From the NCBI GenBank assembly GCA_902558375.1, contig CACEDQ010000003.1, positions 25,493 through 89,492 of the forward strand: a DNA stretch of 64,000 nucleotides. The letters are read 5' to 3'. The notes under the pieces are model-generated. The model had not been told where the DNA came from. It worked only from the letters and a program-made list of their open reading frames with translations, and made no database searches. Source of the stretch: an uncultured SAR86 cluster bacterium (GTDB taxonomy: Bacteria; Pseudomonadota; Gammaproteobacteria; Magnimaribacterales; D2472). Below, piece by piece: positions 1-64,000 of the stretch; position 1 is the stretch's first letter; every line of letters begins with the position of its first letter. The translations under genes and the position numbers were made by a program.

Positions 1-885
1 TCACAAATTCAATCATTATGCTCAGAAATTGAAGCGATAAAAGAGAATATTATTATTGCAGTAGATCAAGAGGGTGGAAGAGTCCAAAGGTTTAAAAATG
101 AATTTACTGTATTACCCTCCATGCAAGCTCTTGGTGATTATGCTATTGAAAAAAATAATATGGGAATATGTCATGAAATAGGGTGGCTGATGGCAAGCGA
201 GTTAATTGCTTCAGGGATAGACATAAGCTTTGCTCCAGTATTAGATGTAGATAGAGAAACTAGCAGCATTATTGGAAACAGGGCATTTTCAAATGACCCT
301 AAGGTGCTCACACAATTGGCAAGAAATTTTATCAATGGAATGAATGAGGCAGGCATGCAGGCTACTGGTAAGCATTTTCCTGGACACGGAGGTATATTTG
401 AAGATAGTCATATCTCTGAGCCTGTTGATACCAGATCATATGAAAAATTATTAGAGATTGATTTAAAACCTTTTATAGAGCTAAAAAATAATTTAGGCGC
501 GTTGATGACAGCTCATATAACTTTCCCAAAGATAGATGGCATTTGTGTGAGCTACTCAGATGTATGGATTAAAAAAATATTAAAAGAGAAACTAGCATTT
601 GAAGGAATAGTATTTAGCGATGATTTATCTATGAAAGGTGCAGGTGATTTCTCAATGGGTGAAAAAGCTATGAAATCAATCGAGGCTGGTTGCGATATGG
701 TCTTAGTTTGTAACGATTATGATGGAACAATAGATGTTATTGATGCTCTTGAAAAAAACGATGTCCAGATGTCAGCCAAAATTAAAGATTTAAAGAATTC
801 TGCAGATATCAATTGGAATGATTTAGAAAATCAAGATAGAGTTAAAGATATTAAAAATTTAATTAATAAAATGGGAAGAGCATGA
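1..885 (+). CDS. nagZ: beta-N-acetylhexosaminidase NagZ (GH3), 5'-partial
   Basis: Frame 1 is open from nt 1. It encodes ...VDQEGGRVQRF... upstream of the track's first Met and continues through KHFPGHGG...DSH. These are GH3/NagZ signatures. The true start lies outside the window. Confidence 0.85.
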   Translation, partial: SQIQSLCSEIEAIKENIIIAVDQEGGRVQRFKNEFTVLPSMQALGDYAIEKNNMGICHEIGWLMASELIASGIDISFAPVLDVDRETSSIIGNRAFSNDPKVLTQLARNFINGMNEAGMQATGKHFPGHGGIFEDSHISEPVDTRSYEKLLEIDLKPFIELKNNLGALMTAHITFPKIDGICVSYSDVWIKKILKEKLAFEGIVFSDDLSMKGAGDFSMGEKAMKSIEAGCDMVLVCNDYDGTIDVIDALEKNDVQMSAKIKDLKNSADINWNDLENQDRVKDIKNLINKMGRA

Positions 886-1406
886 TGAGAAGAATAATTA
901 CAGGCCATAACAGTGAAGGAAAATCTGTTATTACTCTAGATGGCCCTCCAGCAAGAACAATAGGTGAGGATGTTGGTGGTTTATTTGAGATATGGAATAC
1001 AGATGGGAATTTAATTGATACAACTGATTCTATTGATAGAGCTGATACTGATATTGTTTTATCTCCACCTGAAAATGGATCAAAATTTAGGTATTTTCAA
1101 ATAAATCCAACTCCGGAAGGCGTGCCAATAGAGATGATGCAAGAAATTGCAGCTGATGCATTTGAAAAAATAGGTGCTGCTCATCATAGAGTTGACACAT
1201 CAAAACATCCAGCGATGCATAAGACGGATACCATTGATTACATTATTTTATTAAAAGGAGATGTCACACTAATTTTAGACGAAGAAGAAGTAACTTTAGA
1301 ACCTCATGATGTGGTAGTTCAAAGGGGAACTAATCATGCATGGGTTAATAATGGAGATGAGCCAGCATTATTGATAGCTGTCTTAATTGATAGCGATCTA
1401 AAATAA
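882..1406 (+). CDS. cupin-domain protein
   Basis: 174 aa with a C-terminal beta-barrel-like segment (GDVTLILDEEEVTLEPHDVVVQRGTNHAWVN) typical of cupin_2. ATGA overlap with nagZ. Confidence 0.55.
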   Translation: MMRRIITGHNSEGKSVITLDGPPARTIGEDVGGLFEIWNTDGNLIDTTDSIDRADTDIVLSPPENGSKFRYFQINPTPEGVPIEMMQEIAADAFEKIGAAHHRVDTSKHPAMHKTDTIDYIILLKGDVTLILDEEEVTLEPHDVVVQRGTNHAWVNNGDEPALLIAVLIDSDLK

Positions 1407-3215
1407 TTAGAAGCTGATTGTCCCGTTATTAATTTGCTCATAGTTTTCACTAGTAAGCCTTGTGTAGCATTCACTTTTTGGTTCTCTGACAAATACTATA
1501 TCTTCATTAACCTTGTCTAAATGATAAGCCTCTTCTCTAAGATCGCCTTTCTTTAATTTAAATGTTCCTGTTGTTTCCAGTTCTTCAATAATTCTCACAA
1601 AAACAGGCCTAGCATAGAAAGGAAGTTTTTCATCAACGAAAGCTGAAAAAGCACTCCAATCAAAGGTATTAGGATCACAATTAAAGGCTACCATTCCAGC
1701 TCTGCCTTCACTATGAGGTACCTTAACCCCATAGACATTTGCCATATTAACTTGCTCAAACGAGTTAAGTATTTCACCAACCTCATTAGTGGATACATTT
1801 TCAGATTTCCATCTGAAAGTATCCCCAACCCTGTCTACAAATTGATAATGCTGTCTTCCAAGCGCAAAACCAACATCCATTTTTTTTAATAGGTCACCAG
1901 TATCAAACCAACGATCGCCGTCTTCAATAACATCTCTTTTCACTTTCTTTTCGCTAGCTTGAGCATCTGTATAGCCGTTATAGATTGCATTAGGACCAAT
2001 TTTTATTAATGCCAAACCTGGAGAATCATCTTTGACTTCTATATATTTTCCATTTTCATCCACTTTTAATTTATCCTCTGCAACATCATATTCAAATAAC
2101 CTAATATCAACATTTGTCATACCAATTGTTTGATCTTTATTTAAAAGATTCATGAACATACCGTTAGCCTCACTCGCACCATATATCTCACAAATTCTTT
2201 CAACATTAAATCTATTTCTAAAAGTATCCCAAAGATCTGGTCTTAAACCATTTCCAACCATTTTTGATATTGGGTTATTAACTTCTTCTGGACAAGATTC
2301 TTGAAAGCTTAGATATCTGCATAACTCACCAACATAAACAAAAGCAGTTGTATTGAATTTTTGAGCTTCTGGCCAAAAAGATGATGCAGAAAACTTACGT
2401 TTTATAAAAGTCGAAGCGCCAACTTTAATAGTGGCACAAAGACCAAGTATTAAACCAGTCGAATGATATAAAGGAAGGCAGTTATACATACAATCTTCAC
2501 TTGTCAGCCTATATCCAGCCATAGTGATGTTTGTAGAACCCGCTACAACTTTTACATTAGTAAATAATGCGGCTTTAGGCACTCCAGTTGTACCTGATGT
2601 AAATATGTAAAAAGCAGTATCACCAGCAACAACTTGATTTGTTTGTTCAAGATTAGCAGATTGGGACTGATCAATATTCTCAGTGATACTTGAAGCCCAC
2701 TCAGGACAGTTATTTGGACTAGTATCCTCAACCCAAAGCAGATCAGATGATTTAGTAATATTAATTTCAGATAAGACGCCTTCTAAAGATTCAGATAACT
2801 CATCTCCAAAAATACATTTTTTAGAATCAGATGTATTTATACAATGGACAAGAGGCTTTCCTGTAAGACTAGTATTAATTAAGACTCCAATCGCTCCTAA
2901 TTTATTAATTGCTATCAAAGAAATTACAAAATTAGGCCTATTCTCCATAAATAGAACAACTTTATCTCCATGCTCAATACCTTCATTTGCTAATTTATTT
3001 GCAAGAACGTTTGCAGCCTCATTTGTTTTTGAGTAGGTCCACACTTCATCTTCAAAATAAAGGAAATCTTTATCGCCGAATTCTTCAACTGTTTCTTGAA
3101 AAAGATGAGCAAGTGATGCATTTGAATCTAATTCAGGCCACTTATATCTAACCATTGGAATTATGTATCTAAGCTCAGATATAACTCTAAAGAATTCTTT
3201 TATGGAAGCTAGCAT
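1407..3215 (-). CDS. AMP-dependent acyl-CoA synthetase, FATP/very-long-chain type
   Basis: Carries the AMP-binding motif YIFTSGTTGVPKAA and the FATP-type motif GDTFRWKSENVSTNEV. 602 aa. Confidence 0.8.
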   Translation of the reverse strand: MLASIKEFFRVISELRYIIPMVRYKWPELDSNASLAHLFQETVEEFGDKDFLYFEDEVWTYSKTNEAANVLANKLANEGIEHGDKVVLFMENRPNFVISLIAINKLGAIGVLINTSLTGKPLVHCINTSDSKKCIFGDELSESLEGVLSEINITKSSDLLWVEDTSPNNCPEWASSITENIDQSQSANLEQTNQVVAGDTAFYIFTSGTTGVPKAALFTNVKVVAGSTNITMAGYRLTSEDCMYNCLPLYHSTGLILGLCATIKVGASTFIKRKFSASSFWPEAQKFNTTAFVYVGELCRYLSFQESCPEEVNNPISKMVGNGLRPDLWDTFRNRFNVERICEIYGASEANGMFMNLLNKDQTIGMTNVDIRLFEYDVAEDKLKVDENGKYIEVKDDSPGLALIKIGPNAIYNGYTDAQASEKKVKRDVIEDGDRWFDTGDLLKKMDVGFALGRQHYQFVDRVGDTFRWKSENVSTNEVGEILNSFEQVNMANVYGVKVPHSEGRAGMVAFNCDPNTFDWSAFSAFVDEKLPFYARPVFVRIIEELETTGTFKLKKGDLREEAYHLDKVNEDIVFVREPKSECYTRLTSENYEQINNGTISF

Positions 3216-3243
3216 GTCTATATCCCCCCGATATAGTTATAAA

Positions 3244-4308
3244 TTATTCAACAGATGTAATTATTATTTCATCCGAGTCTGTTGGTAATATTACCATAGT
3301 GCCATCATGAGAGGCAGTCCAGTTATCCATGATTTCATTGACACCTCTATACATAATATTTTCCATTAATTGGTTTCTTGGAGCTGGAAGGTGATGATAA
3401 AAAACTAAGTGACCCACATTTGCCTCTTGAGCAGCTTGAACAATTTCTGGAATAGGGGTGTGATAATCTTGAATATCTATAGTTACTTTTGCAGCCATTG
3501 TATTACCAATTCTTTTTGCATTTTTATTTATTAGATTTACAAGATCAAGGGACATAGATTCATGGAATAGAACATCAACATTTTTAGAATTATTAACTAG
3601 ATTTACATCATAGATAGTATCGCCACTTATACTTATAGATCTGTCTTTATAATCAATTCTATATCCTAATGCAGGATCAACAGGATCATGAGAAACACTA
3701 TATGCTGTAATTTTTAGATCCCCTTCATCAATTAATATAGGACTATCTAAATCAACAGTATGTGTATCAAAACCAGCCACCTCTAATGGAGCAACAGTAT
3801 CTCCATGATGCTCGTTTCTAAAAAAATAATCTTTTGTAAAAGCAAGTTCTATACCATCTGTAAGCATTTGAACCCCCTCAGGCCCATATACTTTTTGCTT
3901 AGACTTTCTTCCGCCATTAATCCAAGTTGCTTGATGAAAATCAGCGATATCAAAGATATGGTCAGAATGCAGGTGGGTATAAAATATTCCCTTAACCCTA
4001 TCCCATGGTGTATTCCAATCAGTAAGATTTTGAGCACTGCCTCCACCGGTATCAAATATAAAAATATTTTCTCCTGCTTGAACTAAAATGCATGTTTCAG
4101 CTCTGTCTGGTGCTGGAATAGGTGCTCTTGAACCACAAACTACCGCAGTCAAAGTATCTTTTTCTGGTAAATAAGATGAGGGAGCAGCTAAATTTTCTAT
4201 TGCTGATTCTAACAACTTGTCTTGAAAGGCAGGTTGCCTTAAAAGGATGAACACTGTTAATACTAATATAATTAGAATTATAAATAGATATTTTAAAAAC
4301 TTTTTCAT
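3244..4308 (-). CDS. MBL-fold metallo-hydrolase with N-terminal signal anchor
   Basis: HxHxDH motif (YTHLHSDH). I moved the start to ATG 4308 (MKKFLKYLFIILIILVL...), which is preceded by GGAG at 4315-4318. The track's longer N-terminus has no RBS support. Confidence 0.7.
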   Translation of the reverse strand: MKKFLKYLFIILIILVLTVFILLRQPAFQDKLLESAIENLAAPSSYLPEKDTLTAVVCGSRAPIPAPDRAETCILVQAGENIFIFDTGGGSAQNLTDWNTPWDRVKGIFYTHLHSDHIFDIADFHQATWINGGRKSKQKVYGPEGVQMLTDGIELAFTKDYFFRNEHHGDTVAPLEVAGFDTHTVDLDSPILIDEGDLKITAYSVSHDPVDPALGYRIDYKDRSISISGDTIYDVNLVNNSKNVDVLFHESMSLDLVNLINKNAKRIGNTMAAKVTIDIQDYHTPIPEIVQAAQEANVGHLVFYHHLPAPRNQLMENIMYRGVNEIMDNWTASHDGTMVILPTDSDEIIITSVE

Positions 4309-4443
4309 CAAATTCTCCAGTTTTATTAAATAGTACACCTCGCGACATACCGTGTATATTAAATTGCTTGTAACTACGTTGTGCAAAAAAACTCAATGAA
4401 CTAATATAGATGTCTATTTTTACTATCTATTAAGGGGATAAAC

Positions 4444-5613
4444 ATGAGCGATGTTAAAGAATACGATTTTGTAGTATTTGGAGCTACAGGCTTTACTGGT
4501 AAATTAGTTGTTGAATATCTAGTAGAAAAATATAGCAATAATTCTGAAATTAGTTGGGCTTTAGCGGGTCGAAATCTGGAAAAACTAGAAACAGTTGCTA
4601 CCTCTAAAAATGTTCCTGAAGATACTGGACTACTTGTGGTTGATAGTAATGATATTGCAAGCATTGAGGAAATGGTTTCAAAAACAAGATGTGTATTAAC
4701 CACTGTTGGTCCATATCAGCTATATGGCAATGATATCGTTGCAGCATGTGCAAAATATGGAACAGATTATGTCGATTTATGTGGTGAACCTGGATGGATG
4801 CATGAAAAAATTAATGAGCTGAGTGATGTGGCAAAAGAATCTGGATCAAGAATAGTTTTTTCATGTGGATTTGATAGTATTCCTTTTGATTTAGGCGTTC
4901 TATTTTTACAAAATGAAGTTATAAATAGATATGGTAAACCCTCTTCAAATGTTAGAGGCAGAGTTAGAGGAATGAATGGTGAATTTTCTGGAGGTACTGC
5001 CGCATCCCTTGGCGCCACTATGGCAGCCCTAAAAGAAAAGCCCGAACTTTTTGCAGTTTTAGCCAATCCATTTGCACTTTCAAACGGCTTTACTGGACCT
5101 GAGCAACCAGCTGACAACAAGCCTATTCTTGATGAAAAATTAGATACATGGGTAGCTCCATTTTTTATGGCACCAATCAACACTAAAAATGTTCATAGAT
5201 CTAATATGTTGATGAATCATATGTATGGTGAGGATTTTTGTTACAACGAAATGTGGGTTATGGGTTCAGGTGATGAAGGCAAAGCTGCAGCAGACTTTAT
5301 TTCTTCATCCAACCCTTTAAGCGATGCACCAAAACCTGGTGAAGGTCCATCAAGAGAATCTAGAGAGAACGGAAATTATGATGTTTTATTTTGTGGAGAC
5401 ATAAATGAAGAAAGTGTTCATGTTTCTGTAGCTGGCGATATGGACCCTGGTTACGGCTCAACTTCCAAGATGATTACTGAGAGTGCAATATGTTTAGTAA
5501 AAGAATGTGAAGATCTTGCAGGAGGCATTTACACGCCAGCACCCTCAATGGGAACAAAACTTATTAAAAGATTGCAAGACAATGCTGGATTAATATTTAA
5601 AGTTGAGAATTAA
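4444..5613 (+). CDS. saccharopine dehydrogenase-like NAD(P)-binding oxidoreductase
   Basis: N-terminal Rossmann motif VVFGATGFTGKLV. Length and overall pattern match the saccharopine dehydrogenase/trans-acting enoyl reductase family. AAGGGGA lies upstream. Confidence 0.65.
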   Translation: MSDVKEYDFVVFGATGFTGKLVVEYLVEKYSNNSEISWALAGRNLEKLETVATSKNVPEDTGLLVVDSNDIASIEEMVSKTRCVLTTVGPYQLYGNDIVAACAKYGTDYVDLCGEPGWMHEKINELSDVAKESGSRIVFSCGFDSIPFDLGVLFLQNEVINRYGKPSSNVRGRVRGMNGEFSGGTAASLGATMAALKEKPELFAVLANPFALSNGFTGPEQPADNKPILDEKLDTWVAPFFMAPINTKNVHRSNMLMNHMYGEDFCYNEMWVMGSGDEGKAAADFISSSNPLSDAPKPGEGPSRESRENGNYDVLFCGDINEESVHVSVAGDMDPGYGSTSKMITESAICLVKECEDLAGGIYTPAPSMGTKLIKRLQDNAGLIFKVEN

Positions 5614-6032
5614 TGATCAAAGAGAACATCAAAAAATGGCATGATCTTATAAAGGGAGATTACTCTGGAGGATTTGATGAGCTCTTGGATGATGATGTTA
5701 GTTTTTATTCTCCTATAGTTTTTTCTCCGCAAAGAGGAAAAGAGCTTACAACTTTATATCTTATGGCAGCTGGAAATACATTTGGTGGTGACCAATCTAT
5801 AGATGGAACCCTTGAAGAATCTAGTTTCAAGTATACAAAAGAAGTTTTGGACGGCAATCAAGCAGTATTAGAGTTTGAAACTCAAATCGATGGCAAATAT
5901 GTTAACGGCGTTGATATTATTACTTTTAATGATGAAGGAAAAATTATTGAATTTAAAGTAATGATAAGACCTCTTCAGGCTGTAAATATCATTCATGAAA
6001 AAATGCAAGATATGCTAAAGCAATTAAAATAA
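5613..6032 (+). CDS. NTF2/SnoaL-like small protein
   Basis: 139 aa with an alpha+beta cone-like pattern. ATGA-coupled to the upstream oxidoreductase. The family call is weak. Confidence 0.4.
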   Translation: MIKENIKKWHDLIKGDYSGGFDELLDDDVSFYSPIVFSPQRGKELTTLYLMAAGNTFGGDQSIDGTLEESSFKYTKEVLDGNQAVLEFETQIDGKYVNGVDIITFNDEGKIIEFKVMIRPLQAVNIIHEKMQDMLKQLK

Positions 6033-6383
6033 ATGAGTGCATTCAAGATTTTTCATAATTCAAGATGCAGCAAATCAAGACAAGCTCTTCGAATACTTCA
6101 AGACAATAACTGTGATATTGAAATTATTAACTATCTTGAGACAGAACTAGATGTATCTCTGATTAAAGATGTCTTAAAAAAATTGTCTTTAAAACCAAGA
6201 GATATTTTAAGAACAAGCGAGCAGGACTACAAAGACAACAATCTAAAAGAAGATAATTTATCTGATGATGATCTAATTGACTACATGATCAAATATCCTA
6301 AATTGATTGAGAGACCTATTGTAATTAAGGGACACAAGGCTGTTTTAGGAAGGCCACCAGAAAATGTGTTTGAACTAATCTAG
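6033..6383 (+). CDS. ArsC/Spx-family reductase-like protein
   Basis: N-terminal FHNSRCSKSRQAL motif and C-terminal IERPIV are typical of the glutaredoxin-type ArsC/YffB family. 116 aa. Confidence 0.75.
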   Translation: MSAFKIFHNSRCSKSRQALRILQDNNCDIEIINYLETELDVSLIKDVLKKLSLKPRDILRTSEQDYKDNNLKEDNLSDDDLIDYMIKYPKLIERPIVIKGHKAVLGRPPENVFELI

Positions 6384-6767
6384 TTCGCCGTCTTTCCTTA
6401 ATTTTTCTCTTATTTTTGTTGCACTTATATTAGTTATTGATTCTTCAAAAATTTCTTCTTCAAAGACATAGCCAACACCGCGACCATAAGATATATTTAC
6501 TATGTTTGGAACAAGCATAATTTCATATTCCATACCTTTTTTAAACCCATCCCTAGATAAACCTTCTTCTATATTTTTACAAACGGTTTCCCAATCAAAA
6601 GGATTGTCATCTTGACCACTTCCACCTGATGATCCTTGAACATCTCTCACTTGAATAATGACTTGACCAGTTTTTGCAACACATCGTTTAAATAGCTCTT
6701 GATGGCCTTGGTGCCATGGTTGCCATCTGCCTAGCATTTGAACAGTTGGTTTTTTCCAATCAAACAT
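6375..6767 (-). CDS. minimal (130 aa) HxGH cytidylyl/adenylyl-transferase superfamily protein
   Basis: GRWQPWHQGH ((H/T)xGH motif) near the N-terminus and ISATKIREKL (ISxTxxR motif) near the C-terminus. TagD-like size. 8-nt overlap with the upstream kinase-like gene. Confidence 0.6.
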   Translation of the reverse strand: MFDWKKPTVQMLGRWQPWHQGHQELFKRCVAKTGQVIIQVRDVQGSSGGSGQDDNPFDWETVCKNIEEGLSRDGFKKGMEYEIMLVPNIVNISYGRGVGYVFEEEIFEESITNISATKIREKLRKDGELD

Positions 6768-7170
6768 TTTTTAATATCTCTTTAGCTATGTTGTGATGAT
6801 TGGTGTCATTCATTTCAGTAATGTGAAAATTAACCTCTTTTGGTTCTTCAAACATTTTATTAGTATCCTCAAATCTGCCTTCTGATATTGTATTCATCCA
6901 TATTGTTATGTCGGGATCAAAGTTAGCTCTGGTTTCAGCAGTAGGGCAAACAAAATCACATATAACGTATCTGTTATTGCTTTTTTCAAAGTCTGCAAAA
7001 GTTTTCATTCTCATGCTTTGTCTAATTCTTCCTTCAGAAGAGAAATCCCAATCATTTGCCATATTTCTTACAACGTCAGCGTTATACCATGCAGCATCTA
7101 TAAGGGGCTGAAGGCGTTCAGCTAGATAGGTTTTACCACTTCCTGGAAGGCCCATGATTAAGATTTTCAT
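6760..7170 (-). CDS. truncated APS-kinase-like P-loop kinase (136 aa)
   Basis: Walker A motif GLPGSGKTYLA. YNADVVRNMANDWDFSSEGRIRQ resembles the APS kinase motif LDGDNxR..L..DLGFS..DR.ENxRR. The start lies 2 nt after the methyltransferase stop. Confidence 0.55.
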   Translation of the reverse strand: MKILIMGLPGSGKTYLAERLQPLIDAAWYNADVVRNMANDWDFSSEGRIRQSMRMKTFADFEKSNNRYVICDFVCPTAETRANFDPDITIWMNTISEGRFEDTNKMFEEPKEVNFHITEMNDTNHHNIAKEILKNV

Positions 7171-7172
7171 AA

Positions 7173-8270
7173 TTATCTGATTTTTTTAATGCTAAAAATT
7201 TCGTTCTTAAAATACATTTTATCTTCTTTGCTAATAGCAGTCTTGATTTTTTTTTGTGCTGCAGGTGATTTTTCTATTTCTTGAATTTCTTTTTCAGGAA
7301 TTTGGCCTATATACAATATGTTTGCCCATTTGGCATCTACGCCATGACCAAATAACTCAGAAACTGTTTGATCAGGACTCCTTTTAAAGTTAAAGGTATA
7401 AAATTTTGGTTTTGAGTAAGAGTATTTATTATTTTCACCCACTGGATTATTTTTTAGGTACTCAATAATATCTTTTGCATTATTAGGGAAGGGGTCTTTT
7501 TCTTTCCATGCAACTTTGATAATTTTTTCTACTGTATCACCTCCACATGAATGTGTTACAAGCAATCTTCCTGATTTATTCAATAATCTCATTAAAGGAG
7601 CAATTACATTATTTACTTTAGTTTTTACTAATGATGCCGCTCTATATGCCTGTGAAGCGATAATCAAATCATAATTATTATTCTCATAATCATTATCTAG
7701 GAACGGTTCAAGATATCTCTTATGATCTTCTCTATAAATTCTTATTATGCAAGGATGGGCATATGAAGTTCGTGATTTATTATCAATTTCAATACCCCAG
7801 TATTTTTTAATAAAGTTATTTAATTTATTAATTTGATTATGAAAATCATAAGAATTATCTTCTTTAAGAATTAGAGTATAGGTTTTAACTTTCTTATTCT
7901 TAATTTTATTATTGTTTTCAATATGACCAAGCTCAGAAAACTTTACATTAGTCATAGTCACCAATAAGTTTGGATGCTCTACAAACCTATCTGGCATTTT
8001 TTCAAGAGTATTTTTTAAATCCTCATAACTTATTTCTTTACCTGTAATTAACAATGAAGTGTATGGATGATGTTTATGGAATGTTTTAATAACATTAGAT
8101 TTAACAGTTCCATCCCCAGTTCCAGCATCAAGAATTCTTAAAAAAGTTCTATTTTTTGGCATGGATGCTATGAAAGGTGCAAGCTCCATAGATATAGCTC
8201 TTTTTTCACTTGTATTTTGTATAAATGACAAGTACTTCAACCTGTCATCAAAGAATCTTTTTTTTCCCAT
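7173..8270 (-). CDS. class I SAM-dependent methyltransferase, unknown substrate
   Basis: Motif I ILDAGTGDGT, and an acidic post-I region (ITGKEISYEDL). The N-terminal helical segment and the NVKF motif resemble small-molecule N-methyltransferases; this comparison is from memory only. AGGGG RBS present. Confidence 0.5.
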   Translation of the reverse strand: MGKKRFFDDRLKYLSFIQNTSEKRAISMELAPFIASMPKNRTFLRILDAGTGDGTVKSNVIKTFHKHHPYTSLLITGKEISYEDLKNTLEKMPDRFVEHPNLLVTMTNVKFSELGHIENNNKIKNKKVKTYTLILKEDNSYDFHNQINKLNNFIKKYWGIEIDNKSRTSYAHPCIIRIYREDHKRYLEPFLDNDYENNNYDLIIASQAYRAASLVKTKVNNVIAPLMRLLNKSGRLLVTHSCGGDTVEKIIKVAWKEKDPFPNNAKDIIEYLKNNPVGENNKYSYSKPKFYTFNFKRSPDQTVSELFGHGVDAKWANILYIGQIPEKEIQEIEKSPAAQKKIKTAISKEDKMYFKNEIFSIKKIR

Positions 8271-8376
8271 ATTTTGCCCCTAATTCTTATCATATATTAT
8301 TTTTTAGATTGCTCAATAATCCATTTACGAACGGAATATTTTGAGATTAAAATAATCTTTTTTGGGGAGAAAACTA

Positions 8377-9531
8377 ATGAAAGAAACCAAGTTACCTTTA
8401 TTAATTGGAATTGGCTCAAGGATAAGAAAATCACCTTATTTTGATTCAACAATCAAGTATGGCGTTACTGGATTTACTGTATATAACAAGATGTATCTTC
8501 CATCATCATTTTCTGGGCCTGAAAGTGAATATAGTAGCTTAATAAATGATGTTACTTTCGGTGATTTTGCAGCAGAGAGACAAGTTGAAGTTTCTGGTCC
8601 TGATGCTTATAACTTTATTAGATATATAAATCCAAGAAATTTATCTAAATGTGAAATCGGTGATTGTAAATATATTGTTTTAACTGATAAAGATGGTGGA
8701 ATTATTAATGATGCATGTTTATTAAGACTTGAGCCGAATAAATTTTGGGTTTCTCCAGGAGATGGTGATGTCTTGCTCTGGTTGCAAGGTATAGCAATTA
8801 ATTCTGGTATGGATGTAGATATTCATGAGCCAGATGTTTCTCCTCTTCAAATTAGCGGCCCAAAAGCTGGAAAATTAATCCAAAAACTATTTAATGGTAT
8901 TCATGATGATCTGGGCTATTACAAGGCCAGAGAGACATCTTTAAATAATATACCTATGGTTATTGCTAGAACTGGTTGGAGTGGCGAACTTAGCTATGAG
9001 TTATATCTACAAGATAGAAAAAAGGGTGATGAATTATTTGAAATAGTTCATGAAGCAGCAAAAGAGTTCAATGGTGCTGTTATTGCTCCAAATACAATAA
9101 GAACCATTGAGGGAGGATTGCTCTCCTATCAAAGTGATTTTAGTCGTGAGCATAATCCTTTTACTATTGGTTTGGATAGACTTGTAGACCTAGATCAAAA
9201 CATTGATTTTATTGGTAAAGAAGCTTTAAAGAAAATCAAATCGGAGGGTATCTCAGAAAAATTGGTTGGAGTAGAAATAGATGGCGATCCGATACAAAAG
9301 GTGCCTGAAAATTTTTGGCCAGTATTTGATGAAAATCATAAAAAAATTGGAAGGCTTTCTAGATGTTTTTTTTCGCCAAGACTTAAGAAAAATATTGGCC
9401 TCGCTATCATTGATATTAATTTTGTTGAACCAGGCACACCCTTAGTAATAGAGTCACCCAAAGCACATTTAAATGCACAAGTTCATGAATTACCATGGTT
9501 TCCTGCCGAAAAAAGTACTAATCTAGATTAA
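8377..9531 (+). CDS. dmdA: aminomethyltransferase (GcvT) family protein, DmdA-like (candidate DMSP demethylase)
   Basis: RIRKSPYFDSTIKYGVTGFTVYNKMYLP..., ERQVEVSGPDA..., and HEPDVSPLQISGPKA... GWSGELSYELY resemble DmdA rather than canonical GcvT N-termini. Start set at ATG 8377, after GGGGAGA at 8364-8370. Confidence 0.6.
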   Translation: MKETKLPLLIGIGSRIRKSPYFDSTIKYGVTGFTVYNKMYLPSSFSGPESEYSSLINDVTFGDFAAERQVEVSGPDAYNFIRYINPRNLSKCEIGDCKYIVLTDKDGGIINDACLLRLEPNKFWVSPGDGDVLLWLQGIAINSGMDVDIHEPDVSPLQISGPKAGKLIQKLFNGIHDDLGYYKARETSLNNIPMVIARTGWSGELSYELYLQDRKKGDELFEIVHEAAKEFNGAVIAPNTIRTIEGGLLSYQSDFSREHNPFTIGLDRLVDLDQNIDFIGKEALKKIKSEGISEKLVGVEIDGDPIQKVPENFWPVFDENHKKIGRLSRCFFSPRLKKNIGLAIIDINFVEPGTPLVIESPKAHLNAQVHELPWFPAEKSTNLD

Positions 9532-10061
9532 TGAAAAATTTATACTTATTAGTATTGCTAATATTTGGAAATAATACCTTTTCTATGATTATTGATAATT
9601 TAGATGACAAAAGAGCTAATTGGAGCGCCATTTCTGATAATGTGATGGGTGGAATATCTGAAGTTAATTTTTATGAGGTCGAAGAGGGAGAAGAAAAATT
9701 TTATAGGCTTGAGGGGACTGTTAGCACAGCAAATAATGGTGGTTTTATCCAATCTGTTATTCGTTTTCCATTCAATGCAGAAGAATACAGTGGAATTAAG
9801 ATTAAAGTCAGAGGTACAAATGACGCTTATTACGTTTGGATAAGAACACCATCAAGTAGATTCCCTTGGGATAGGTATATTGCATCATTTACTCCAGGAG
9901 ATGAGTGGTCAACTCTTGAAATACCATTCTCTGTGTTTAAGAAGTCTAACTTTTATATGCCAAAGAGGATGAATATTTCAAAAATAAGAACGATTGCTTT
10001 TGCAGCATACGGTAAAGATTTTCAAGCTGAGCTTGATTTGGCTCAAATAGAGCTTTACTAA
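9531..10061 (+). CDS. CIA30-domain protein with signal peptide
   Basis: N-terminal hydrophobic leader, then WSAISDNVMGGISE...GGFIQ, characteristic of the complex I intermediate-associated protein 30 family. ATGA... overlap with the upstream gene. Confidence 0.6.
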   Translation: MKNLYLLVLLIFGNNTFSMIIDNLDDKRANWSAISDNVMGGISEVNFYEVEEGEEKFYRLEGTVSTANNGGFIQSVIRFPFNAEEYSGIKIKVRGTNDAYYVWIRTPSSRFPWDRYIASFTPGDEWSTLEIPFSVFKKSNFYMPKRMNISKIRTIAFAAYGKDFQAELDLAQIELY

Positions 10062-10062
10062 A

Positions 10063-10518
10063 ATGTTTTCTGACCAAGACAGGTCATTTATGGAGATGGC
10101 ATTAGATGAGGCTAAATTATCATTCAATGATAATGAAGTACCTGTTGGTGCAATAATCGTTAAAGATAATGAAGTAATTGGTTCTGGTCATAATGAAGTT
10201 ATAAAATCTAAAAATGTAGCATCACATGCCGAAATAAATGCAATTATTGACGCTTCACAAAATACAAATAATCACAGACTAAATAATACAAAAATGTTTG
10301 TAACTTTAGAGCCATGTCATATGTGTGCAAAAGCAATAATTGATGCAAGAATTGATGAGGTTATTTTTGCAACACCTGAGCCTAAGACCGGGAGCATTAT
10401 TTCAATTGATAACATATATGAAAGAATTAAGTTCAACCATAAAACATCATATAAATATGGCTTATTACAGAAAGAGAGCTCAGACTTATTAAAGGAATTT
10501 TTTAAAAACAAAAGATAA
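10063..10518 (+). CDS. tadA: tRNA adenosine(34) deaminase
   Basis: Zinc-binding deaminase motifs HAEINAI and PCHMCAKAI. 151 aa. Confidence 0.9.
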   Translation: MFSDQDRSFMEMALDEAKLSFNDNEVPVGAIIVKDNEVIGSGHNEVIKSKNVASHAEINAIIDASQNTNNHRLNNTKMFVTLEPCHMCAKAIIDARIDEVIFATPEPKTGSIISIDNIYERIKFNHKTSYKYGLLQKESSDLLKEFFKNKR

Positions 10519-10962
10519 CTAAGTTAGAATTTTTTCCATTCTAGTATGGGGTATTTTTATATCAGATTCATATGGTTCTATTTCAATATAGCCAAGTGAT
10601 TTATAGAAATCTAAAGCAATATTTCGTGCGTTCAATGTGACATATTCTGCTCCAAGTGTTTTAGCTTTATTCTCTAACTTTTCAACCATACATGTTCCAA
10701 CTCCCATTCTCCTAACACTATTAGACACACCCATATATCTTATTTGAGCCTCATGTTCATTATTCATATGAACTCTACCGCAAGCTAAAATTTTTCTAGA
10801 TATAGTGATTGCCATAAAATGGTAACTAGTATCTTCAAGGTTGTCTTTCAAAGGTATATGTGACATTTTGAGTGGTTTTCTTAATACCTCCCATCTAAAA
10901 TCATCATATTTTTTCCATTCTGCTTCAGTTGCTGGGGATCTGATTTCAATTTGATCCATCAT
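10519..10962 (-). CDS. GNAT family N-acetyltransferase
   Basis: Acetyl-CoA binding motif RRMGVGTCMV (Q/RxxGxG/A). 147 aa. Confidence 0.7.
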   Translation of the reverse strand: MMDQIEIRSPATEAEWKKYDDFRWEVLRKPLKMSHIPLKDNLEDTSYHFMAITISRKILACGRVHMNNEHEAQIRYMGVSNSVRRMGVGTCMVEKLENKAKTLGAEYVTLNARNIALDFYKSLGYIEIEPYESDIKIPHTRMEKILT

Positions 10963-10970
10963 TAAGATGA

Positions 10971-11783
10971 TTAGATGTCTAGATCAACCCAGACAGGGCA
11001 GTGGTCTGATGGTTTCTCCATAGCTCTAGCCTCATAATCGATTCCAGTTCCACATATTGCATGTGTTAAGTTATTTGAAACCATAATATGATCAATTCTT
11101 AGACCTTTTTTTGGATTGTCATCAAACATTCTTGATCTGTAGTCAAACCATGAATATATAGATGATTCATCGGGGTTTTCTTTTCTCCATGAATCTGTGA
11201 AGCCTAGGTTCTTTATGCTATTCCACATTTCTCGTTCTTGAGGTTGAAAAGATGTTTTTCCACTACTAAGCCATCTTTCAACGTTTTTATCGTCAATTCC
11301 AATGTCAGTATCTTCAGGTGCAACATTAAAATCACCCATTACAATTAAATTGTCTTTTGTTTTTTGCAGATCCTTGATATGTTTCTTTAAGTCATCGTAA
11401 TACTTTATTTTTTTTGGAAATTTTATTTCATGATTGATGTTTTCTCCTTGAGGGAAGTAACCATTCATGATAGTTATTTCAGAGCTTTTTGTTTCAAAAG
11501 TACATTCAATAAATCTTTTTTGATCATCAGGCGTATCATTTTTAAAGCCTTTTACAGTTTTGATAGGTTTTTCTTTACTAAGGATAGCTACACCATAATG
11601 ACCTTTCTGGCCCCAGTATTCAGGGTGATAACCTATTTCCTCTATTACATCTAATGGAAAATCAGGATCATTTACTTTTGTTTCTTGCAAACCGATAACA
11701 TCGGGGTCAAGCGTGTCTCTTAAGTGAATAAGTTGATGTGGACGAGCTCTTATACTATTGATATTAAAAGAAATAATTCTCAT
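10971..11783 (-). CDS. xthA: exodeoxyribonuclease III
   Basis: MRIISFNINSIRAR...LQETK...GDFNVAP...DHCPVWVDL. Full EEP/ExoIII motif set. Confidence 0.9.
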   Translation of the reverse strand: MRIISFNINSIRARPHQLIHLRDTLDPDVIGLQETKVNDPDFPLDVIEEIGYHPEYWGQKGHYGVAILSKEKPIKTVKGFKNDTPDDQKRFIECTFETKSSEITIMNGYFPQGENINHEIKFPKKIKYYDDLKKHIKDLQKTKDNLIVMGDFNVAPEDTDIGIDDKNVERWLSSGKTSFQPQEREMWNSIKNLGFTDSWRKENPDESSIYSWFDYRSRMFDDNPKKGLRIDHIMVSNNLTHAICGTGIDYEARAMEKPSDHCPVWVDLDI

Positions 11784-11786
11784 AAT

Positions 11787-13856
11787 TCATTTTACTTTAG
11801 AAATAGGTGGTTTTTTATTTAAGTTTAGATAATCATTTATGATATTGGTTGACTCTATCAATAAGTAGTCTCTTTCATAATCAATGTCATTATTTGTATT
11901 TTCATTTTTTTTGTTACTTTCTTCGAGATCTTCATAGGTTCCATATGTTTCTAGACCAAGGCTCTCCCTTCTTTTATTTTCTATTTGTAATAACCAATCT
12001 CTTCTCGCATCTTTTTCAAATTTTCTAGTATTTAAGTTTAGACTTAAGATTTTTTTATCTTTATTCAAGTAATATCTGTCTCTAATTTCACCAAGATATT
12101 TTAAATTTGGACTTGTATTTAATCTTTGAGAGTATAATTTTTTTATATCAAGAATTTGATTGGCATCATAGTAAAATTTGAAATGCCTATATGGTCTAAC
12201 AGTATCCCACTCTAATGCAGTGGGGTATGAGCTTTCACCAACAGTTTCAATATCCCAGGTTGATAGGAGCTCAATATCAGGTAATACTCCTTTATTTTGT
12301 GTACTAGAACCATCAACGCGGTAATATTTTGACTCAGTAATTTTAATTTGTCCCTTCGAAATATTTTCTATACTTTGGACTGTTCCTTTTCCAAAAGTTC
12401 TTTGGCCAAGGACTATACCTCTTTTGTAATCTTGAATAGCTCCAGCAACTATCTCAGAAGCAGATGCTGAATAGCGATTTACCAGAACTGCCATAGGTTT
12501 CTTCCATGCCTGTTTGGCTTTACTTGATCCATAAGGTTGCATATAGCCAGACTTATGCTTAACTTGAACTGTTGGTCCAGATGATACAAATAAGCCAACT
12601 ATTTTATTGGCTTCAATCAAAGCACCTCCGCCATTGTTTCTAAGATCTAAAATAAGAGCATCAACATCTTTTTTATTAAAATCTTTAAGAATATCTTCTA
12701 AATCATTGCTACTACTTCTATAGTCTGAATCTCTATTTTGATAAGCATTAAAATCAATGTAAAAAGAGGGTAAATCTATTATTCCAATCTTATTTCCTTC
12801 TTTTGATTCTATGATTTTTGATTTAGCAGCCCTGTCTTCAAGTTTTATTTCTTCTCTTGTCAAAGTTACTAATTTTCTTGTGCTATCTGCAGAATCAGAG
12901 GATATGAACTCTATCTCAACTTGAGTTCCTGATTCACCTCTTATTAAATCTACAACTTCATCAATTCTCCACCCTACAACATCAACGTATTCTTTATCTT
13001 CAGCATCTATCTGACGTATTCTTGTGATTTTGTCTTCTGGTAATATCTCTCCAGACTTTTCAGCTGGACCACCAGGCACTAAGCTGACAATTTTTGTATA
13101 GTCATCCTCCGCACCTAGTAGGGCGCCAATACCCTCCAACTTAAGACTCATATTCATGTCAAAATCTTCTGCTGATCTTGGAGACAAATATGTTGAATGC
13201 GGGTCAAATTGATTAGTAAGTGTATTTATAGCTATTAAAAAAATATCTTCTTCTTTTTGCTGCTGAATTCTTCTAATTCTATTTTTATATCTTTTTAATA
13301 AAACTTTTTTCGGATCATCAGACAATGTCTCTGACATTAACGCCACAAGTAAATCATTTTTTGTTTCACTTCTCCATATCTTTTGTAGATGAGCTTCAGA
13401 AGCAGACCATTGATTATCCTCGTAATAAATGTCCATGAATTCATCTTTTGTAAAATCAAATGAATCTTTATCAAGAAGTTTTATTTGATATTTAGAAAAA
13501 TCTACAATTCTTCCAAAATACAAGTTGATAATTTGATATGCCAAATCTATATCAAATGATTTTCCTGAATATTGGCTTGATTTTTCTTTAAAGTTTTTTA
13601 TTTCTGGTTCAAGAAAATACAATTTATTTTCATCAAGCCTATCAATTAATGCATCTATATATTTTTTATTAAAGTCATCTTTAACAGAATTCTTAATGTA
13701 GTGTTCTTTTTTTAACTTCTTAAAAACTTCTTTGCTTAGATTTATTTTTTCATCAGTTAGATTGGTAGATATATATTCTTGTGATTCATAAGTTGAGTTG
13801 CCGCATGAAATTAGGGCAAGGCATATGAAAGACCAAATGAGTTTATGTTTAATCAC
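11787..13856 (-). CDS. prc: tail-specific (C-terminal processing) protease, lipoprotein-type leader
   Basis: PDZ segment (GIGALLGAEDDYTKIVSLVPGGPAEKSG) plus an S41 catalytic region (NRYSASASEIVAGAIQDY...GKGTVQ). Lipobox LISC near the N-terminus. Confidence 0.85.
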   Translation of the reverse strand: MIKHKLIWSFICLALISCGNSTYESQEYISTNLTDEKINLSKEVFKKLKKEHYIKNSVKDDFNKKYIDALIDRLDENKLYFLEPEIKNFKEKSSQYSGKSFDIDLAYQIINLYFGRIVDFSKYQIKLLDKDSFDFTKDEFMDIYYEDNQWSASEAHLQKIWRSETKNDLLVALMSETLSDDPKKVLLKRYKNRIRRIQQQKEEDIFLIAINTLTNQFDPHSTYLSPRSAEDFDMNMSLKLEGIGALLGAEDDYTKIVSLVPGGPAEKSGEILPEDKITRIRQIDAEDKEYVDVVGWRIDEVVDLIRGESGTQVEIEFISSDSADSTRKLVTLTREEIKLEDRAAKSKIIESKEGNKIGIIDLPSFYIDFNAYQNRDSDYRSSSNDLEDILKDFNKKDVDALILDLRNNGGGALIEANKIVGLFVSSGPTVQVKHKSGYMQPYGSSKAKQAWKKPMAVLVNRYSASASEIVAGAIQDYKRGIVLGQRTFGKGTVQSIENISKGQIKITESKYYRVDGSSTQNKGVLPDIELLSTWDIETVGESSYPTALEWDTVRPYRHFKFYYDANQILDIKKLYSQRLNTSPNLKYLGEIRDRYYLNKDKKILSLNLNTRKFEKDARRDWLLQIENKRRESLGLETYGTYEDLEESNKKNENTNNDIDYERDYLLIESTNIINDYLNLNKKPPISKVK

Positions 13857-13860
13857 TAAA

Positions 13861-14949
13861 TTATAAATTTTGTATTTTTGCCGCTTCTTCTCTAATAGTT
13901 TCAGGAGATCCTAGATTTTGTCTGTTGACCCCAATTCTTTTGAACCAATAATGAATACCCATCAAATCAGTAAATCCCATACCTCCATGAACTTCTGTAG
14001 CTTTTTTGCTTATAACTTTAGAGACTTCCGAAACATGTGATTTTGCATGACAAGCCATCAGTCTTGATTCATTAGGAATATTATCAAAACAATGAGCAGC
14101 ATGCCATACCAATGAGTAACAAGGCTCTAAATCAGATGCCATTTCTGCACACATATGTTTCACTGCTTGAAAAGAACCTATAGCACGACCAAACTGTTTT
14201 CTTTCCTTTGAATATGCAACAGCTTTTCTAATTAGCGCTTCAGATGCTCCCAACGAATCAGCAGCCAATATAATTCTTCCAGCATCGATAGATTTTTTTA
14301 TTGGCTCAATATCAGTAATTGAATTTTCAAGAACATCAATTGAAGCATTTTTAAAAATCACCTCTGAGTAGCTTCTAGTTTTATCTACTGTTGTAAGCTT
14401 TATAATTTCAATATTTTTGTCACTTGTGTCTACAACACCAATTACTCCATTTTCATCTGCCAATAAAAGATGGGATACATCATCAGCATCCAAAACAAAG
14501 ATTGATTTCCCATTGATTTTGTTATCTTTAAAAATAAATCCAAAATCATTTCTAGCCGAAATAAATTCTGAAAAACCAACTCCAAACTTATACTTATTTT
14601 CTAAAATTCCCTTGAGATATTTCTCTTTTTGTTCTGTGTTCCCACCATTTATTAAAGCTATTGGAGCCATCACGTAAGAACTTAGGAAAGAAAATGGTGC
14701 TATATTTTCACCTAGGCTTTGAGATACTGCTGTAGCAAAAAGTAAGTCAAGTCCAAGACCTCCATACTCTTCTGGAATCAACAAAGAGTTAATACCAAGA
14801 TTAACTAATCCATTTTTAATATTATTTTTTAAGTCGTGTTCATCATCTTCTATGATTTTTTTTATCACATCTAAAGGAGCATGGTCTTGTAAAAATTTAC
14901 TTACGTTATCTTTAAAAAATTCTTGATCTTCTGATAAACCAAAATACAT
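13861..14949 (-). CDS. acyl-CoA dehydrogenase family protein, short (S) member of pair 1
   Basis: ACAD fold (LSEDQEFF..., PEEYGG, FGRAIGSFQAVKH). Start moved to ATG 14949 (MYFGLSEDQEF), 6 nt after AGGAGG at 14956-14961. It lies 1 nt after the upstream TAA. Confidence 0.8.
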   Translation of the reverse strand: MYFGLSEDQEFFKDNVSKFLQDHAPLDVIKKIIEDDEHDLKNNIKNGLVNLGINSLLIPEEYGGLGLDLLFATAVSQSLGENIAPFSFLSSYVMAPIALINGGNTEQKEKYLKGILENKYKFGVGFSEFISARNDFGFIFKDNKINGKSIFVLDADDVSHLLLADENGVIGVVDTSDKNIEIIKLTTVDKTRSYSEVIFKNASIDVLENSITDIEPIKKSIDAGRIILAADSLGASEALIRKAVAYSKERKQFGRAIGSFQAVKHMCAEMASDLEPCYSLVWHAAHCFDNIPNESRLMACHAKSHVSEVSKVISKKATEVHGGMGFTDLMGIHYWFKRIGVNRQNLGSPETIREEAAKIQNL

Positions 14950-14950
14950 T

Positions 14951-16174
14951 TTATGCCTCCTGAACCTTTGGCTCACGAGGCATACCTAAACCCCTCTCTG
15001 CAATTATATTTTTTTGAATTTGACTCGTGCCTCCTCCAATTATTAAACCAAGATAGTACATATATAAGAATTGCCACGAGCCTTTATCTCTCAGATGAGG
15101 ACTGCTTTCATACAAAGTTCCAATCTCACCCATAACATCAACAGCAAAACCTTCTAATTCATGTCGTAGCTCAGTTCCGTAATACTTTTGAATCATTCCA
15201 GCCATTTTGACATCTTGCCCAGGATTAAGTTTTGCAGACAATACTCTCAACGAGTTTGACTGAAAGGCCATGACTTTTGCCTGTAAAGTCATTAATTTAT
15301 CTCTATAGACAGGAATATCAATTAATTTTTTGCCATTAATGGTCTCCTTTTTCATGATGTTGATAAGAGAATTAACCCTATTCATAGTTGCATTAGGATT
15401 GGTTAATGAACCTCTTTCATGAGTAAGTGTTGCATTAGCTACTGCCCAGCCTTCACCTCTTTTACCAACAATATTTGCTTCAGGTATCGTCACATTTGTA
15501 AAAAAAACTTCGTTAAAGCCAGCTTTTAAGGTCATGTCCACTAAGGGCCTAATTTCTATGCCAGGTGTTTCCATTGGAATTAATAAATAACTTATACCAG
15601 CATGTTTTTTTGCCTCTGGTTCCGTTCTCACCAGGCAGAACATCATTTGTGAATATTGAGCAGTGCTAGTCCATATTTTTTGACCATTTATAACCCAATT
15701 ACCATCTACTAATTCTCCTTTTGTTTGAAGACTGGCCAAGTCACTTCCAGCATTAGGTTCGGAGTATCCCTGACACCATATAATTTCTCCCAGTAATGTT
15801 TTTTCAATATATTCTTTTTTTTGTTGTTCAGTGCCTAGTTCAAGAAGAGTTGGAACAAGCATATCTATGCCTTGACCACTCATTGGAGAGGGCACTCCAT
15901 GATTAGAAAATTCAGAGGCAATAATTCTATTTTTAATAACGTCACTTTCACCACCATAACCACCATATTCTTTAGGTATAGAACGCGCAAAGTAACCCTC
16001 TTTAATTAAAATTGATTGCCATTCAGTTCTAGTAATTTTTTTTCCACCAACTTTAGTTATTGGAGTCAATGGTGATTTTGCTTCATCAACAAAGTGAACA
16101 CCTTCCCATTTTTTACAAAAGCTTATAACTTCTTTTTTAAAATTTTTATATTCAGGCCCGTAATTAAGATTCAT
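14951..16174 (-). CDS. acyl-CoA dehydrogenase, long (L) member of pair 1
   Basis: WCQGYSEPNAGSDLASL, INGQKIWTS, and C-terminal GGGTSQIQKNIIAERGLG. 407 aa. Confidence 0.85.
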   Translation of the reverse strand: MNLNYGPEYKNFKKEVISFCKKWEGVHFVDEAKSPLTPITKVGGKKITRTEWQSILIKEGYFARSIPKEYGGYGGESDVIKNRIIASEFSNHGVPSPMSGQGIDMLVPTLLELGTEQQKKEYIEKTLLGEIIWCQGYSEPNAGSDLASLQTKGELVDGNWVINGQKIWTSTAQYSQMMFCLVRTEPEAKKHAGISYLLIPMETPGIEIRPLVDMTLKAGFNEVFFTNVTIPEANIVGKRGEGWAVANATLTHERGSLTNPNATMNRVNSLINIMKKETINGKKLIDIPVYRDKLMTLQAKVMAFQSNSLRVLSAKLNPGQDVKMAGMIQKYYGTELRHELEGFAVDVMGEIGTLYESSPHLRDKGSWQFLYMYYLGLIIGGGTSQIQKNIIAERGLGMPREPKVQEA

Positions 16175-16194
16175 GTTTTATTCTCATAGATTAT

Positions 16195-16986
16195 TTAGTC
16201 CCATTTAGGATCTCTTTTTTCTAAAAAAGCAGAAATACCTTCTTTAGCATCGTCACTTTTAAAACATTCTGTAATTTGTGTTTGAAGGTAGGGTAAAGCT
16301 TCATCAAAACTCATATTATCCTGATGTGCATATGCTTTTAATCCTATTTGCATAGTGTCAGGAGCAAGCTTAGAAAGTTCTTTAGCTAAATTATCAACAT
16401 ACTCATCAAGTTGATTCTTCTCCACTGATTTATTAATTAATCCCCATTCCTCAGCTTTAGAGGCATCTATATAATTACCCCTCATAATAAAATCTAACCC
16501 AGCTCTTTTTGGCATAACCCTAAATAAACCAGCCATAACCATAAACGGCCATAATCCTCTCTTAATCTCAGGTGCTGAAAATTTTACATCCTTCGCTGCA
16601 ATTGCATGAGTAGCATTCGCGACCATTAAAAGAGCTCCAGCTAGAACAGATCCTTGAATTTTGCATATTACAGGCTTATACAAATGCCTAATCGACAGGC
16701 TTAAATCATCGTGATTTTCTAATTTTGGAACATTGGATTCAGATTTTGAATTACTTAAGTCTGCACCAGCACAAAAAATATCCCCTTCAGCATCTATTAC
16801 AACAACTCTAATTTTTCTCTCTTGTTTTGCATACGCCAAAGCATAATTAACTTCATTCATCATGACAGTATTGATAGCATTCTTCTTATCAGGCCTATTT
16901 AGGGTGATTGTCAAAATATTATCTTTAATAACAACTTTGGTTGCTTCAAAAATAAGACCATCCAAAGAAAGTTTCTTATTGCTCAT
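16195..16986 (-). CDS. enoyl-CoA hydratase/isomerase (crotonase) family, AtuE/LiuC-like
   Basis: Crotonase oxyanion motif FCAGADL and the ...GLWPF... region. 263 aa. 11-nt overlap with the atuA-like gene. Confidence 0.85.
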   Translation of the reverse strand: MSNKKLSLDGLIFEATKVVIKDNILTITLNRPDKKNAINTVMMNEVNYALAYAKQERKIRVVVIDAEGDIFCAGADLSNSKSESNVPKLENHDDLSLSIRHLYKPVICKIQGSVLAGALLMVANATHAIAAKDVKFSAPEIKRGLWPFMVMAGLFRVMPKRAGLDFIMRGNYIDASKAEEWGLINKSVEKNQLDEYVDNLAKELSKLAPDTMQIGLKAYAHQDNMSFDEALPYLQTQITECFKSDDAKEGISAFLEKRDPKWD

Positions 16987-18763
16987 AGTTTTTCCCTTTT
17001 AGTATTGAAGAGGGCACTTCTATCATCTTAGCCCTTAGATACTCACCAAGAGATTTGGCTTGGCTATCTAATTTATTATTTGAAGAAACACCGTCTTGAA
17101 GAATATCATGCACATAAAAGTTTAGAGAATGAATATTTGCTAGTTCATATCTATCTATTTTGTAATTTTTTAAATCAGGCAAAAGTTCTTTTAGTTTTTT
17201 AACTGTTAAAAATTTATATAGAAATGCATAGGAAGATAAATCTTTAGCCCAAACACCTAAATTTGCACATCCACCTTTATCTCCTGATCTTGTTCCGTAT
17301 ATTTCTCCAAAATAAACTTTTGATACTTCTTCTTTTTCTTTAATCTCAGGAATTTTAATTGGTTTCTTTTGATAGTAAATTTCTTCAAAATCAAGTTGAC
17401 TAGTTGGAAGAATTTCAATCTTCTTTCCATTGATATTAACTGTTTCCTTAATATATTTGCTGTCTACTAAAGCAGGCCAATAGACTATTACTGGACCATT
17501 GGGTTTAGCAGCACCTCGTGCGAAGAAACCAGGAAAATTTGATAAAGATAATTCAACAATTTTCGCAGTGAAAAGCCTTCCGACTAAGTCAGGATTCATT
17601 GATTTTACAGATATATTAAGGGAAGCCATCGCTTCTTCATTTGTTTTGGGGTTATTTTTTTGAGTTTTGTGTAAATCAATAGACACTTCATCAAATTGAT
17701 CCTTGCCTCCTATAGAATTAAACAAAGTATCTGTAAATACTTTAGCCTTTTCTTCAATATCAAGTCCGGTGAGTATAATTTCCATCCCGTTTCTATATCC
17801 ACCAGCAAGATTAATGCAAACTTTATGTGATGGTGGAGGTGAGCTACCTCTGCATCCGGATACATAAACTCTATCATTTGCAATTTCTTCAATTTTTAAA
17901 GTATCAAAATGAGCAATTACATCAGGGTTGATATATGAAGGTGAACTAATTTCATATAAAAGTTGAGCAGTTACCGTTCCAACAGATACTAACCCTCCGG
18001 TATTTGGGTGCTTGGTAATTGTAAAATTACCATTTTCTTCGATTTCTGCTATTGGATAACCAACATTATTAAAGCTTGGAACTTCCTTAAAAAAAGCATA
18101 ATTTCCACCAGTCGCCTGACACCCACATTCAATAATATGTCCTGCTGCTAATGCTCCAGCTAAAGCATCATAGTTATTTCTATCCCAATTGAATTTCCAT
18201 GCTGCTGGACCAATTACAACTGCAGCATCAGTAACTCTTGGACAAACAACAATATCTGCATCATTATCAAGAGCCTCCTTTATACCCCAAGCCCCAAAAT
18301 AGACATTTGCAGTTAAGGGCTCAAATCCAGAATCTTTTAAAGCTTTATCTTTATCCATATTGACAAAATTCTCACCTTGTTGAGATAGTTCATCAATTCT
18401 AGGTATCAAATCATCACCATCTATATAAGCAACTTTTAAGTCGACAGAAATTTCTTTTAAAATTTTTTCAATTTCATTTGCCATTGATTTTGGATTTAAA
18501 CCACCAGCATTAGTGACAATTTTTATATTTTTAGTTTTACAATCTTCAGCAATTTCTTTTATTTGCTTAAGAAAGGTCCCAACATATCCTTTGTCCTCAC
18601 CCCTTGATAGTTTTTGACTATAAAGAATAGTCATAGTTAGTTCAGCTAGGTAATCTCCTGTAAGAACATCAATAGGACCGCCGTCTACCATTTCTTTTGC
18701 TGCAGAAAGCTTATCGCCGTAGTATCCACTACAGTTAGCTATTTTTATAACATTTTTACTCAA
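16976..18763 (-). CDS. atuA: acyclic terpene utilisation AtuA (DUF1446) family protein
   Basis: The N-terminus IANCSGYYGDKLSAAKEMVDGGPIDVLTGDYLAELTM matches the AtuA family signature as I remember it. 595 aa, similar to Pseudomonas AtuA. Confidence 0.7.
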   Translation of the reverse strand: MSKNVIKIANCSGYYGDKLSAAKEMVDGGPIDVLTGDYLAELTMTILYSQKLSRGEDKGYVGTFLKQIKEIAEDCKTKNIKIVTNAGGLNPKSMANEIEKILKEISVDLKVAYIDGDDLIPRIDELSQQGENFVNMDKDKALKDSGFEPLTANVYFGAWGIKEALDNDADIVVCPRVTDAAVVIGPAAWKFNWDRNNYDALAGALAAGHIIECGCQATGGNYAFFKEVPSFNNVGYPIAEIEENGNFTITKHPNTGGLVSVGTVTAQLLYEISSPSYINPDVIAHFDTLKIEEIANDRVYVSGCRGSSPPPSHKVCINLAGGYRNGMEIILTGLDIEEKAKVFTDTLFNSIGGKDQFDEVSIDLHKTQKNNPKTNEEAMASLNISVKSMNPDLVGRLFTAKIVELSLSNFPGFFARGAAKPNGPVIVYWPALVDSKYIKETVNINGKKIEILPTSQLDFEEIYYQKKPIKIPEIKEKEEVSKVYFGEIYGTRSGDKGGCANLGVWAKDLSSYAFLYKFLTVKKLKELLPDLKNYKIDRYELANIHSLNFYVHDILQDGVSSNNKLDSQAKSLGEYLRAKMIEVPSSILKGKNYEQ

Positions 18764-18764
18764 A

Positions 18765-19376
18765 TTAATTCTCCAACCTTATTCCTTTTAAAATAACTTT
18801 TGTTACTGAATTAGCAGACTTTTCAGGAGATTCATTTATTGATGATCTGTTTTTACTTTTTGCGAACTCTCTTCCAATGCCTCCAAGTAAAATTGCAAAT
18901 GCATTAGGATCTATTTTTTGTATTTCATTAGCACTTATCGCCTCAACCAAGAGTTTTTCAGTGTACTTTGTAATAAAAGCTTCATGATAATCAATCATCT
19001 CAGACGAACCGTTTATTTTGCCCAAGCCTTTGATATATGCATCAAATTTTGGACCAACAGCCTGATTGACAATGCTTAAATATGTATCAAGTTTGTCTAT
19101 AGGCGATTCAATTTTAGATACTTGCTCTAGTGCACTTTTACCTAATTTCTTTAAGATATTATCCACGGTCATTGTGATTAATTGATCTTTACTTGGAGCA
19201 ATTTCATATAAAGTTCTTAGAGATATTTTCAACTTAGATGCAAGCTCAGACATAGTTAATTCTGGAATGCCTTTCTCTAGCATTTTCTCAAGAGTGCCAA
19301 TTATTTCTTTATGTTTTTTAGTTAAAGGCTTTAGTGGTTCCAATGTTGAGTTATGAATATTTTCTGAATACTGCAT
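18765..19376 (-). CDS. TetR-family transcriptional regulator (AtuR-like), embedded in the operon
   Basis: N-terminal HTH (MSELASKLKISLRTLYEIAPSKDQL). 203 aa. The start overlaps the alpha-subunit stop (TAATG). Confidence 0.7.
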   Translation of the reverse strand: MQYSENIHNSTLEPLKPLTKKHKEIIGTLEKMLEKGIPELTMSELASKLKISLRTLYEIAPSKDQLITMTVDNILKKLGKSALEQVSKIESPIDKLDTYLSIVNQAVGPKFDAYIKGLGKINGSSEMIDYHEAFITKYTEKLLVEAISANEIQKIDPNAFAILLGGIGREFAKSKNRSSINESPEKSANSVTKVILKGIRLEN

Positions 19377-21304
19377 TATTTTGAATCAACAATCATAAGT
19401 GGAGCTCCATTTTCTACCTGATCATCTTTAGTAATAAGTACTTTAGATACTATTCCATTGTGAGAAGCCTTTATTGAATGTTCCATTTTCATTGCCTCCA
19501 GTATCACCAAAACATCTCCTGTTTTTACTCTTGAACCTTTTTTAACATTCAATGCAATAACTTTTCCAGGCATAGGCGCTGTTAAACTTCCAGCTTGAAT
19601 TTCAACCCCTGGTAAAACAAATCTTGGTTTTATCTTTAACATTACATCACCAAAAGGCATATGCACGAGAATATTTTCATTTTTTAAAGTTATTCTGGAA
19701 TAATGTCTTTTTCCATTAAATTCAACATCAAGACCAAAGTCATCTTCTGAATGAATTATTCCAGTTTTCCCCCAGTCAAATACGAATCCCTTATTTTTCT
19801 CATATCTATATGAAACACTATGGTCATTATCATTAACAACAAAATCAATTTTTTGTTTAGGCAGCTTTCCATTAGTCCATCCTGTTGGCATAAAACTAGC
19901 AATACCTGTCTTTATTCTATTGTTTCTTTGAATCCAAAGCGCCGCTATAGAAGCAGCATGCTCTATTTCAGTTGGAGTAAGTTTGTGTTTTTTATTAGGC
20001 TGAACTTGGTTAATAAAATCTGTAGTGGTGTTCCCATCATAAAATTCTCTTGCTTTAAGACACTCAATTAAAAACTCTCGATTAGTAATTACGCCTCCAA
20101 TATGAGCAGACTCTAGAGTGCGAATTAATTTTAAAATTGCATCATTTCTAGTATCTGCATAAGAGATTATTTTTGCCAGCATTGGATCGAAATTAGTTCC
20201 TATATTTGAGCCAATGCTAATGCCTGAGTCCCATCTCGCTTCATTTTCAGGGCCACTTTCAAAGGCAATTATTTGTCCAGTTTCAGGCAGAAAGTCATTA
20301 TCGGGATTTTCAGCATAAAGTCTTGCTTCAATAGAATGACCCATAAAGGTGATATCGTCTTGGGTATACCCTAATTCCTCCTCTCTAGCAATTCTTAATT
20401 GCTCTGAAACTAGATCCATTCCAGTTACTTCTTCTGTAACAGGGTGCTCAACTTGCAATCTTGTATTAACTTCTAAAAACCAGAATTCTTCTGTTTTGTC
20501 ATCAAATAAAAATTCAACAGTTCCAGCTGACTTATATTTAATTTTCTTTGCAAGTTTGATTGCCGCATTACCCATTGCGGCCCTAACATCTTCGGAGATC
20601 CTAGAGGAGGGTGATTCTTCAATAATTTTTTGATGCCTTCTTTGAATCGAGCATTCTCTCTCACCTAGATGAACAACATTTCCATGAGCATCACCAAGTA
20701 TTTGGATTTCTATATGTCTAGACTTTTGTACATATCTTTCTATAAAAACTCTGTCATCTCCAAATCCTGACTGAGCTTCTCTTTGCGCGCTTTTAATGGA
20801 CTCTTTTAAATCTTTTTCTTTATGAACTATTCTCATGCCTTTTCCACCGCCACCTGCAGCAGCTTTTATAAGGAGAGGGAACCCAATTTTTTTTGCATTT
20901 TTAATGTTTGATGTCATCGGAAGTGTTGGGACTCCAGCTTTTTCAGCAAGCTCCTTTGCTTTTAATTTGTCTCCCATAACAGAAATTACGTGTGGCGATG
21001 GACCAACCCATATCAAACCTTCTTTGATTACTTTTCTTGCAAAAGTGGCATTCTCAGATAAGAAGCCATATCCTGGATGAATTGCTTGAGCGCCTGATTC
21101 TTTAGCAGCTTTTATAATCTCTTTGCTATTGAGATAGCCTCCATCAGGTAATCTGATTGATTGATCAGACATATGTACGAAAGGTTCATTTTTGTCAGCA
21201 TCAACATATATTGCAATGCATCTGATACCCATTTCATGAGCAGTTTCAATAATCCTACACGCTATTTCACCTCTGTTGGCAATTAGTATGGAGTCATAAA
21301 TCAT
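19376..21304 (-). CDS. biotin-dependent acyl-CoA carboxylase alpha subunit (biotin carboxylase + BCCP; AtuF/LiuD-like)
   Basis: ATP-grasp biotin carboxylase motifs (GGGGKGMR, EMNTR-like LEVNTRLQVEHPVTE) and a C-terminal biotinylation motif EAMKMEH. Confidence 0.9.
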   Translation of the reverse strand: MIYDSILIANRGEIACRIIETAHEMGIRCIAIYVDADKNEPFVHMSDQSIRLPDGGYLNSKEIIKAAKESGAQAIHPGYGFLSENATFARKVIKEGLIWVGPSPHVISVMGDKLKAKELAEKAGVPTLPMTSNIKNAKKIGFPLLIKAAAGGGGKGMRIVHKEKDLKESIKSAQREAQSGFGDDRVFIERYVQKSRHIEIQILGDAHGNVVHLGERECSIQRRHQKIIEESPSSRISEDVRAAMGNAAIKLAKKIKYKSAGTVEFLFDDKTEEFWFLEVNTRLQVEHPVTEEVTGMDLVSEQLRIAREEELGYTQDDITFMGHSIEARLYAENPDNDFLPETGQIIAFESGPENEARWDSGISIGSNIGTNFDPMLAKIISYADTRNDAILKLIRTLESAHIGGVITNREFLIECLKAREFYDGNTTTDFINQVQPNKKHKLTPTEIEHAASIAALWIQRNNRIKTGIASFMPTGWTNGKLPKQKIDFVVNDNDHSVSYRYEKNKGFVFDWGKTGIIHSEDDFGLDVEFNGKRHYSRITLKNENILVHMPFGDVMLKIKPRFVLPGVEIQAGSLTAPMPGKVIALNVKKGSRVKTGDVLVILEAMKMEHSIKASHNGIVSKVLITKDDQVENGAPLMIVDSK

Positions 21305-22968
21305 AATCTAAATACCCCATATTCTCGTGCTCCTTCAATTGGGATGTTATTAATTATCGATAAACAAAAACCAATGACATCTCTTGTATCTCTTGGGTCT
21401 ATAATTCCATCGTCAGTAACCATACTGCTTGCAACCAATCCCCTAGATAATTTTTCTAAATAACCAATTACCATCTTCTTTAATTCATCGTCAGCTTTTT
21501 CATCAAAATCCTTTCCGTCTCTTAATGCTTTGGCTTTTCTTACAATTGACATTACACCAGCCATTTGTTCGGGTCCCATGACAGCAATTTTTGCTGTTGG
21601 CCATAAGAACGTAAACCTATTGTTAAAAGCTTTTCCAGACATGGCATAAGTTCCAGCACCATAAGAAGCACCAACTATAAATGTTATATGAGGTACGGTA
21701 GAGTTTGATACGGCATTTATTAATTGAGACCCTTTTTTAATAATGCCCTGACTTTCAAAATCTTTACCTACTAAAAAACCAGTGACATTATGAAGAAATA
21801 TCAATGGGATATTTCTTTTATTACATAGCTGAATGAAGGTAGCAGCTTTTTCTGCACTTTCAGGATAGATTGGACCGTTATTACCTAGAATACCAACTTG
21901 ATAACCATGAACTGAGGTCCATCCACATACCATTGTTGGACCATATAAAGGTTTAAACTCTTCAAACTTTGAGCCGTCAGAAAATCTTGCAATTATTTCC
22001 CTGATATCAACAGCAGACTTTAGATCTTCACTTATTATCCCTAGTAGTTCTTCTGAGTTATATATTGGGTCAGTACTAATTTTTTGCGGACCTAAACCTT
22101 TTTTATTCCAATTTAAATGAGAAACAACCTCTCTACATATTCTTAACGCATCCATTTCATCTTCAGCTAAATAATCAGATAATCCAGATTGTTCAGAATG
22201 CATTTTTGCACCTCCTAAAGTTTCATCATCAGATTCTTCACCAGTTGCCATTTTTACTAAAGGTGGTCCAGCTAGAAAAGCTTTTGATTGTCCTTTGATA
22301 AAAATATTGTAATCAGACATCCCTGGTTGATATGCACCTCCTGCGGTTGAGGAACCAAACACGACTGAAATTACAGGTATTCTTAATTTTGAAAGCTCGG
22401 TCATGTCATAAAAGAATCTTCCAGTTGAGGCAAAATGATTTTGATGAAGTGAGGGAGCCTCTGGAGGGTTTTCACCGCCGCCTGAGCCAGAAACACTCAA
22501 ATCTCCTCCTGCTGATTCAACAAAACTTATGAAAGGTATATGATTATCACGAGATATTTCCATAGCCCTGTTCCATTTTTCACCTACGTATACTGTCATT
22601 GCACCAGCCTTAACCGTAGGATCATTTGCAAATATTACGCATTCAACACCCGAAATAATTCCTATTCCAGAAACACATCCGCCTCCCACGTTATAATTAT
22701 TTGTTCCATAGCCAGCATAAGGTTGTATTTCTAAAAAAGGACTATCAGGGTCTAAAACATTCATAATTCTTTCACGAACAGGCATTTTTCCTCTTTTAGC
22801 AAGTCTTTCATGATGTCTTTGCCCGCCACCTAACTCAGCAAGATCTAATAACTCATCAAGAAATACTAATTTCTCGAGCATCATCTTCTTATTTTGAAGA
22901 TATTGTTCAGACTTAGTATCTAAATTTGATTTAAATATAGGAGCAATATTTTCTGTCTTCATAGGCAT
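21301..22968 (-). CDS. acyl-CoA carboxylase carboxyltransferase beta subunit (AtuC/LiuB-like)
   Basis: 555 aa with a duplicated crotonase-like carboxyltransferase domain (…GGGQRHHERLAKRGKMPVRERI…, …SYGAGTYAM…). ATGA overlap with the alpha subunit. Confidence 0.9.
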   Translation of the reverse strand: MPMKTENIAPIFKSNLDTKSEQYLQNKKMMLEKLVFLDELLDLAELGGGQRHHERLAKRGKMPVRERIMNVLDPDSPFLEIQPYAGYGTNNYNVGGGCVSGIGIISGVECVIFANDPTVKAGAMTVYVGEKWNRAMEISRDNHIPFISFVESAGGDLSVSGSGGGENPPEAPSLHQNHFASTGRFFYDMTELSKLRIPVISVVFGSSTAGGAYQPGMSDYNIFIKGQSKAFLAGPPLVKMATGEESDDETLGGAKMHSEQSGLSDYLAEDEMDALRICREVVSHLNWNKKGLGPQKISTDPIYNSEELLGIISEDLKSAVDIREIIARFSDGSKFEEFKPLYGPTMVCGWTSVHGYQVGILGNNGPIYPESAEKAATFIQLCNKRNIPLIFLHNVTGFLVGKDFESQGIIKKGSQLINAVSNSTVPHITFIVGASYGAGTYAMSGKAFNNRFTFLWPTAKIAVMGPEQMAGVMSIVRKAKALRDGKDFDEKADDELKKMVIGYLEKLSRGLVASSMVTDDGIIDPRDTRDVIGFCLSIINNIPIEGAREYGVFRL

Positions 22969-22989
22969 TAAAAGTTAATATTTTATTAT

Positions 22990-23015
22990 GGTAATATAAT
23001 AGCATTAATATTACC
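22990..23015. promoter_or_regulatory. inverted repeat GGTAATAT-N10-ATATTACC; candidate TetR operator in the atu-like/GST divergent promoter
   Basis: Perfect 8-bp arms at 22990-22997 and 23008-23015, lying 22-47 bp upstream of the carboxylase beta start codon (22968). Palindromic operators are typical for TetR/AtuR. Confidence 0.3.
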
Positions 23016-23053
23016 AATATTAAGATGTATGATTATTAAAAAAAATAACTATT

Positions 23054-23674
23054 ATGTTAAAAATATACGGAACACAAAATTCTAGAGCTATGAGACCGAT
23101 TTGGACTGCTGAAGAAATGGGTCTTGAATACGAGCTTGTAATGATGCCTTTTCCACCAAGAGTTTTTCATAAAGAATATTTAAATATAAACATGCTTGGA
23201 ACTGTTCCTTATTTAGTAGATGGAGATGTAAAAATGACAGAGTCTGTTGCAATGACTCAGTATCTAGTTGAAAAATACGGCCCAACAGATTTAAGAGTAA
23301 TGCCAGATGAAGTAGATTATCCAAATTATTTAAATTGGCTCCATCATGCAGATGCTACATTAACTTTTCCTCAGACGGTTGTATTAAGATATAAATTTCA
23401 AGAACCAGGCGTTGCTGATGCAGCGATAGAAGGATATAGCAGATGGTTTGTTTCTCGTTTAAAATTACTTGAATCTGAGCTAGAAAATAAAACTTATCTT
23501 TGCTCAAATAGATTTACGATTGCTGATATATGTGTGAGTTATGCAATTAACCTAGCAGGGGCTCTTGGTATTAAAGAAGCATTTAAACCAAATATAACTA
23601 GATGGACATCCATGCTTTTTGAGAGAGAAGCCTTTATAAAAAGTAAAAATTATAAACACGAAGAAAAGACATAA
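23054..23674 (+). CDS. glutathione S-transferase
   Basis: Thioredoxin-like N-terminal domain with the conserved VPYLVDGD..MTES pattern, plus a helical C-terminal domain. 206 aa. Confidence 0.8.
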   Translation: MLKIYGTQNSRAMRPIWTAEEMGLEYELVMMPFPPRVFHKEYLNINMLGTVPYLVDGDVKMTESVAMTQYLVEKYGPTDLRVMPDEVDYPNYLNWLHHADATLTFPQTVVLRYKFQEPGVADAAIEGYSRWFVSRLKLLESELENKTYLCSNRFTIADICVSYAINLAGALGIKEAFKPNITRWTSMLFEREAFIKSKNYKHEEKT

Positions 23675-24933
23675 TGAAAAGATTTTTTATATTTCTGCCA
23701 ATCATGACTTTATGTTTAAGTATCCATTCTAATGAAAATCATACATCGCATTTAGAGACTATAGTTTTAGGGTCTGGATGTTTCTGGGGTGCTGAAAAGG
23801 GCTATGAAGCTCTTGAAGGAGTTCAGGATGCGGTATCAGGATATGCTGACGGATATGGAGTAAAACCAACTTACAGAGAGATAACAAAATATACAAATAA
23901 ATATAATAGAAATAATTTTGCTGAAGTTGTTAAAGTAACTTTTAACAAGGAGATAATAAGCTTAAGGTCTCTTCTTGAACATTTCTATGAATCACATGAT
24001 CCAACCCAGCTTAATAGACAAGGCAATGATATTGGTACTCAATATAGGTCAACTATTTTATATACAAAAGAATCACAGAAAAAAGTAATAGACGAAACAA
24101 CTAGCGAATTTCAAAAACTATTAAGCGATGAAGGATATGGAGAAATTCAGACTTTAATTAAATCTCTTGATAAGTTTCACGATGCTGAAGAATATCATCA
24201 AGACTATATTAAAAAAAATCCAAATGGATATTGTCCTGATCATTCCACTGGCGTTGCCTTTAATAAAATAGAAACACCAAACATTGACAATTCATTACTT
24301 TTATCAGGCAAGTATATTCTTGTAATTGATTCGCAAGATTACTGCCCTTATTGTGAGAATTTCAGGAATGATGTGGCAAATGATTATCAGGGAAGTATTC
24401 CAATGGTATACAGAACAGCAGTTGAATTGAATGGCTTGGATATACAAACACCTACATGGGCAACGCCTACAATTGTTTTCTTAGAGAATGGTAGTGAATT
24501 ATTTTCATACCAAGGATACATGGAACCTGAATTATTTTATAAAGCTCTTGGAAAATTTAAATTAGGTGACACAGAAGCTTATGATGTTGCTTTTAATCAA
24601 GGAACTGATGCAAGATTCTGTAAAGAATATCAGATATTCAAAAATACTCCTGACGGAATTTTTGTAGATAAATTAAGTGGAGCACCTTTGTTTGATACTA
24701 GAGATAGATTCGTTTCACGAAGTGGCTGGTTATCATTTACAGCCCCGGTGCCTAACTCAACCTATGAACTACCTGATAATTCATATGGTATGAAAAGAAC
24801 AGAGGTTAAATCAAAATCAAGCAACATTCATTTAGGTCATGTTTTTGATGATGGCCCCAATGGCATGCCAAGATATTGTATTAATGCAACAGTTCTTGAA
24901 TTTATTGCCAGAGAAGATATTAAAAACTCTTAA
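23674..24933 (+). CDS. msrAB: secreted peptide-methionine sulfoxide reductase fusion MsrA / thioredoxin-fold (CPYC) / MsrB
   Basis: Signal peptide MKRFFIFLPIMTLCLSIHS. MsrA motif GSGCFWGAE...YHQDY. Central Trx-fold domain with DYCPYC...ATPTIVF. C-terminal MsrB motifs GWLSF...HLGHVFDDGP...RYCINA. Confidence 0.85.
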   Translation: MKRFFIFLPIMTLCLSIHSNENHTSHLETIVLGSGCFWGAEKGYEALEGVQDAVSGYADGYGVKPTYREITKYTNKYNRNNFAEVVKVTFNKEIISLRSLLEHFYESHDPTQLNRQGNDIGTQYRSTILYTKESQKKVIDETTSEFQKLLSDEGYGEIQTLIKSLDKFHDAEEYHQDYIKKNPNGYCPDHSTGVAFNKIETPNIDNSLLLSGKYILVIDSQDYCPYCENFRNDVANDYQGSIPMVYRTAVELNGLDIQTPTWATPTIVFLENGSELFSYQGYMEPELFYKALGKFKLGDTEAYDVAFNQGTDARFCKEYQIFKNTPDGIFVDKLSGAPLFDTRDRFVSRSGWLSFTAPVPNSTYELPDNSYGMKRTEVKSKSSNIHLGHVFDDGPNGMPRYCINATVLEFIAREDIKNS

Positions 24934-24938
24934 TAATC

Positions 24939-26096
24939 TTATTCCACCAAGTTTGCTATTCGTTCATAGGCTTCAATGAATTCTTCTTTGAATTTTTGAA
25001 CAGTCTGTCCAGCTGAAATAGTTTCATTCACTAATCCTATGCCTTGACCAACCCAATACGTATCAAGTTTTTTTGCTCCTTCATGTCCGAGAGTTGCCTG
25101 TTTAGAGACTATTGCTAATGCTGGCTCTCCAACAATCGTTTGCAAAGGCATTGGCAGTGGTTCAGGTGCATCTTTTGATTCCCATGCATCAGTCCATGCT
25201 GATTGAAGTTGTCTAGAGTGCTTACCTGTTCTACTTTTTGATCTTACAGTTTGGCTTGAAGTAGCTTGAATCATTTTTTCTTTAATGTTTTCAGAGGTTT
25301 CAGCTTCTGTAGTTGGAAGAAATACCGAGGCGCACCAAACACCGTCTGCACCCATTGTCATAATTCCAGCCATTTGCTCACCAGTGGCAATTCCACCAGC
25401 TGCCAAGATAGGTACATCGCCTAAGTCTTTTATTGCTCTTTTCACTTCTGGTATAAGCACCATAGTTGAAACGCTCCCGCAGTGTCCACCACCTTCAGTT
25501 CCTGATACAACTAATACATCTACGCCAGCTTGAACCTGTTTAATTGCATGCTCTTTAGCTCCCAAAAGTGCAGCTACTTTTACATTATTTGCTTTTCCCA
25601 TTTCTAACATCCAATGAGGGGGAACTCCTAATGCATTTGCGATTAGTTTAATTGGATGAGAAAAAGCAACTTCTAACAATTTTTTAGCTCCCTTTTCTTT
25701 AAGATTTTTTCCAAATCTAGAATCTGAATCCATTTCAACTTTTTTTGAGTCCGAAGGATTTCTTAATGATTCTCCATCAACATCATGCTGCTTCAGAACA
25801 TCAGCTCTAAAATCTCGGTACTCTTGTGGAATCATGTTAATAAGGTCTTCTGATGAAACTGATGATCCTTTACCCTCGAAGGTGGTTGGCACTAAGATAT
25901 CGACACCGTAGGGCTTGCCGTCAATATGTTCATCTATCCATTTAAGATCTTGTTCTAACATTTCTGGTGTATGGCCAACTGCTCCCAGTACGCCCATACC
26001 ACCAGCTTTGGAAACTGCTACAACGACATCTCTACAATGACTAAATGCAACAAGTGGAAATTCAATTTCAAACATTTCACATATGGGTGATTTCAT
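24939..26096 (-). CDS. nitronate monooxygenase / NPD-family FMN oxidoreductase
   Basis: TIM-barrel FMN motifs (GGMGVLG, SGTEGGGHCG, AAGGIATGEQ). 385 aa. Confidence 0.75.
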   Translation of the reverse strand: MKSPICEMFEIEFPLVAFSHCRDVVVAVSKAGGMGVLGAVGHTPEMLEQDLKWIDEHIDGKPYGVDILVPTTFEGKGSSVSSEDLINMIPQEYRDFRADVLKQHDVDGESLRNPSDSKKVEMDSDSRFGKNLKEKGAKKLLEVAFSHPIKLIANALGVPPHWMLEMGKANNVKVAALLGAKEHAIKQVQAGVDVLVVSGTEGGGHCGSVSTMVLIPEVKRAIKDLGDVPILAAGGIATGEQMAGIMTMGADGVWCASVFLPTTEAETSENIKEKMIQATSSQTVRSKSRTGKHSRQLQSAWTDAWESKDAPEPLPMPLQTIVGEPALAIVSKQATLGHEGAKKLDTYWVGQGIGLVNETISAGQTVQKFKEEFIEAYERIANLVE

Positions 26097-26169
26097 AATT
26101 TACTCTACTTTTTTATATATATTTTTAATTCTATTATAATTATTAGATAAATTTAAAATTTTCCACTCA

Positions 26170-26664
26170 ATGCAAATATACAATTTCACAGTTCCAGATA
26201 TATGCGATGCCTTTCCTGATGAGGTACTGATAGGTGACATTTTTTTAAATTCGTATGGAGGTGTTGATAAGTTTTGTGGAGAAATTAGAACAGCAAATTG
26301 TCCTCATAGTAATAGTATTGTTAAGGAAATGGTTCAGGAAAATGGTGATGGTAAGGTTTTAGTTATAAACCATACTGGAGAAAAATTTTGCTCAATGGTT
26401 GGTGATCAAATTGCTCAAAAAGCCTATGAAAACAAATGGAGAGGTATTTTTGTGAATGGTTTCATTAGAGACATAGAGGTAATTGAAAATATCTCAATTG
26501 GTGTTTATGCAAAAAATACATATCCAATGAAAACAGATAAAACTGTTGGCATTGGAACAAAAGATGAAAAAATTAATATTGGATCTGTTGAAATAAGCTC
26601 TGGAAATTGGATTTATGTTGATACTAACGGATGGGTTGTAAGTAGCAAAAAATTAGAACTTTAA
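26170..26664 (+). CDS. RraA-family protein (RNase E regulator / HMG-aldolase-like)
   Basis: VPDICDAFPDEV...FCGEIRT...GDGKVLVI...MVGDQIAQKA..WRGIFVNGFIRD matches the RraA family pattern. Confidence 0.8.
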   Translation: MQIYNFTVPDICDAFPDEVLIGDIFLNSYGGVDKFCGEIRTANCPHSNSIVKEMVQENGDGKVLVINHTGEKFCSMVGDQIAQKAYENKWRGIFVNGFIRDIEVIENISIGVYAKNTYPMKTDKTVGIGTKDEKINIGSVEISSGNWIYVDTNGWVVSSKKLEL

Positions 26665-27537
26665 TCTTTCTATTTCTTTATCTTTTTCTTCCCAAATTCC
26701 TTCAATCCATCTCTTAAAATTTTCTCTGTATTCATCATCAGTTGAATAATTTTTATTTTTAAGATTTTCAGGTATCGTATATTTTCTTACCGAAACTTTA
26801 ACATCACGCATATCACCTTTTAAAAAGGCCCATGCTCCTCTTTTATCTGATTTATAGACTACCGAATAATCTACCAAAACATCAATATTAGACATAGCCG
26901 AAAGGGCAGTTGCAATTCCACCAATTCTTGGCTTTAGAAGATTTTTATATGGTGATTTTTGAGCTAGATGTTTTGTAGGATTATTTCTTGTACCCTCCGC
27001 GTAACTAAAAATCGTTGATGGCGATCTTTGAAATCTTTTACATGCCTTTAAAGTATTTTCATAATCTTTGAACCTTAGATTAGGATTTTTTTCTAATTCT
27101 TTTTTTGAATGCCTATTTACAAAAGGCATATTTAAAGTTTTATTAGCAAGAAATATAAAAGGTATCCAGGCTAACTCTTTTTTCATAAAAAACTTAAGGA
27201 GAGGGATTCTTTTATGAGCAGCGACTAAAAGTATAAAAATGTCTGCCCAAGACTGATGGTTAGAAATAGCCATATACCATACATTTTTATTAAATTCATT
27301 ATCATCAAATACCTGCATAGAATCTCTATGCATTATTTTCATGATAATTTTCAATCCATAGACAGTGTATTCACCAATGGTATTTGAGATTTTGCTTAAT
27401 TTAATTTTTAGAGATTGAAATGGGAATATCACTCTTGGAATATTAACAATTGTTAATGTACCAAAACCAATTGTTAACTCAACAACAATCAGAATAAATG
27501 TAAAAAATCCTACTAGATTGGACTTTATGTAATACAT
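26653..27537 (-). CDS. PlsC/YihG-like lysophospholipid acyltransferase
   Basis: HX4D motif NHQSWADI and the second block FSYAEGTR. N-terminal TM helix. On the same strand, directly downstream of ACAD pair 2. Confidence 0.7.
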   Translation of the reverse strand: MYYIKSNLVGFFTFILIVVELTIGFGTLTIVNIPRVIFPFQSLKIKLSKISNTIGEYTVYGLKIIMKIMHRDSMQVFDDNEFNKNVWYMAISNHQSWADIFILLVAAHKRIPLLKFFMKKELAWIPFIFLANKTLNMPFVNRHSKKELEKNPNLRFKDYENTLKACKRFQRSPSTIFSYAEGTRNNPTKHLAQKSPYKNLLKPRIGGIATALSAMSNIDVLVDYSVVYKSDKRGAWAFLKGDMRDVKVSVRKYTIPENLKNKNYSTDDEYRENFKRWIEGIWEEKDKEIERLKF

Positions 27538-27552
27538 ATTAAATTTTTAAAT

Positions 27553-28692
27553 CTAAAACCCGCTTAGATTAGCATATCTTTCTGTATGATACGTGGAGCT
27601 CCCAAATATTTGTTCAGCGACTCTCGATCTTTTTATAAAAAACCCCAAGTCATATTCATCTGTAACGCCTATACCTCCATGCATCTGAATTGCTTCGTTA
27701 GAAACCAGGTGGAGAGTTTCTCCGGCTATTGTTTTAGCAAGACTGGATAACCTTTGGAGTTCATTAGAGTTTTCATCGGCACCCTGAACAGCTGCCATAA
27801 CTGCTGACTTGGTAAGCTCAATCTCACAAAACATTTCAGCCGCTCTATGTTGTAGTGCCTGAAATGTACCAATTAGCACACCAAACTGTTTTCTTTGTTT
27901 AAGATAGTCAATTGTTGTTTCAAAAGCTGACTCAGCATTACCTAGCATTTCAGCTGACATGGCTATTCTTCCAATATCAAGAATTCTTTCAACTGATTCA
28001 CCACCAGTCTCTATTGTTCCTAAAATTTCTTGGTTAGAGCATTTAACATCATTAAACTCAATATTTGCATAATTTCTTGAATCAGCCATATCTAGCTTAA
28101 TTCTATTTAGACCATTAACATCTGAATCGATAATAAATAAAGTCAATCCAGCTAATTCACCAGAGTTGCCAGATGTTCTTGCAAGTACTATCAAAACATC
28201 AGCACTTGCACCATCTATAACAAAGGTTTTCTTACCATTTAAAAGGTACTCTTCATTATTTTTTTCTGCCTTAAATGATGTTTTTAATGGATCATGATGG
28301 CTAGATTCATCAACCGCTAGAGCTGTAGTAATCTCACCGCTTACTATTTTTGGAAGATATTTTTCTTTTTGCTCTTGAGTTCCAAAGTTTGCAATAGCAT
28401 AAGCTCCTAAAACACCAGTAGAAAAAAGAGGGGAAGGGGTAAGTGTTTTACCGCATTCTTGTAAAATTACACTTATACCAGCTACACCAAAATTTGAACC
28501 GCCAAATTCTTCAGGAACTAGTATTCCAGACCAACCCAGCTTGACCATTTCTTGCCAAACATCCTTATCCCAAAGGTTTTTATCTTTTTTATCTCTAAGT
28601 GCTCTAAAATGAGTAATAGGTGTTCTCTCTTGAGCAAAATCTTTAGCAGTATCTCTTAGAAATTCTTGTTCTTCTGTTAGTACTAATTTCAT
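27553..28692 (-). CDS. acyl-CoA dehydrogenase family protein, short (S) member of pair 2
   Basis: MKLVLTEEQEFLRD..., PEEFGG, FGVLIGTFQALQH, and C-terminal QIFGSSTYHTERYA. Paralogous to 13861-14949. Confidence 0.85.
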   Translation of the reverse strand: MKLVLTEEQEFLRDTAKDFAQERTPITHFRALRDKKDKNLWDKDVWQEMVKLGWSGILVPEEFGGSNFGVAGISVILQECGKTLTPSPLFSTGVLGAYAIANFGTQEQKEKYLPKIVSGEITTALAVDESSHHDPLKTSFKAEKNNEEYLLNGKKTFVIDGASADVLIVLARTSGNSGELAGLTLFIIDSDVNGLNRIKLDMADSRNYANIEFNDVKCSNQEILGTIETGGESVERILDIGRIAMSAEMLGNAESAFETTIDYLKQRKQFGVLIGTFQALQHRAAEMFCEIELTKSAVMAAVQGADENSNELQRLSSLAKTIAGETLHLVSNEAIQMHGGIGVTDEYDLGFFIKRSRVAEQIFGSSTYHTERYANLSGF

Positions 28693-28700
28693 CTTTAACT

Positions 28701-29891
28701 CTAGCTGGGAAGTCCTAAAACTCTTTTAGAAATAACATTTAATTGCACCTCAGAAGTACCACCTTCAATTGAATTTCCTTTAGTTCTTAACCATGCCCTA
28801 GTAAGGTTTTTATCTTCTTTATTAAACTCATCTCCATCCCAGGCAACTCCATTGATTCCAGTAGCTGCAATCATAAGTTCATGGCGCTTTTTATTATGTT
28901 CTGTTCCGTAGAGTTTAAACATTGAAGCAGTTGCACTAGCTTTTCCACCTTCGTCTTTTGCTCTTTTAAATGTTAATCCAAAAGCATGCTCTTTTATTTT
29001 ATGAGAAGCTATTTGAGACCTATAAAAACTGTTGCTTATCTTTCCGTCTTCTTCACCAACATGCTTTTTAGCAATTGAAACAAGATCTCTACCACTTCCC
29101 ATACCTGATCCAAGACCAAAGCTAGATATGAAGGCTCTTTCATGTTGAAGCAATGCTTTTGCAATAGCCCAACCTGCGTTAAGCTGACCAATAAGATTTT
29201 CTTTTGGTACTTCTACATCATCAAAAAATGTTTCACAAAAAGGTGATTTACCTGATATCAAGGTGATTGGTTTTGTACTAACCCCAGCCGTTTCCATATC
29301 AATTAGAAGGAAACTAATTCCATCATGCTTTGGTTCTTTAGGACCTGTTCTAACTAAGGCAAATATCCAATCAGCTTTATCTGCGTATGATGTCCATACT
29401 TTTTGACCATTTACTAAAAAATGATTTCCAATATCTTCAGCTTTTGTTGCAAGACTGGCCAAATCAGATCCTGATCCAGGCTCTGAGTAACCCTGACACC
29501 ATCTAATTTCACCTTTAATAATTTTTGGCAGATGTTCTTTTTTTTGTTCTTCTGTGCCGTATTCAAGTAAAACTGGAGCAAGCATCCAAATACCAAAACT
29601 TAGTAAAGGCTGTTTAGCACCAATTGCAAACATTTCTTGATTCAGAATTGTTACTTGTTCTGCATTTAGTCCACCACCACCATATTCCTTGGGCACCGTT
29701 GGCATTGTCCATCCTTTAGCACCCATCCTATCAAGCCAAATTTTAGATTCAGGATTTTTATACTCTGCTTTTCTTCCTCCCCAGACCTCATCAACTGGAA
29801 TCGATGGATCTGCGCCACTTCTCATCGATGGTGGGCAATTTTTATCAAGCCATTCTTTAACTTCTTTTCTGAATTCTTCTAAATTTTGCAT
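28701..29891 (-). CDS. acyl-CoA dehydrogenase, long (L) member of pair 2
   Basis: WCQGYSEPGSGSDLASL, VNGQKVWTS, and C-terminal IEGGTSEVQLNVISKRVLGLP. Paralogous to 14951-16174. Confidence 0.85.
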   Translation of the reverse strand: MQNLEEFRKEVKEWLDKNCPPSMRSGADPSIPVDEVWGGRKAEYKNPESKIWLDRMGAKGWTMPTVPKEYGGGGLNAEQVTILNQEMFAIGAKQPLLSFGIWMLAPVLLEYGTEEQKKEHLPKIIKGEIRWCQGYSEPGSGSDLASLATKAEDIGNHFLVNGQKVWTSYADKADWIFALVRTGPKEPKHDGISFLLIDMETAGVSTKPITLISGKSPFCETFFDDVEVPKENLIGQLNAGWAIAKALLQHERAFISSFGLGSGMGSGRDLVSIAKKHVGEEDGKISNSFYRSQIASHKIKEHAFGLTFKRAKDEGGKASATASMFKLYGTEHNKKRHELMIAATGINGVAWDGDEFNKEDKNLTRAWLRTKGNSIEGGTSEVQLNVISKRVLGLPS

Positions 29892-30030
29892 ATGTTTATA
29901 TATATATTTTTGTTGAGTAAATTATTCTATAGCAAACTTGATTTAGTTCAAAAGGTTTAAAATGTTCAAAATTTATCAACGATATCTATATTCTTTCCTT
30001 ATGAATTGATTGAAATAGTATAATAAGAAC

Positions 30031-30894
30031 ATGTTTAAAAATATTGGCATTTATGTAAAAGAAAAAACAGATGAGGGTATCGACTATCATGGCCTTGATG
30101 TTTTAATTTCATCCTTAAAAAAACATACTTCAAATATTTTTATAGAAGAAACATCAAAATATAAAAATAATTCTTTAACTATTCTTAAACATAATGAATT
30201 TGCATCTACAGTTGACTTGATAATTGTCTTTGGTGGCGATGGAACTCTTCTAAGATCGGCTAGAAAGTATTTAGTATACGACATACCAATTCTTGGAATT
30301 AATATGGGAACCGTTGGATTTTTAACCGATGTTAAAACTCAAGATTTTGAATCAATAATTCAAGATGTTTTAAATGGTAATTGTCAGGTAGAAGAAAGGA
30401 ATCTTGTTAGTGCCACTTTTGCCAACAAAACAGTTTATGGTTTAAATGAGATAGTAATTCATTCTGGTGGCTATACACAATTGATGAGATATAGGTTATC
30501 AGTAAATAATAAAATTGTTTATGAACAAAGGTCTGATGGTCTAATTATTGCAACACCGACTGGATCAACTGCATATGCTCTATCTGCTGGTGGGCCAATT
30601 ATTCATCCTGCACTTGATGTTTGGACAATATTACCAATGCTTCCCCAAAGTATTTCATCAAGACCCTTTGTAATATCTTCAGATGAAAATGTAACAATTA
30701 ATTTAATCAGTGGGCCTATGAAAGAAGCCAGGATATGTGCAGATGGTCAAGAGGATGAGAATGCACCATATGATAAAGATATTGTTATTTCTAAAATGAA
30801 TAATAAGCTTAGATTAGTTCATCCACTTAATAATGATTTTTTTGAAGCCTGCAGAGAAAAGCTGGGTTGGAGTTTAGATATTTCTAAAAAATAA
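30031..30894 (+). CDS. nadK: NAD kinase
   Basis: GGDGTLL motif, NxGxxGFL, and TPTGSTAYALSAGGPI. Confidence 0.9.
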   Translation: MFKNIGIYVKEKTDEGIDYHGLDVLISSLKKHTSNIFIEETSKYKNNSLTILKHNEFASTVDLIIVFGGDGTLLRSARKYLVYDIPILGINMGTVGFLTDVKTQDFESIIQDVLNGNCQVEERNLVSATFANKTVYGLNEIVIHSGGYTQLMRYRLSVNNKIVYEQRSDGLIIATPTGSTAYALSAGGPIIHPALDVWTILPMLPQSISSRPFVISSDENVTINLISGPMKEARICADGQEDENAPYDKDIVISKMNNKLRLVHPLNNDFFEACREKLGWSLDISKK

Positions 30895-30897
30895 TAA

Positions 30898-31530
30898 GTG
30901 AATATTAGAAATTTCCATATGCCAATAATATTGATATCAATATTAATTGCCTTTTTATCTAATTATGGATCAGTCATAGCCATTATAGAGCCTTTTACTT
31001 TTATCAAAATTGATCTAGGTTCATATCAAAATGGTTATGTGAGCTTTAACTCTCTTGAAACTACTATGCAAAATAATGAATGGTGGAGACTAATAACTCC
31101 TATGTTTATTCATTTTTCATTAACTCATTTAGTTTTTAACTGTTTGTGGATTTATGTACTTGGTTCAAAAATTGAGCAAATTGATGGACATATAACATTT
31201 ATAAGTTTAGTAATTTTCTCCTCAATAATATCTAACTTAGCTCAACATTTTTTTGGCGAATCTGCTCTCTTTGGAGGACTTTCAGGAGTTATTTATGGCT
31301 TACTTGGGTATTGCATGATAATAGAGATTGATACTAAACAAGAAAGATATGATCTACCTCCAGCACTTTATATGTTTATGCTGATTTGGTTAATTCTTGG
31401 TTTTCTTGGAATACTTAATTTATTTGGTTTTGGTAATGTTGCAAATTATGCACATCTTGGTGGACTGATATCAGGTATAATTTTTGCCATGATAACCAGA
31501 TATGTTTTTATTACAGACATAAATGAATAA
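30898..31530 (+). CDS. rhomboid-family intramembrane serine protease
   Basis: Multi-TM protein with WRLITPMFIHFS, the catalytic motif GLSGVIYGL, and a downstream AHLGG. GTG start per the track; ATG 30919 is an alternative. Confidence 0.75.
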   Translation: MNIRNFHMPIILISILIAFLSNYGSVIAIIEPFTFIKIDLGSYQNGYVSFNSLETTMQNNEWWRLITPMFIHFSLTHLVFNCLWIYVLGSKIEQIDGHITFISLVIFSSIISNLAQHFFGESALFGGLSGVIYGLLGYCMIIEIDTKQERYDLPPALYMFMLIWLILGFLGILNLFGFGNVANYAHLGGLISGIIFAMITRYVFITDINE

Positions 31531-32410
31531 AATAAAAAAAGCAGTATTGCCGGTTGCTGGTCTTGGTACTAGATTTTTGCCCGCCTCAAAGGCAACACCT
31601 AAAGAGATGTTGCCAATAATTGACAAACCATTGGTTCAATATGCAGTCGAAGAAGCAATAGAAATTGGTATCGAAGAAATTATTTTTATTACAAGCCCAT
31701 CAAAATATTCAATAAAAAAACATTTTGATTTCAATAGAGCCATCGATGATAAATTAAGAAATTCTGGTAAAGATAAGCTTGCTGAATTAGCCAACCCTAA
31801 TATTTTTCATGAAATAGATTTTAAGTATATAACTCAAGATGAGCAAAAGGGTTTGGGACATGCAATTTTGCTTGCTAAAGATTATATTCAAGATGAGCCA
31901 TTTGCGATTCTTCTTCCTGATGATTTATTTTTTTCAAAAATAAGCTGCCTGTCTCAACTCAGCTCAATCTACAATGATACTGGAAATTCAGTTATTGCTG
32001 TTAATAAGATAGATCCTGATGATATTCACAAATATGGAGTTATTGATCCAGGTAAAATAGAAGCTAATTTCATGGAAATTAATAATATTATCGAGAAACC
32101 GTCCAGAGCTGAAGCTCCTTCAGATATTGCTGTATGCGGAAGATATATATTAAATAGTTCTATTTTTGAATTTTTAGAAAAAACCCATGCTGATGGATCA
32201 GATGAAATCCAATTAACTGATGCAATAAAATCCATGTTATCAAAAGAAAAAATTCTAGCTGCTCTATATCGTGGTGAGAAATTTGATTGTGGAAGCAAAA
32301 AGGGTTTTGTAGAGGCCACTATTGCTATTTCTTTAAGAGATAATGATCTTAAGAATGATATTAAAAGCTACATCCAAAACATTAATGAAATTAATTCTAG
32401 AGATAATTAA
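31523..32410 (+). CDS. galU: UTP--glucose-1-phosphate uridylyltransferase
   Basis: AVLPVAGLGTRFLPASKATPKEMLPI and the VEKP-like IIEKP block. Confidence 0.9.
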   Translation: MNKIKKAVLPVAGLGTRFLPASKATPKEMLPIIDKPLVQYAVEEAIEIGIEEIIFITSPSKYSIKKHFDFNRAIDDKLRNSGKDKLAELANPNIFHEIDFKYITQDEQKGLGHAILLAKDYIQDEPFAILLPDDLFFSKISCLSQLSSIYNDTGNSVIAVNKIDPDDIHKYGVIDPGKIEANFMEINNIIEKPSRAEAPSDIAVCGRYILNSSIFEFLEKTHADGSDEIQLTDAIKSMLSKEKILAALYRGEKFDCGSKKGFVEATIAISLRDNDLKNDIKSYIQNINEINSRDN

Positions 32411-33368
32411 AATTTTTCCACCTGAGGCATCTCATAAGATTGCTCTTTTTTTACTAAAGGTTTTATATAAGTTAAAAATCTTAAATTTTCTTTTCCCAAT
32501 CGTTAAAAAAAATAACATTGAATATTTGAATCTTAGTTTTAAAAATAGGCTTGGTACTGCAGCAGGACTTGATAAAGATGGTGATTATATAGACTCACTT
32601 GGCGCCTTGGGTTTTGGATTTCTTGAAGTGGGTACTGTAACACCGCTACCCCAAAAGGGTAATCCCAAGCCTAGAGTATTTAGGCTATTTGATGAACAAG
32701 CAGTAATTAATAGACTTGGCTTTAATAATAAAGGTGTAGATTATCTTGTAAAGAATCTAAAAAAAAGAAAATACAATGGTGTTGTTGGGGTAAATATTGG
32801 AGCAAATAAAACCTCTGAAGCTCAGCAAAGAATCGATGATTATCTGATTTGTTTTGATAAAGTTGCAGAATACTCTGACTATATAACTATAAATATTTCT
32901 TCTCCTAATACTCCAGGGTTAAGAAATCTTCATGAAGAAAAGCATATTAAAAACCTTATAGATTCCCTAGAGCAAAGAGTTATTGAACTAAATTTCATTA
33001 AACCCATCTTTATTAAAATATCTCCTGATGAACCATATGAAGCAATTAAAAACACTGCTGAATATATAAAAAATTCAAGTTTAACTGGTTTGATAATATC
33101 AAATACAACGACAAATCGAGAGATGCTTAAGAATTCAAAATATAAAGACTTCCATGGTGGCTTATCAGGCAGCCCTTTGATGGAAAGGTCTACATCTTTA
33201 TTGAAAAAGATAAATGAAGAATTTCCTGAACTTCCAATTATTGGTGTTGGGGGAGTTATGAATAAACTAGATTTTGATAATAAGCTTGAATCAGGTGCAT
33301 CACTGGTTCAAATTTATACAGGTTTTATAATCAGTGGGCCTCAAATCGTTAGCGATATATTAAATTAA
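32385..33368 (+). CDS. pyrD: dihydroorotate dehydrogenase (quinone)
   Basis: GLDKDG, FGFLEVGTVTP, NISSPNTPGLR, and GVGGV motifs. Start moved to ATG 32385 (MKLILEIIKIFPPEASHK), which fits the class 2 PyrD N-terminal helix. It still overlaps the galU 3' end. Confidence 0.9.
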   Translation: MKLILEIIKIFPPEASHKIALFLLKVLYKLKILNFLFPIVKKNNIEYLNLSFKNRLGTAAGLDKDGDYIDSLGALGFGFLEVGTVTPLPQKGNPKPRVFRLFDEQAVINRLGFNNKGVDYLVKNLKKRKYNGVVGVNIGANKTSEAQQRIDDYLICFDKVAEYSDYITINISSPNTPGLRNLHEEKHIKNLIDSLEQRVIELNFIKPIFIKISPDEPYEAIKNTAEYIKNSSLTGLIISNTTTNREMLKNSKYKDFHGGLSGSPLMERSTSLLKKINEEFPELPIIGVGGVMNKLDFDNKLESGASLVQIYTGFIISGPQIVSDILN

Positions 33369-33375
33369 TAAGTTA

Positions 33376-33810
33376 ATGGAATTATTAATTATTTTTGTTG
33401 TTATCTCTTTTCTAATTGGAACTATCAGCTTTGCATTACCATCAAAGTCTTCAAAGAAAATTTCAGAACTGCGGATGAATGCGTCTAGGCTGGGATTAAA
33501 AATAACACCATCAAATATTGGTAAAAATTCATTTAAAAACAGAGATATAAATTTAATGATTTACAGCCTTAAAAATAATACAAATTTAAAAGAAGCACAT
33601 TTTATTAGAGACAAAGACGAATTAATTTTGTATTCTCCTCTGAAGTTGAAGTACTCAGATGAGTATGATGAGATAAAAATTAAGCTTAGTTCTCTATCAC
33701 CGAATGTATTAGAGATAATATTTTCAAACTCTGTTATCGCTTTTGTTTGGAGAGAAAAAGCAGGAATTAATGAGCTTGAAAAGATTTTAAATTTATTAAA
33801 AGTTTTCTAA
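33376..33810 (+). CDS. hypothetical membrane-anchored protein
   Basis: 144-aa ORF with one N-terminal TM helix and no recognisable motif. It fills the pyrD-topA gap in the same orientation. Confidence 0.4.
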   Translation: MELLIIFVVISFLIGTISFALPSKSSKKISELRMNASRLGLKITPSNIGKNSFKNRDINLMIYSLKNNTNLKEAHFIRDKDELILYSPLKLKYSDEYDEIKIKLSSLSPNVLEIIFSNSVIAFVWREKAGINELEKILNLLKVF

Positions 33811-33869
33811 AACTCTTGTCAAACCAAACTAATTAATGGTATTTCTAAAAAAGGAACAAATTATTTATT

Positions 33870-36485
33870 ATGGCAAAATCATTAGTAATCGTTGAATCTC
33901 CAGCAAAAGCTAAAACAATATCTAAGTATTTGGGTAATGATTTTATTGTTGAATCTAGTGTTGGTCATATTAGAGACCTTCCAAAAAAATCTTCACCAAC
34001 TAGTAAAAGAGCATCTATCCCAAAAGATGTGAGTCCAGAAGAAAAAATTAGATTGAAAGCTATCAATGATAGAAACAGATTAATAAGAAGAATGGGTATT
34101 GATCCTGATAATGGATGGACTGCTGATTGGCAAATTATTCCAGAAAAAGAGAAAGTAATAAAAAATCTAAAAAAAGCAGCAAAACAAGTTGATCATATTT
34201 ATTTAGCTACTGACTTAGATAGAGAGGGTGAAGCAATTGCATGGCACCTCAAAGAAGCCTTAGGACCAGAGAAATATGATTACTCAAGAGTTAGATTTAA
34301 TCAGATTACCAAAGCAGCAATTGTTGAATCATTTGCTGATCCAAAAGAAATTGATTTAGATTTAGTCAAAGCCTACAGAGCACGAAGATTCTTGGATAAG
34401 GTAATTGGCTTTGAATTATCGCCTTTGTTATGGAAAAAAATTGCTAGAGGCCTATCTGCAGGAAGAGTTCAGTCAGTAGCATTAAGAGTTTTGGATGAAA
34501 GAGAAAGATTAATTCAAGAATTTATTCCTGAAGAATTTTGGGAAGTTTCAATGAACTTAGGCAAAAATGATTTATCCATACCTTTTTCCCTAAATAGAAA
34601 AAAATCAGATCCATTATTGAAGGAACAAGAAGCAAGAAAAATAGAAGATTTAATTAATAATTCTGAATTATCTATTAATGAGATAGTAAAAAAGCCTGTT
34701 AAAGCTAAGCCAAGGCCTCCATTCATCACATCAACCCTTCAACAGGCTGCCAGCACTAAGTTAAGTTTTACGGTTAAAAGAACTATGCGAGTTGCGCAAA
34801 AGTTATATGAAGCAGGACACATAACTTATATGAGAACAGATGCTCCAAGTCTTAGCAAAGAATCAATTCAAGACGCAAGAAATTATATTAATGAAAGAAT
34901 TGGTGATAAATATTTAACAAATGCTCCTAGAATATATGCAAGTACAGAAAATGCTCAAGAAGCTCATGAGGCTATTAGACCAACTAATGCTTTTATGACA
35001 CCAAATGATTTGCTGAATCAAACAGAAGAAGAAAAAAGACTTTATCAATTAATATGGCAGCAATACATAGCTTGTCAAATGCCTGATGCAGAGTATTTAT
35101 CTACTTCAGCAAAAATAGTCATTGATGAATACATTTTTTCTGCTAAGGGTAGAGAGGTGGTCTTTGATGGTTATACAAAAGTTTCTCAACCTGCCAAATC
35201 AGATGGTGAAGATATTTTGCCTCCATTGAATGAAGGAGAGGTATTGACATTAAATGAAGTTAATTTAGAGCAAAAATTTACTAAACCACCTGCAAGATTC
35301 TCTGAAGCAGCACTAGTTAAAGAATTAGAAAAGAAAGGAATAGGCAGACCTTCGACCTATGCAAATATTATTTCTACTATCCAAGATAGAGGCTATGTCG
35401 AAATTCAAAACAGAAGATTTTTTGTTAAAAAAATCGGACACATAGTAACTGAAAGATTGCTAGAAAGTTTTGATGACATTATGGATTATGAATTTACTGC
35501 TAATTTAGAAAATAATTTGGATAGGGTAGCGCAAGGAGAAATTGATTGGAGAAAGGTATTAGATGATTTTTATTCATCATTTAAAAGTGATTTAGCTTAT
35601 GCATCAGATGAAGATACTGGAATGAGGGGTAACAGGCCAACCTCTACAGACATTATATGCCCATGTGGTAAAACCAATATGGTTATAAGAAATTCTTCAA
35701 ATGGTGTTTTTCTCGGTTGCTCTGGATATCAAAATACTGGCGATGACAAATGTAAAGAAACTTTAAATCTTGTTTCTGGCGATGAAGCAGTCAGCGTCGA
35801 TGATACGGAAGAGGCTGAAAATCTTTTAATTAAAAAAAGATGCCCTAAGTGCGATACCAGTATGGATAACTACCTTATTGATGAAAATAGAAAACTTCAT
35901 GTTTGTGGCAAAAATCCAGATTGTAAGGGCTACTTTGTTGAAGAAGGACAATTTAAGATAAAAGGATATGATGGCCCTACACTAGAATGTCATAAATGCG
36001 GCTCAGAGATGCAATTAAAAACTGGAAGATTTGGTAAATATTTCGGTTGTCTTAATGATAATTGCGGCGCAACTAGGGCATTGCAAAGAAATGGTGAGCC
36101 AAAACCATTAATGATGGAACCTATTTCTTTGCCTGATTTGTCATGTTTAAAGTGTGATGATCATTATCTTCTTAGAGATAGCATGAAGGGCTTGTTCTTA
36201 GCCGCAAGTAAGTACCCTAAAAATAGAGAGACTAGAGCACCAAAGGTTTCAGAAATTAATAATTTATCAAATGAAATTATAGAAGCCTGTAGATTTCTTC
36301 CAAATACCGACAAGCATTCGTATCTTATGAGTGCTCCAGAAAAAGACAGGGATGGCAATCCTTATGTCATAAGATATAACAAATCTGAAGATGTTCACTA
36401 CTTGGCATCTGAAAAAGATGGAAAAAAAACAAAATGGACTGCTGTTTATAATAATGGAGAGTGGGTTCAAAACCTCAAAAGTTAG
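33870..36485 (+). CDS. topA: DNA topoisomerase I
   Basis: Toprim start (LVIVESPAKAKTISKYLG), DLDREGEAIAWH, the active-site region (ITYMRTD), and C-terminal Cys4 zinc ribbons. Confidence 0.95.
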   Translation: MAKSLVIVESPAKAKTISKYLGNDFIVESSVGHIRDLPKKSSPTSKRASIPKDVSPEEKIRLKAINDRNRLIRRMGIDPDNGWTADWQIIPEKEKVIKNLKKAAKQVDHIYLATDLDREGEAIAWHLKEALGPEKYDYSRVRFNQITKAAIVESFADPKEIDLDLVKAYRARRFLDKVIGFELSPLLWKKIARGLSAGRVQSVALRVLDERERLIQEFIPEEFWEVSMNLGKNDLSIPFSLNRKKSDPLLKEQEARKIEDLINNSELSINEIVKKPVKAKPRPPFITSTLQQAASTKLSFTVKRTMRVAQKLYEAGHITYMRTDAPSLSKESIQDARNYINERIGDKYLTNAPRIYASTENAQEAHEAIRPTNAFMTPNDLLNQTEEEKRLYQLIWQQYIACQMPDAEYLSTSAKIVIDEYIFSAKGREVVFDGYTKVSQPAKSDGEDILPPLNEGEVLTLNEVNLEQKFTKPPARFSEAALVKELEKKGIGRPSTYANIISTIQDRGYVEIQNRRFFVKKIGHIVTERLLESFDDIMDYEFTANLENNLDRVAQGEIDWRKVLDDFYSSFKSDLAYASDEDTGMRGNRPTSTDIICPCGKTNMVIRNSSNGVFLGCSGYQNTGDDKCKETLNLVSGDEAVSVDDTEEAENLLIKKRCPKCDTSMDNYLIDENRKLHVCGKNPDCKGYFVEEGQFKIKGYDGPTLECHKCGSEMQLKTGRFGKYFGCLNDNCGATRALQRNGEPKPLMMEPISLPDLSCLKCDDHYLLRDSMKGLFLAASKYPKNRETRAPKVSEINNLSNEIIEACRFLPNTDKHSYLMSAPEKDRDGNPYVIRYNKSEDVHYLASEKDGKKTKWTAVYNNGEWVQNLKS

Positions 36486-36907
36486 TGAGCGCAAAAGAAT
36501 TAGTTAATTTATATATAGATATTTGTGATCAAATCTTAGTTGATAATAATTTAAATCAAAATAATAAATATTTATTTTTTTCCTCTCTTGAGCAAAGCAT
36601 TGATCAGCTTGCAATTAATTTGCATTCAGAATTAAATTTAAATATTTCAAATTTTCATGATTTTAATTTTTATGCTAAGTGGAAACTACTATCCAATGAA
36701 GTTGCTCTTGCAAACATTATTAAAAGAGAGATAAGTGATGATGGATTTTTATCAGATATATCTATCGCAAAAGATAAACTTTTAATACCAATTGATACAT
36801 CAATAATTACCTCAAATAATCCTATTAACTTGAAAAAACTAAATTCGATATTAGATAATTATAAAAGCTTTATATTGTTGCTTCGCAAAACCCTTGAGGA
36901 GTGTTAA
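36485..36907 (+). CDS. hypothetical protein (conserved position between topA and lexA)
   Basis: ORF open from 36461. I favour GTG 36485, which overlaps the topA stop (TAGTG), but the start is uncertain. No motif recognised. Confidence 0.35.
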   Translation: MSAKELVNLYIDICDQILVDNNLNQNNKYLFFSSLEQSIDQLAINLHSELNLNISNFHDFNFYAKWKLLSNEVALANIIKREISDDGFLSDISIAKDKLLIPIDTSIITSNNPINLKKLNSILDNYKSFILLLRKTLEEC

Positions 36908-36929
36908 GCTTCAATAATACGGAGAAATT

Positions 36930-37187
36930 ATGTCAAACTACCTAGAATTAGCTCAATTACCTGACGGAACTATTGTTCTAAGAAGATCAGACGATCACGA
37001 TAACCCAATAGTAAAAATTGAGTTCTCAAATGAATCTAAGGAATTTTTGCAAGGACAAGAACTTTCTGTTGCTAAGGAGATGATTAAAGCCGGTATTGAA
37101 AGTGTAAGTGGTAATGTGAGTGATTTTGACGAGTTTTTTGACAGTCAAAAAGAGAGACTTTCAAAGAAGACAGTAATATTGCACTAA
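36930..37187 (+). CDS. hypothetical small acidic protein (85 aa)
   Basis: GGAG RBS 7 nt upstream of the ATG. Its stop codon overlaps the lexA stop (CTAA). Confidence 0.45.
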   Translation: MSNYLELAQLPDGTIVLRRSDDHDNPIVKIEFSNESKEFLQGQELSVAKEMIKAGIESVSGNVSDFDEFFDSQKERLSKKTVILH

Positions 37188-37798
37188 CTCTCTCTAATTA
37201 GCCCGACACTTTTCCCTTCTATATATAACTCAGTCTCCTCGAGATTAACTTCAATATCACTAAATTCTTCATTTGCTGGCTTCAAATGAACTATATTTGG
37301 AGCACTTCTTTGAAAATATTTAACTGTTACCTCATCTTCTATTCTTGCAATAACAATATCGCCATTTTTAATTTCTTGGGTTTTTTTAACAGCTATTAAA
37401 TCATCTTCCATAATTCCAGCATCTTTCATACTAAGACCCCTAACTCTTAAGAAATAATCAAAATCAGATCCAAAAAAATTTTTTGGACAATTTAATATTT
37501 TTTCGACATTTTCACTTGCTAAAGTTGGTGACCCAGCAGCAACTAATCCAACTATAGGGTACTCATTTTCTAAATGAGTTATTTCAGGGTTATTTATAGA
37601 TATGCCTCTTGAAGCACCACTTTCTATTGAGATGAAACCTTTTTTCTCAAGAGCTCTTAAGTGAGTTTCAGCCGAATTAGGAGATTTAAACCCTAACTCT
37701 CTACAAATATCTGCTCTTGTAGGAGGAAAGCCTGTTTTATTTATGTATACTTGAATACAATCAAGTACTTTTTGTTGTTGAGGTGTAATATCTTTCAT
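37184..37798 (-). CDS. lexA: LexA repressor
   Basis: Winged-helix N-terminus (GFPPTRADICRELGFKSPNSAETHLRALEKKGFI). Cleavage site VAAG. S24 peptidase motifs GLSM...K. Confidence 0.95.
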   Translation of the reverse strand: MKDITPQQQKVLDCIQVYINKTGFPPTRADICRELGFKSPNSAETHLRALEKKGFISIESGASRGISINNPEITHLENEYPIVGLVAAGSPTLASENVEKILNCPKNFFGSDFDYFLRVRGLSMKDAGIMEDDLIAVKKTQEIKNGDIVIARIEDEVTVKYFQRSAPNIVHLKPANEEFSDIEVNLEETELYIEGKSVGLIRES

Positions 37799-37811
37799 AA
37801 TGTTTCAATTA

Positions 37812-37831
37812 TACTATATATTTATACAGTA
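37812..37831. promoter_or_regulatory. SOS (LexA) box
   Basis: TACTATATATTTATACAGTA matches the gammaproteobacterial consensus TACTGTATATATATACAGTA at 18/20 positions. One of the two mismatches is in the left CTG half-site. It lies 14-33 nt upstream of the lexA ATG and overlaps a putative lexA -10 element. Confidence 0.6.
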
Positions 37832-37865
37832 TAATGCTATTTTGTAAGTAAAATCAATAAAAATA

Positions 37866-38768
37866 ATGAGTAGTAAGTCAAAACTAATAATAGGTATATC
37901 TTCAAGAGCTTTATTTAATCTTGATCAAAGCCATGAAATATATGAAAAAGAAGGTTTAGAGTCTTACAGAGACTATCAAGTTGCAAATGAAGATAAAACT
38001 CTTGAGCCAGGTGAAGCCTTTGGTCTGGTAAAAAAAATTCTAGGCATTAATTCCTTGTACAAAGACGAAAATAGAATTGAAGTAATTTTACTTTCTAGAA
38101 ATACTTCAGATACTGGTCTTAGAATAAGAAACTCGATTGAGGCTCATGGCTTGAATATTAGCAGAGCAGCATTTTGTGGAGGTGAAAGTCCTCATAGATA
38201 TGTAAAAGATTTTGGAGTACATCTATTTTTATCAAGCAGTTTTGAAGACGTAAAGTTAGCCATCGAAAGCAATGTTGCAGCTGCAACAATAATTCCAAGA
38301 GATGGAGAAACTAACCTGAATTCTGAAAATGGCCAACTAAAAATAGCATTTGATGGAGATGCAGTAATTTTTTCAGATGACTCAGAAAAAGTTTTTCATG
38401 AAAAGGGTTTAGATGCATTTATTGAAAATGAGGTGAAGGCAACTTCTTTATTAAAAGAAGGACCCTTCAAATCATTTTTAGTTGAATTAAATAAAATTCA
38501 AAATGATTTTGATATCAATGAATGCCCAATAAGAACAGCGCTTGTAACTGCTAGATCGGCTCCATCTGATAAACGTGTAATTAAAACATTGAGAGAATGG
38601 GGTGTCAGGATTGATGAATCATTATTTCTAGGAGGAATGTCAAAGCAACATTTTCTTAAATCTTTTCAAGCAGACATCTTTTTTGATGACCAAAAAAAAC
38701 ATATCATGGACGCTATTGAAACGACCGCCTCTGGACATGTTCCTTATGGCATAAAAAATAAAAAATAA
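37866..38768 (+). CDS. cN-IA-like 5'-nucleotidase family protein
   Basis: IGISSRALFNL..., LLSRNTSDTGLRIRNSI, IAFDGDAVIFSDDSE, RTALVTARSAP, and IFFDDQKKH fit the bacterial 5'-nucleotidase (PF06189-type) pattern as I remember it. Confidence 0.65.
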   Translation: MSSKSKLIIGISSRALFNLDQSHEIYEKEGLESYRDYQVANEDKTLEPGEAFGLVKKILGINSLYKDENRIEVILLSRNTSDTGLRIRNSIEAHGLNISRAAFCGGESPHRYVKDFGVHLFLSSSFEDVKLAIESNVAAATIIPRDGETNLNSENGQLKIAFDGDAVIFSDDSEKVFHEKGLDAFIENEVKATSLLKEGPFKSFLVELNKIQNDFDINECPIRTALVTARSAPSDKRVIKTLREWGVRIDESLFLGGMSKQHFLKSFQADIFFDDQKKHIMDAIETTASGHVPYGIKNKK

Positions 38769-38777
38769 GGATTTAAA

Positions 38778-39386
38778 ATGGAAATAGTATGTTTTGATAT
38801 GGAGGGAACTTTAACACCTGAAATATGGGAGCAGATAGCTTTAAATACTGGAGTTGAAGAATTCAACAAAACAACTAGAGATATACCCGATTATTCAGAT
38901 CTTATGGACTTTAGACTTGAAGTCATGAAAAAACATAATCTTAAATTATCAGATATTCAAAAAGCATCAGGAGAATTAAATCTTTTAGATGGAGCAGAAG
39001 ATTTCTTAAATAGTATTAGATCTAATTTTCAAGTAGTTATACTTTCAGATACATTTCATGAAATAGCTAAGCCTTTAATGGAAAAGATGGGTCACCCACT
39101 TTTACTATGTCATAACTTAGAGGTTGAAAATGATGAGGTCATTTCTTATAAGCTAAGGCACAAACAAGCTAAAAAACAAGCAATTATGGCTTTTCAATCA
39201 ATTGGTTATAGATGTATTGCTGCAGGAGACTCTTATAATGATATACAGATGTTCGAAGTTGCTGAAAAAGGTTTTTTTATGAATGCGCCAGAAAAGATTG
39301 CCGCAAGTCATCCTGACATTCCATCATTCCATAATTATGATGATTTAGAAGATGCCATACTAAAAAGTTCTATTTTTGTAAAATGA
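38778..39386 (+). CDS. thrH: HAD phosphoserine phosphatase / homoserine phosphotransferase ThrH-like
   Basis: [17 protein letters not shown]...TTRDIPDY...[10 protein letters not shown]...AAGDSYND closely parallels Pseudomonas ThrH. Confidence 0.7.
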
Positions 39387-40045
39387 GTGACCATTTAAAA
39401 TTAGATAATTACGAAAGACCAAAACTTCAGATGCCTAAAGAAGGCACTGATTTATTACTTCATAGTTGTTGTGCTCCATGTGCTGGAGAAATAATGGAGG
39501 CCTTGGCTGCGTCTGATATTAAAACAACAGTTTATTTTTATAATCCGAATATTCATCCGAAGGAAGAATACGAAATTAGAAAAAATGAAAATAGAAGATT
39601 TTGTGAGAAGCTAGGATTTGAATGCATCGATGCTGATTATGATAAAGATAATTGGTTTGAGAGAATTAAAGGTCTTGAAGATGAACCTGAAAGAGGTGAA
39701 AGGTGTACAAAGTGCTTTGATATGAGGTTTGAGAGGTCCGCTCTTTATGCAAAAGAAAACAATTTTTCTGTTTATGCAACGACACTTGGTATATCCAGGT
39801 GGAAAGACATGAATCAAATTAATTCAGCAGGGCATAGAGCTGCTGATAGATACGAAGATGTTGTTTATTGGGACTTCAATTGGAGAAAACAGGGTGGATC
39901 TTCAAGGATGATTGAGATTTCTAAAAGAGAAGAATTTTATCAGCAAGAATATTGTGGTTGTGTATATAGCTTAAGAGATACTAATCGATGGAGAAGAAAG
40001 AATAACAAAGACAGAATTATCAGAGGAGTAAAATTCTACAGTTAG
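39383..40045 (+). CDS. queH: epoxyqueuosine reductase QueH (DUF208)
   Basis: [19 protein letters not shown], and QEYCGCVYS cysteine motifs. Confidence 0.85.
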
Positions 40046-40089
40046 TCAGATTTGGGAATTGGTATATTTGTGTTCTATAATCTCCAACC

Positions 40090-40959
40090 ATGTCAGCAGG
40101 CACAAAATTCAGAAAAGCACTTAAAGATAATACTCCACTTATTATTCCAGGCGCTATCAATGCCTACTCAGCAATATTAGCTGAAAAATCAGGTCATAAA
40201 GCAGTGTATTTATCAGGTGGAGGAGTCGCTGCTGCTTCATATGGAATTCCGGATTTAGGGATTACATCTATGGAAGATGTTCTTATAGATGTTAAAAGAA
40301 TTACAAGCGCTTCTTCTTTACCACTCCTTGTTGATATTGATACTGGTTGGGGAGGAGCTTTTAACATAGCTAAAACAATAAAAAATATGATTGATGCTGG
40401 CTGTGCTGCAGTTCATATGGAAGATCAAATATCACAAAAAAGATGTGGTCACAGACCTAACAAATCATTAGTTTCGAAAAATGAAATGCAAGACAGAATA
40501 AAAGCAGCTGTGGATGGAAGACATGATGAAGAATTTTTTATTATGGCTAGAACTGATGCAATTGCATCAGAGGGTATTGAAGGTGCCATTGATCGAATCG
40601 GTTCTTATATTACCGAAGGAGCTGATGGTATATTTCTTGAGGCAGCAACAACTCTTGAGGAATATGCTGCTGTAAAAAAAGCATTTAATATTCCAATTCT
40701 TGCAAACATTACTGAGTTTGGAAAAACTCCATTATTTACAAAAGATGAACTTCATAAAGTTGGGGTTGATATGATTCTCTTTCCATTAAGTGCATTTAGG
40801 GCAATGAGCAAGATTGCGGAAAAAGTTTACATTTCGATTGCTAAAGAGGGGACACAGAAAGATCTGTTAGATATAATGCAGACCCGGGAAGAATTATACG
40901 ATCGATTAAATTATCACAGTTTTGAACAAAAATTGGATGAACTATATAAAGAAGAATAA
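40090..40959 (+). CDS. prpB: methylisocitrate lyase
   Basis: ICL/PEP-mutase family with the KRCGH active-site loop (QKRCGHRPNK) and DTGWGGAFN. Confidence 0.9.
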   Translation: MSAGTKFRKALKDNTPLIIPGAINAYSAILAEKSGHKAVYLSGGGVAAASYGIPDLGITSMEDVLIDVKRITSASSLPLLVDIDTGWGGAFNIAKTIKNMIDAGCAAVHMEDQISQKRCGHRPNKSLVSKNEMQDRIKAAVDGRHDEEFFIMARTDAIASEGIEGAIDRIGSYITEGADGIFLEAATTLEEYAAVKKAFNIPILANITEFGKTPLFTKDELHKVGVDMILFPLSAFRAMSKIAEKVYISIAKEGTQKDLLDIMQTREELYDRLNYHSFEQKLDELYKEE

Positions 40960-40977
40960 AGAGGATTACTAAATATT

Positions 40978-42099
40978 ATGGTTAAAAAGTTAGAAGGTGC
41001 TGGTCTAAGAGGCCAGGTGGCAGGAGAAACTTCATTATCAACAGTTGGTCAGATTGAAGGCCTTGCATATAGGGGTCATAAGGTTGAAACCTTGGCTGAC
41101 AAAGCATCATTCGAAGAGGTAGCATACCTACTTCTTTACAATAAACTTCCTAACAAGAGCGAACTTTCAGAATATAAAGCACTTCTTAAAAGTCAAAGAG
41201 ACCTTCCTCAAGCTCTAAAAGAAGTACTTCAAAAAATACCAGCATCGGCTCACCCAATGGATGTTATGAGAACCGGAACATCAATGTTGGGAAATCTTGA
41301 GCCTGAAGGTGATTTCAGCAATCAATTAAATTCAATAAATAGAATGATAGCTACTATGGCTTCTATAGTTACCTATTGGTACAAGTATTCTCATGAAGGA
41401 GAAGATATCAGTTTAGTAAATGACGAAGATTCAATGGCAGGTCACTTCTTGCATATACTTCATGGAAAAACTCCCAGTGATCTTCATAGAAAAGTAATGG
41501 ATGTATCTTTAGTGCTTTATGCTGAGCATGAATTTAATGCTTCAACTTTTACTGGCAGAGTTTGTGCATCAACCATGTCTGATATTCATTCTTGTGTTGT
41601 GGCTGCTATTGGTTCATTAAGAGGTCCTCTTCATGGGGGAGCCAATGAAAAGGCAATGGAGCTAATCGAAAACTGGACATCAAGAGAAGAAGCAAAAGAG
41701 AATATCTTAGCTATGCTTGCTAACAAAGAAAAAATTATGGGTTTTGGGCATGCAGTCTATTCTATTCGTGATCCGCGAAATGCTGTCATTAAAGAGTATG
41801 CTAAGGAACTATCTTTACTTCATCATAACGATACCTTATATCAAGTTGCAGAAGAAGTTGAAAAGGTAATGGCAGATGAGAAAAAAATGTTTGCCAATGC
41901 TGACTTTTTTCATGCGCCAGCATATTTTTACATGGGCATACCAACAAAATTATTCACGCCAATCTTTGTAATGTCTCGAGTTTCAGGATGGACGGCTCAT
42001 TGCATGGAGCAAAGGGCAAATAATAGAATTATTAGACCAAGTGCTGAATACATTGGTGTTGAAAGTTCTGAGTGGGTTGATATAGAAGATAGGGTCTAA
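40978..42099 (+). CDS. prpC: 2-methylcitrate synthase
   Basis: Citrate synthase family (GPLHGGANE, GFGHAVY). Sits between prpB and prpD. Confidence 0.9.
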   Translation: MVKKLEGAGLRGQVAGETSLSTVGQIEGLAYRGHKVETLADKASFEEVAYLLLYNKLPNKSELSEYKALLKSQRDLPQALKEVLQKIPASAHPMDVMRTGTSMLGNLEPEGDFSNQLNSINRMIATMASIVTYWYKYSHEGEDISLVNDEDSMAGHFLHILHGKTPSDLHRKVMDVSLVLYAEHEFNASTFTGRVCASTMSDIHSCVVAAIGSLRGPLHGGANEKAMELIENWTSREEAKENILAMLANKEKIMGFGHAVYSIRDPRNAVIKEYAKELSLLHHNDTLYQVAEEVEKVMADEKKMFANADFFHAPAYFYMGIPTKLFTPIFVMSRVSGWTAHCMEQRANNRIIRPSAEYIGVESSEWVDIEDRV

Positions 42100-42102
42100 T
42101 TC

Positions 42103-43563
42103 ATGTCTTCTAATGTTGATTTAAATGTTAGGCCCGGATATGACTCAGTAATTTCTGAAATCGCTGACTATGTATCAAATTATCAAATTGATTCTGAACT
42201 TGCACTAGATACTGCAAGAAATTGCCTCATAGACACAATAGGATGTGGTCTTCTTGCCTTAAAATTTCCAGCTTGCACAAAAATGCTTGGACCTGTTGTT
42301 GATGGAACATCAGTACCATATGGAGTTCGAGTACCAGGAACAAATTTTAAACTTGACCCCATTAAAGGTGCTTTTGACATTGGTTGTATTATAAGATGGC
42401 TAGATTATAACGATACCTGGTTGGCTGCTGAATGGGGGCATCCTTCAGATAATCTTGGTGGCATTTTAGCCGTAGCAGATTTTATTTCACAAAAAAATAT
42501 TGAAGAGGGTAAAGACTCTCTTACCATGAAAGATGTTTTAGAAGCCATGATTATGGCTCATGAAATTCAAGGAGTTTTAGCGCTTAAGAACAGCTTTAAT
42601 AAAGTTGGTCTAGATCATGTTGTTCTTGTAAAAGTTGCATCAACAGCTGTAGTAACAAAATTAATGGGGGGCACCAATGAGCAAATTAAGGATGCAATTA
42701 GTCAGGCTTGGGTAGATGGACAAAGCTTAAGAACATATAGGCATGCACCAAATGCTGGCTCAAGAAAAAGTTGGGCAGCGGGTGATGCTACTAGTAGGGC
42801 TGTAAGATTGGCTATGATTACTCTCTCAGGTGAGATGGGTTATCCAGGAGTTTTATCTGCACCTGTTTGGGGTTTTGAAGACGTGCTATTTAAAGGTGAA
42901 CAGCTTTCCCTTCCTCAAGCTTTTGGCTCTTATGTGATGGAAAATATTCTTTTTAAAATCAGTTTTCCAGCTGAATTCCATGCTCAAACTGCAGTTGAGG
43001 CAGCTGTTGCACTTCATTCTAAGATAAAAGATAAGCTTGATGACATAAAAACTATTGAGATTACAACACATGAATCTGCTATTAGAATTATCTCTAAAGT
43101 TGGTGAGCTTAATAATCCAGCAGACAGAGATCACTGTCTTCAATACATGGTTGCAATAGGATTACTTAAAGGTGATTTAGTTGCAGAGGATTATGAGGAT
43201 GACGTTGCTTCTGATCCAAGAGTTGATGCACTAAGAGAAAAAATGGTGATTAATGAAGATAAAAGATACTCTGAGGAATATCATGAGGCAGATAAAAGAT
43301 CCATAGCTAATAGGATTAAAATACATTTTACTGATGGAAGTTCAACAGATGAAGTTGAGGTAGAGTACCCAATTGGTCACAAAAGAAGAAGAGAAGAGGG
43401 AATCCCTGTGCTAGAACAAAAGTTTTTAAAAAACTTAGAAATTTCATATGATTCAGAAAAGTGTAAAGAAATTTATGCACTTTGCACGGATCAAAAAAAG
43501 CTTGAAAATACTTCGGTTATTGAATTTCAAGAATTATTATCAAAAAAACAGAATAATTTTTAA
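42103..43563 (+). CDS. prpD: 2-methylcitrate dehydratase
   Basis: MmgE/PrpD family. 486 aa. N-terminal IADYV...[13 protein letters not shown] pattern. Confidence 0.9.
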
Positions 43564-43632
43564 TTATTTGATAATGGCCTAAATAACCCCTAAAATAAGG
43601 CGTTTTATCAATTTTGGACTATAATCACTGCC

Positions 43633-44718
43633 ATGTCAGGCAATACGTTTGGAAAATTATTTAAAATTACGACCTTTGGTGAGAGTCATGGGCATGCTTT
43701 GGGCTGCATTATTGATGGATGCCCGCCAAATCTTGAGTTAAGTGAAGCTGATATACAGTTCGAATTAGATAGAAGAAAGCCTGGTCAATCAGATGTCACA
43801 ACTCAGCGAAAAGAAGATGATGCGGTGCAAATATTATCTGGAGTTTTTGAAGGAAAAACACTCGGAACACCAATAAGCTTATTGATTTTTAATAAGGATC
43901 AACAGTCTAAAGATTACTCAAATATTAAAGATTCTTTCAGGCCAAACCATGCAGATATAACCTATCAAGCAAAATATGGTCATAGAGATTATAGAGGCGG
44001 AGGAAGATCAAGCGCTAGAGAGACTGCTATGAGGGTTGCTGCAGGTGCTATTGCAAAGAAATACCTAGCTAGATATGGAGTTAAAACGACAGGATATGTA
44101 TCACAAATAGGTCATGTTTCAGCTGATTCAATTAATCCAAGCTCTGCAAATGAAAACAAATACTTCTTTGCAGATTTATCTAAACTTGATGATTTAAATA
44201 AGATGTTTGAAGAACTAATTGCTGAAGGTAATTCTGTTGGAGCAAAACTTGGAGTTTGCGTTGAGAATTGCCCGGTTGGCTTAGGAGAGCCTGTTTTCGA
44301 TAAACTGAATGCAGATCTTGCTAAAGCAATCATGAGTATTAATGCTGTTAAATCTGTTTCTATTGGAAATGCAGAAAACATTCTCAATCTAAAAGGTTCT
44401 GAGATACGCGATGAAATTAGATCTGATGGATTTGCGTCTAATAATGCTGGTGGAATACTTGGAGGTATTTCAAACGGGGACAATATAGATTTAGACTTTT
44501 TAATCAAGCCAACTTCAAGTATTAAGAAAAAAGGAAAAACTGTCGACAAAGATGGCAACGAAGTAGATATTGAAGTTACTGGAAGGCATGACCCATGCGT
44601 TGGCATAAGAGCAGTTCCTATCGCAGAGGCAATGGTGAATCTTGTAATCATGGACCATGTTTTGAGAAACCGTGCTCAATGCGGTGAGGTTAATCAACAA
44701 TTACCTTTTACCAAGTAA
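43633..44718 (+). CDS. aroC: chorismate synthase
   Basis: [17 protein letters not shown], and RHDPCV motifs. Confidence 0.95.
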
Positions 44719-44719
44719 G

Positions 44720-46120
44720 ATGCCAAAGACTTTATACGACAAGCTTTGGGAAGAGCATCATATAACCACTTTAGATTCATCGGAATCTTTATTGTACATA
44801 GATAGACAGTATCTTCATGAGGTTACATCTCCTCAGGCTTTTGAGGGGCTATCTAAAAAAGGGTTATCTCCATGGAGATTGAATGCGAATATTGCTACAC
44901 CTGATCATAATGTTCCTACTGAAAGAGGAGAGTCTTTTAAAACAGAAAATATAAAAGATGAGATATCAAAAATACAAGTAACAGAGCTTGATAAAAATTG
45001 TAATAAGTTTGGTATTAAGCAATTTGATATAACGTCAATCAATCAAGGAATAGTTCATGTTATTGGTCCTGAGCTTGGTTATACACTACCTGGCATGACA
45101 ATAGTTTGTGGAGATTCGCATACATCAACACATGGTGCATTTGGATGTTTGGCTATGGGCATAGGAACTTCTGAGGTAGAACATGTTCTTGCAACACAAA
45201 CATTAAAAGTTTCAAAACTTAAGAATATGAGAGTTAAATTTAGTGGCGAGCCGCAAGAAGGAGTGACTTCAAAAGATATTGTTCTATTTTTAATAAGAAC
45301 AATAGGAACTGCTGGAGGTAACGGTCATGCAATAGAGTTTGCCGGATCATATATTGAGAGCATATCTATGGAAGCTAGAATGACAATATGTAATATGTCT
45401 ATCGAAGCTGGGGCAAAGGTTGGGTTAATTGCTCCAGATGCAACAACCTTTAATTACGTTAAAGATCATAGCCAATTATCAGAAGAGGAGTTTGAAGATG
45501 CCATGTCTCATTGGACATCACTTGTTTCTGATAATGATGCTTCTTTTGATAAAGAGATAGCAATAGATGTTTCTTTAATTAAACCTCAGGTTACATGGGG
45601 GACATCACCAGAAATGGTCGTTGATTTTGATCAAGAAATTCCAAATTTAGATTTTGTTGATGGTGAAAATAAGAGAAATTTTGAATTAGCAAAAAAATAT
45701 ATGGGCATAGAAGAAAATCAGAAAGTTACAGATTTAAAATTTGACAGAGTTTTTATAGGTTCGTGTACAAATTCAAGAATCGAAGATCTTAGAGATGCAG
45801 CAAAAGTTGTCGATGGAAAAAAAGTTTCAGAAGATATTATTGAAGCTATTGTTGTACCAGGTTCTGGCCTAGTTAAAGAACAGGCTGAATCTGAAGGTTT
45901 GCATATAATTTTTGAAGAAGCAGGATTTATGTGGAGAGATCCAGGTTGTTCAATGTGTTTAGGAATGAATCCAGATCAATTAAAGCCCTATGAAAGATGT
46001 GCTTCAACATCTAATAGAAATTTTGAAGGCAGGCAGGGCAATCTTGGAAGAACTCATCTAATGAGTCCTTTAATGGCAGCTCTCACAGCTGTTAATGGGA
46101 GAGTTGTTGACCCGTCATGA
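44720..46120 (+). CDS. leuC: 3-isopropylmalate dehydratase large subunit
   Basis: [13 protein letters not shown] start, 1 nt after the aroC stop. Aconitase-family Cys ligands ([15 protein letters not shown]). Confidence 0.95.
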
Positions 46121-46767
46121 AGATTGAAGGAAACGAATTAATAATAGGTGGTGTTGTAGCTAGTATTGATAGAGATAATATTGATACTGACCAAATCATC
46201 CCTACTGAATACTTAAAATCAATTAAAAAGTTTGGTTTTGAAGATTATCTATTTGATGGGTGGAGATATCTTGATGAAGGTAAACTAGGAGTTTCTAAAA
46301 ATGATAGGGAGCAGAATCCAGATTTTATTTTAAATCAAGCCCCTTATGACAAAGCCACCATTTTATTAACTAGAGATAATTTTGGTTGTGGCTCTTCAAG
46401 AGAGCATGCAGTATGGGCTTTAAGAGATTTTGGGATAAAGATAGTCATAGCTTCATCTTTTGGAGATATTTTTTATAACAATTGCTTTAAAAATGGAGTT
46501 TTACCAATAAAACTTGATAAAAATAAAATTGAAGACTTGTTTCAAAAAATGAGTGATAGCTCAGCTGATCTATCAGTAAGCCTTGATTCAAAAAAAATAT
46601 TCCAAAATGAAAATGAACTGTATAGTTTTGATGTTGAAGACAACCTTCTTGAAAGAATAATTTATGGCTTAGATGATGTTGACATGACTTTAAAACATAA
46701 AGATAAAATACTAGCTTTTGAGCAGACACGAATGAAAAATACACCATGGATATTTTCAAATGACTAA
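46117..46767 (+). CDS. leuD: 3-isopropylmalate dehydratase small subunit
   Basis: [10 protein letters not shown] and GCGSSREHA motifs. ATGA overlap with leuC. Confidence 0.9.
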
Positions 46768-47836
46768 AAAGATTTTAATTTTGCCTGGAGACGGTATTGG
46801 TCAAGAAGTTACTGCTTCTGCAAAAGAAGTTTTAGACTTTTTAATTGCAGAACATAATCTTGATTTTAGTATTGAAGAAATGGATGCAGGTGGAACAGCT
46901 TATGATAAGTTTGGATCGCCCTTGCCAGAAAAAGTTTTAGCAAAGGCAAAAGAAAGTGATGCAATATTATTTGGTGCCGTTGGTGGACCAAAATGGGATG
47001 AGCTAGATTGGGATAACAGACCAGAGCAAGCGCTTTTATCATTAAGAAAAGAATTAGAGTTATTTGCCAACTTAAGACCTGCATTTCTATTTAATGAGCT
47101 TGCAGCAGCGTCCCCAATTAAAAATCATATTATTGAAAATTTAGATATTCTGATTGTTCGTGAGCTTACAGGAGGAATATATTTTGGTGAGCCTAGGGCA
47201 ATCGTTGAGAATGAAGATCCCCCTTATGCATTTAATACGATGGTTTATAACGAAAATGAGATTAAACGTATTGCGAAGGTGGCTTTCGAATCAGCACAAA
47301 AAAGAGGTGGAAAGCTTTGCTCAGTTGAAAAGGCAAATGTTCTTGAGGTTTCTAAGTTTTGGAGATCTATAGTTTCAGATATGGCAAAAGATTATCCAGA
47401 CGTAGAGCTCTCTCATCAACTTGCTGACAATACTGCAATGCAGCTAGTTCTTAACCCAAATCAGTATGATGTGATTGTATCAAGCAATCTATTTGGAGAT
47501 ATTTTGTCTGATATAGCTGCAACACTATCTGGATCAATTGGTATGCTTCCATCTGCTTCATTAAATAGCTCATCTCAGGGCATGTATGAACCTTGTCATG
47601 GTAGCGCCCCAGATATTGCTGGAATGGATATAGCTAATCCAATTGCAATGATCGCTTCACTTGGTATGGCACTAAAATATTCATTAGATCAAAAAGAGCT
47701 ATCCGATAGCATTGACCGTGCTATCAAAGAATTTATTGCCAAAGGCTATAGAACAAAAGATATAAGCACTAATGATGAGTATGTAAAAACCTCTGAAGTA
47801 GCATCAATATTAATAGGAATATTAAAAAATGGATAA
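46760..47836 (+). CDS. leuB: 3-isopropylmalate dehydrogenase
   Basis: ILPGDGIGQEV and NLFGDILSD motifs. Confidence 0.95.
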   Translation: MTKKILILPGDGIGQEVTASAKEVLDFLIAEHNLDFSIEEMDAGGTAYDKFGSPLPEKVLAKAKESDAILFGAVGGPKWDELDWDNRPEQALLSLRKELELFANLRPAFLFNELAAASPIKNHIIENLDILIVRELTGGIYFGEPRAIVENEDPPYAFNTMVYNENEIKRIAKVAFESAQKRGGKLCSVEKANVLEVSKFWRSIVSDMAKDYPDVELSHQLADNTAMQLVLNPNQYDVIVSSNLFGDILSDIAATLSGSIGMLPSASLNSSSQGMYEPCHGSAPDIAGMDIANPIAMIASLGMALKYSLDQKELSDSIDRAIKEFIAKGYRTKDISTNDEYVKTSEVASILIGILKNG

Positions 47837-48848
47837 AACATTAAATATGGCGCTTGTTGGCGCTTCTGGTGTAGTGGGTAAAAAAATTCTTCAATTGCTT
47901 GAAAAAAAAGGTATTCAAGTAGACAAGTTGTTTCCATTGGGTAGTTCAACAGTTGGCCAAACTGTACATTTTCAAAATCAAGATTACGTTATTGGAAGTC
48001 TTGATGATTTTGACCCAACAGATGTAAATATAACTATATTTTCAGCAGGTGGCTCTGTTGCAAAGCAGTATGCTAGAAAATTTGTAGAGGCCGGTAATTA
48101 TGTAATAGATTTATCTTCTGAGTTCAGGTATGAAGATGATGTGCCGCTAATTATCCCTGAGATTAATGGCAATATTGTTGAGAATCTTGATGAACCAACA
48201 TTAATTGCTAATCCAAATTGTTCAACCTCACAGCTTTTAATGGTTTTAAAACCAATTCATGAGCAGTTTGGAATTGAATTTTTAAACATTGCAACATATC
48301 AAGCGGTCTCTGGAACTGGTAAAGAGGCTGTAGAAGAGTTGAGATCCCAAACTTATGAGAGTGATACTGCAGAATCAAAAGTTTATCCAAAACCAATCGC
48401 ATTTAACGTAATACCTCAATGTGATATCTTTCTAGATAATGCTTTTACAAAAGAAGAGATGAAATTAGTCTGGGAAACTAAAAAAATATTAGATCCAAAT
48501 ATTGAGGTACAGGCAACTTGTGCCAGAGTTCCTGTTTTTAATGGACATTCAGAAGCAGTCTTTTTAAAGCTTTCAAACTCAGCTTCAAGAGAAGAGGTTA
48601 TTAATTCTGTTGAAGGTAATGAAGGAGTATGTGTTATGGATAATCCTGATACTTTAGAGTATCCAACACCTTATGAACAAGCTAATGATTCTGAGGATGT
48701 TTATGTTGGAAGAATACGTTCACAACAAATTCAAGGAGATTCATGGGTTTCGCTTTGGGTTGTTGCAGATAACGTATACGGAAAAGGCGCTGCTCTTAAT
48801 GCTGTGCAGATACTTCAAAAGTTAATTACAAATAATAAATTGTGTTAA
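47829..48848 (+). CDS. asd: aspartate-semialdehyde dehydrogenase family protein
   Basis: VGASGVVG Rossmann motif. Active-site NPNCST and NGHSEAV. 339 aa (short Asd/USG-1-like form). Confidence 0.8.
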   Translation: MDKTLNMALVGASGVVGKKILQLLEKKGIQVDKLFPLGSSTVGQTVHFQNQDYVIGSLDDFDPTDVNITIFSAGGSVAKQYARKFVEAGNYVIDLSSEFRYEDDVPLIIPEINGNIVENLDEPTLIANPNCSTSQLLMVLKPIHEQFGIEFLNIATYQAVSGTGKEAVEELRSQTYESDTAESKVYPKPIAFNVIPQCDIFLDNAFTKEEMKLVWETKKILDPNIEVQATCARVPVFNGHSEAVFLKLSNSASREEVINSVEGNEGVCVMDNPDTLEYPTPYEQANDSEDVYVGRIRSQQIQGDSWVSLWVVADNVYGKGAALNAVQILQKLITNNKLC

Positions 48849-50155
48849 GAGTTTTTGTATTATCTTTAATCCTTCTTCCTCTAAATATAGTTGCCGACGC
48901 TTTTTTATCTTCTCCCAAGTTATCGCTTAATTCTCAAGGGGAAAGAGTAATTGAATTTAAGATCCAAAGCGCTAGGATTTCTGATGAAGATATTATCTTA
49001 AAAGAGTACAAGTCTAACGAATTATTAAATCAAGAAAATATTTCCTATACCTTATTAGAGGACTTTTCTACTTATAAGACCTATTCAATAGTTTTAAATA
49101 ACTCTTACGATGGAAATTATTTTAATTTTAAGTTGGTTATAGAGGATCAAATATCAAAAGATATATTTATTTTTTTACCCTCAAAACTAAATTCCTCTTC
49201 AAAAAAACCTAAACCCCCTCAAGTATACAAACCAGCTATTATTGAAAAATCAAATGATGTACCTCCAATGGAGATTCTTCCTGCTGCTAAAGAGATTAAA
49301 AAACAGCTAAGAGTTATTAAAGCTAACGAAATTTCAACAATGTGGAGTTTGGCTACTAACATTAAGACAGATATGTCTGATGCTTCAATATATCAAATAA
49401 TGTGGTCAATTTATCTTGGAAACAAAGATGCGTTTATAGATGGAAATATTAATTTAGTTCGAAATGATAAAGATTTAATAATTCCTTCATATTCAAGCAT
49501 ATCTGAGACTTCGCATACCGAGGCAAAAGCTTCAATTCTTGCTATGAATGAATCATATTCTTTATCTATAGCACCAGCAGTAAAATCTTTATTAATTTTA
49601 ACTGCTCCAAAAATAATAGAAGCACCTGAACAGAAAGTTAAAGAGATTGTTGACGAAGATGAGGCTAAACAGTTGGATATTAATAACGAAGAATTAAATG
49701 ATCCAGCAGACATTATTAAAAATAATACTAAAACACTTGAAATGGCCTTTGAAAGCAAAATTGCTGAGGAATTAATTAAAGAGACGGAGGATATAAAGCC
49801 TGCTGATGTTCAAGAATTTGGATTAATGGACCTCCTTTTTGTTGCCTTTGTATCAATTCTTTCTGGAATTTTAATAGCACTGATTTATATTCAGCTCAAA
49901 TCAAGACAGACAAAGAAAATAGATTATGATTTTGATGAAGCTCCTGATACCTCTTCATCTGTTGCGGGTTTACCAAAAGGCTTAAGCATTACAAATAATG
50001 AAGAAGAGCAGCAACTAGATCTTGCGGTGACATATTTTGAAATGGGTGATTTAGAAAACTCAAAATCTATTTTAGATGAACTAATGAAATCAACTCAGAG
50101 CGATAAGATCAAAAATGATGCCAAAACTTTGCTTGATAAATTTTCTGAAAAGTGA
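48842..50155 (+). CDS. fimV: FimV-like peptidoglycan-binding scaffold protein
   Basis: Signal sequence, a LysM-like segment (YQIMWSIYLGNKDAFIDGNINLVRNDKDLIIP), one TM helix, and a C-terminal FimV TPR-like motif (LDLAVTYFEMGDLENSKSILDEL). Conserved asd-fimV-truA position. GTG start. Confidence 0.65.
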   Translation: MLRVFVLSLILLPLNIVADAFLSSPKLSLNSQGERVIEFKIQSARISDEDIILKEYKSNELLNQENISYTLLEDFSTYKTYSIVLNNSYDGNYFNFKLVIEDQISKDIFIFLPSKLNSSSKKPKPPQVYKPAIIEKSNDVPPMEILPAAKEIKKQLRVIKANEISTMWSLATNIKTDMSDASIYQIMWSIYLGNKDAFIDGNINLVRNDKDLIIPSYSSISETSHTEAKASILAMNESYSLSIAPAVKSLLILTAPKIIEAPEQKVKEIVDEDEAKQLDINNEELNDPADIIKNNTKTLEMAFESKIAEELIKETEDIKPADVQEFGLMDLLFVAFVSILSGILIALIYIQLKSRQTKKIDYDFDEAPDTSSSVAGLPKGLSITNNEEEQQLDLAVTYFEMGDLENSKSILDELMKSTQSDKIKNDAKTLLDKFSEK

Positions 50156-50938
50156 GACTAGCTTTTACAACTGAGTATGATGGTTCTGGGTTTTCGGGCT
50201 TCCAAAGACAAAAGAATGCCATCTCAATTCAACAAAAACTTGAAGAAGCTATTGAAATGATCACTCAAGAAAAAAAAAGTACTAAATTATGCTGGAAGAA
50301 CAGATGCTGGCGTTCATGCACTTTCTCAAGTCTTTGATTTTACAACTGACATCAAAAGAGAAGAAAAAAATTGGATTGATGGAATAAATTCAAACCTTCC
50401 AGACGCTATCGCTGTAACTAAAATGTTTGAAGTACCTGATGATTTTCATTCTAGGTTTTCTGCTGTTGAGAGAAGTTATACCTATGTTATTTATAACTCC
50501 AGAAGCAAACCATTATTTTTTGATAATTGCTCTCACTGGGATAATAATAATTTAGATACAGATGTTCTAAATCAACAGGCAAAAATGTTTATTGGAAAAC
50601 ATGATTTTACATCCTTTAGAAGTTCAAGCTGCAGTTCAAAAAATCCTACTAAATCAATAAGAGATATTGAAATTGAGTGTCATGATAAATTTATTTTTAT
50701 ATCCATCCACGCAAATGCCTTTTTGCATAACATGGTAAGAATTATGGTTGGCACTTTATTAGATATTGCTAAAGGAGAAATAAATCTTTCTGTAGAAGAA
50801 ATTCTATCTAAACACGATAGAAGTTATGCTGGAAAAACTGTTTCAGCAAAAGGATTATTTTTTCTTGGACCTAAATATGATTTAAAATTTAATATCCATA
50901 GTCCAACTGAGCATTTATTAGATAGGTTTAAGAGATGA
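50152..50938 (+). pseudogene. truA: tRNA pseudouridine(38-40) synthase TruA, interrupted by a frameshift in an A9 run (50270-50278)
   Basis: The N-terminal part (MRLAFTTEYDGSGFSGFQRQ...) runs in one frame up to the A9 tract. The rest, including the catalytic motif AGRTDAGVHA, continues from nt 50279 in the +1 frame through 50938. Removing one A restores a single ~261-aa ORF. Confidence 0.85.
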
Positions 50939-51561
50939 TTAATCCAAAGATAAAAATCTGTGGTATCTCAGATATTGATATATTAAAACAACTTATAAGC
51001 CTTAAATTGGACTACGTAGGTTTTATTTTTTACAGCAAAAGCCCACGATTTGTAGATGAAGTCTTCCTAGAAAAAATACAAGATATAGATTTTAAAGACA
51101 CTAGACCTGTGTGCGTTTATGTTAATGCTGATGAAGATTTTATTTATAAAACTTCATTATTTTTTAATAATCCGATTCTCCAATTCCACGGAGAAGAAGA
51201 TCAAAATTTTTGTGAAACTTTTGGATTAGATTATTGGAAGGCAATTAGAATAAAAAATGCTAGCGATATAAAAATGATTTCTCAATACAGCTCTGCGTCA
51301 GCAATTCTTCTTGAAAATCATAAGAACGGAGTATATGGAGGAACAGGAGAGTCTTTTAATTGGGAGTTATTAAAAAATATTGATAATGATAGTCATAATT
51401 TTGTTCTTTCAGGTGGAATTAATTCTCAAAATGTCGATAATGCATTAAAGACTAATTCGTGGTGTTTAGATTTAAACTCTGGGGTTGAATCTCAGGCTGG
51501 AATCAAAGACATCCATTTAATAAAAGATATTTTAAAAATAATCAGAAACTATGACATTTAG
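50935..51561 (+). CDS. trpF: phosphoribosylanthranilate isomerase
   Basis: KICGI start motif. 208-aa TIM-barrel protein sitting between truA and trpB. Confidence 0.85.
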
Positions 51562-52756
51562 TAATTCTAACTTTCCTGATAAAGAAGGATTTTATGGTGA
51601 ATACGGCGGTAAATTTGTACCAGAAACTCTGATGTATGCTCTTGAAGAGCTAGAAAATACTTATAACAAATTAAAAGATAATAAAGACTTTATAGATGAG
51701 TTCTATAAAGATCTTTCCCATTTTGTTGGCAGACCTTCGCCACTATATTTTGCACAAAGATTAACGGACCATTACAAATCTGGTTCTATTTGGCTTAAAC
51801 GTGAAGATCTTAATCATACTGGAGCACACAAAATAAATAATACTGTTGGTCAGATACTTCTTGCTAAATATATGGGCAAAAAAAGAATCATTGCAGAAAC
51901 TGGTGCTGGTCAGCATGGTGTTGCGACAGCAACTGTTGCAGCAAGGTTAGGGCTAGAGTGTCATATTTATATGGGCGCTGAAGACGTTAGAAGACAATCT
52001 TTAAATGTTTATAGAATAAAATTACTTGGAGCTCATGTGCATCCTGTTGATTCTGGTTCAGCAACATTAAAAGATGCTTTAAATGAAGCTTTAAGAGATT
52101 GGGTAACTAATGTTGATGATACCTATTATATTATTGGAAGTGTTACTGGCCCGCATCCATATCCGATGATAGTAAGAGATTTCAACTCTGTTGTTGGTAA
52201 AGAAGTAATTGAGCAATCTAAAGATTTATTTGGCAAAATGCCTGATGCTGTTGTTGCCTGTGTTGGCGGTGGTTCTAATGCAATGGGCATATTTCACCCA
52301 TTTATTGATATTAAAGAAACTAGACTTATTGGCGTTGAAGCTGGAGGAGAGGGCGTTTCAACAGGCGAGCATGCAGCTCCATTAAATGACGGCACACCTG
52401 GAGTTCTTCATGGTGCTCGCAGTTACTTAATGCAAGATGAATCAGGTCAGGTAAAAGATACTAAGTCTGTTTCAGCTGGCTTAGATTATCCTGGAGTTGG
52501 TCCTGAACATTCATGGCTAAAAGATATTGGTAGAGCTGAGTATGTTGCAGTTAGCGATGATGATGCCTTAAAAGCTTTTCACGAAGTAACTGAACTTGAG
52601 GGTATTATGCCTGCTCTTGAGACAGCACATGCTTTTGCATACCTAGAACCACTTATGAAGGAATTAGATTCATCAACAAATGTAGTTGTGAATGTTTCTG
52701 GTAGAGGAGACAAAGACATTAATACTGTTGCTGAAATCGATGGGATAGAGTTTTGA
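51551..52756 (+). CDS. trpB: tryptophan synthase beta chain
   Basis: PLP-lysine region HTGAHKINN and GGGSNAMG. Confidence 0.95.
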
Positions 52757-53538
52757 ATAGACTGACATCAAAATTACAAAATCTTAAAGAAAGCAATAAA
52801 AAGGCTCTAGTAGCATACCTTGTAGCAGGTGATCCTAATTTGGATACAACATTAGACCTAATGCATTTATTTGTTGATTCAGGAGTTGATGTTATTGAGA
52901 TTGGCGTTCCCTTTACAGATCCAATTGCTGAGGGACCAATCATACAAAAAGCTCATGACCGAGCTCTAAAAAATAATATATCACTGAAAATGATACTTGA
53001 ATTGGTTGATAAGTTTAGAGAAACCAATACCCAAACACCCATAGTTTTAATGGGTTATTTAAATACTTTCATATCCCATATTGAACTAGTTCAATCAATT
53101 GGAGAGAATAGTGCGGATTCAATTTTAGTTGTAGATGTTCCAGGCGAACTCAATCTGCAGACTTATGGAATCACAAACCCAAATATAAATATTATTTCAC
53201 TAATATCTCCGACTACTAAAGACGATAGAGTTGAATCTATAGCAAAAAATAGCACTGGGTTTATTTATTACGTCACTCTTCGAGGTGTTACAGGCTCATC
53301 TAATTTAAATATTGAAGAAATTAAAAATAATATCCAAAAAATTCAACAATATTCAGATGCTCCAACTATGGCAGGGTTCGGGATTAAATCAGTCGAGGAT
53401 GCATCAACTCTAGCAGCATGTTCTGATGGTATTGTTATTGGTTCATCAATTGTTGAAATGATTGCAGATGAGTCTAAGTCAAAAGAATTTGGTAGAATAG
53501 GTGAATATCTTAGGGAGATGAAAACCGCTATATCATGA
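52753..53538 (+). CDS. trpA: tryptophan synthase alpha chain
   Basis: [29 protein letters not shown], and [13 protein letters not shown] start overlaps the trpB stop. Confidence 0.9.
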
Positions 53539-54380
53539 ACTGGCTAAGAAGGCTTATACCATCAATAGTTACATCTAATTCTAAAAGTAAGGTCCCTGAT
53601 GGTTTATGGAGCTCCTGTCCTTCTTGTGAATCAGTCTTGTATGCACCTGATCTGGAAAAGTCACTTTATGTTTGTTCTAAATGCGATCATCACCTTCGAA
53701 TTGGTGCCAGAAAAAGATTAGAAATTTTTTTAGATAAAGGTTATTTTGAAGAAATAGCTGCAGATATTAAAACCAAAGACTCTCTAAAGTTTAAAGATAC
53801 AAAAAATTATTCATCAAGAATCAAAGATGCTGTTTCAAATACAGGAGAGAATGAAGCTATTATTATTGGTAAAGGAGCTCTTGATTCAATGGGTGTAGTT
53901 GTAGCTGCATTTGAGTTTAGATTTATGGGTGGATCAATGGGAGGAGTTGTAGGAGAAAAGTTTGTACAGGGTGTAAATGAGGCTATAAAGTCTCGATGCC
54001 CATTTATCTGTTTCTCGACAAGTGGTGGCGCAAGAATGCAAGAGTCAATGGTTTCTTTAATGCAGATGGCAAAAACTTCTGCTGCCTTACAAAAACTTAA
54101 AGCAGAAAAATTACCTTATATTTCTGTAATGGTTGATCCTATTTATGGAGGCGTTTCTGCAAGTTTAGCTATGCTTGGTGATATAAACATTGCTGAACCT
54201 GATGCCTTGGTTGGGTTTGCCGGCAGAAGGGTTATTGAGCAAACTGTAAGAGTTGATTTACCTGATGATTTCCAAAAATCAGAGTTTTTGTTAAAACACG
54301 GAGCAATTGATATGATTGTGCATAGAAAAAATATCAGAACAAAAGTTCTTGGACTGTTAAAAAAAATATATAAAAGCTAA
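53535..54380 (+). CDS. accD: acetyl-CoA carboxylase carboxyltransferase beta subunit
   Basis: N-terminal zinc ribbon (CPSCESVLY...CSKCDHH) and a carboxyltransferase domain (GGSMG, GGARMQE). Confidence 0.95.
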   Translation: MNWLRRLIPSIVTSNSKSKVPDGLWSSCPSCESVLYAPDLEKSLYVCSKCDHHLRIGARKRLEIFLDKGYFEEIAADIKTKDSLKFKDTKNYSSRIKDAVSNTGENEAIIIGKGALDSMGVVVAAFEFRFMGGSMGGVVGEKFVQGVNEAIKSRCPFICFSTSGGARMQESMVSLMQMAKTSAALQKLKAEKLPYISVMVDPIYGGVSASLAMLGDINIAEPDALVGFAGRRVIEQTVRVDLPDDFQKSEFLLKHGAIDMIVHRKNIRTKVLGLLKKIYKS

Positions 54381-54859
54381 TGAATATTGATAGAGCTGTA
54401 GGTCTAATTTTTAGCATAGCTGCGTTATTGCTTGTGCTATTTGTTATTTTAAAACCTCAAGTGGAGTACCAAAGAGAATTTTCAAGTATCCAAAGTAACA
54501 AACCAAGCAATTCATTTAAAGAAAAAGATTCTTTTGACAATACATTAAAATCTACTGAAGAAATAAAAACTAATCAAAAAAAATCAGATGATGTAGTTTC
54601 TGATATTCAAGAATCTGATTTCGATGTTTTTGTTTTACGAGTTCATGTTTTATCATCCAAAGAAAATGCTTTGAAAATTGTTATAAAAATAAAAGAAGGA
54701 GGCTTTCCTGCATTTACAGAAACTTTTGGTTCAAAAAATAATTTACATGCAGTCTATGTAGGACCATTTATGACAGAAGATGATATAAAATCTAATCTTG
54801 AACAAATAAAAAAGGTTTCTGAATCAAATAACGGAGAAATTATTAAATGGAAGCTTTAG
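54380..54859 (+). CDS. SPOR-domain protein (DedD-like)
   Basis: N-terminal TM helix and a C-terminal SPOR-like repeat (FVLRVHVLSSKENALKIVIKIKEGGFPAF...AVYVGPF). Occupies the dedD position upstream of cvpA. Confidence 0.6.
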   Translation: MNIDRAVGLIFSIAALLLVLFVILKPQVEYQREFSSIQSNKPSNSFKEKDSFDNTLKSTEEIKTNQKKSDDVVSDIQESDFDVFVLRVHVLSSKENALKIVIKIKEGGFPAFTETFGSKNNLHAVYVGPFMTEDDIKSNLEQIKKVSESNNGEIIKWKL

Positions 54860-55428
54860 GATTGAATGTTACTGACTGGTTTATAATAGTTGTCCTGACA
54901 GCTTCTGGCTTAATCTCTCTTTCAAGAGGGTTTACTAAAGAATTATTATCATTATTTTTATGGGTTATGGCCTTTATTGCAGCTATAACTTTGGGTTATA
55001 TGGTGACTCCAAAAATTAATGAATTTATAGGCAATTCTGAAGTATCGAAGATCTTGTCATACATCTCAATTTTCCTTGTATCCATAGTTCTTGGTGGATT
55101 TTTGATCAAATTCATATCTAAATTAATAAAATGGTCAGGAGCATCTGGGGTTGATAGATTTTTAGGAGTTCTATTTGGTTTATTAAGAGGATTAGTAGTT
55201 TTATTTGTTATTTTTATTTTATTGCCATCAAGCATTAAGAATACAAATTTCATCAACGAATCTAAAATCGCTCCATACATAGAAAAATATGCACCTGCAA
55301 TAGAGACATTCTTCAATAGAGCAATAGACAAAAAAGAAATTATGAATGATGCTATTGAAGACATAAAACCAATAAATGAGACTATAAAAGAAGTTGAAGA
55401 TGTATATTCAAATAACAGGGATTCTTGA
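54847..55428 (+). CDS. cvpA: CvpA-family membrane protein
   Basis: Four-TM protein whose N-terminus (NVTDWFIIVVLTASGLISLSRGFTKE) is typical of CvpA. Conserved cvpA-purF pairing. Confidence 0.8.
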   Translation: MEALGLNVTDWFIIVVLTASGLISLSRGFTKELLSLFLWVMAFIAAITLGYMVTPKINEFIGNSEVSKILSYISIFLVSIVLGGFLIKFISKLIKWSGASGVDRFLGVLFGLLRGLVVLFVIFILLPSSIKNTNFINESKIAPYIEKYAPAIETFFNRAIDKKEIMNDAIEDIKPINETIKEVEDVYSNNRDS

Positions 55429-56912
55429 TGTGCGGAATAGTTGGAATTTCTGCTGAAACTAACATAGCTGCAGAAATATATGATTCTCTTCTAATGCTTC
55501 AGCATAGAGGCCAGGATGCTGCCGGTATGGTTGTTTGTGATTCACAAGACAAACTCCATAGTAGAAAATCTATGGGATATGTTAGGGATGTTTTCCAGCA
55601 AAGACATATGAATAAACTTATTGGTAACTATGGTATAGGACATGTTAGATATCCCACTGCTGGTGGGGCAGGCAAGGAATTCGCTCAACCAATGTATGTT
55701 AATTCTCCTTACGGTATTAGCCTTGCTCATAATGGAAATTTAACAAATTCCAAAGAACTTGCTATTCAGTTATTTCATGCTGAAATGAGACATCTCAATA
55801 CAGACTCAGATTCTGAAGTTTTGTTAAATATTTTTGCTCATGAATTAGGAAAACAAAGAGAAATATATCCTTCAGCGGAGCATATATTTAAAGCAGTTAC
55901 CAAAACCCACAGAAGGTGTGATGGTGCATATGCTGTTTTAGCCCTCATTACTGGACATGGAATATTAGCTTTCAGAGACAACAATGGTATTAGACCCTTA
56001 TCAATTGGTGTTAGAGCAGGCAAAACAAGAGACGAATACATAATCGCATCTGAAGATGCTCTTTTTGAATCACAAGGATTTAAAAAACTTAGAGATGTTG
56101 AGCCGGGAGAAGCTGTTTATATTGATAAAAAAGGAAACTTTTTTTCACAACAATGTGCTGAAGCGCCTCAAAAAAGACCTTGTATATTTGAGTATGTATA
56201 CTTTTCAAGACCTGACTCAAACATTGATGAAATTTCAGTATATAAAGCACGAATGAGAATGGGTTCGAAATTGGCTGAATTAATTAAAAAGAAAAAACCT
56301 GATCACGATATTGATGTTGTAATCCCTATACCTGATAGCTCTACAACAGCAGCACTTCAGCTCGCAGTTGATTTAGATGTTCCTTATAGAGAAGGCTTTG
56401 TTAAAAACAGATATATTGGAAGAACCTTCATCATGCCTTATCAAGAAGAGCGAAGAAAGTCTGTTAGAAGAAAGTTAAATATCCTTGATTTAGAGTTTGA
56501 AGGTAAAAATGTAATGCTGGTAGATGATTCAATTGTAAGAGGTACTACTAGTAAAAAAATTATTGCAATGGCTAAAGAAGCTGGAGCTAAAAAAGTATAT
56601 TTTGCATCTGCAGCACCTGCTATTAAGTATCAAAATCTTTACGGCATAGATATGCCAGCAACTAGCGAATTAATAGCTTCAAATAGAACAGATGATGAAG
56701 TTGCTAAAGAAATAGGCGCAGATTGGCTTGTTTATCAAACGTTAGAGGATTTAATTGAAACTTGTAAGTTTGGAAATCCACAAATCAAAGAATTTGAAAC
56801 CTCTATTTTTACAGGTGAATATATAACGCCTCTCGGTGAGAATTATCTTGAAGATCTAGAGGTTTCCAGGCAAGACGAAGTTAAAGCACAAAGAGAAAAA
56901 GCTAAAGCCTAA
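55425..56912 (+). CDS. purF: amidophosphoribosyltransferase
   Basis: MCGIVGI Ntn start and a PRTase motif ([14 protein letters not shown]). Confidence 0.95.
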
Positions 56913-59491
56913 CTGGGATTAACAATATTCACAGCAGGTATGCTTGCTGAGTTTGCACTCTCCACATATGTATCAATCTCATTAAAGTTAAGATATCTGT
57001 ATATCTCATCTGCCAATGGATTAATATCATCCATATATTTGTGATATTCCTCTACCGTTGGCAATCTACCTATTACAGAAGCTATAGCAGATAGTTCAGC
57101 AGATGCTAAAAATACATCAGCACCATCTCCCAGTCTATTAGGGAAATTTCTTGTTGAAGTTGATACCACAGTAGAATTTGCAAGAACTCTTGCTTGGTTA
57201 CCCATGCAAAGAGAACATCCAGGTAATTCAGTTCTTGCTCCTGAAACACCAAATACGTTATAGATTCCTTCTTCCATGAGCTGTTTCTCGTCCATTTTGG
57301 TTGGAGGGACAACCCATAGCCTAGCTTTTGTTCCATTATATTTTTGTAACAAGGTACCAGCAGCTCTGAAGTGACCAATGTTGGTCATACAAGATCCAAT
57401 AAATACTTCTTGGATTTCAGTATTAGCAACTTCTGATAATGGTTTAATATCATCAGGGTCATTTGGACAAGCAAGTAATGGCTCTGTGATTTCGTTTAGA
57501 TCAATTTCGATAATTTCTGCATATTCAGCATTTTCATCCGGCTCTAATAGTTCAGGATTTTTAATCCATTCTTCCATGGCTTGAGCTCTTCTTTCTAAAG
57601 TTTTTGAATCACCATAACCACTAGCAATCATCCATCTCAACATAACAATGTTGGATTGAAGATATTCAATAATTGGTTCTTTGTTTAATCTGACAGTACA
57701 GCCTGAAGCTGATCTCTCAGCCGATGCATCTGATAATTCAAACGCTTGTTCAACTTTCATATTTGGAAGACCTTCGATTTCCAAGCATCTTCCTGAGAAA
57801 ATATTTTTCTTACCTTCTTTTGCAACAGTTAAAAGACCTTTTTGAATAGCTGCATATGGAATAGCGTTAACAAGATCTCTAAGAGTTATTCCTGGTTGCA
57901 TCTCACCTTTAAATCTAACTAAAACGGACTCAGGCATATCTAATGGCATTACACCTAAAGTTGCAGCAAATGCTACAAGTCCTGATCCAGCAGGAAAGCT
58001 TATACCTATAGGGAATCTAGTATGACTATCACCACCTGTTCCAACTCCATCAGGTAGTAACATTCTGTTTAGCCATGAATGTATTATTCCGTCACCAGGT
58101 CTTAAAGAGACACCACCACGATTCATAATAAAATCAGGTAAATTATGTTGTGTCTCAATGTCTACAGGTTTTGGATAAGCTGCAGTATGACAAAATGATT
58201 GCATAACCAAATCAGCAGAAAAACCTAAGCAGGCTAACTCTTTTAATTCATCTCTTGTCATTGGTCCAGTAGTATCTTGAGAACCAACAGTTGTCATTCT
58301 TGGCTCACAATAAGTTCCTGGTCTAATACCCTCAACCCCGCAAGCTTTGCCTACCATTTTTTGTGCCAGAGTATAACCTTTATCAGAAGTATCAGCAGCA
58401 TCAGGTCTTGTAAATATATCTGTAGGCGCTAAATCTAAAGCTTCTCTAGTTTTATCAGTTAATTGCCTTCCAATAATTAACGGTATTCTTCCGTTAGCCC
58501 TCACTTCATCAAGAAGAACATCTGTTTTAAGTTTAAAAGTAGAAATTACTTCATTGCTTGAAGCATCAAGAACTTTTCCGTTATAAGGCTCAAGAATAAT
58601 CTCCTGACCCATTTCCATTTTAGAAACATCTAATTCAATAGGAAAAGCACCTGAATCTTCTAATGTATTAAAAAAGATGGGGGCTATTTTTCCACCAAAA
58701 CAAAAACCACCTTCTTTTTTATTTGGGATATAAGGTATCTCATCTCCCATATGCCATAACACTGAGTTAGTAGCAGATTTTCTGGATGAACCGGTACCAA
58801 CAACATCACCAACAAATACAAGCGGATTACCTTTTTCTTTTAACTCTTCGATAGTCTCTAATGGTCTATCAAGACCTTCTCTTGGCATTTTGAACATAGC
58901 TAATGCATGAAGTGGGATATCAGGACGTGACCAAGCGTCTGTTGCAGGCGAAAGATCATCAGTATTAATTTCACCTGGTACTTTATAGACAGTTAATTTG
59001 ATTTGTTCTGGGAGTTTAGCTTTTTCAGTAAACCATTTTCCATCAGCCCACGCATCGACAACCTTTTTTGCATACTCATTAGTCTTTGATAATTCAAAGA
59101 TCTCATTGAAGGCATCAAAAATTAGTAATGTCTTTCCTAATGCCTCAGCAGCTTCATTACCTAATTCATCTATTTTTAGGCATTCAATCAAAGGCTGAAT
59201 GTTATAGCCACCAAGCATAGTACCAAGAATATGAACAGCATCAGATTTTGTAATATATGGACTAGAAGTTTCACCGGTTGTAATATCAGCCAAAAAGGCT
59301 GCTTTTACATAAGCTGATTGATCTACGCCAGCCGGTACTCTTTCTTTAAGTAAATGTAATAAAAGTTCAGATTCTTCGTGTTCAGACTTTAACAGGTCTG
59401 CTAATTGTGCAGTTTGATCTGCGTCTAATGGAAGCGGGGGGATATTTTGTGCCGCTCTTTCATCTACATGTGCTTTGTATTCGTTTAACAT
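56909..59491 (-). CDS. acnB: bifunctional aconitate hydratase 2 / 2-methylisocitrate dehydratase
   Basis: 860 aa with the AcnB-specific N-terminal HEAT-like domain ([22 protein letters not shown]...). Aconitase Fe-S ligands ([14 protein letters not shown]). Confidence 0.95.
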
Positions 59492-59593
59492 TGATTATCT
59501 CCTTGTTAACGGAGGTAATTTTACTCTTATAAGTAAAAGGCTTCTAGTAAATAGCAGATTTTATTTAAAAATGAGTTATGATTTTGCTTAATT

Positions 59594-60031
59594 ATGCAAA
59601 AAACTCGTTCTACAACCCCTTGTTTAGGTATTTGCTCCACAACTTATGGAGATGATGTCTGCAAAGGGTGCAAAAGATTTGTTCACGAGATTATTAGCTG
59701 GCCAAAATATTCACAAGACGAGAGGGCGCTAGTAAATGATCGCCTTGAAAAATTTAAAGTATTAATTCTTCAAGATAGATTCAAAGTTCATGACTCAGAC
59801 TTATTTGAGATTAAGTTAAAAGAGAAAGCCATTAACTATAATAATTCTATGGATCCTTTGACCTGGATTTTTGATTTGCTTAGGGCGGCAGGATCACAAG
59901 ATTTAGATCTAGAACAATTTGGGATTACCAGTCTCAAAAATTATGACCCTATGAAAATTCGTGATGAGATTAATAAAGAGTTTTTAGATTTATCAGAAGC
60001 TCATCATCAAAGATATTTCAAAAAAGCTTAA
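59594..60031 (+). CDS. DUF1289 (YdhL-like) Cys-rich domain protein with C-terminal extension
   Basis: TPCLGICSTTYGDDVCKGCKRFVHEI matches the DUF1289 CxGxC...CxGCxR pattern. The remaining ~100 aa are unassigned. Confidence 0.5.
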   Translation: MQKTRSTTPCLGICSTTYGDDVCKGCKRFVHEIISWPKYSQDERALVNDRLEKFKVLILQDRFKVHDSDLFEIKLKEKAINYNNSMDPLTWIFDLLRAAGSQDLDLEQFGITSLKNYDPMKIRDEINKEFLDLSEAHHQRYFKKA

Positions 60032-60037
60032 TTAAGT

Positions 60038-60478
60038 CTATCCGTAATCTTTTAACATTCGCTTAAGCTCTAGTGAATGTTGCTCTTCTTCTCCGATCAT
60101 ACCTCTGGCATATTCTTCTAAATAAATTGAACTATCTTTAACTTCCTCTAAAAGTTTTTTATAAAGTCCAACAGCATGTAGTTCATGCTCTAAACTTTCC
60201 TCTAAAATATCTCTAATAGTGTGTTGTCCGGTTTCCTCAATCTTTGCTATTTTCTGGCTAGGATGACCATCTAGTCCCGCTATTAATTCACCTGCTCCTT
60301 GAGCATGAACAAGAGATTCACTTGCTTGTTCTTTTAAGAAATCAACGATTGGAATTCGATAGGGACCAGTCACCATCATAGCTGAGTGAGTATAGCGAAC
60401 AACTCCTGCTAATTCGTATTCCATTATCTCGTTTAGAATCGCACATGCCTTATCTGTATCTAGTGGTTTTAATCCCAT
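60038..60478 (-). CDS. ferritin-like di-iron protein (bacterioferritin/Dps-like)
   Basis: The di-iron ligand pattern E...ExxH...E...ExxH is visible (EYEL; EQASESLVHA; EHELHA; EEEQHSLE). 146-aa four-helix-bundle size. Confidence 0.65.
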   Translation of the reverse strand: MGLKPLDTDKACAILNEIMEYELAGVVRYTHSAMMVTGPYRIPIVDFLKEQASESLVHAQGAGELIAGLDGHPSQKIAKIEETGQHTIRDILEESLEHELHAVGLYKKLLEEVKDSSIYLEEYARGMIGEEEQHSLELKRMLKDYG

Positions 60479-60580
60479 ATTTCTGCTCCTTAAGCATTAA
60501 AAATTAATTTATTAAGGCAACTATAAAAGAATTTATAACTTATGTAAACTACTGATATAAGGTATTTTTTTAATACGAAT

Positions 60581-60599
60581 CATTATGATAATCATTCGC
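60581..60599. promoter_or_regulatory. Fur-box-like site upstream of the ferritin-like gene
   Basis: CATTATGATAATCATTCGC matches the 19-bp Fur consensus GATAATGATAATCATTATC at 15/19 positions, with the central 12 nt identical. It lies ~100-120 nt upstream of the start at 60478. Confidence 0.45.
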
Positions 60600-60617
60600 A
60601 TCTAGGTATTATTTTTT

Positions 60618-60944
60618 TTAACTTTTATTAAATATTTTAAAGCGCCAGAAGAGTAAAAAAGCAAGAATAGAATAAGCAAAAACAGCTAGTTGCTTTACAA
60701 TCAGAAGTGCAACGAATGTACCAAGCCAACGATAACCCTTGGTTCTATTCCAGACATAAATAAATGCATCAACACCTGCTAGTTCTTTTCCATCATCAAA
60801 AGTTACATGAAGTTTTTTTAGATATTTATCTTCCATGTGACTGCAATCGGTGAAGTCTAATTCTGATCTTTTTTTGTAATGCTTAATTTCAAAATTACAG
60901 ATCGAACACTTTTCGTTGAAGAGAACTTTTCCATCATTATTCAT
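60618..60944 (-). CDS. DCC-family (DUF393) thiol-disulfide oxidoreductase-like protein
   Basis: N-terminal VLFNEKCSICNFEIKHY resembles the DUF393 pattern FYDGxCxLCxxxV. C-terminal TM helix. 108 aa. Confidence 0.45.
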   Translation of the reverse strand: MNNDGKVLFNEKCSICNFEIKHYKKRSELDFTDCSHMEDKYLKKLHVTFDDGKELAGVDAFIYVWNRTKGYRWLGTFVALLIVKQLAVFAYSILAFLLFWRFKIFNKS

Positions 60945-60984
60945 AAATTTATTTTATCAATATTCATACTTAATACGACACTAA

Positions 60985-61869
60985 ATGACGTTTAGTTTAT
61001 ATAAGCTCTTCACTATTATGATATTAGATGAATTGCTACGCTTAATATATTCGCTTAAGCCTTTTTCAAATAATTGGAATGAAGACCTTTGGTGTAAGTC
61101 AGGTTTTCCAGAATCATCTGAGGAAGCATTAAATTTTTTTGATAATATAGCCAATCCTTTATTTAATATTCCACCATGCAAAATGGCTCAACCTCCGACA
61201 GAAGTCCAGCTTTGGTATCAAGAAAGGTACCTTCAAGGTATAAAAGATATAAAAAGAGCCAGAAAGACTCTTGAAGCTATGCCAGTACAGAATCAATGTT
61301 GGATTATTGGAGCTATTGTTAATTATTTTTTATTATCAAATAGTGAGGAAGTGGTTTTTGGAAGAGCCTTTAGGAATATTAAAAATAAATACTCCTTTAT
61401 AAATGATTTTATAAAGTTTTATAGTATTCTTTGTTCTAATTATTACACTAGTCCTTTACAAAATTGGATGTTTAATGGTTTCGCTACAAAAGAAGCAGAA
61501 AGTTATCTTGAATCTCTCATAAAAAAATATCCTGAATTAATCGAAAAATGCTCATATAAGGCATGGACTAATCCAAACATTATAAGAATTATCACAAAAC
61601 ATAATCCTTCAATATTAAAAAAGGCGCCGCCTATATTTAAAAATCACAGAGACTTAAATTTTGAAGCGATAAAAGCAAACGCAGAGGCAATTAAATATAT
61701 TCATACTAAACACACAAAAGATCCAGAGTTTCTTATTTTAGCCATTCAGCATAATAAAAAATTTATGCGATATATTCCTTTTCTTAGCAAAACTAAATTA
61801 GCAAAGCTTGATATCTTTCAAAGAGCACGGCTTAAAGAATTAGAAAAAAATATTAATGCGTCTTTATAG
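60985..61869 (+). CDS. hypothetical protein, possible DUF4116-type repeats at the C-terminus
   Basis: 294-aa ORF. C-terminal segments (NFEAIKANAEAIKYI..., PEFLILAIQHNKKFMRYIP) resemble DUF4116 repeats. Weak call. Confidence 0.35.
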   Translation: MTFSLYKLFTIMILDELLRLIYSLKPFSNNWNEDLWCKSGFPESSEEALNFFDNIANPLFNIPPCKMAQPPTEVQLWYQERYLQGIKDIKRARKTLEAMPVQNQCWIIGAIVNYFLLSNSEEVVFGRAFRNIKNKYSFINDFIKFYSILCSNYYTSPLQNWMFNGFATKEAESYLESLIKKYPELIEKCSYKAWTNPNIIRIITKHNPSILKKAPPIFKNHRDLNFEAIKANAEAIKYIHTKHTKDPEFLILAIQHNKKFMRYIPFLSKTKLAKLDIFQRARLKELEKNINASL

Positions 61870-61916
61870 GATGAAGTAAGTTTCACCTATAACAAAACCA
61901 CAAAAGAAAAAAGCAA
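61863..61916 (+). repeat. 54-bp direct repeat, copy 1
   Basis: TTTATAGGATGAAGTAAGTTTCACCTATAACAAAACCACAAAAGAAAAAAGCAA is 52/54 identical to 63206-63259, in the same orientation. It starts within the last codons of the 294-aa ORF. Confidence 0.85.
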
Positions 61917-61932
61917 TTTTATAGTTTATAAA

Positions 61933-61965
61933 AAAACCGATCTTCTTATAAAGAAAATCGGTTTT
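61933..61965. terminator. bidirectional rho-independent terminator candidate
   Basis: AAAACCGATCTTCTT-ATA-AAGAAAATCGGTTTT forms a 15-bp stem with one mismatch and a 3-nt loop. T-runs flank it on both strands, and it lies between convergent genes (ends at 61869 and 61991). Confidence 0.5.
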
Positions 61966-61990
61966 AAATTTAGAATTGTAAAATTAAAGT

Positions 61991-62425
61991 TTAACTTACT
62001 TTTTCTCTTAAACTCTCAACTGCATCAAGCATACTCATTACACCATTCATACCATCTTTGCTAAGGATAACTAATTTTCCAGAGCCTGAAACACTAACAG
62101 TTAAATAGTGATTTTTGAATATATACCAACTTCGGACAAAATTATATCCAGTCGTCATAATGCCTCTAGGTGCAACAGCGTCAATGTCAGCACTATAATC
62201 AAGAACCCATAGAATCTTTTGTGCATTCTCAATTATTAATCTTTTATTGGTGCAGATTATAGTTGTTCTTGTAGGAGAGCCTGTTATTAAATACAGTATT
62301 CTCATTACTGAAGCGGTTAATCTTGTTAACGGATTACTGTCAGTTGTATATGAATTTCCTTGAAGGGTGGCTACAACACTTTCACCATCTTTCAACATTC
62401 TTTCAACATTCTTACTCATTTTCAT
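61991..62425 (-). CDS. hypothetical protein (144 aa)
   Basis: ORF with GGGGG/AAGGGGG upstream (62434-62440 region). Beta-rich, possibly PH-like. No motif recognised. Confidence 0.4.
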   Translation of the reverse strand: MKMSKNVERMLKDGESVVATLQGNSYTTDSNPLTRLTASVMRILYLITGSPTRTTIICTNKRLIIENAQKILWVLDYSADIDAVAPRGIMTTGYNFVRSWYIFKNHYLTVSVSGSGKLVILSKDGMNGVMSMLDAVESLREKVS

Positions 62426-62484
62426 AATTTTTCCCCCTTAGGAATATAAGTATTTTTAGAATACACAGATAATATTAAGATAAA

Positions 62485-62757
62485 TTAAGAATAATCTCCA
62501 GCAAACTCTCTGATGAGGACATAAATTATTGCCCCAATCAATAACATAAGAATTCCAGAAACAAGACCTCCAATTAAAAACCATAAAAAGTTATATGACA
62601 GAAGATAAAGAATCCTTTTGTAATTTGTGTTTATTTTATAAGAAACATAGCTTATGAAACCAAATGTAATGAATAAAATGATTACAATTAAAAATAATAA
62701 TTGAGAGATAGATAATCCCAGTTCGGGAAAAAAACCAAAATAGTAGCTGTATTCCAT
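62485..62757 (-). CDS. hypothetical membrane protein (90 aa, ~3 TM)
   Basis: Strongly hydrophobic ORF. Same strand as, and directly upstream of, the 144-aa ORF. Confidence 0.35.
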   Translation of the reverse strand: MEYSYYFGFFPELGLSISQLLFLIVIILFITFGFISYVSYKINTNYKRILYLLSYNFLWFLIGGLVSGILMLLIGAIIYVLIREFAGDYS

Positions 62758-62834
62758 TGCGATAAATTAATATATTTTCTTTATAAAGGCAATCAATTAA
62801 AATCTTGTTTGCATGTTATATATTTATTAAAACT

Positions 62835-63203
62835 ATGATCCAAACAAATATTTTCGATGAACCAATTGAGGAATGCTGTTCAAATCCAATCACAGGATTT
62901 TTTCGAGATGGGTTTTGTCATACCGATCAACTCGACAGAGGTTTACATATTGTTTGCTCATTAATGACCGATGAATTTTTAAGTTTCTCAAAATCCCGAG
63001 GCAACGACCTTTCTACCCCAAGACCTGAATTTGATTTTCCGGGATTAAAAGCAGGGGACTCTTGGTGTATTTGTGCGGAACGATGGAAGGAAGCTTACGA
63101 GCATGGTTTTGCTCCTAAGATTTACCTTAAAAAAACTAATAAAAAAGCTACTTCTATTATCGATATAGAAATATTGAAAGAGTTTGCTATAGATATGAAC
63201 TAA
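62835..63203 (+). CDS. DUF2237 family protein
   Basis: NPITGFFRDGFCHT...HIVCSLMTDEFLSFSKSRGNDLSTPRPEFDFPGLKAGDSWCICAERW matches the DUF2237 pattern. Start moved from TTG 62805 to ATG 62835. Confidence 0.8.
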   Translation: MIQTNIFDEPIEECCSNPITGFFRDGFCHTDQLDRGLHIVCSLMTDEFLSFSKSRGNDLSTPRPEFDFPGLKAGDSWCICAERWKEAYEHGFAPKIYLKKTNKKATSIIDIEILKEFAIDMN

Positions 63204-63205
63204 TA

Positions 63206-63259
63206 TTTATAGAATGAAGTAAGTTTCACCTATAACAAAACCACAAAAGAAAAATGCAA
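63206..63259 (+). repeat. 54-bp direct repeat, copy 2
   Basis: TTTATAGAATGAAGTAAGTTTCACCTATAACAAAACCACAAAAGAAAAATGCAA. It coincides with the 3' end of the 36-aa minus-strand ORF. Confidence 0.85.
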
Positions 63260-63317
63260 CAGCCCAACCAGGCTCTTCTTTACAAAATTCAAATACTCTT
63301 AGCCAGTAATCTGCCAT
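63207..63317 (-). CDS. small hydrophobic peptide ORF (36 aa), absent from the ORF track
   Basis: ATG at 63317 preceded by AGGAGG (TTAGGAGGTATTTATG). Encodes MADYWLRVFEFCKEEPGWAVAFFFCGFVIGETYFIL, with one TM-like segment. Its C-terminal 17 codons lie inside repeat copy 2. Confidence 0.35.
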   Translation of the reverse strand: MADYWLRVFEFCKEEPGWAVAFFFCGFVIGETYFIL

Positions 63318-63400
63318 AAATACCTCCTAAATACCTTGTTTATTGCAATATCTGTGCCAATTGTTTGTCAAAATAAAACACATTGTTTAGGATTATATAA

Positions 63401-63703
63401 ATGACAAGTATTGTTCTTTTGCTTTGTGCAGTTTGGATAGTGATAGTAGCTATAAGCTTGTTTCAATGGCTAAAACATATGTATAAATTATATAAACCTA
63501 ATATTTTTGAAGATGGATATAACTACATCATTATTGATGGAACAGAATCAACACAATATCCAGAGAGATACTCTGAAGGTGTTTTTGCTTGGTGTGAGGG
63601 TGGTAAATTACAAACTTCTGAGGAATATCAAGTTGAAAATGGTGGAGACCCCATTGTATTAAAAAAATATCTTCTTAAATCAAAAACAAAATTAATAAAT
63701 TAA
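63401..63703 (+). CDS. hypothetical membrane-anchored protein (100 aa)
   Basis: N-terminal TM helix (SIVLLLCAVWIVIVAISLF) followed by a soluble domain with no recognisable motif. Confidence 0.35.
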   Translation: MTSIVLLLCAVWIVIVAISLFQWLKHMYKLYKPNIFEDGYNYIIIDGTESTQYPERYSEGVFAWCEGGKLQTSEEYQVENGGDPIVLKKYLLKSKTKLIN

Positions 63704-63708
63704 TTTGT

Positions 63709-63730
63709 AACATTTCTTATCCTCATTCGT
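63709..63730 (+). promoter_or_regulatory. ECF-sigma-type promoter candidate (AAC-N16-CGT)
   Basis: TGTAAC at 63706-63711 and CGTTA at 63728-63732 with a 16-nt spacer, upstream of the partial sigma-factor ORF. ECF sigma genes are commonly autoregulated from such promoters. Confidence 0.25.
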
Positions 63731-63864
63731 TATAGGGTTAGCAAATAAATTTATTGGTACTTGTGGAGGCACTTGCAAAAATTAATACTGAAACTGCAAT
63801 TAAGCAGACAAATTCTATTGTGCTTAAACATTCTCAGAATAAAGTGTGCAAGAATAGAATAGAG

Positions 63865-64000
63865 ATGCCCTTCAAAGAATTAATCGAATATATCAGCAAA
63901 AAACTCATGCCATATGCAATGGTGCTAACCAGCAATGATTCAGATGATGCTTGGGATTTGATACAGCACACTATAGAGAAGCTATTAAAAAATAGAGAGA
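63865..64000 (+). CDS. ECF-type sigma-70 family factor, 3'-partial (runs off the window)
   Basis: The frame is open from 63742 to the window end. From ATG 63865 it encodes MPFKELIEYISKKLMPYAMVLTSNDSDDAWDLIQHTIEKLLKNRE, resembling sigma region 2.1/2.2 (...YA..LT.N..DAEDLVQET..K). TTG 63754 and GTG 63763 are alternative starts. Confidence 0.4.
   Translation, partial: MPFKELIEYISKKLMPYAMVLTSNDSDDAWDLIQHTIEKLLKNRE

Follow-up and report, generated by a model that had tools for sequence, protein, structure and literature searches.

Among the described systems, the bifunctional PAPS synthases are one of the closest comparators of the genes analysed here; they include human PAPSS1/2 (APS kinase at the N-terminus, ATP sulfurylase at the C-terminus) and, in bacteria, fusions like the Sat/APS kinase of Aquifex and CysN/CysC. 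PAPS synthases are about 620 aa long. SAR11 and SAR86 belong to the most abundant bacteria of the ocean. The sulfur metabolism of both groups was described as incomplete, with AprBA, an orphan ‘cysC’ and CysQ present and sat and cysDN lacking (PMC5069961; PMC12636525). Pelagibacter is without cysDN and sat, but possesses ‘cysC’, cysQ and aprBA, and across 7 strains cysC and aprA share an identical presence/absence pattern (PMC5069961); in 2025 the pathway was still described as incomplete (PMC12636525). In sulfur oxidisers, sat adjoins aprBA (PMC3779200), and ‘cysC’ is also annotated as an auxiliary gene of phages (PMC10914622). A literature search for SAR86 and sulfotransferase found no papers, and no description of the kinase-nucleotidyltransferase pair reported here was found in the literature searched.

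In this study, a stretch of 64,000 nt from a SAR86 genome (the window) was analysed. The three ORFs of the operon are present in the ORF map, all on the minus strand, and the locus has the following features:

8270..7173, minus strand: methyltransferase-like protein, 365 aa, probably class I SAM-dependent and of small-molecule type; lineage-specific upstream gene (ORF map)
7171..7172, minus strand: 2 nt separating the TAA stop of the methyltransferase from the kinase ATG (sequence read)
7170..6760, minus strand: putative APS kinase of short form, 136 aa; upstream member of the conserved pair (ORF map)
6760..6767, minus strand: 8-nt overlap of kinase stop and NTase start (ATGTTTGA), translational coupling (sequence read)
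6767..6375, minus strand: minimal HxGH nucleotidyltransferase (NTase), 130 aa; second gene of the pair, proposed sulfate adenylyltransferase (ORF map)
8271..8361, no strand: divergent intergenic region of 91 nt, flanked by the operon and a DmdA-like GcvT-family gene; presumably holds the promoter (ORF map)

The methyltransferase-kinase junction reads ...AGA TAA TT ATG..., and the kinase-NTase junction reads ...AAAAATGTTTGATTGG. A preliminary description of this DNA had reported the same three ORFs with a 2-nt gap and an 8-nt overlap; ORF map and sequence agree with it, and all of its motifs were recovered (ILDAGTGDGT, GLPGSGKTYLA, YNADVVRNMANDWDFSSEGRIRQ, GRWQPWHQGH and ISATKIREKL). In sister SAR86 species, methyltransferase and kinase genes overlap by 1 nt, as in a locus where the former ends and the latter begins at 7598. 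A single sigma-70-like site lies in the 91-nt intergenic region (8316..8289, minus strand); promoter-like sites near the operon were no commoner than expected by chance, and a terminator scan yielded none. An Rfam search of the window and the surroundings of the operon gave no riboswitch or other RNA, the sole match being a group II intron at chance level (E 0.21). DnaA-box counts lent no support to a replication origin at the skew flip at ~30 kb.

Kinase and NTase form a two-gene unit that is common in SAR86, SAR11 and their phages. The kinase gene is located directly upstream of the NTase gene in 75 of 80 species-level GTDB loci (SAR86, marine Alphaproteobacteria and Pelagibacteraceae) and in 71 of 80 IMG/VR viral contigs, and in a further set of metagenome loci both are fused to one protein of ~260 aa (80/80). 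This fusion is also represented by PHROG 10255 and, in cultured phages, by Xylella phage Sano gp35 and Stenotrophomonas phage DLP6. Many ~260-aa fusions are found within 1,018 clusters at 50% identity. The 8-nt overlap is usual among the pairs and recurs across genome and viral loci, while the gene next upstream of the pair belongs to no fewer than 24 families in the GTDB species loci. What was directly observed comprises the structure of the genes, their coupling and fusion, their family relationships and their neighbourhoods. The coupling of both genes, which had been proposed to be functional and is borne out by these counts, lies well above chance expectation; because the two genes also occur fused, a fortuitous adjacency is ruled out.

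The kinase exceeds the cutoff of Pfam APS_kinase (PF01583; 27.0 bits, cutoff 21.1) and stays below those of NCBIfam apsK (TIGR00455; 20.8 bits, cutoff 138.7) and PRK05541 (29.4 bits, cutoff 127). Almost all PDB matches of its family profile are APS kinases or kinase domains of PAPS synthases (E 3e-14 to 1e-8). As in the canonical APS kinase CysC (PF01583, TIGR00455), there is a Walker A motif (P-loop GLPGSGKT), an aligned APS-binding block xxD-x-x-R...F-S...R...(I/V)(S/C)P and a C-terminal F...P stretch, and members of the family are often annotated as cysC or adenylyl-sulfate kinase. Alignment to APS kinases is limited to residues ~2-85 and a short segment at the C-terminus, corresponding to residues 27-115 and 165-186 of the P. 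chrysogenum enzyme. G12, K13, D32, R35, F43, Q51, F73 and P76 are invariant across the family and R48 is nearly so, and from D32 onwards all of these fall in the first aligned stretch. We take the conserved positions to be equivalent to D63, R66, F75, R80, I-S-P and F165 in the structures of APS kinase. In contrast to CysC, the first Asp of DGD is replaced by Asn and the aligned Asn by Gln, and the family measures 131-136 aa, compared with 173-211 aa in the solved APS kinases of the PDB profile search. A full-length APS kinase domain with a mobile lid is absent, as the lid segment is missing. The protein also weakly matches Pfam AAA_28 (E 8.5e-4), presumably the NadR kinase family. It had been described as APS-kinase-like yet truncated, which is in line with the Pfam and PDB profile matches, the length of 136 aa and the lacking lid. 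Judged by its sequence, it is a short APS kinase that has kept the aligned APS-kinase positions, and these suggest that its substrate is APS or a very similar molecule.

The NTase carries the HxxH nucleotide-binding motif in a Rossmann-like core (WHQGH, residues 18-22, with H19 and H22 invariant), and its family is characterised by the motifs GR[WFY]QP[WF]HxGH, NPF, PNIxNIxYGRDVGY and ISATxIR. Its earlier assignment as a minimal HxGH nucleotidyltransferase stands, and it is placed outside all curated families: no Pfam or NCBIfam model reaches its cutoff, neither the archaeal NMNAT models PRK01153 (32 bits, cutoff 127) and TIGR01527 (29 bits, cutoff 181.2) nor the Sat models PF01747 (12.1 bits, cutoff 24.3) and TIGR00339 (10.5 bits, cutoff 323). 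The NTase is a stripped HxGH enzyme with the archaeal-type NMNATs (M. jannaschii MJ0541, M. thermautotrophicum NMNAT, bacterial NadM) as closest detectable sequence relatives. PDB profile matches to NMNAT/NadM range from E 1e-11 to 1e-7, and the match at E 1e-11 covers residues ~12-74 only. Both families share GRFQPxHxGH, NPF and a C-terminal ISxTxIR, with GRWQPWHQGH and ISATKIR as the NTase versions of the first and last motif. However, the NTase family has 125-130 aa instead of 168-181 aa, a PNIxNIxYGRDVGY motif of its own and a genomic context of sulfur, not NAD. Its profile aligns to MJ0541 at 5-68 and 108-136 only; the 39 MJ0541 residues in between are represented by ~15 residues, so that ~25 are absent. 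We assume that this segment is the NMN pocket of archaeal NMNAT, including the NMN-stacking Trp. Counting on these missing residues, the NTase is most probably not an NMNAT, and such a tiny enzyme would suit a tiny substrate.

The AlphaFold2 model of the NTase (pLDDT 90.7) gave only weak Foldseek matches within the HxGH superfamily, covering the first ~85 residues. NMNAT, PPAT, GCT, PanC and Thermus ATP sulfurylase were not separable in this search (all E >= 5e-3); the best TM-scores were those of archaeal NMNAT (0.50-0.53), with Thermus ATP sulfurylase at 0.43-0.46. Sat-type ATP sulfurylases belong to the same superfamily, with the Thermus enzyme among the fold matches, and the NTase adjoins aprMBA in Pelagibacteraceae and marine Alphaproteobacteria, like sat beside aprBA in sulfur oxidisers. 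It shows no significant sequence match to Sat, is only about a third as long as the 346-residue Thermus enzyme and, at 130 aa without any extra domain, lacks the N-terminal beta-barrel domain and the GRDHAG sulfate loop, to which YGR(D/G)VGY is merely a loose positional parallel. One Pelagibacter cluster of the family at 90% identity alone has 11,617 members, yet its database names conflict (cytidyltransferase, PPAT, FAD synthase, ATP sulfurylase, NMNAT), and because they contradict one another they do not establish the function of the NTase.

The gene neighbourhoods of the pair point to sulfur. A Sulfotransfer_3 gene (E 1e-43) is located directly upstream of the pair in 9 SAR86 species, aprM-aprB-aprA within 4 kb of it in 11 alphaproteobacterial/Pelagibacteraceae loci (aprA 999 bits, aprB 193 bits), and cysQ (286 bits) adjoins or is near it in 13 loci; 28 of the 80 loci have at least one of upstream sulfotransferase, aprMBA and cysQ. 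Among the fused loci, a second sulfotransferase family is found in six (Sulfotransfer_3 67 bits, Sulfotransfer_1 43 bits), cysQ is adjacent in one (L186) and aprBA in another (L232). Four independent families acting on APS, PAPS or PAP are represented among these neighbours. Searches for sulfotransferase, cysQ and apr genes found none of them in the window itself. The preliminary statement that no transporter or transferase adjoins the operon holds for this window but not for its relatives, as in a sister SAR86 group a sulfotransferase fills the position of the methyltransferase. DUF2061, a membrane partner, accompanies the kinase-NTase module, in one fused locus (L216) in the order sulfotransferase-DUF2061-fusion; the literature on DUF2061 was not informative.

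Taken together, we consider it fairly probable that kinase and NTase constitute a split, minimal PAPS synthase, with the NTase as an unrecognised sulfate adenylyltransferase. As in PAPS synthases, an APS-kinase-type domain is coupled or fused to a nucleotidyltransferase of the HxGH superfamily, with the kinase first in both; the PAPSS1/2 kinase domains rank at the top of the PDB profile matches of the kinase, together with others; and the pair is associated with sulfotransferases and CysQ. It differs from them in its total of ~260 aa, in an NTase half of 125-130 aa without PUA-like N-terminal domain or ATP-sulfurylase Pfam match, and in a kinase without the lid segment, and its sulfate activation is predicted. 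The NTase would move AMP from ATP onto sulfate, yielding APS and PPi, and in the reverse direction would convert APS and PPi to ATP and sulfate. The short APS kinase would then turn APS into PAPS by phosphorylating its 3'-OH. Translational coupling, and elsewhere fusion, would help to drive the unfavourable first reaction, as is known from PAPS synthases. Judging from the gene neighbourhoods, PAPS would be supplied to sulfotransferases and the by-product PAP recycled by CysQ, whereas in Pelagibacteraceae the NTase could complete the oxidation of sulfite by the APS-producing AprBA. Both enzyme activities are predictions, above all the NTase substrate: we infer the reaction ATP + sulfate <-> APS + PPi solely from the pairing with an APS kinase and from the sulfotransferase, cysQ and aprMBA neighbours. 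The closer apparent sequence relationship of the NTase to NMNAT/NadM than to ATP sulfurylase argues against a sulfurylase, as do the lack of the N-terminal domain and GRDHAG loop of Sat, the fold matches that do not separate the families, and the absence of recognisable sulfur genes from most phage contexts and of sulfotransferase, cysQ and apr genes from the window; and where AprBA supplies APS a sulfurylase would not be strictly required, because the kinase alone could make PAPS. Whether the NTase family (125-135 aa) represents a third kind of sulfate adenylyltransferase, so that the pair would be smaller than any PAPS synthase known, we regard as evenly balanced.

Three analogies had been offered for the operon, of which the evidence favours the PAPS synthase and disfavours the Kennedy/lic and NadR routes. 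The logic of the latter two, phosphorylation first and nucleotidyl transfer second, is probably reversed here, because APS-kinase-type enzymes phosphorylate the 3'-OH of a substrate that is already adenylylated. Likewise, the locus probably does not encode an undescribed pathway, but most likely sulfate activation by an undescribed minimal enzyme pair.

The same order of reactions, adenylylation followed by 3'-phosphorylation, might act on another small anion or phosphate ester, for example in the manner of a CoA synthase (PPAT and dephospho-CoA kinase), or on selenate, phosphonate or another acceptor, leading to an undescribed 3'-phospho-adenylylated metabolite. No substrate is assigned to the NTase family, which different sources call PPAT, FAD synthase or cytidyltransferase; PPAT matched as well as any family in the fold search, most phage contexts of the pair are without a recognisable sulfur gene, and the module is accompanied by the membrane protein DUF2061. 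However, the conserved aligned positions of the kinase suggest APS or a close analogue as substrate, the four APS-, PAPS- or PAP-handling families repeatedly adjoin the pair, and none of the neighbourhoods examined showed genes for CoA, flavin or selenium. We therefore consider another acceptor unlikely, and the CoA-synthase-like version was set aside because the context gives it no support.

The preliminary description had read the operon as a candidate for a new activation pathway, in which a single small molecule would be methylated, phosphorylated and nucleotidylated by the three proteins. The methyltransferase has no match above cutoff among curated sequence families (best Methyltransf_28, 11.9 bits, cutoff 23.3; none in NCBIfam) and nothing significant in sequence and profile searches of the PDB; some of its homologues show faint Methyltransf_31 matches. 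Its AlphaFold2 model (pLDDT 77, pTM 0.81) has a Rossmann-like methyltransferase fold, with 74 PDB matches at E <= 1e-3, of which the best 50 (E <= 2.5e-4) are all methyltransferases. The top Foldseek matches are histamine N-methyltransferase (HNMT), RoqN, HvrF, OxaG and SABATH methyltransferases (E 6e-9 to 1e-6); it resembles HNMT, RoqN, OxaG and HvrF in a class I fold with cap domain and in the conserved GxGxG motif and acidic residue after strand 2 (A49, G50, T51, G52, G54 and E79, invariant in 45 homologues), but identities are only 9-14% and TM-scores only 0.42-0.59. This likeness to small-molecule methyltransferases would fit a three-step pathway, as would the tight junction with the kinase (2-nt gap or 1-nt overlap), kept across SAR86 homologues of 67-98% identity, and the presence in Pelagibacter HIMB1709 (L082) of a methyltransferase homologue that precedes the pair by 4.3 kb on its upstream side. 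However, the methyltransferase adjoins the pair in just 10 of 80 loci, all from one subclade of SAR86, is missing from the otherwise identical syntenic site of two genomes (L011, L252), occurs in none of the 160 viral and fused metagenome loci and gives way to a sulfotransferase in the sister group; word-indexed searches returned 245 clusters of its family, compared with ~7,000 and >8,000 for the other two. Co-conservation, which the preliminary description had named as a condition for its reading, thus applies to the kinase-NTase pair and not to the trio, and the methyltransferase is an accessory, local addition in one SAR86 lineage outside the conserved module, where a SAM-dependent small-molecule enzyme would have been inserted upstream and be co-expressed with the pair. 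A joint pathway of the three proteins is accordingly improbable. A NadR-like NAD salvage, in which the kinase would make NMN from nicotinamide riboside and a mini-NMNAT NAD, serving NAD replenishment in phages, is more doubtful still: it draws on the NMNAT matches and shared motifs of the NTase, on the weak AAA_28 match of the kinase and on the fact that phages are known to carry NAD-salvage genes, but was set aside because the NMNAT segment is deleted and the context is sulfur, with NMNAT scores far under the family cutoffs, a kinase that is specifically APS-kinase-like down to the aligned APS-binding positions, and never a NAD gene among the neighbours.

If the PAPS synthase reading is true, SAR11 could have its ‘missing sat’ in the NTase, by which AprBA-dependent oxidation of sulfite would be completed, and the disposal of sulfite-derived APS in SAR11 and SAR86 cells would be explained. 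The pair would also be the source of PAPS for the sulfotransferases of both groups, and the NTase would show how small an HxGH nucleotidyltransferase can be. Finally, the pair would be what the widespread auxiliary gene ‘cysC’ of phages really stands for, and its occurrence in freshwater and marine viromes would have to be reread, because the phages would carry a whole sulfate-activating unit and not an isolated step.

The preliminary description was accurate at the level of gene structure: the three ORFs that it listed, their junctions and every motif that it quoted are present in the window sequence. The ORF map of the window gives the following arrangement:

8270..7173, minus strand, methyltransferase-like ORF, 365 aa
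7170..6760, minus strand, kinase ORF, 136 aa
6767..6375, minus strand, nucleotidyltransferase (NTase) ORF, 130 aa

In the DNA, the junction of the methyltransferase and kinase genes reads TAA-TT-ATG, and the kinase and NTase genes overlap by ATGTTTGA. Divergent from this operon, a GcvT-family protein is encoded at 8362-9531 (+); its best NCBIfam match is the DMSP demethylase DmdA (330 bits, under the 410-bit cutoff), and GcvT-family genes recur near the kinase-NTase pair in some Pelagibacter loci (neighbour-gene cluster c5). Elsewhere in the window, a metallo-beta-lactamase-fold hydrolase is encoded at 3244-4386 (-). Its syntenic copies match Pfam Anti-Pycsar_Apyc1 and Lactamase_B, and all its NCBIfam matches (GntH, RNase Z) fall below threshold. 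At about 30 kb (~29900-30030), the GC skew reverses together with gene orientation: genes are on the minus strand from 10.5 to 29.9 kb and on the plus strand from 30 to 56.9 kb. This flip resembles an origin or terminus of replication, but the count of DnaA-box-like sites shows no enrichment (19 found vs 21.6 expected).

The most economical reading is that kinase and NTase probably constitute a split, minimal PAPS synthase. The two genes are closely associated across collections. Among 80 loci kept from GTDB species genomes, which span SAR86, marine Alphaproteobacteria and Pelagibacteraceae including Pelagibacter sp. HIMB1709, 75 have the kinase immediately before the NTase, with genes of at least 24 different families upstream of the pair; the same arrangement occurs in 71 of the 80 loci kept from IMG/VR viral contigs. 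In a scan of metagenome contigs seeded with a kinase-NTase fusion, both are fused in 80/80 loci kept. Single-protein fusions are found in Xylella phage Sano (gp35), Stenotrophomonas phage DLP6 and related phages, and in the phage 'kinase' family PHROG 10255 (230 positions), the first half corresponds to the kinase and the second half to the NTase. An exhaustive NTase search returned 1,018 clusters at 50% identity, many of which are kinase-NTase fusions of ~260 aa. In one locus of MarineAlpha5_Bin7 (L062:4833-6036), cysQ is followed by the NTase without an intervening kinase gene, and the NTase start lies in an 8-nt overlap with cysQ: an NTase-CysQ coupling without kinase.

The kinase belongs to the APS kinase family, in truncated form. 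It scores 27.0 bits against Pfam APS_kinase (cutoff 21.1) and stays below the NCBIfam equivalog cutoffs. A profile built from 18 diverse members of the family retrieved from the PDB almost only APS kinases and the kinase domains of PAPS synthases (E 3e-14 to 1e-8). The protein aligns to residues 27-115 and 165-186 of the Penicillium chrysogenum enzyme and lacks the lid segment between these stretches. The family-invariant residues D32, R35, F43, Q51, F73 and P76 fall inside the aligned parts, and we take them to correspond, in APS kinase structures, to the Asp for Mg and the 3'-OH, the Arg residues for the phosphosulfate, the two Phe residues that stack on adenine, and the I-S-P strand.

The NTase, an HxGH protein, is a new small family whose nearest relatives are archaeal NMN adenylyltransferases (NMNATs). 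No curated family reaches its cutoff with this protein; models of archaeal NMNAT score best, with 29-32 bits vs cutoffs of 127-181, and membership tests place it outside that family. A profile of 27 members matches the Methanocaldococcus jannaschii NMNAT MJ0541 and its bacterial counterpart NadM over the N-terminal ~65 residues and the ISxTxIR tail only, whereas ~25 residues that lie between these parts in NMNATs are missing. By score and by domain content, the NTase likewise falls outside the Sat family. Its structure model is confident (pLDDT 90.7) and gave only weak Foldseek matches (E >= 5e-3), which cover the first ~85 residues, alike for PanC, HldC, GCT, NMNAT, Thermus ATP sulfurylase and PPAT; thus, the fold places the protein in the HxGH superfamily without singling out a substrate. 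Public names conflict, ranging over cytidyltransferase, PPAT, FAD synthase, ATP sulfurylase and NMNAT. A unit with the chemistry of a PAPS synthase and another acceptor would agree with this breadth of matches; next to the sulfur-nucleotide genes around the pair, we consider it unlikely.

These genes are recurrent. At least one neighbour handling APS, PAPS or PAP is found in 28/80 genome loci: aprM-aprB-aprA lies within 4 kb of the pair in 11 alphaproteobacterial or Pelagibacteraceae loci (aprA 999 bits, aprB 193 bits, each over its cutoff), and 13 loci have cysQ (286 bits) either just before the kinase or close by. Of the fused loci, 6 encode a second sulfotransferase family, verified with Pfam, and 7 a third one that is weakly sulfotransferase-like; one bacterial contig in this set carries cysQ immediately downstream and another aprBA. 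In metagenome locus L216, genes for a sulfotransferase, DUF2061 and the fusion overlap in this order. DUF2061 (PF09834, E 1e-22), a membrane protein of ~70 aa, lies between kinase and NTase in 13/80 viral loci and adjoins the fused gene in 12/80 metagenome loci (e.g. L108:1310-1528, L230:8821-9030, L216:2468-2683); protein P0387 is a DUF2061-NTase fusion. DUF2061 is thus a third partner of the module; as a guess, it might take part in the uptake of sulfate. Contigs of marine T4-like phages (L171-L176, e.g. L172:227-2735) have the fusion followed by genes for a SAM synthetase, complete with the three Pfam domains of MetK, and for a phosphoribosyltransferase, an adenosine/SAM-related gene cluster. 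In phage Sano, gp28 (L007:3202-3879), annotated as cysteine dioxygenase, lies ~3 kb upstream of gp35, giving two sulfur-metabolism annotations in one early-gene region.

Sequence searches of Pfam, NCBIfam and the PDB gave no family for the methyltransferase-like protein. Its AlphaFold2 model (45 homologues as input; pLDDT 77, pTM 0.81) resembles class I small-molecule methyltransferases in Foldseek (E 6e-9 to 1e-6), namely histamine N-methyltransferase, RoqN, HvrF, OxaG and SABATH enzymes, and all 45 homologues keep the GxGxG motif and E79 unchanged. It adjoins the pair in just 10 SAR86 loci of the 80 genome loci; one Pelagibacter locus has it 4.3 kb away, and viral and fused metagenome loci have none (0/160). 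Nine other SAR86 species carry a Sulfotransfer_3 sulfotransferase (E 1e-43) in its position. In two SAR86 loci, L011 and L252, it is missing at the same syntenic site, where the order is GcvT-like gene, 113-nt gap, kinase, NTase. Presence of the gene is polymorphic in otherwise syntenic SAR86 genomes, at a single fixed position that has the GcvT-like gene on one side and the kinase on the other (L011:7484-7598, L252:3888-4001 vs window 7173-8270). What is conserved is therefore the kinase-NTase pair, whereas the trio is confined to one lineage. A three-enzyme activation pathway, as first proposed from the tight coupling in the window, is hence improbable, and the methyltransferase was wrongly assigned as a core component. 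NadR-like NAD salvage, which would draw on the NMNAT resemblance of the NTase and has to accommodate an APS-type kinase, is the least probable of all.

In Pelagibacter, cysDNHIJ and sat are missing, while 'cysC', cysQ and aprBA are kept, and cysC and aprA show identical presence/absence across seven tabulated strains (PMC5069961); the pathway was still termed incomplete in 2025 (PMC12636525). Lake phage 'cysC' genes are reported to be abundant and transcribed, with no partner domain mentioned (PMC10914622), and the literature searched, an incomplete sample, yielded no description of the kinase-NTase pair. We propose that the kinase-NTase unit works like a PAPS synthase, an analogy which the preliminary description had already drawn for the pair, with an order of reactions that was probably wrong. 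The analysis shows directly that the two genes are coupled or fused, that the kinase is of APS-kinase type, that the NTase has HxGH character and that sulfur-nucleotide genes lie nearby; both enzyme activities, and especially sulfate as NTase substrate, are what we infer here. The NTase would adenylylate sulfate to APS, or act in reverse from APS and PPi, and the short APS kinase would then convert APS to PAPS. As in known PAPS synthases, tight coupling or fusion of both enzymes may overcome the unfavourable first step.
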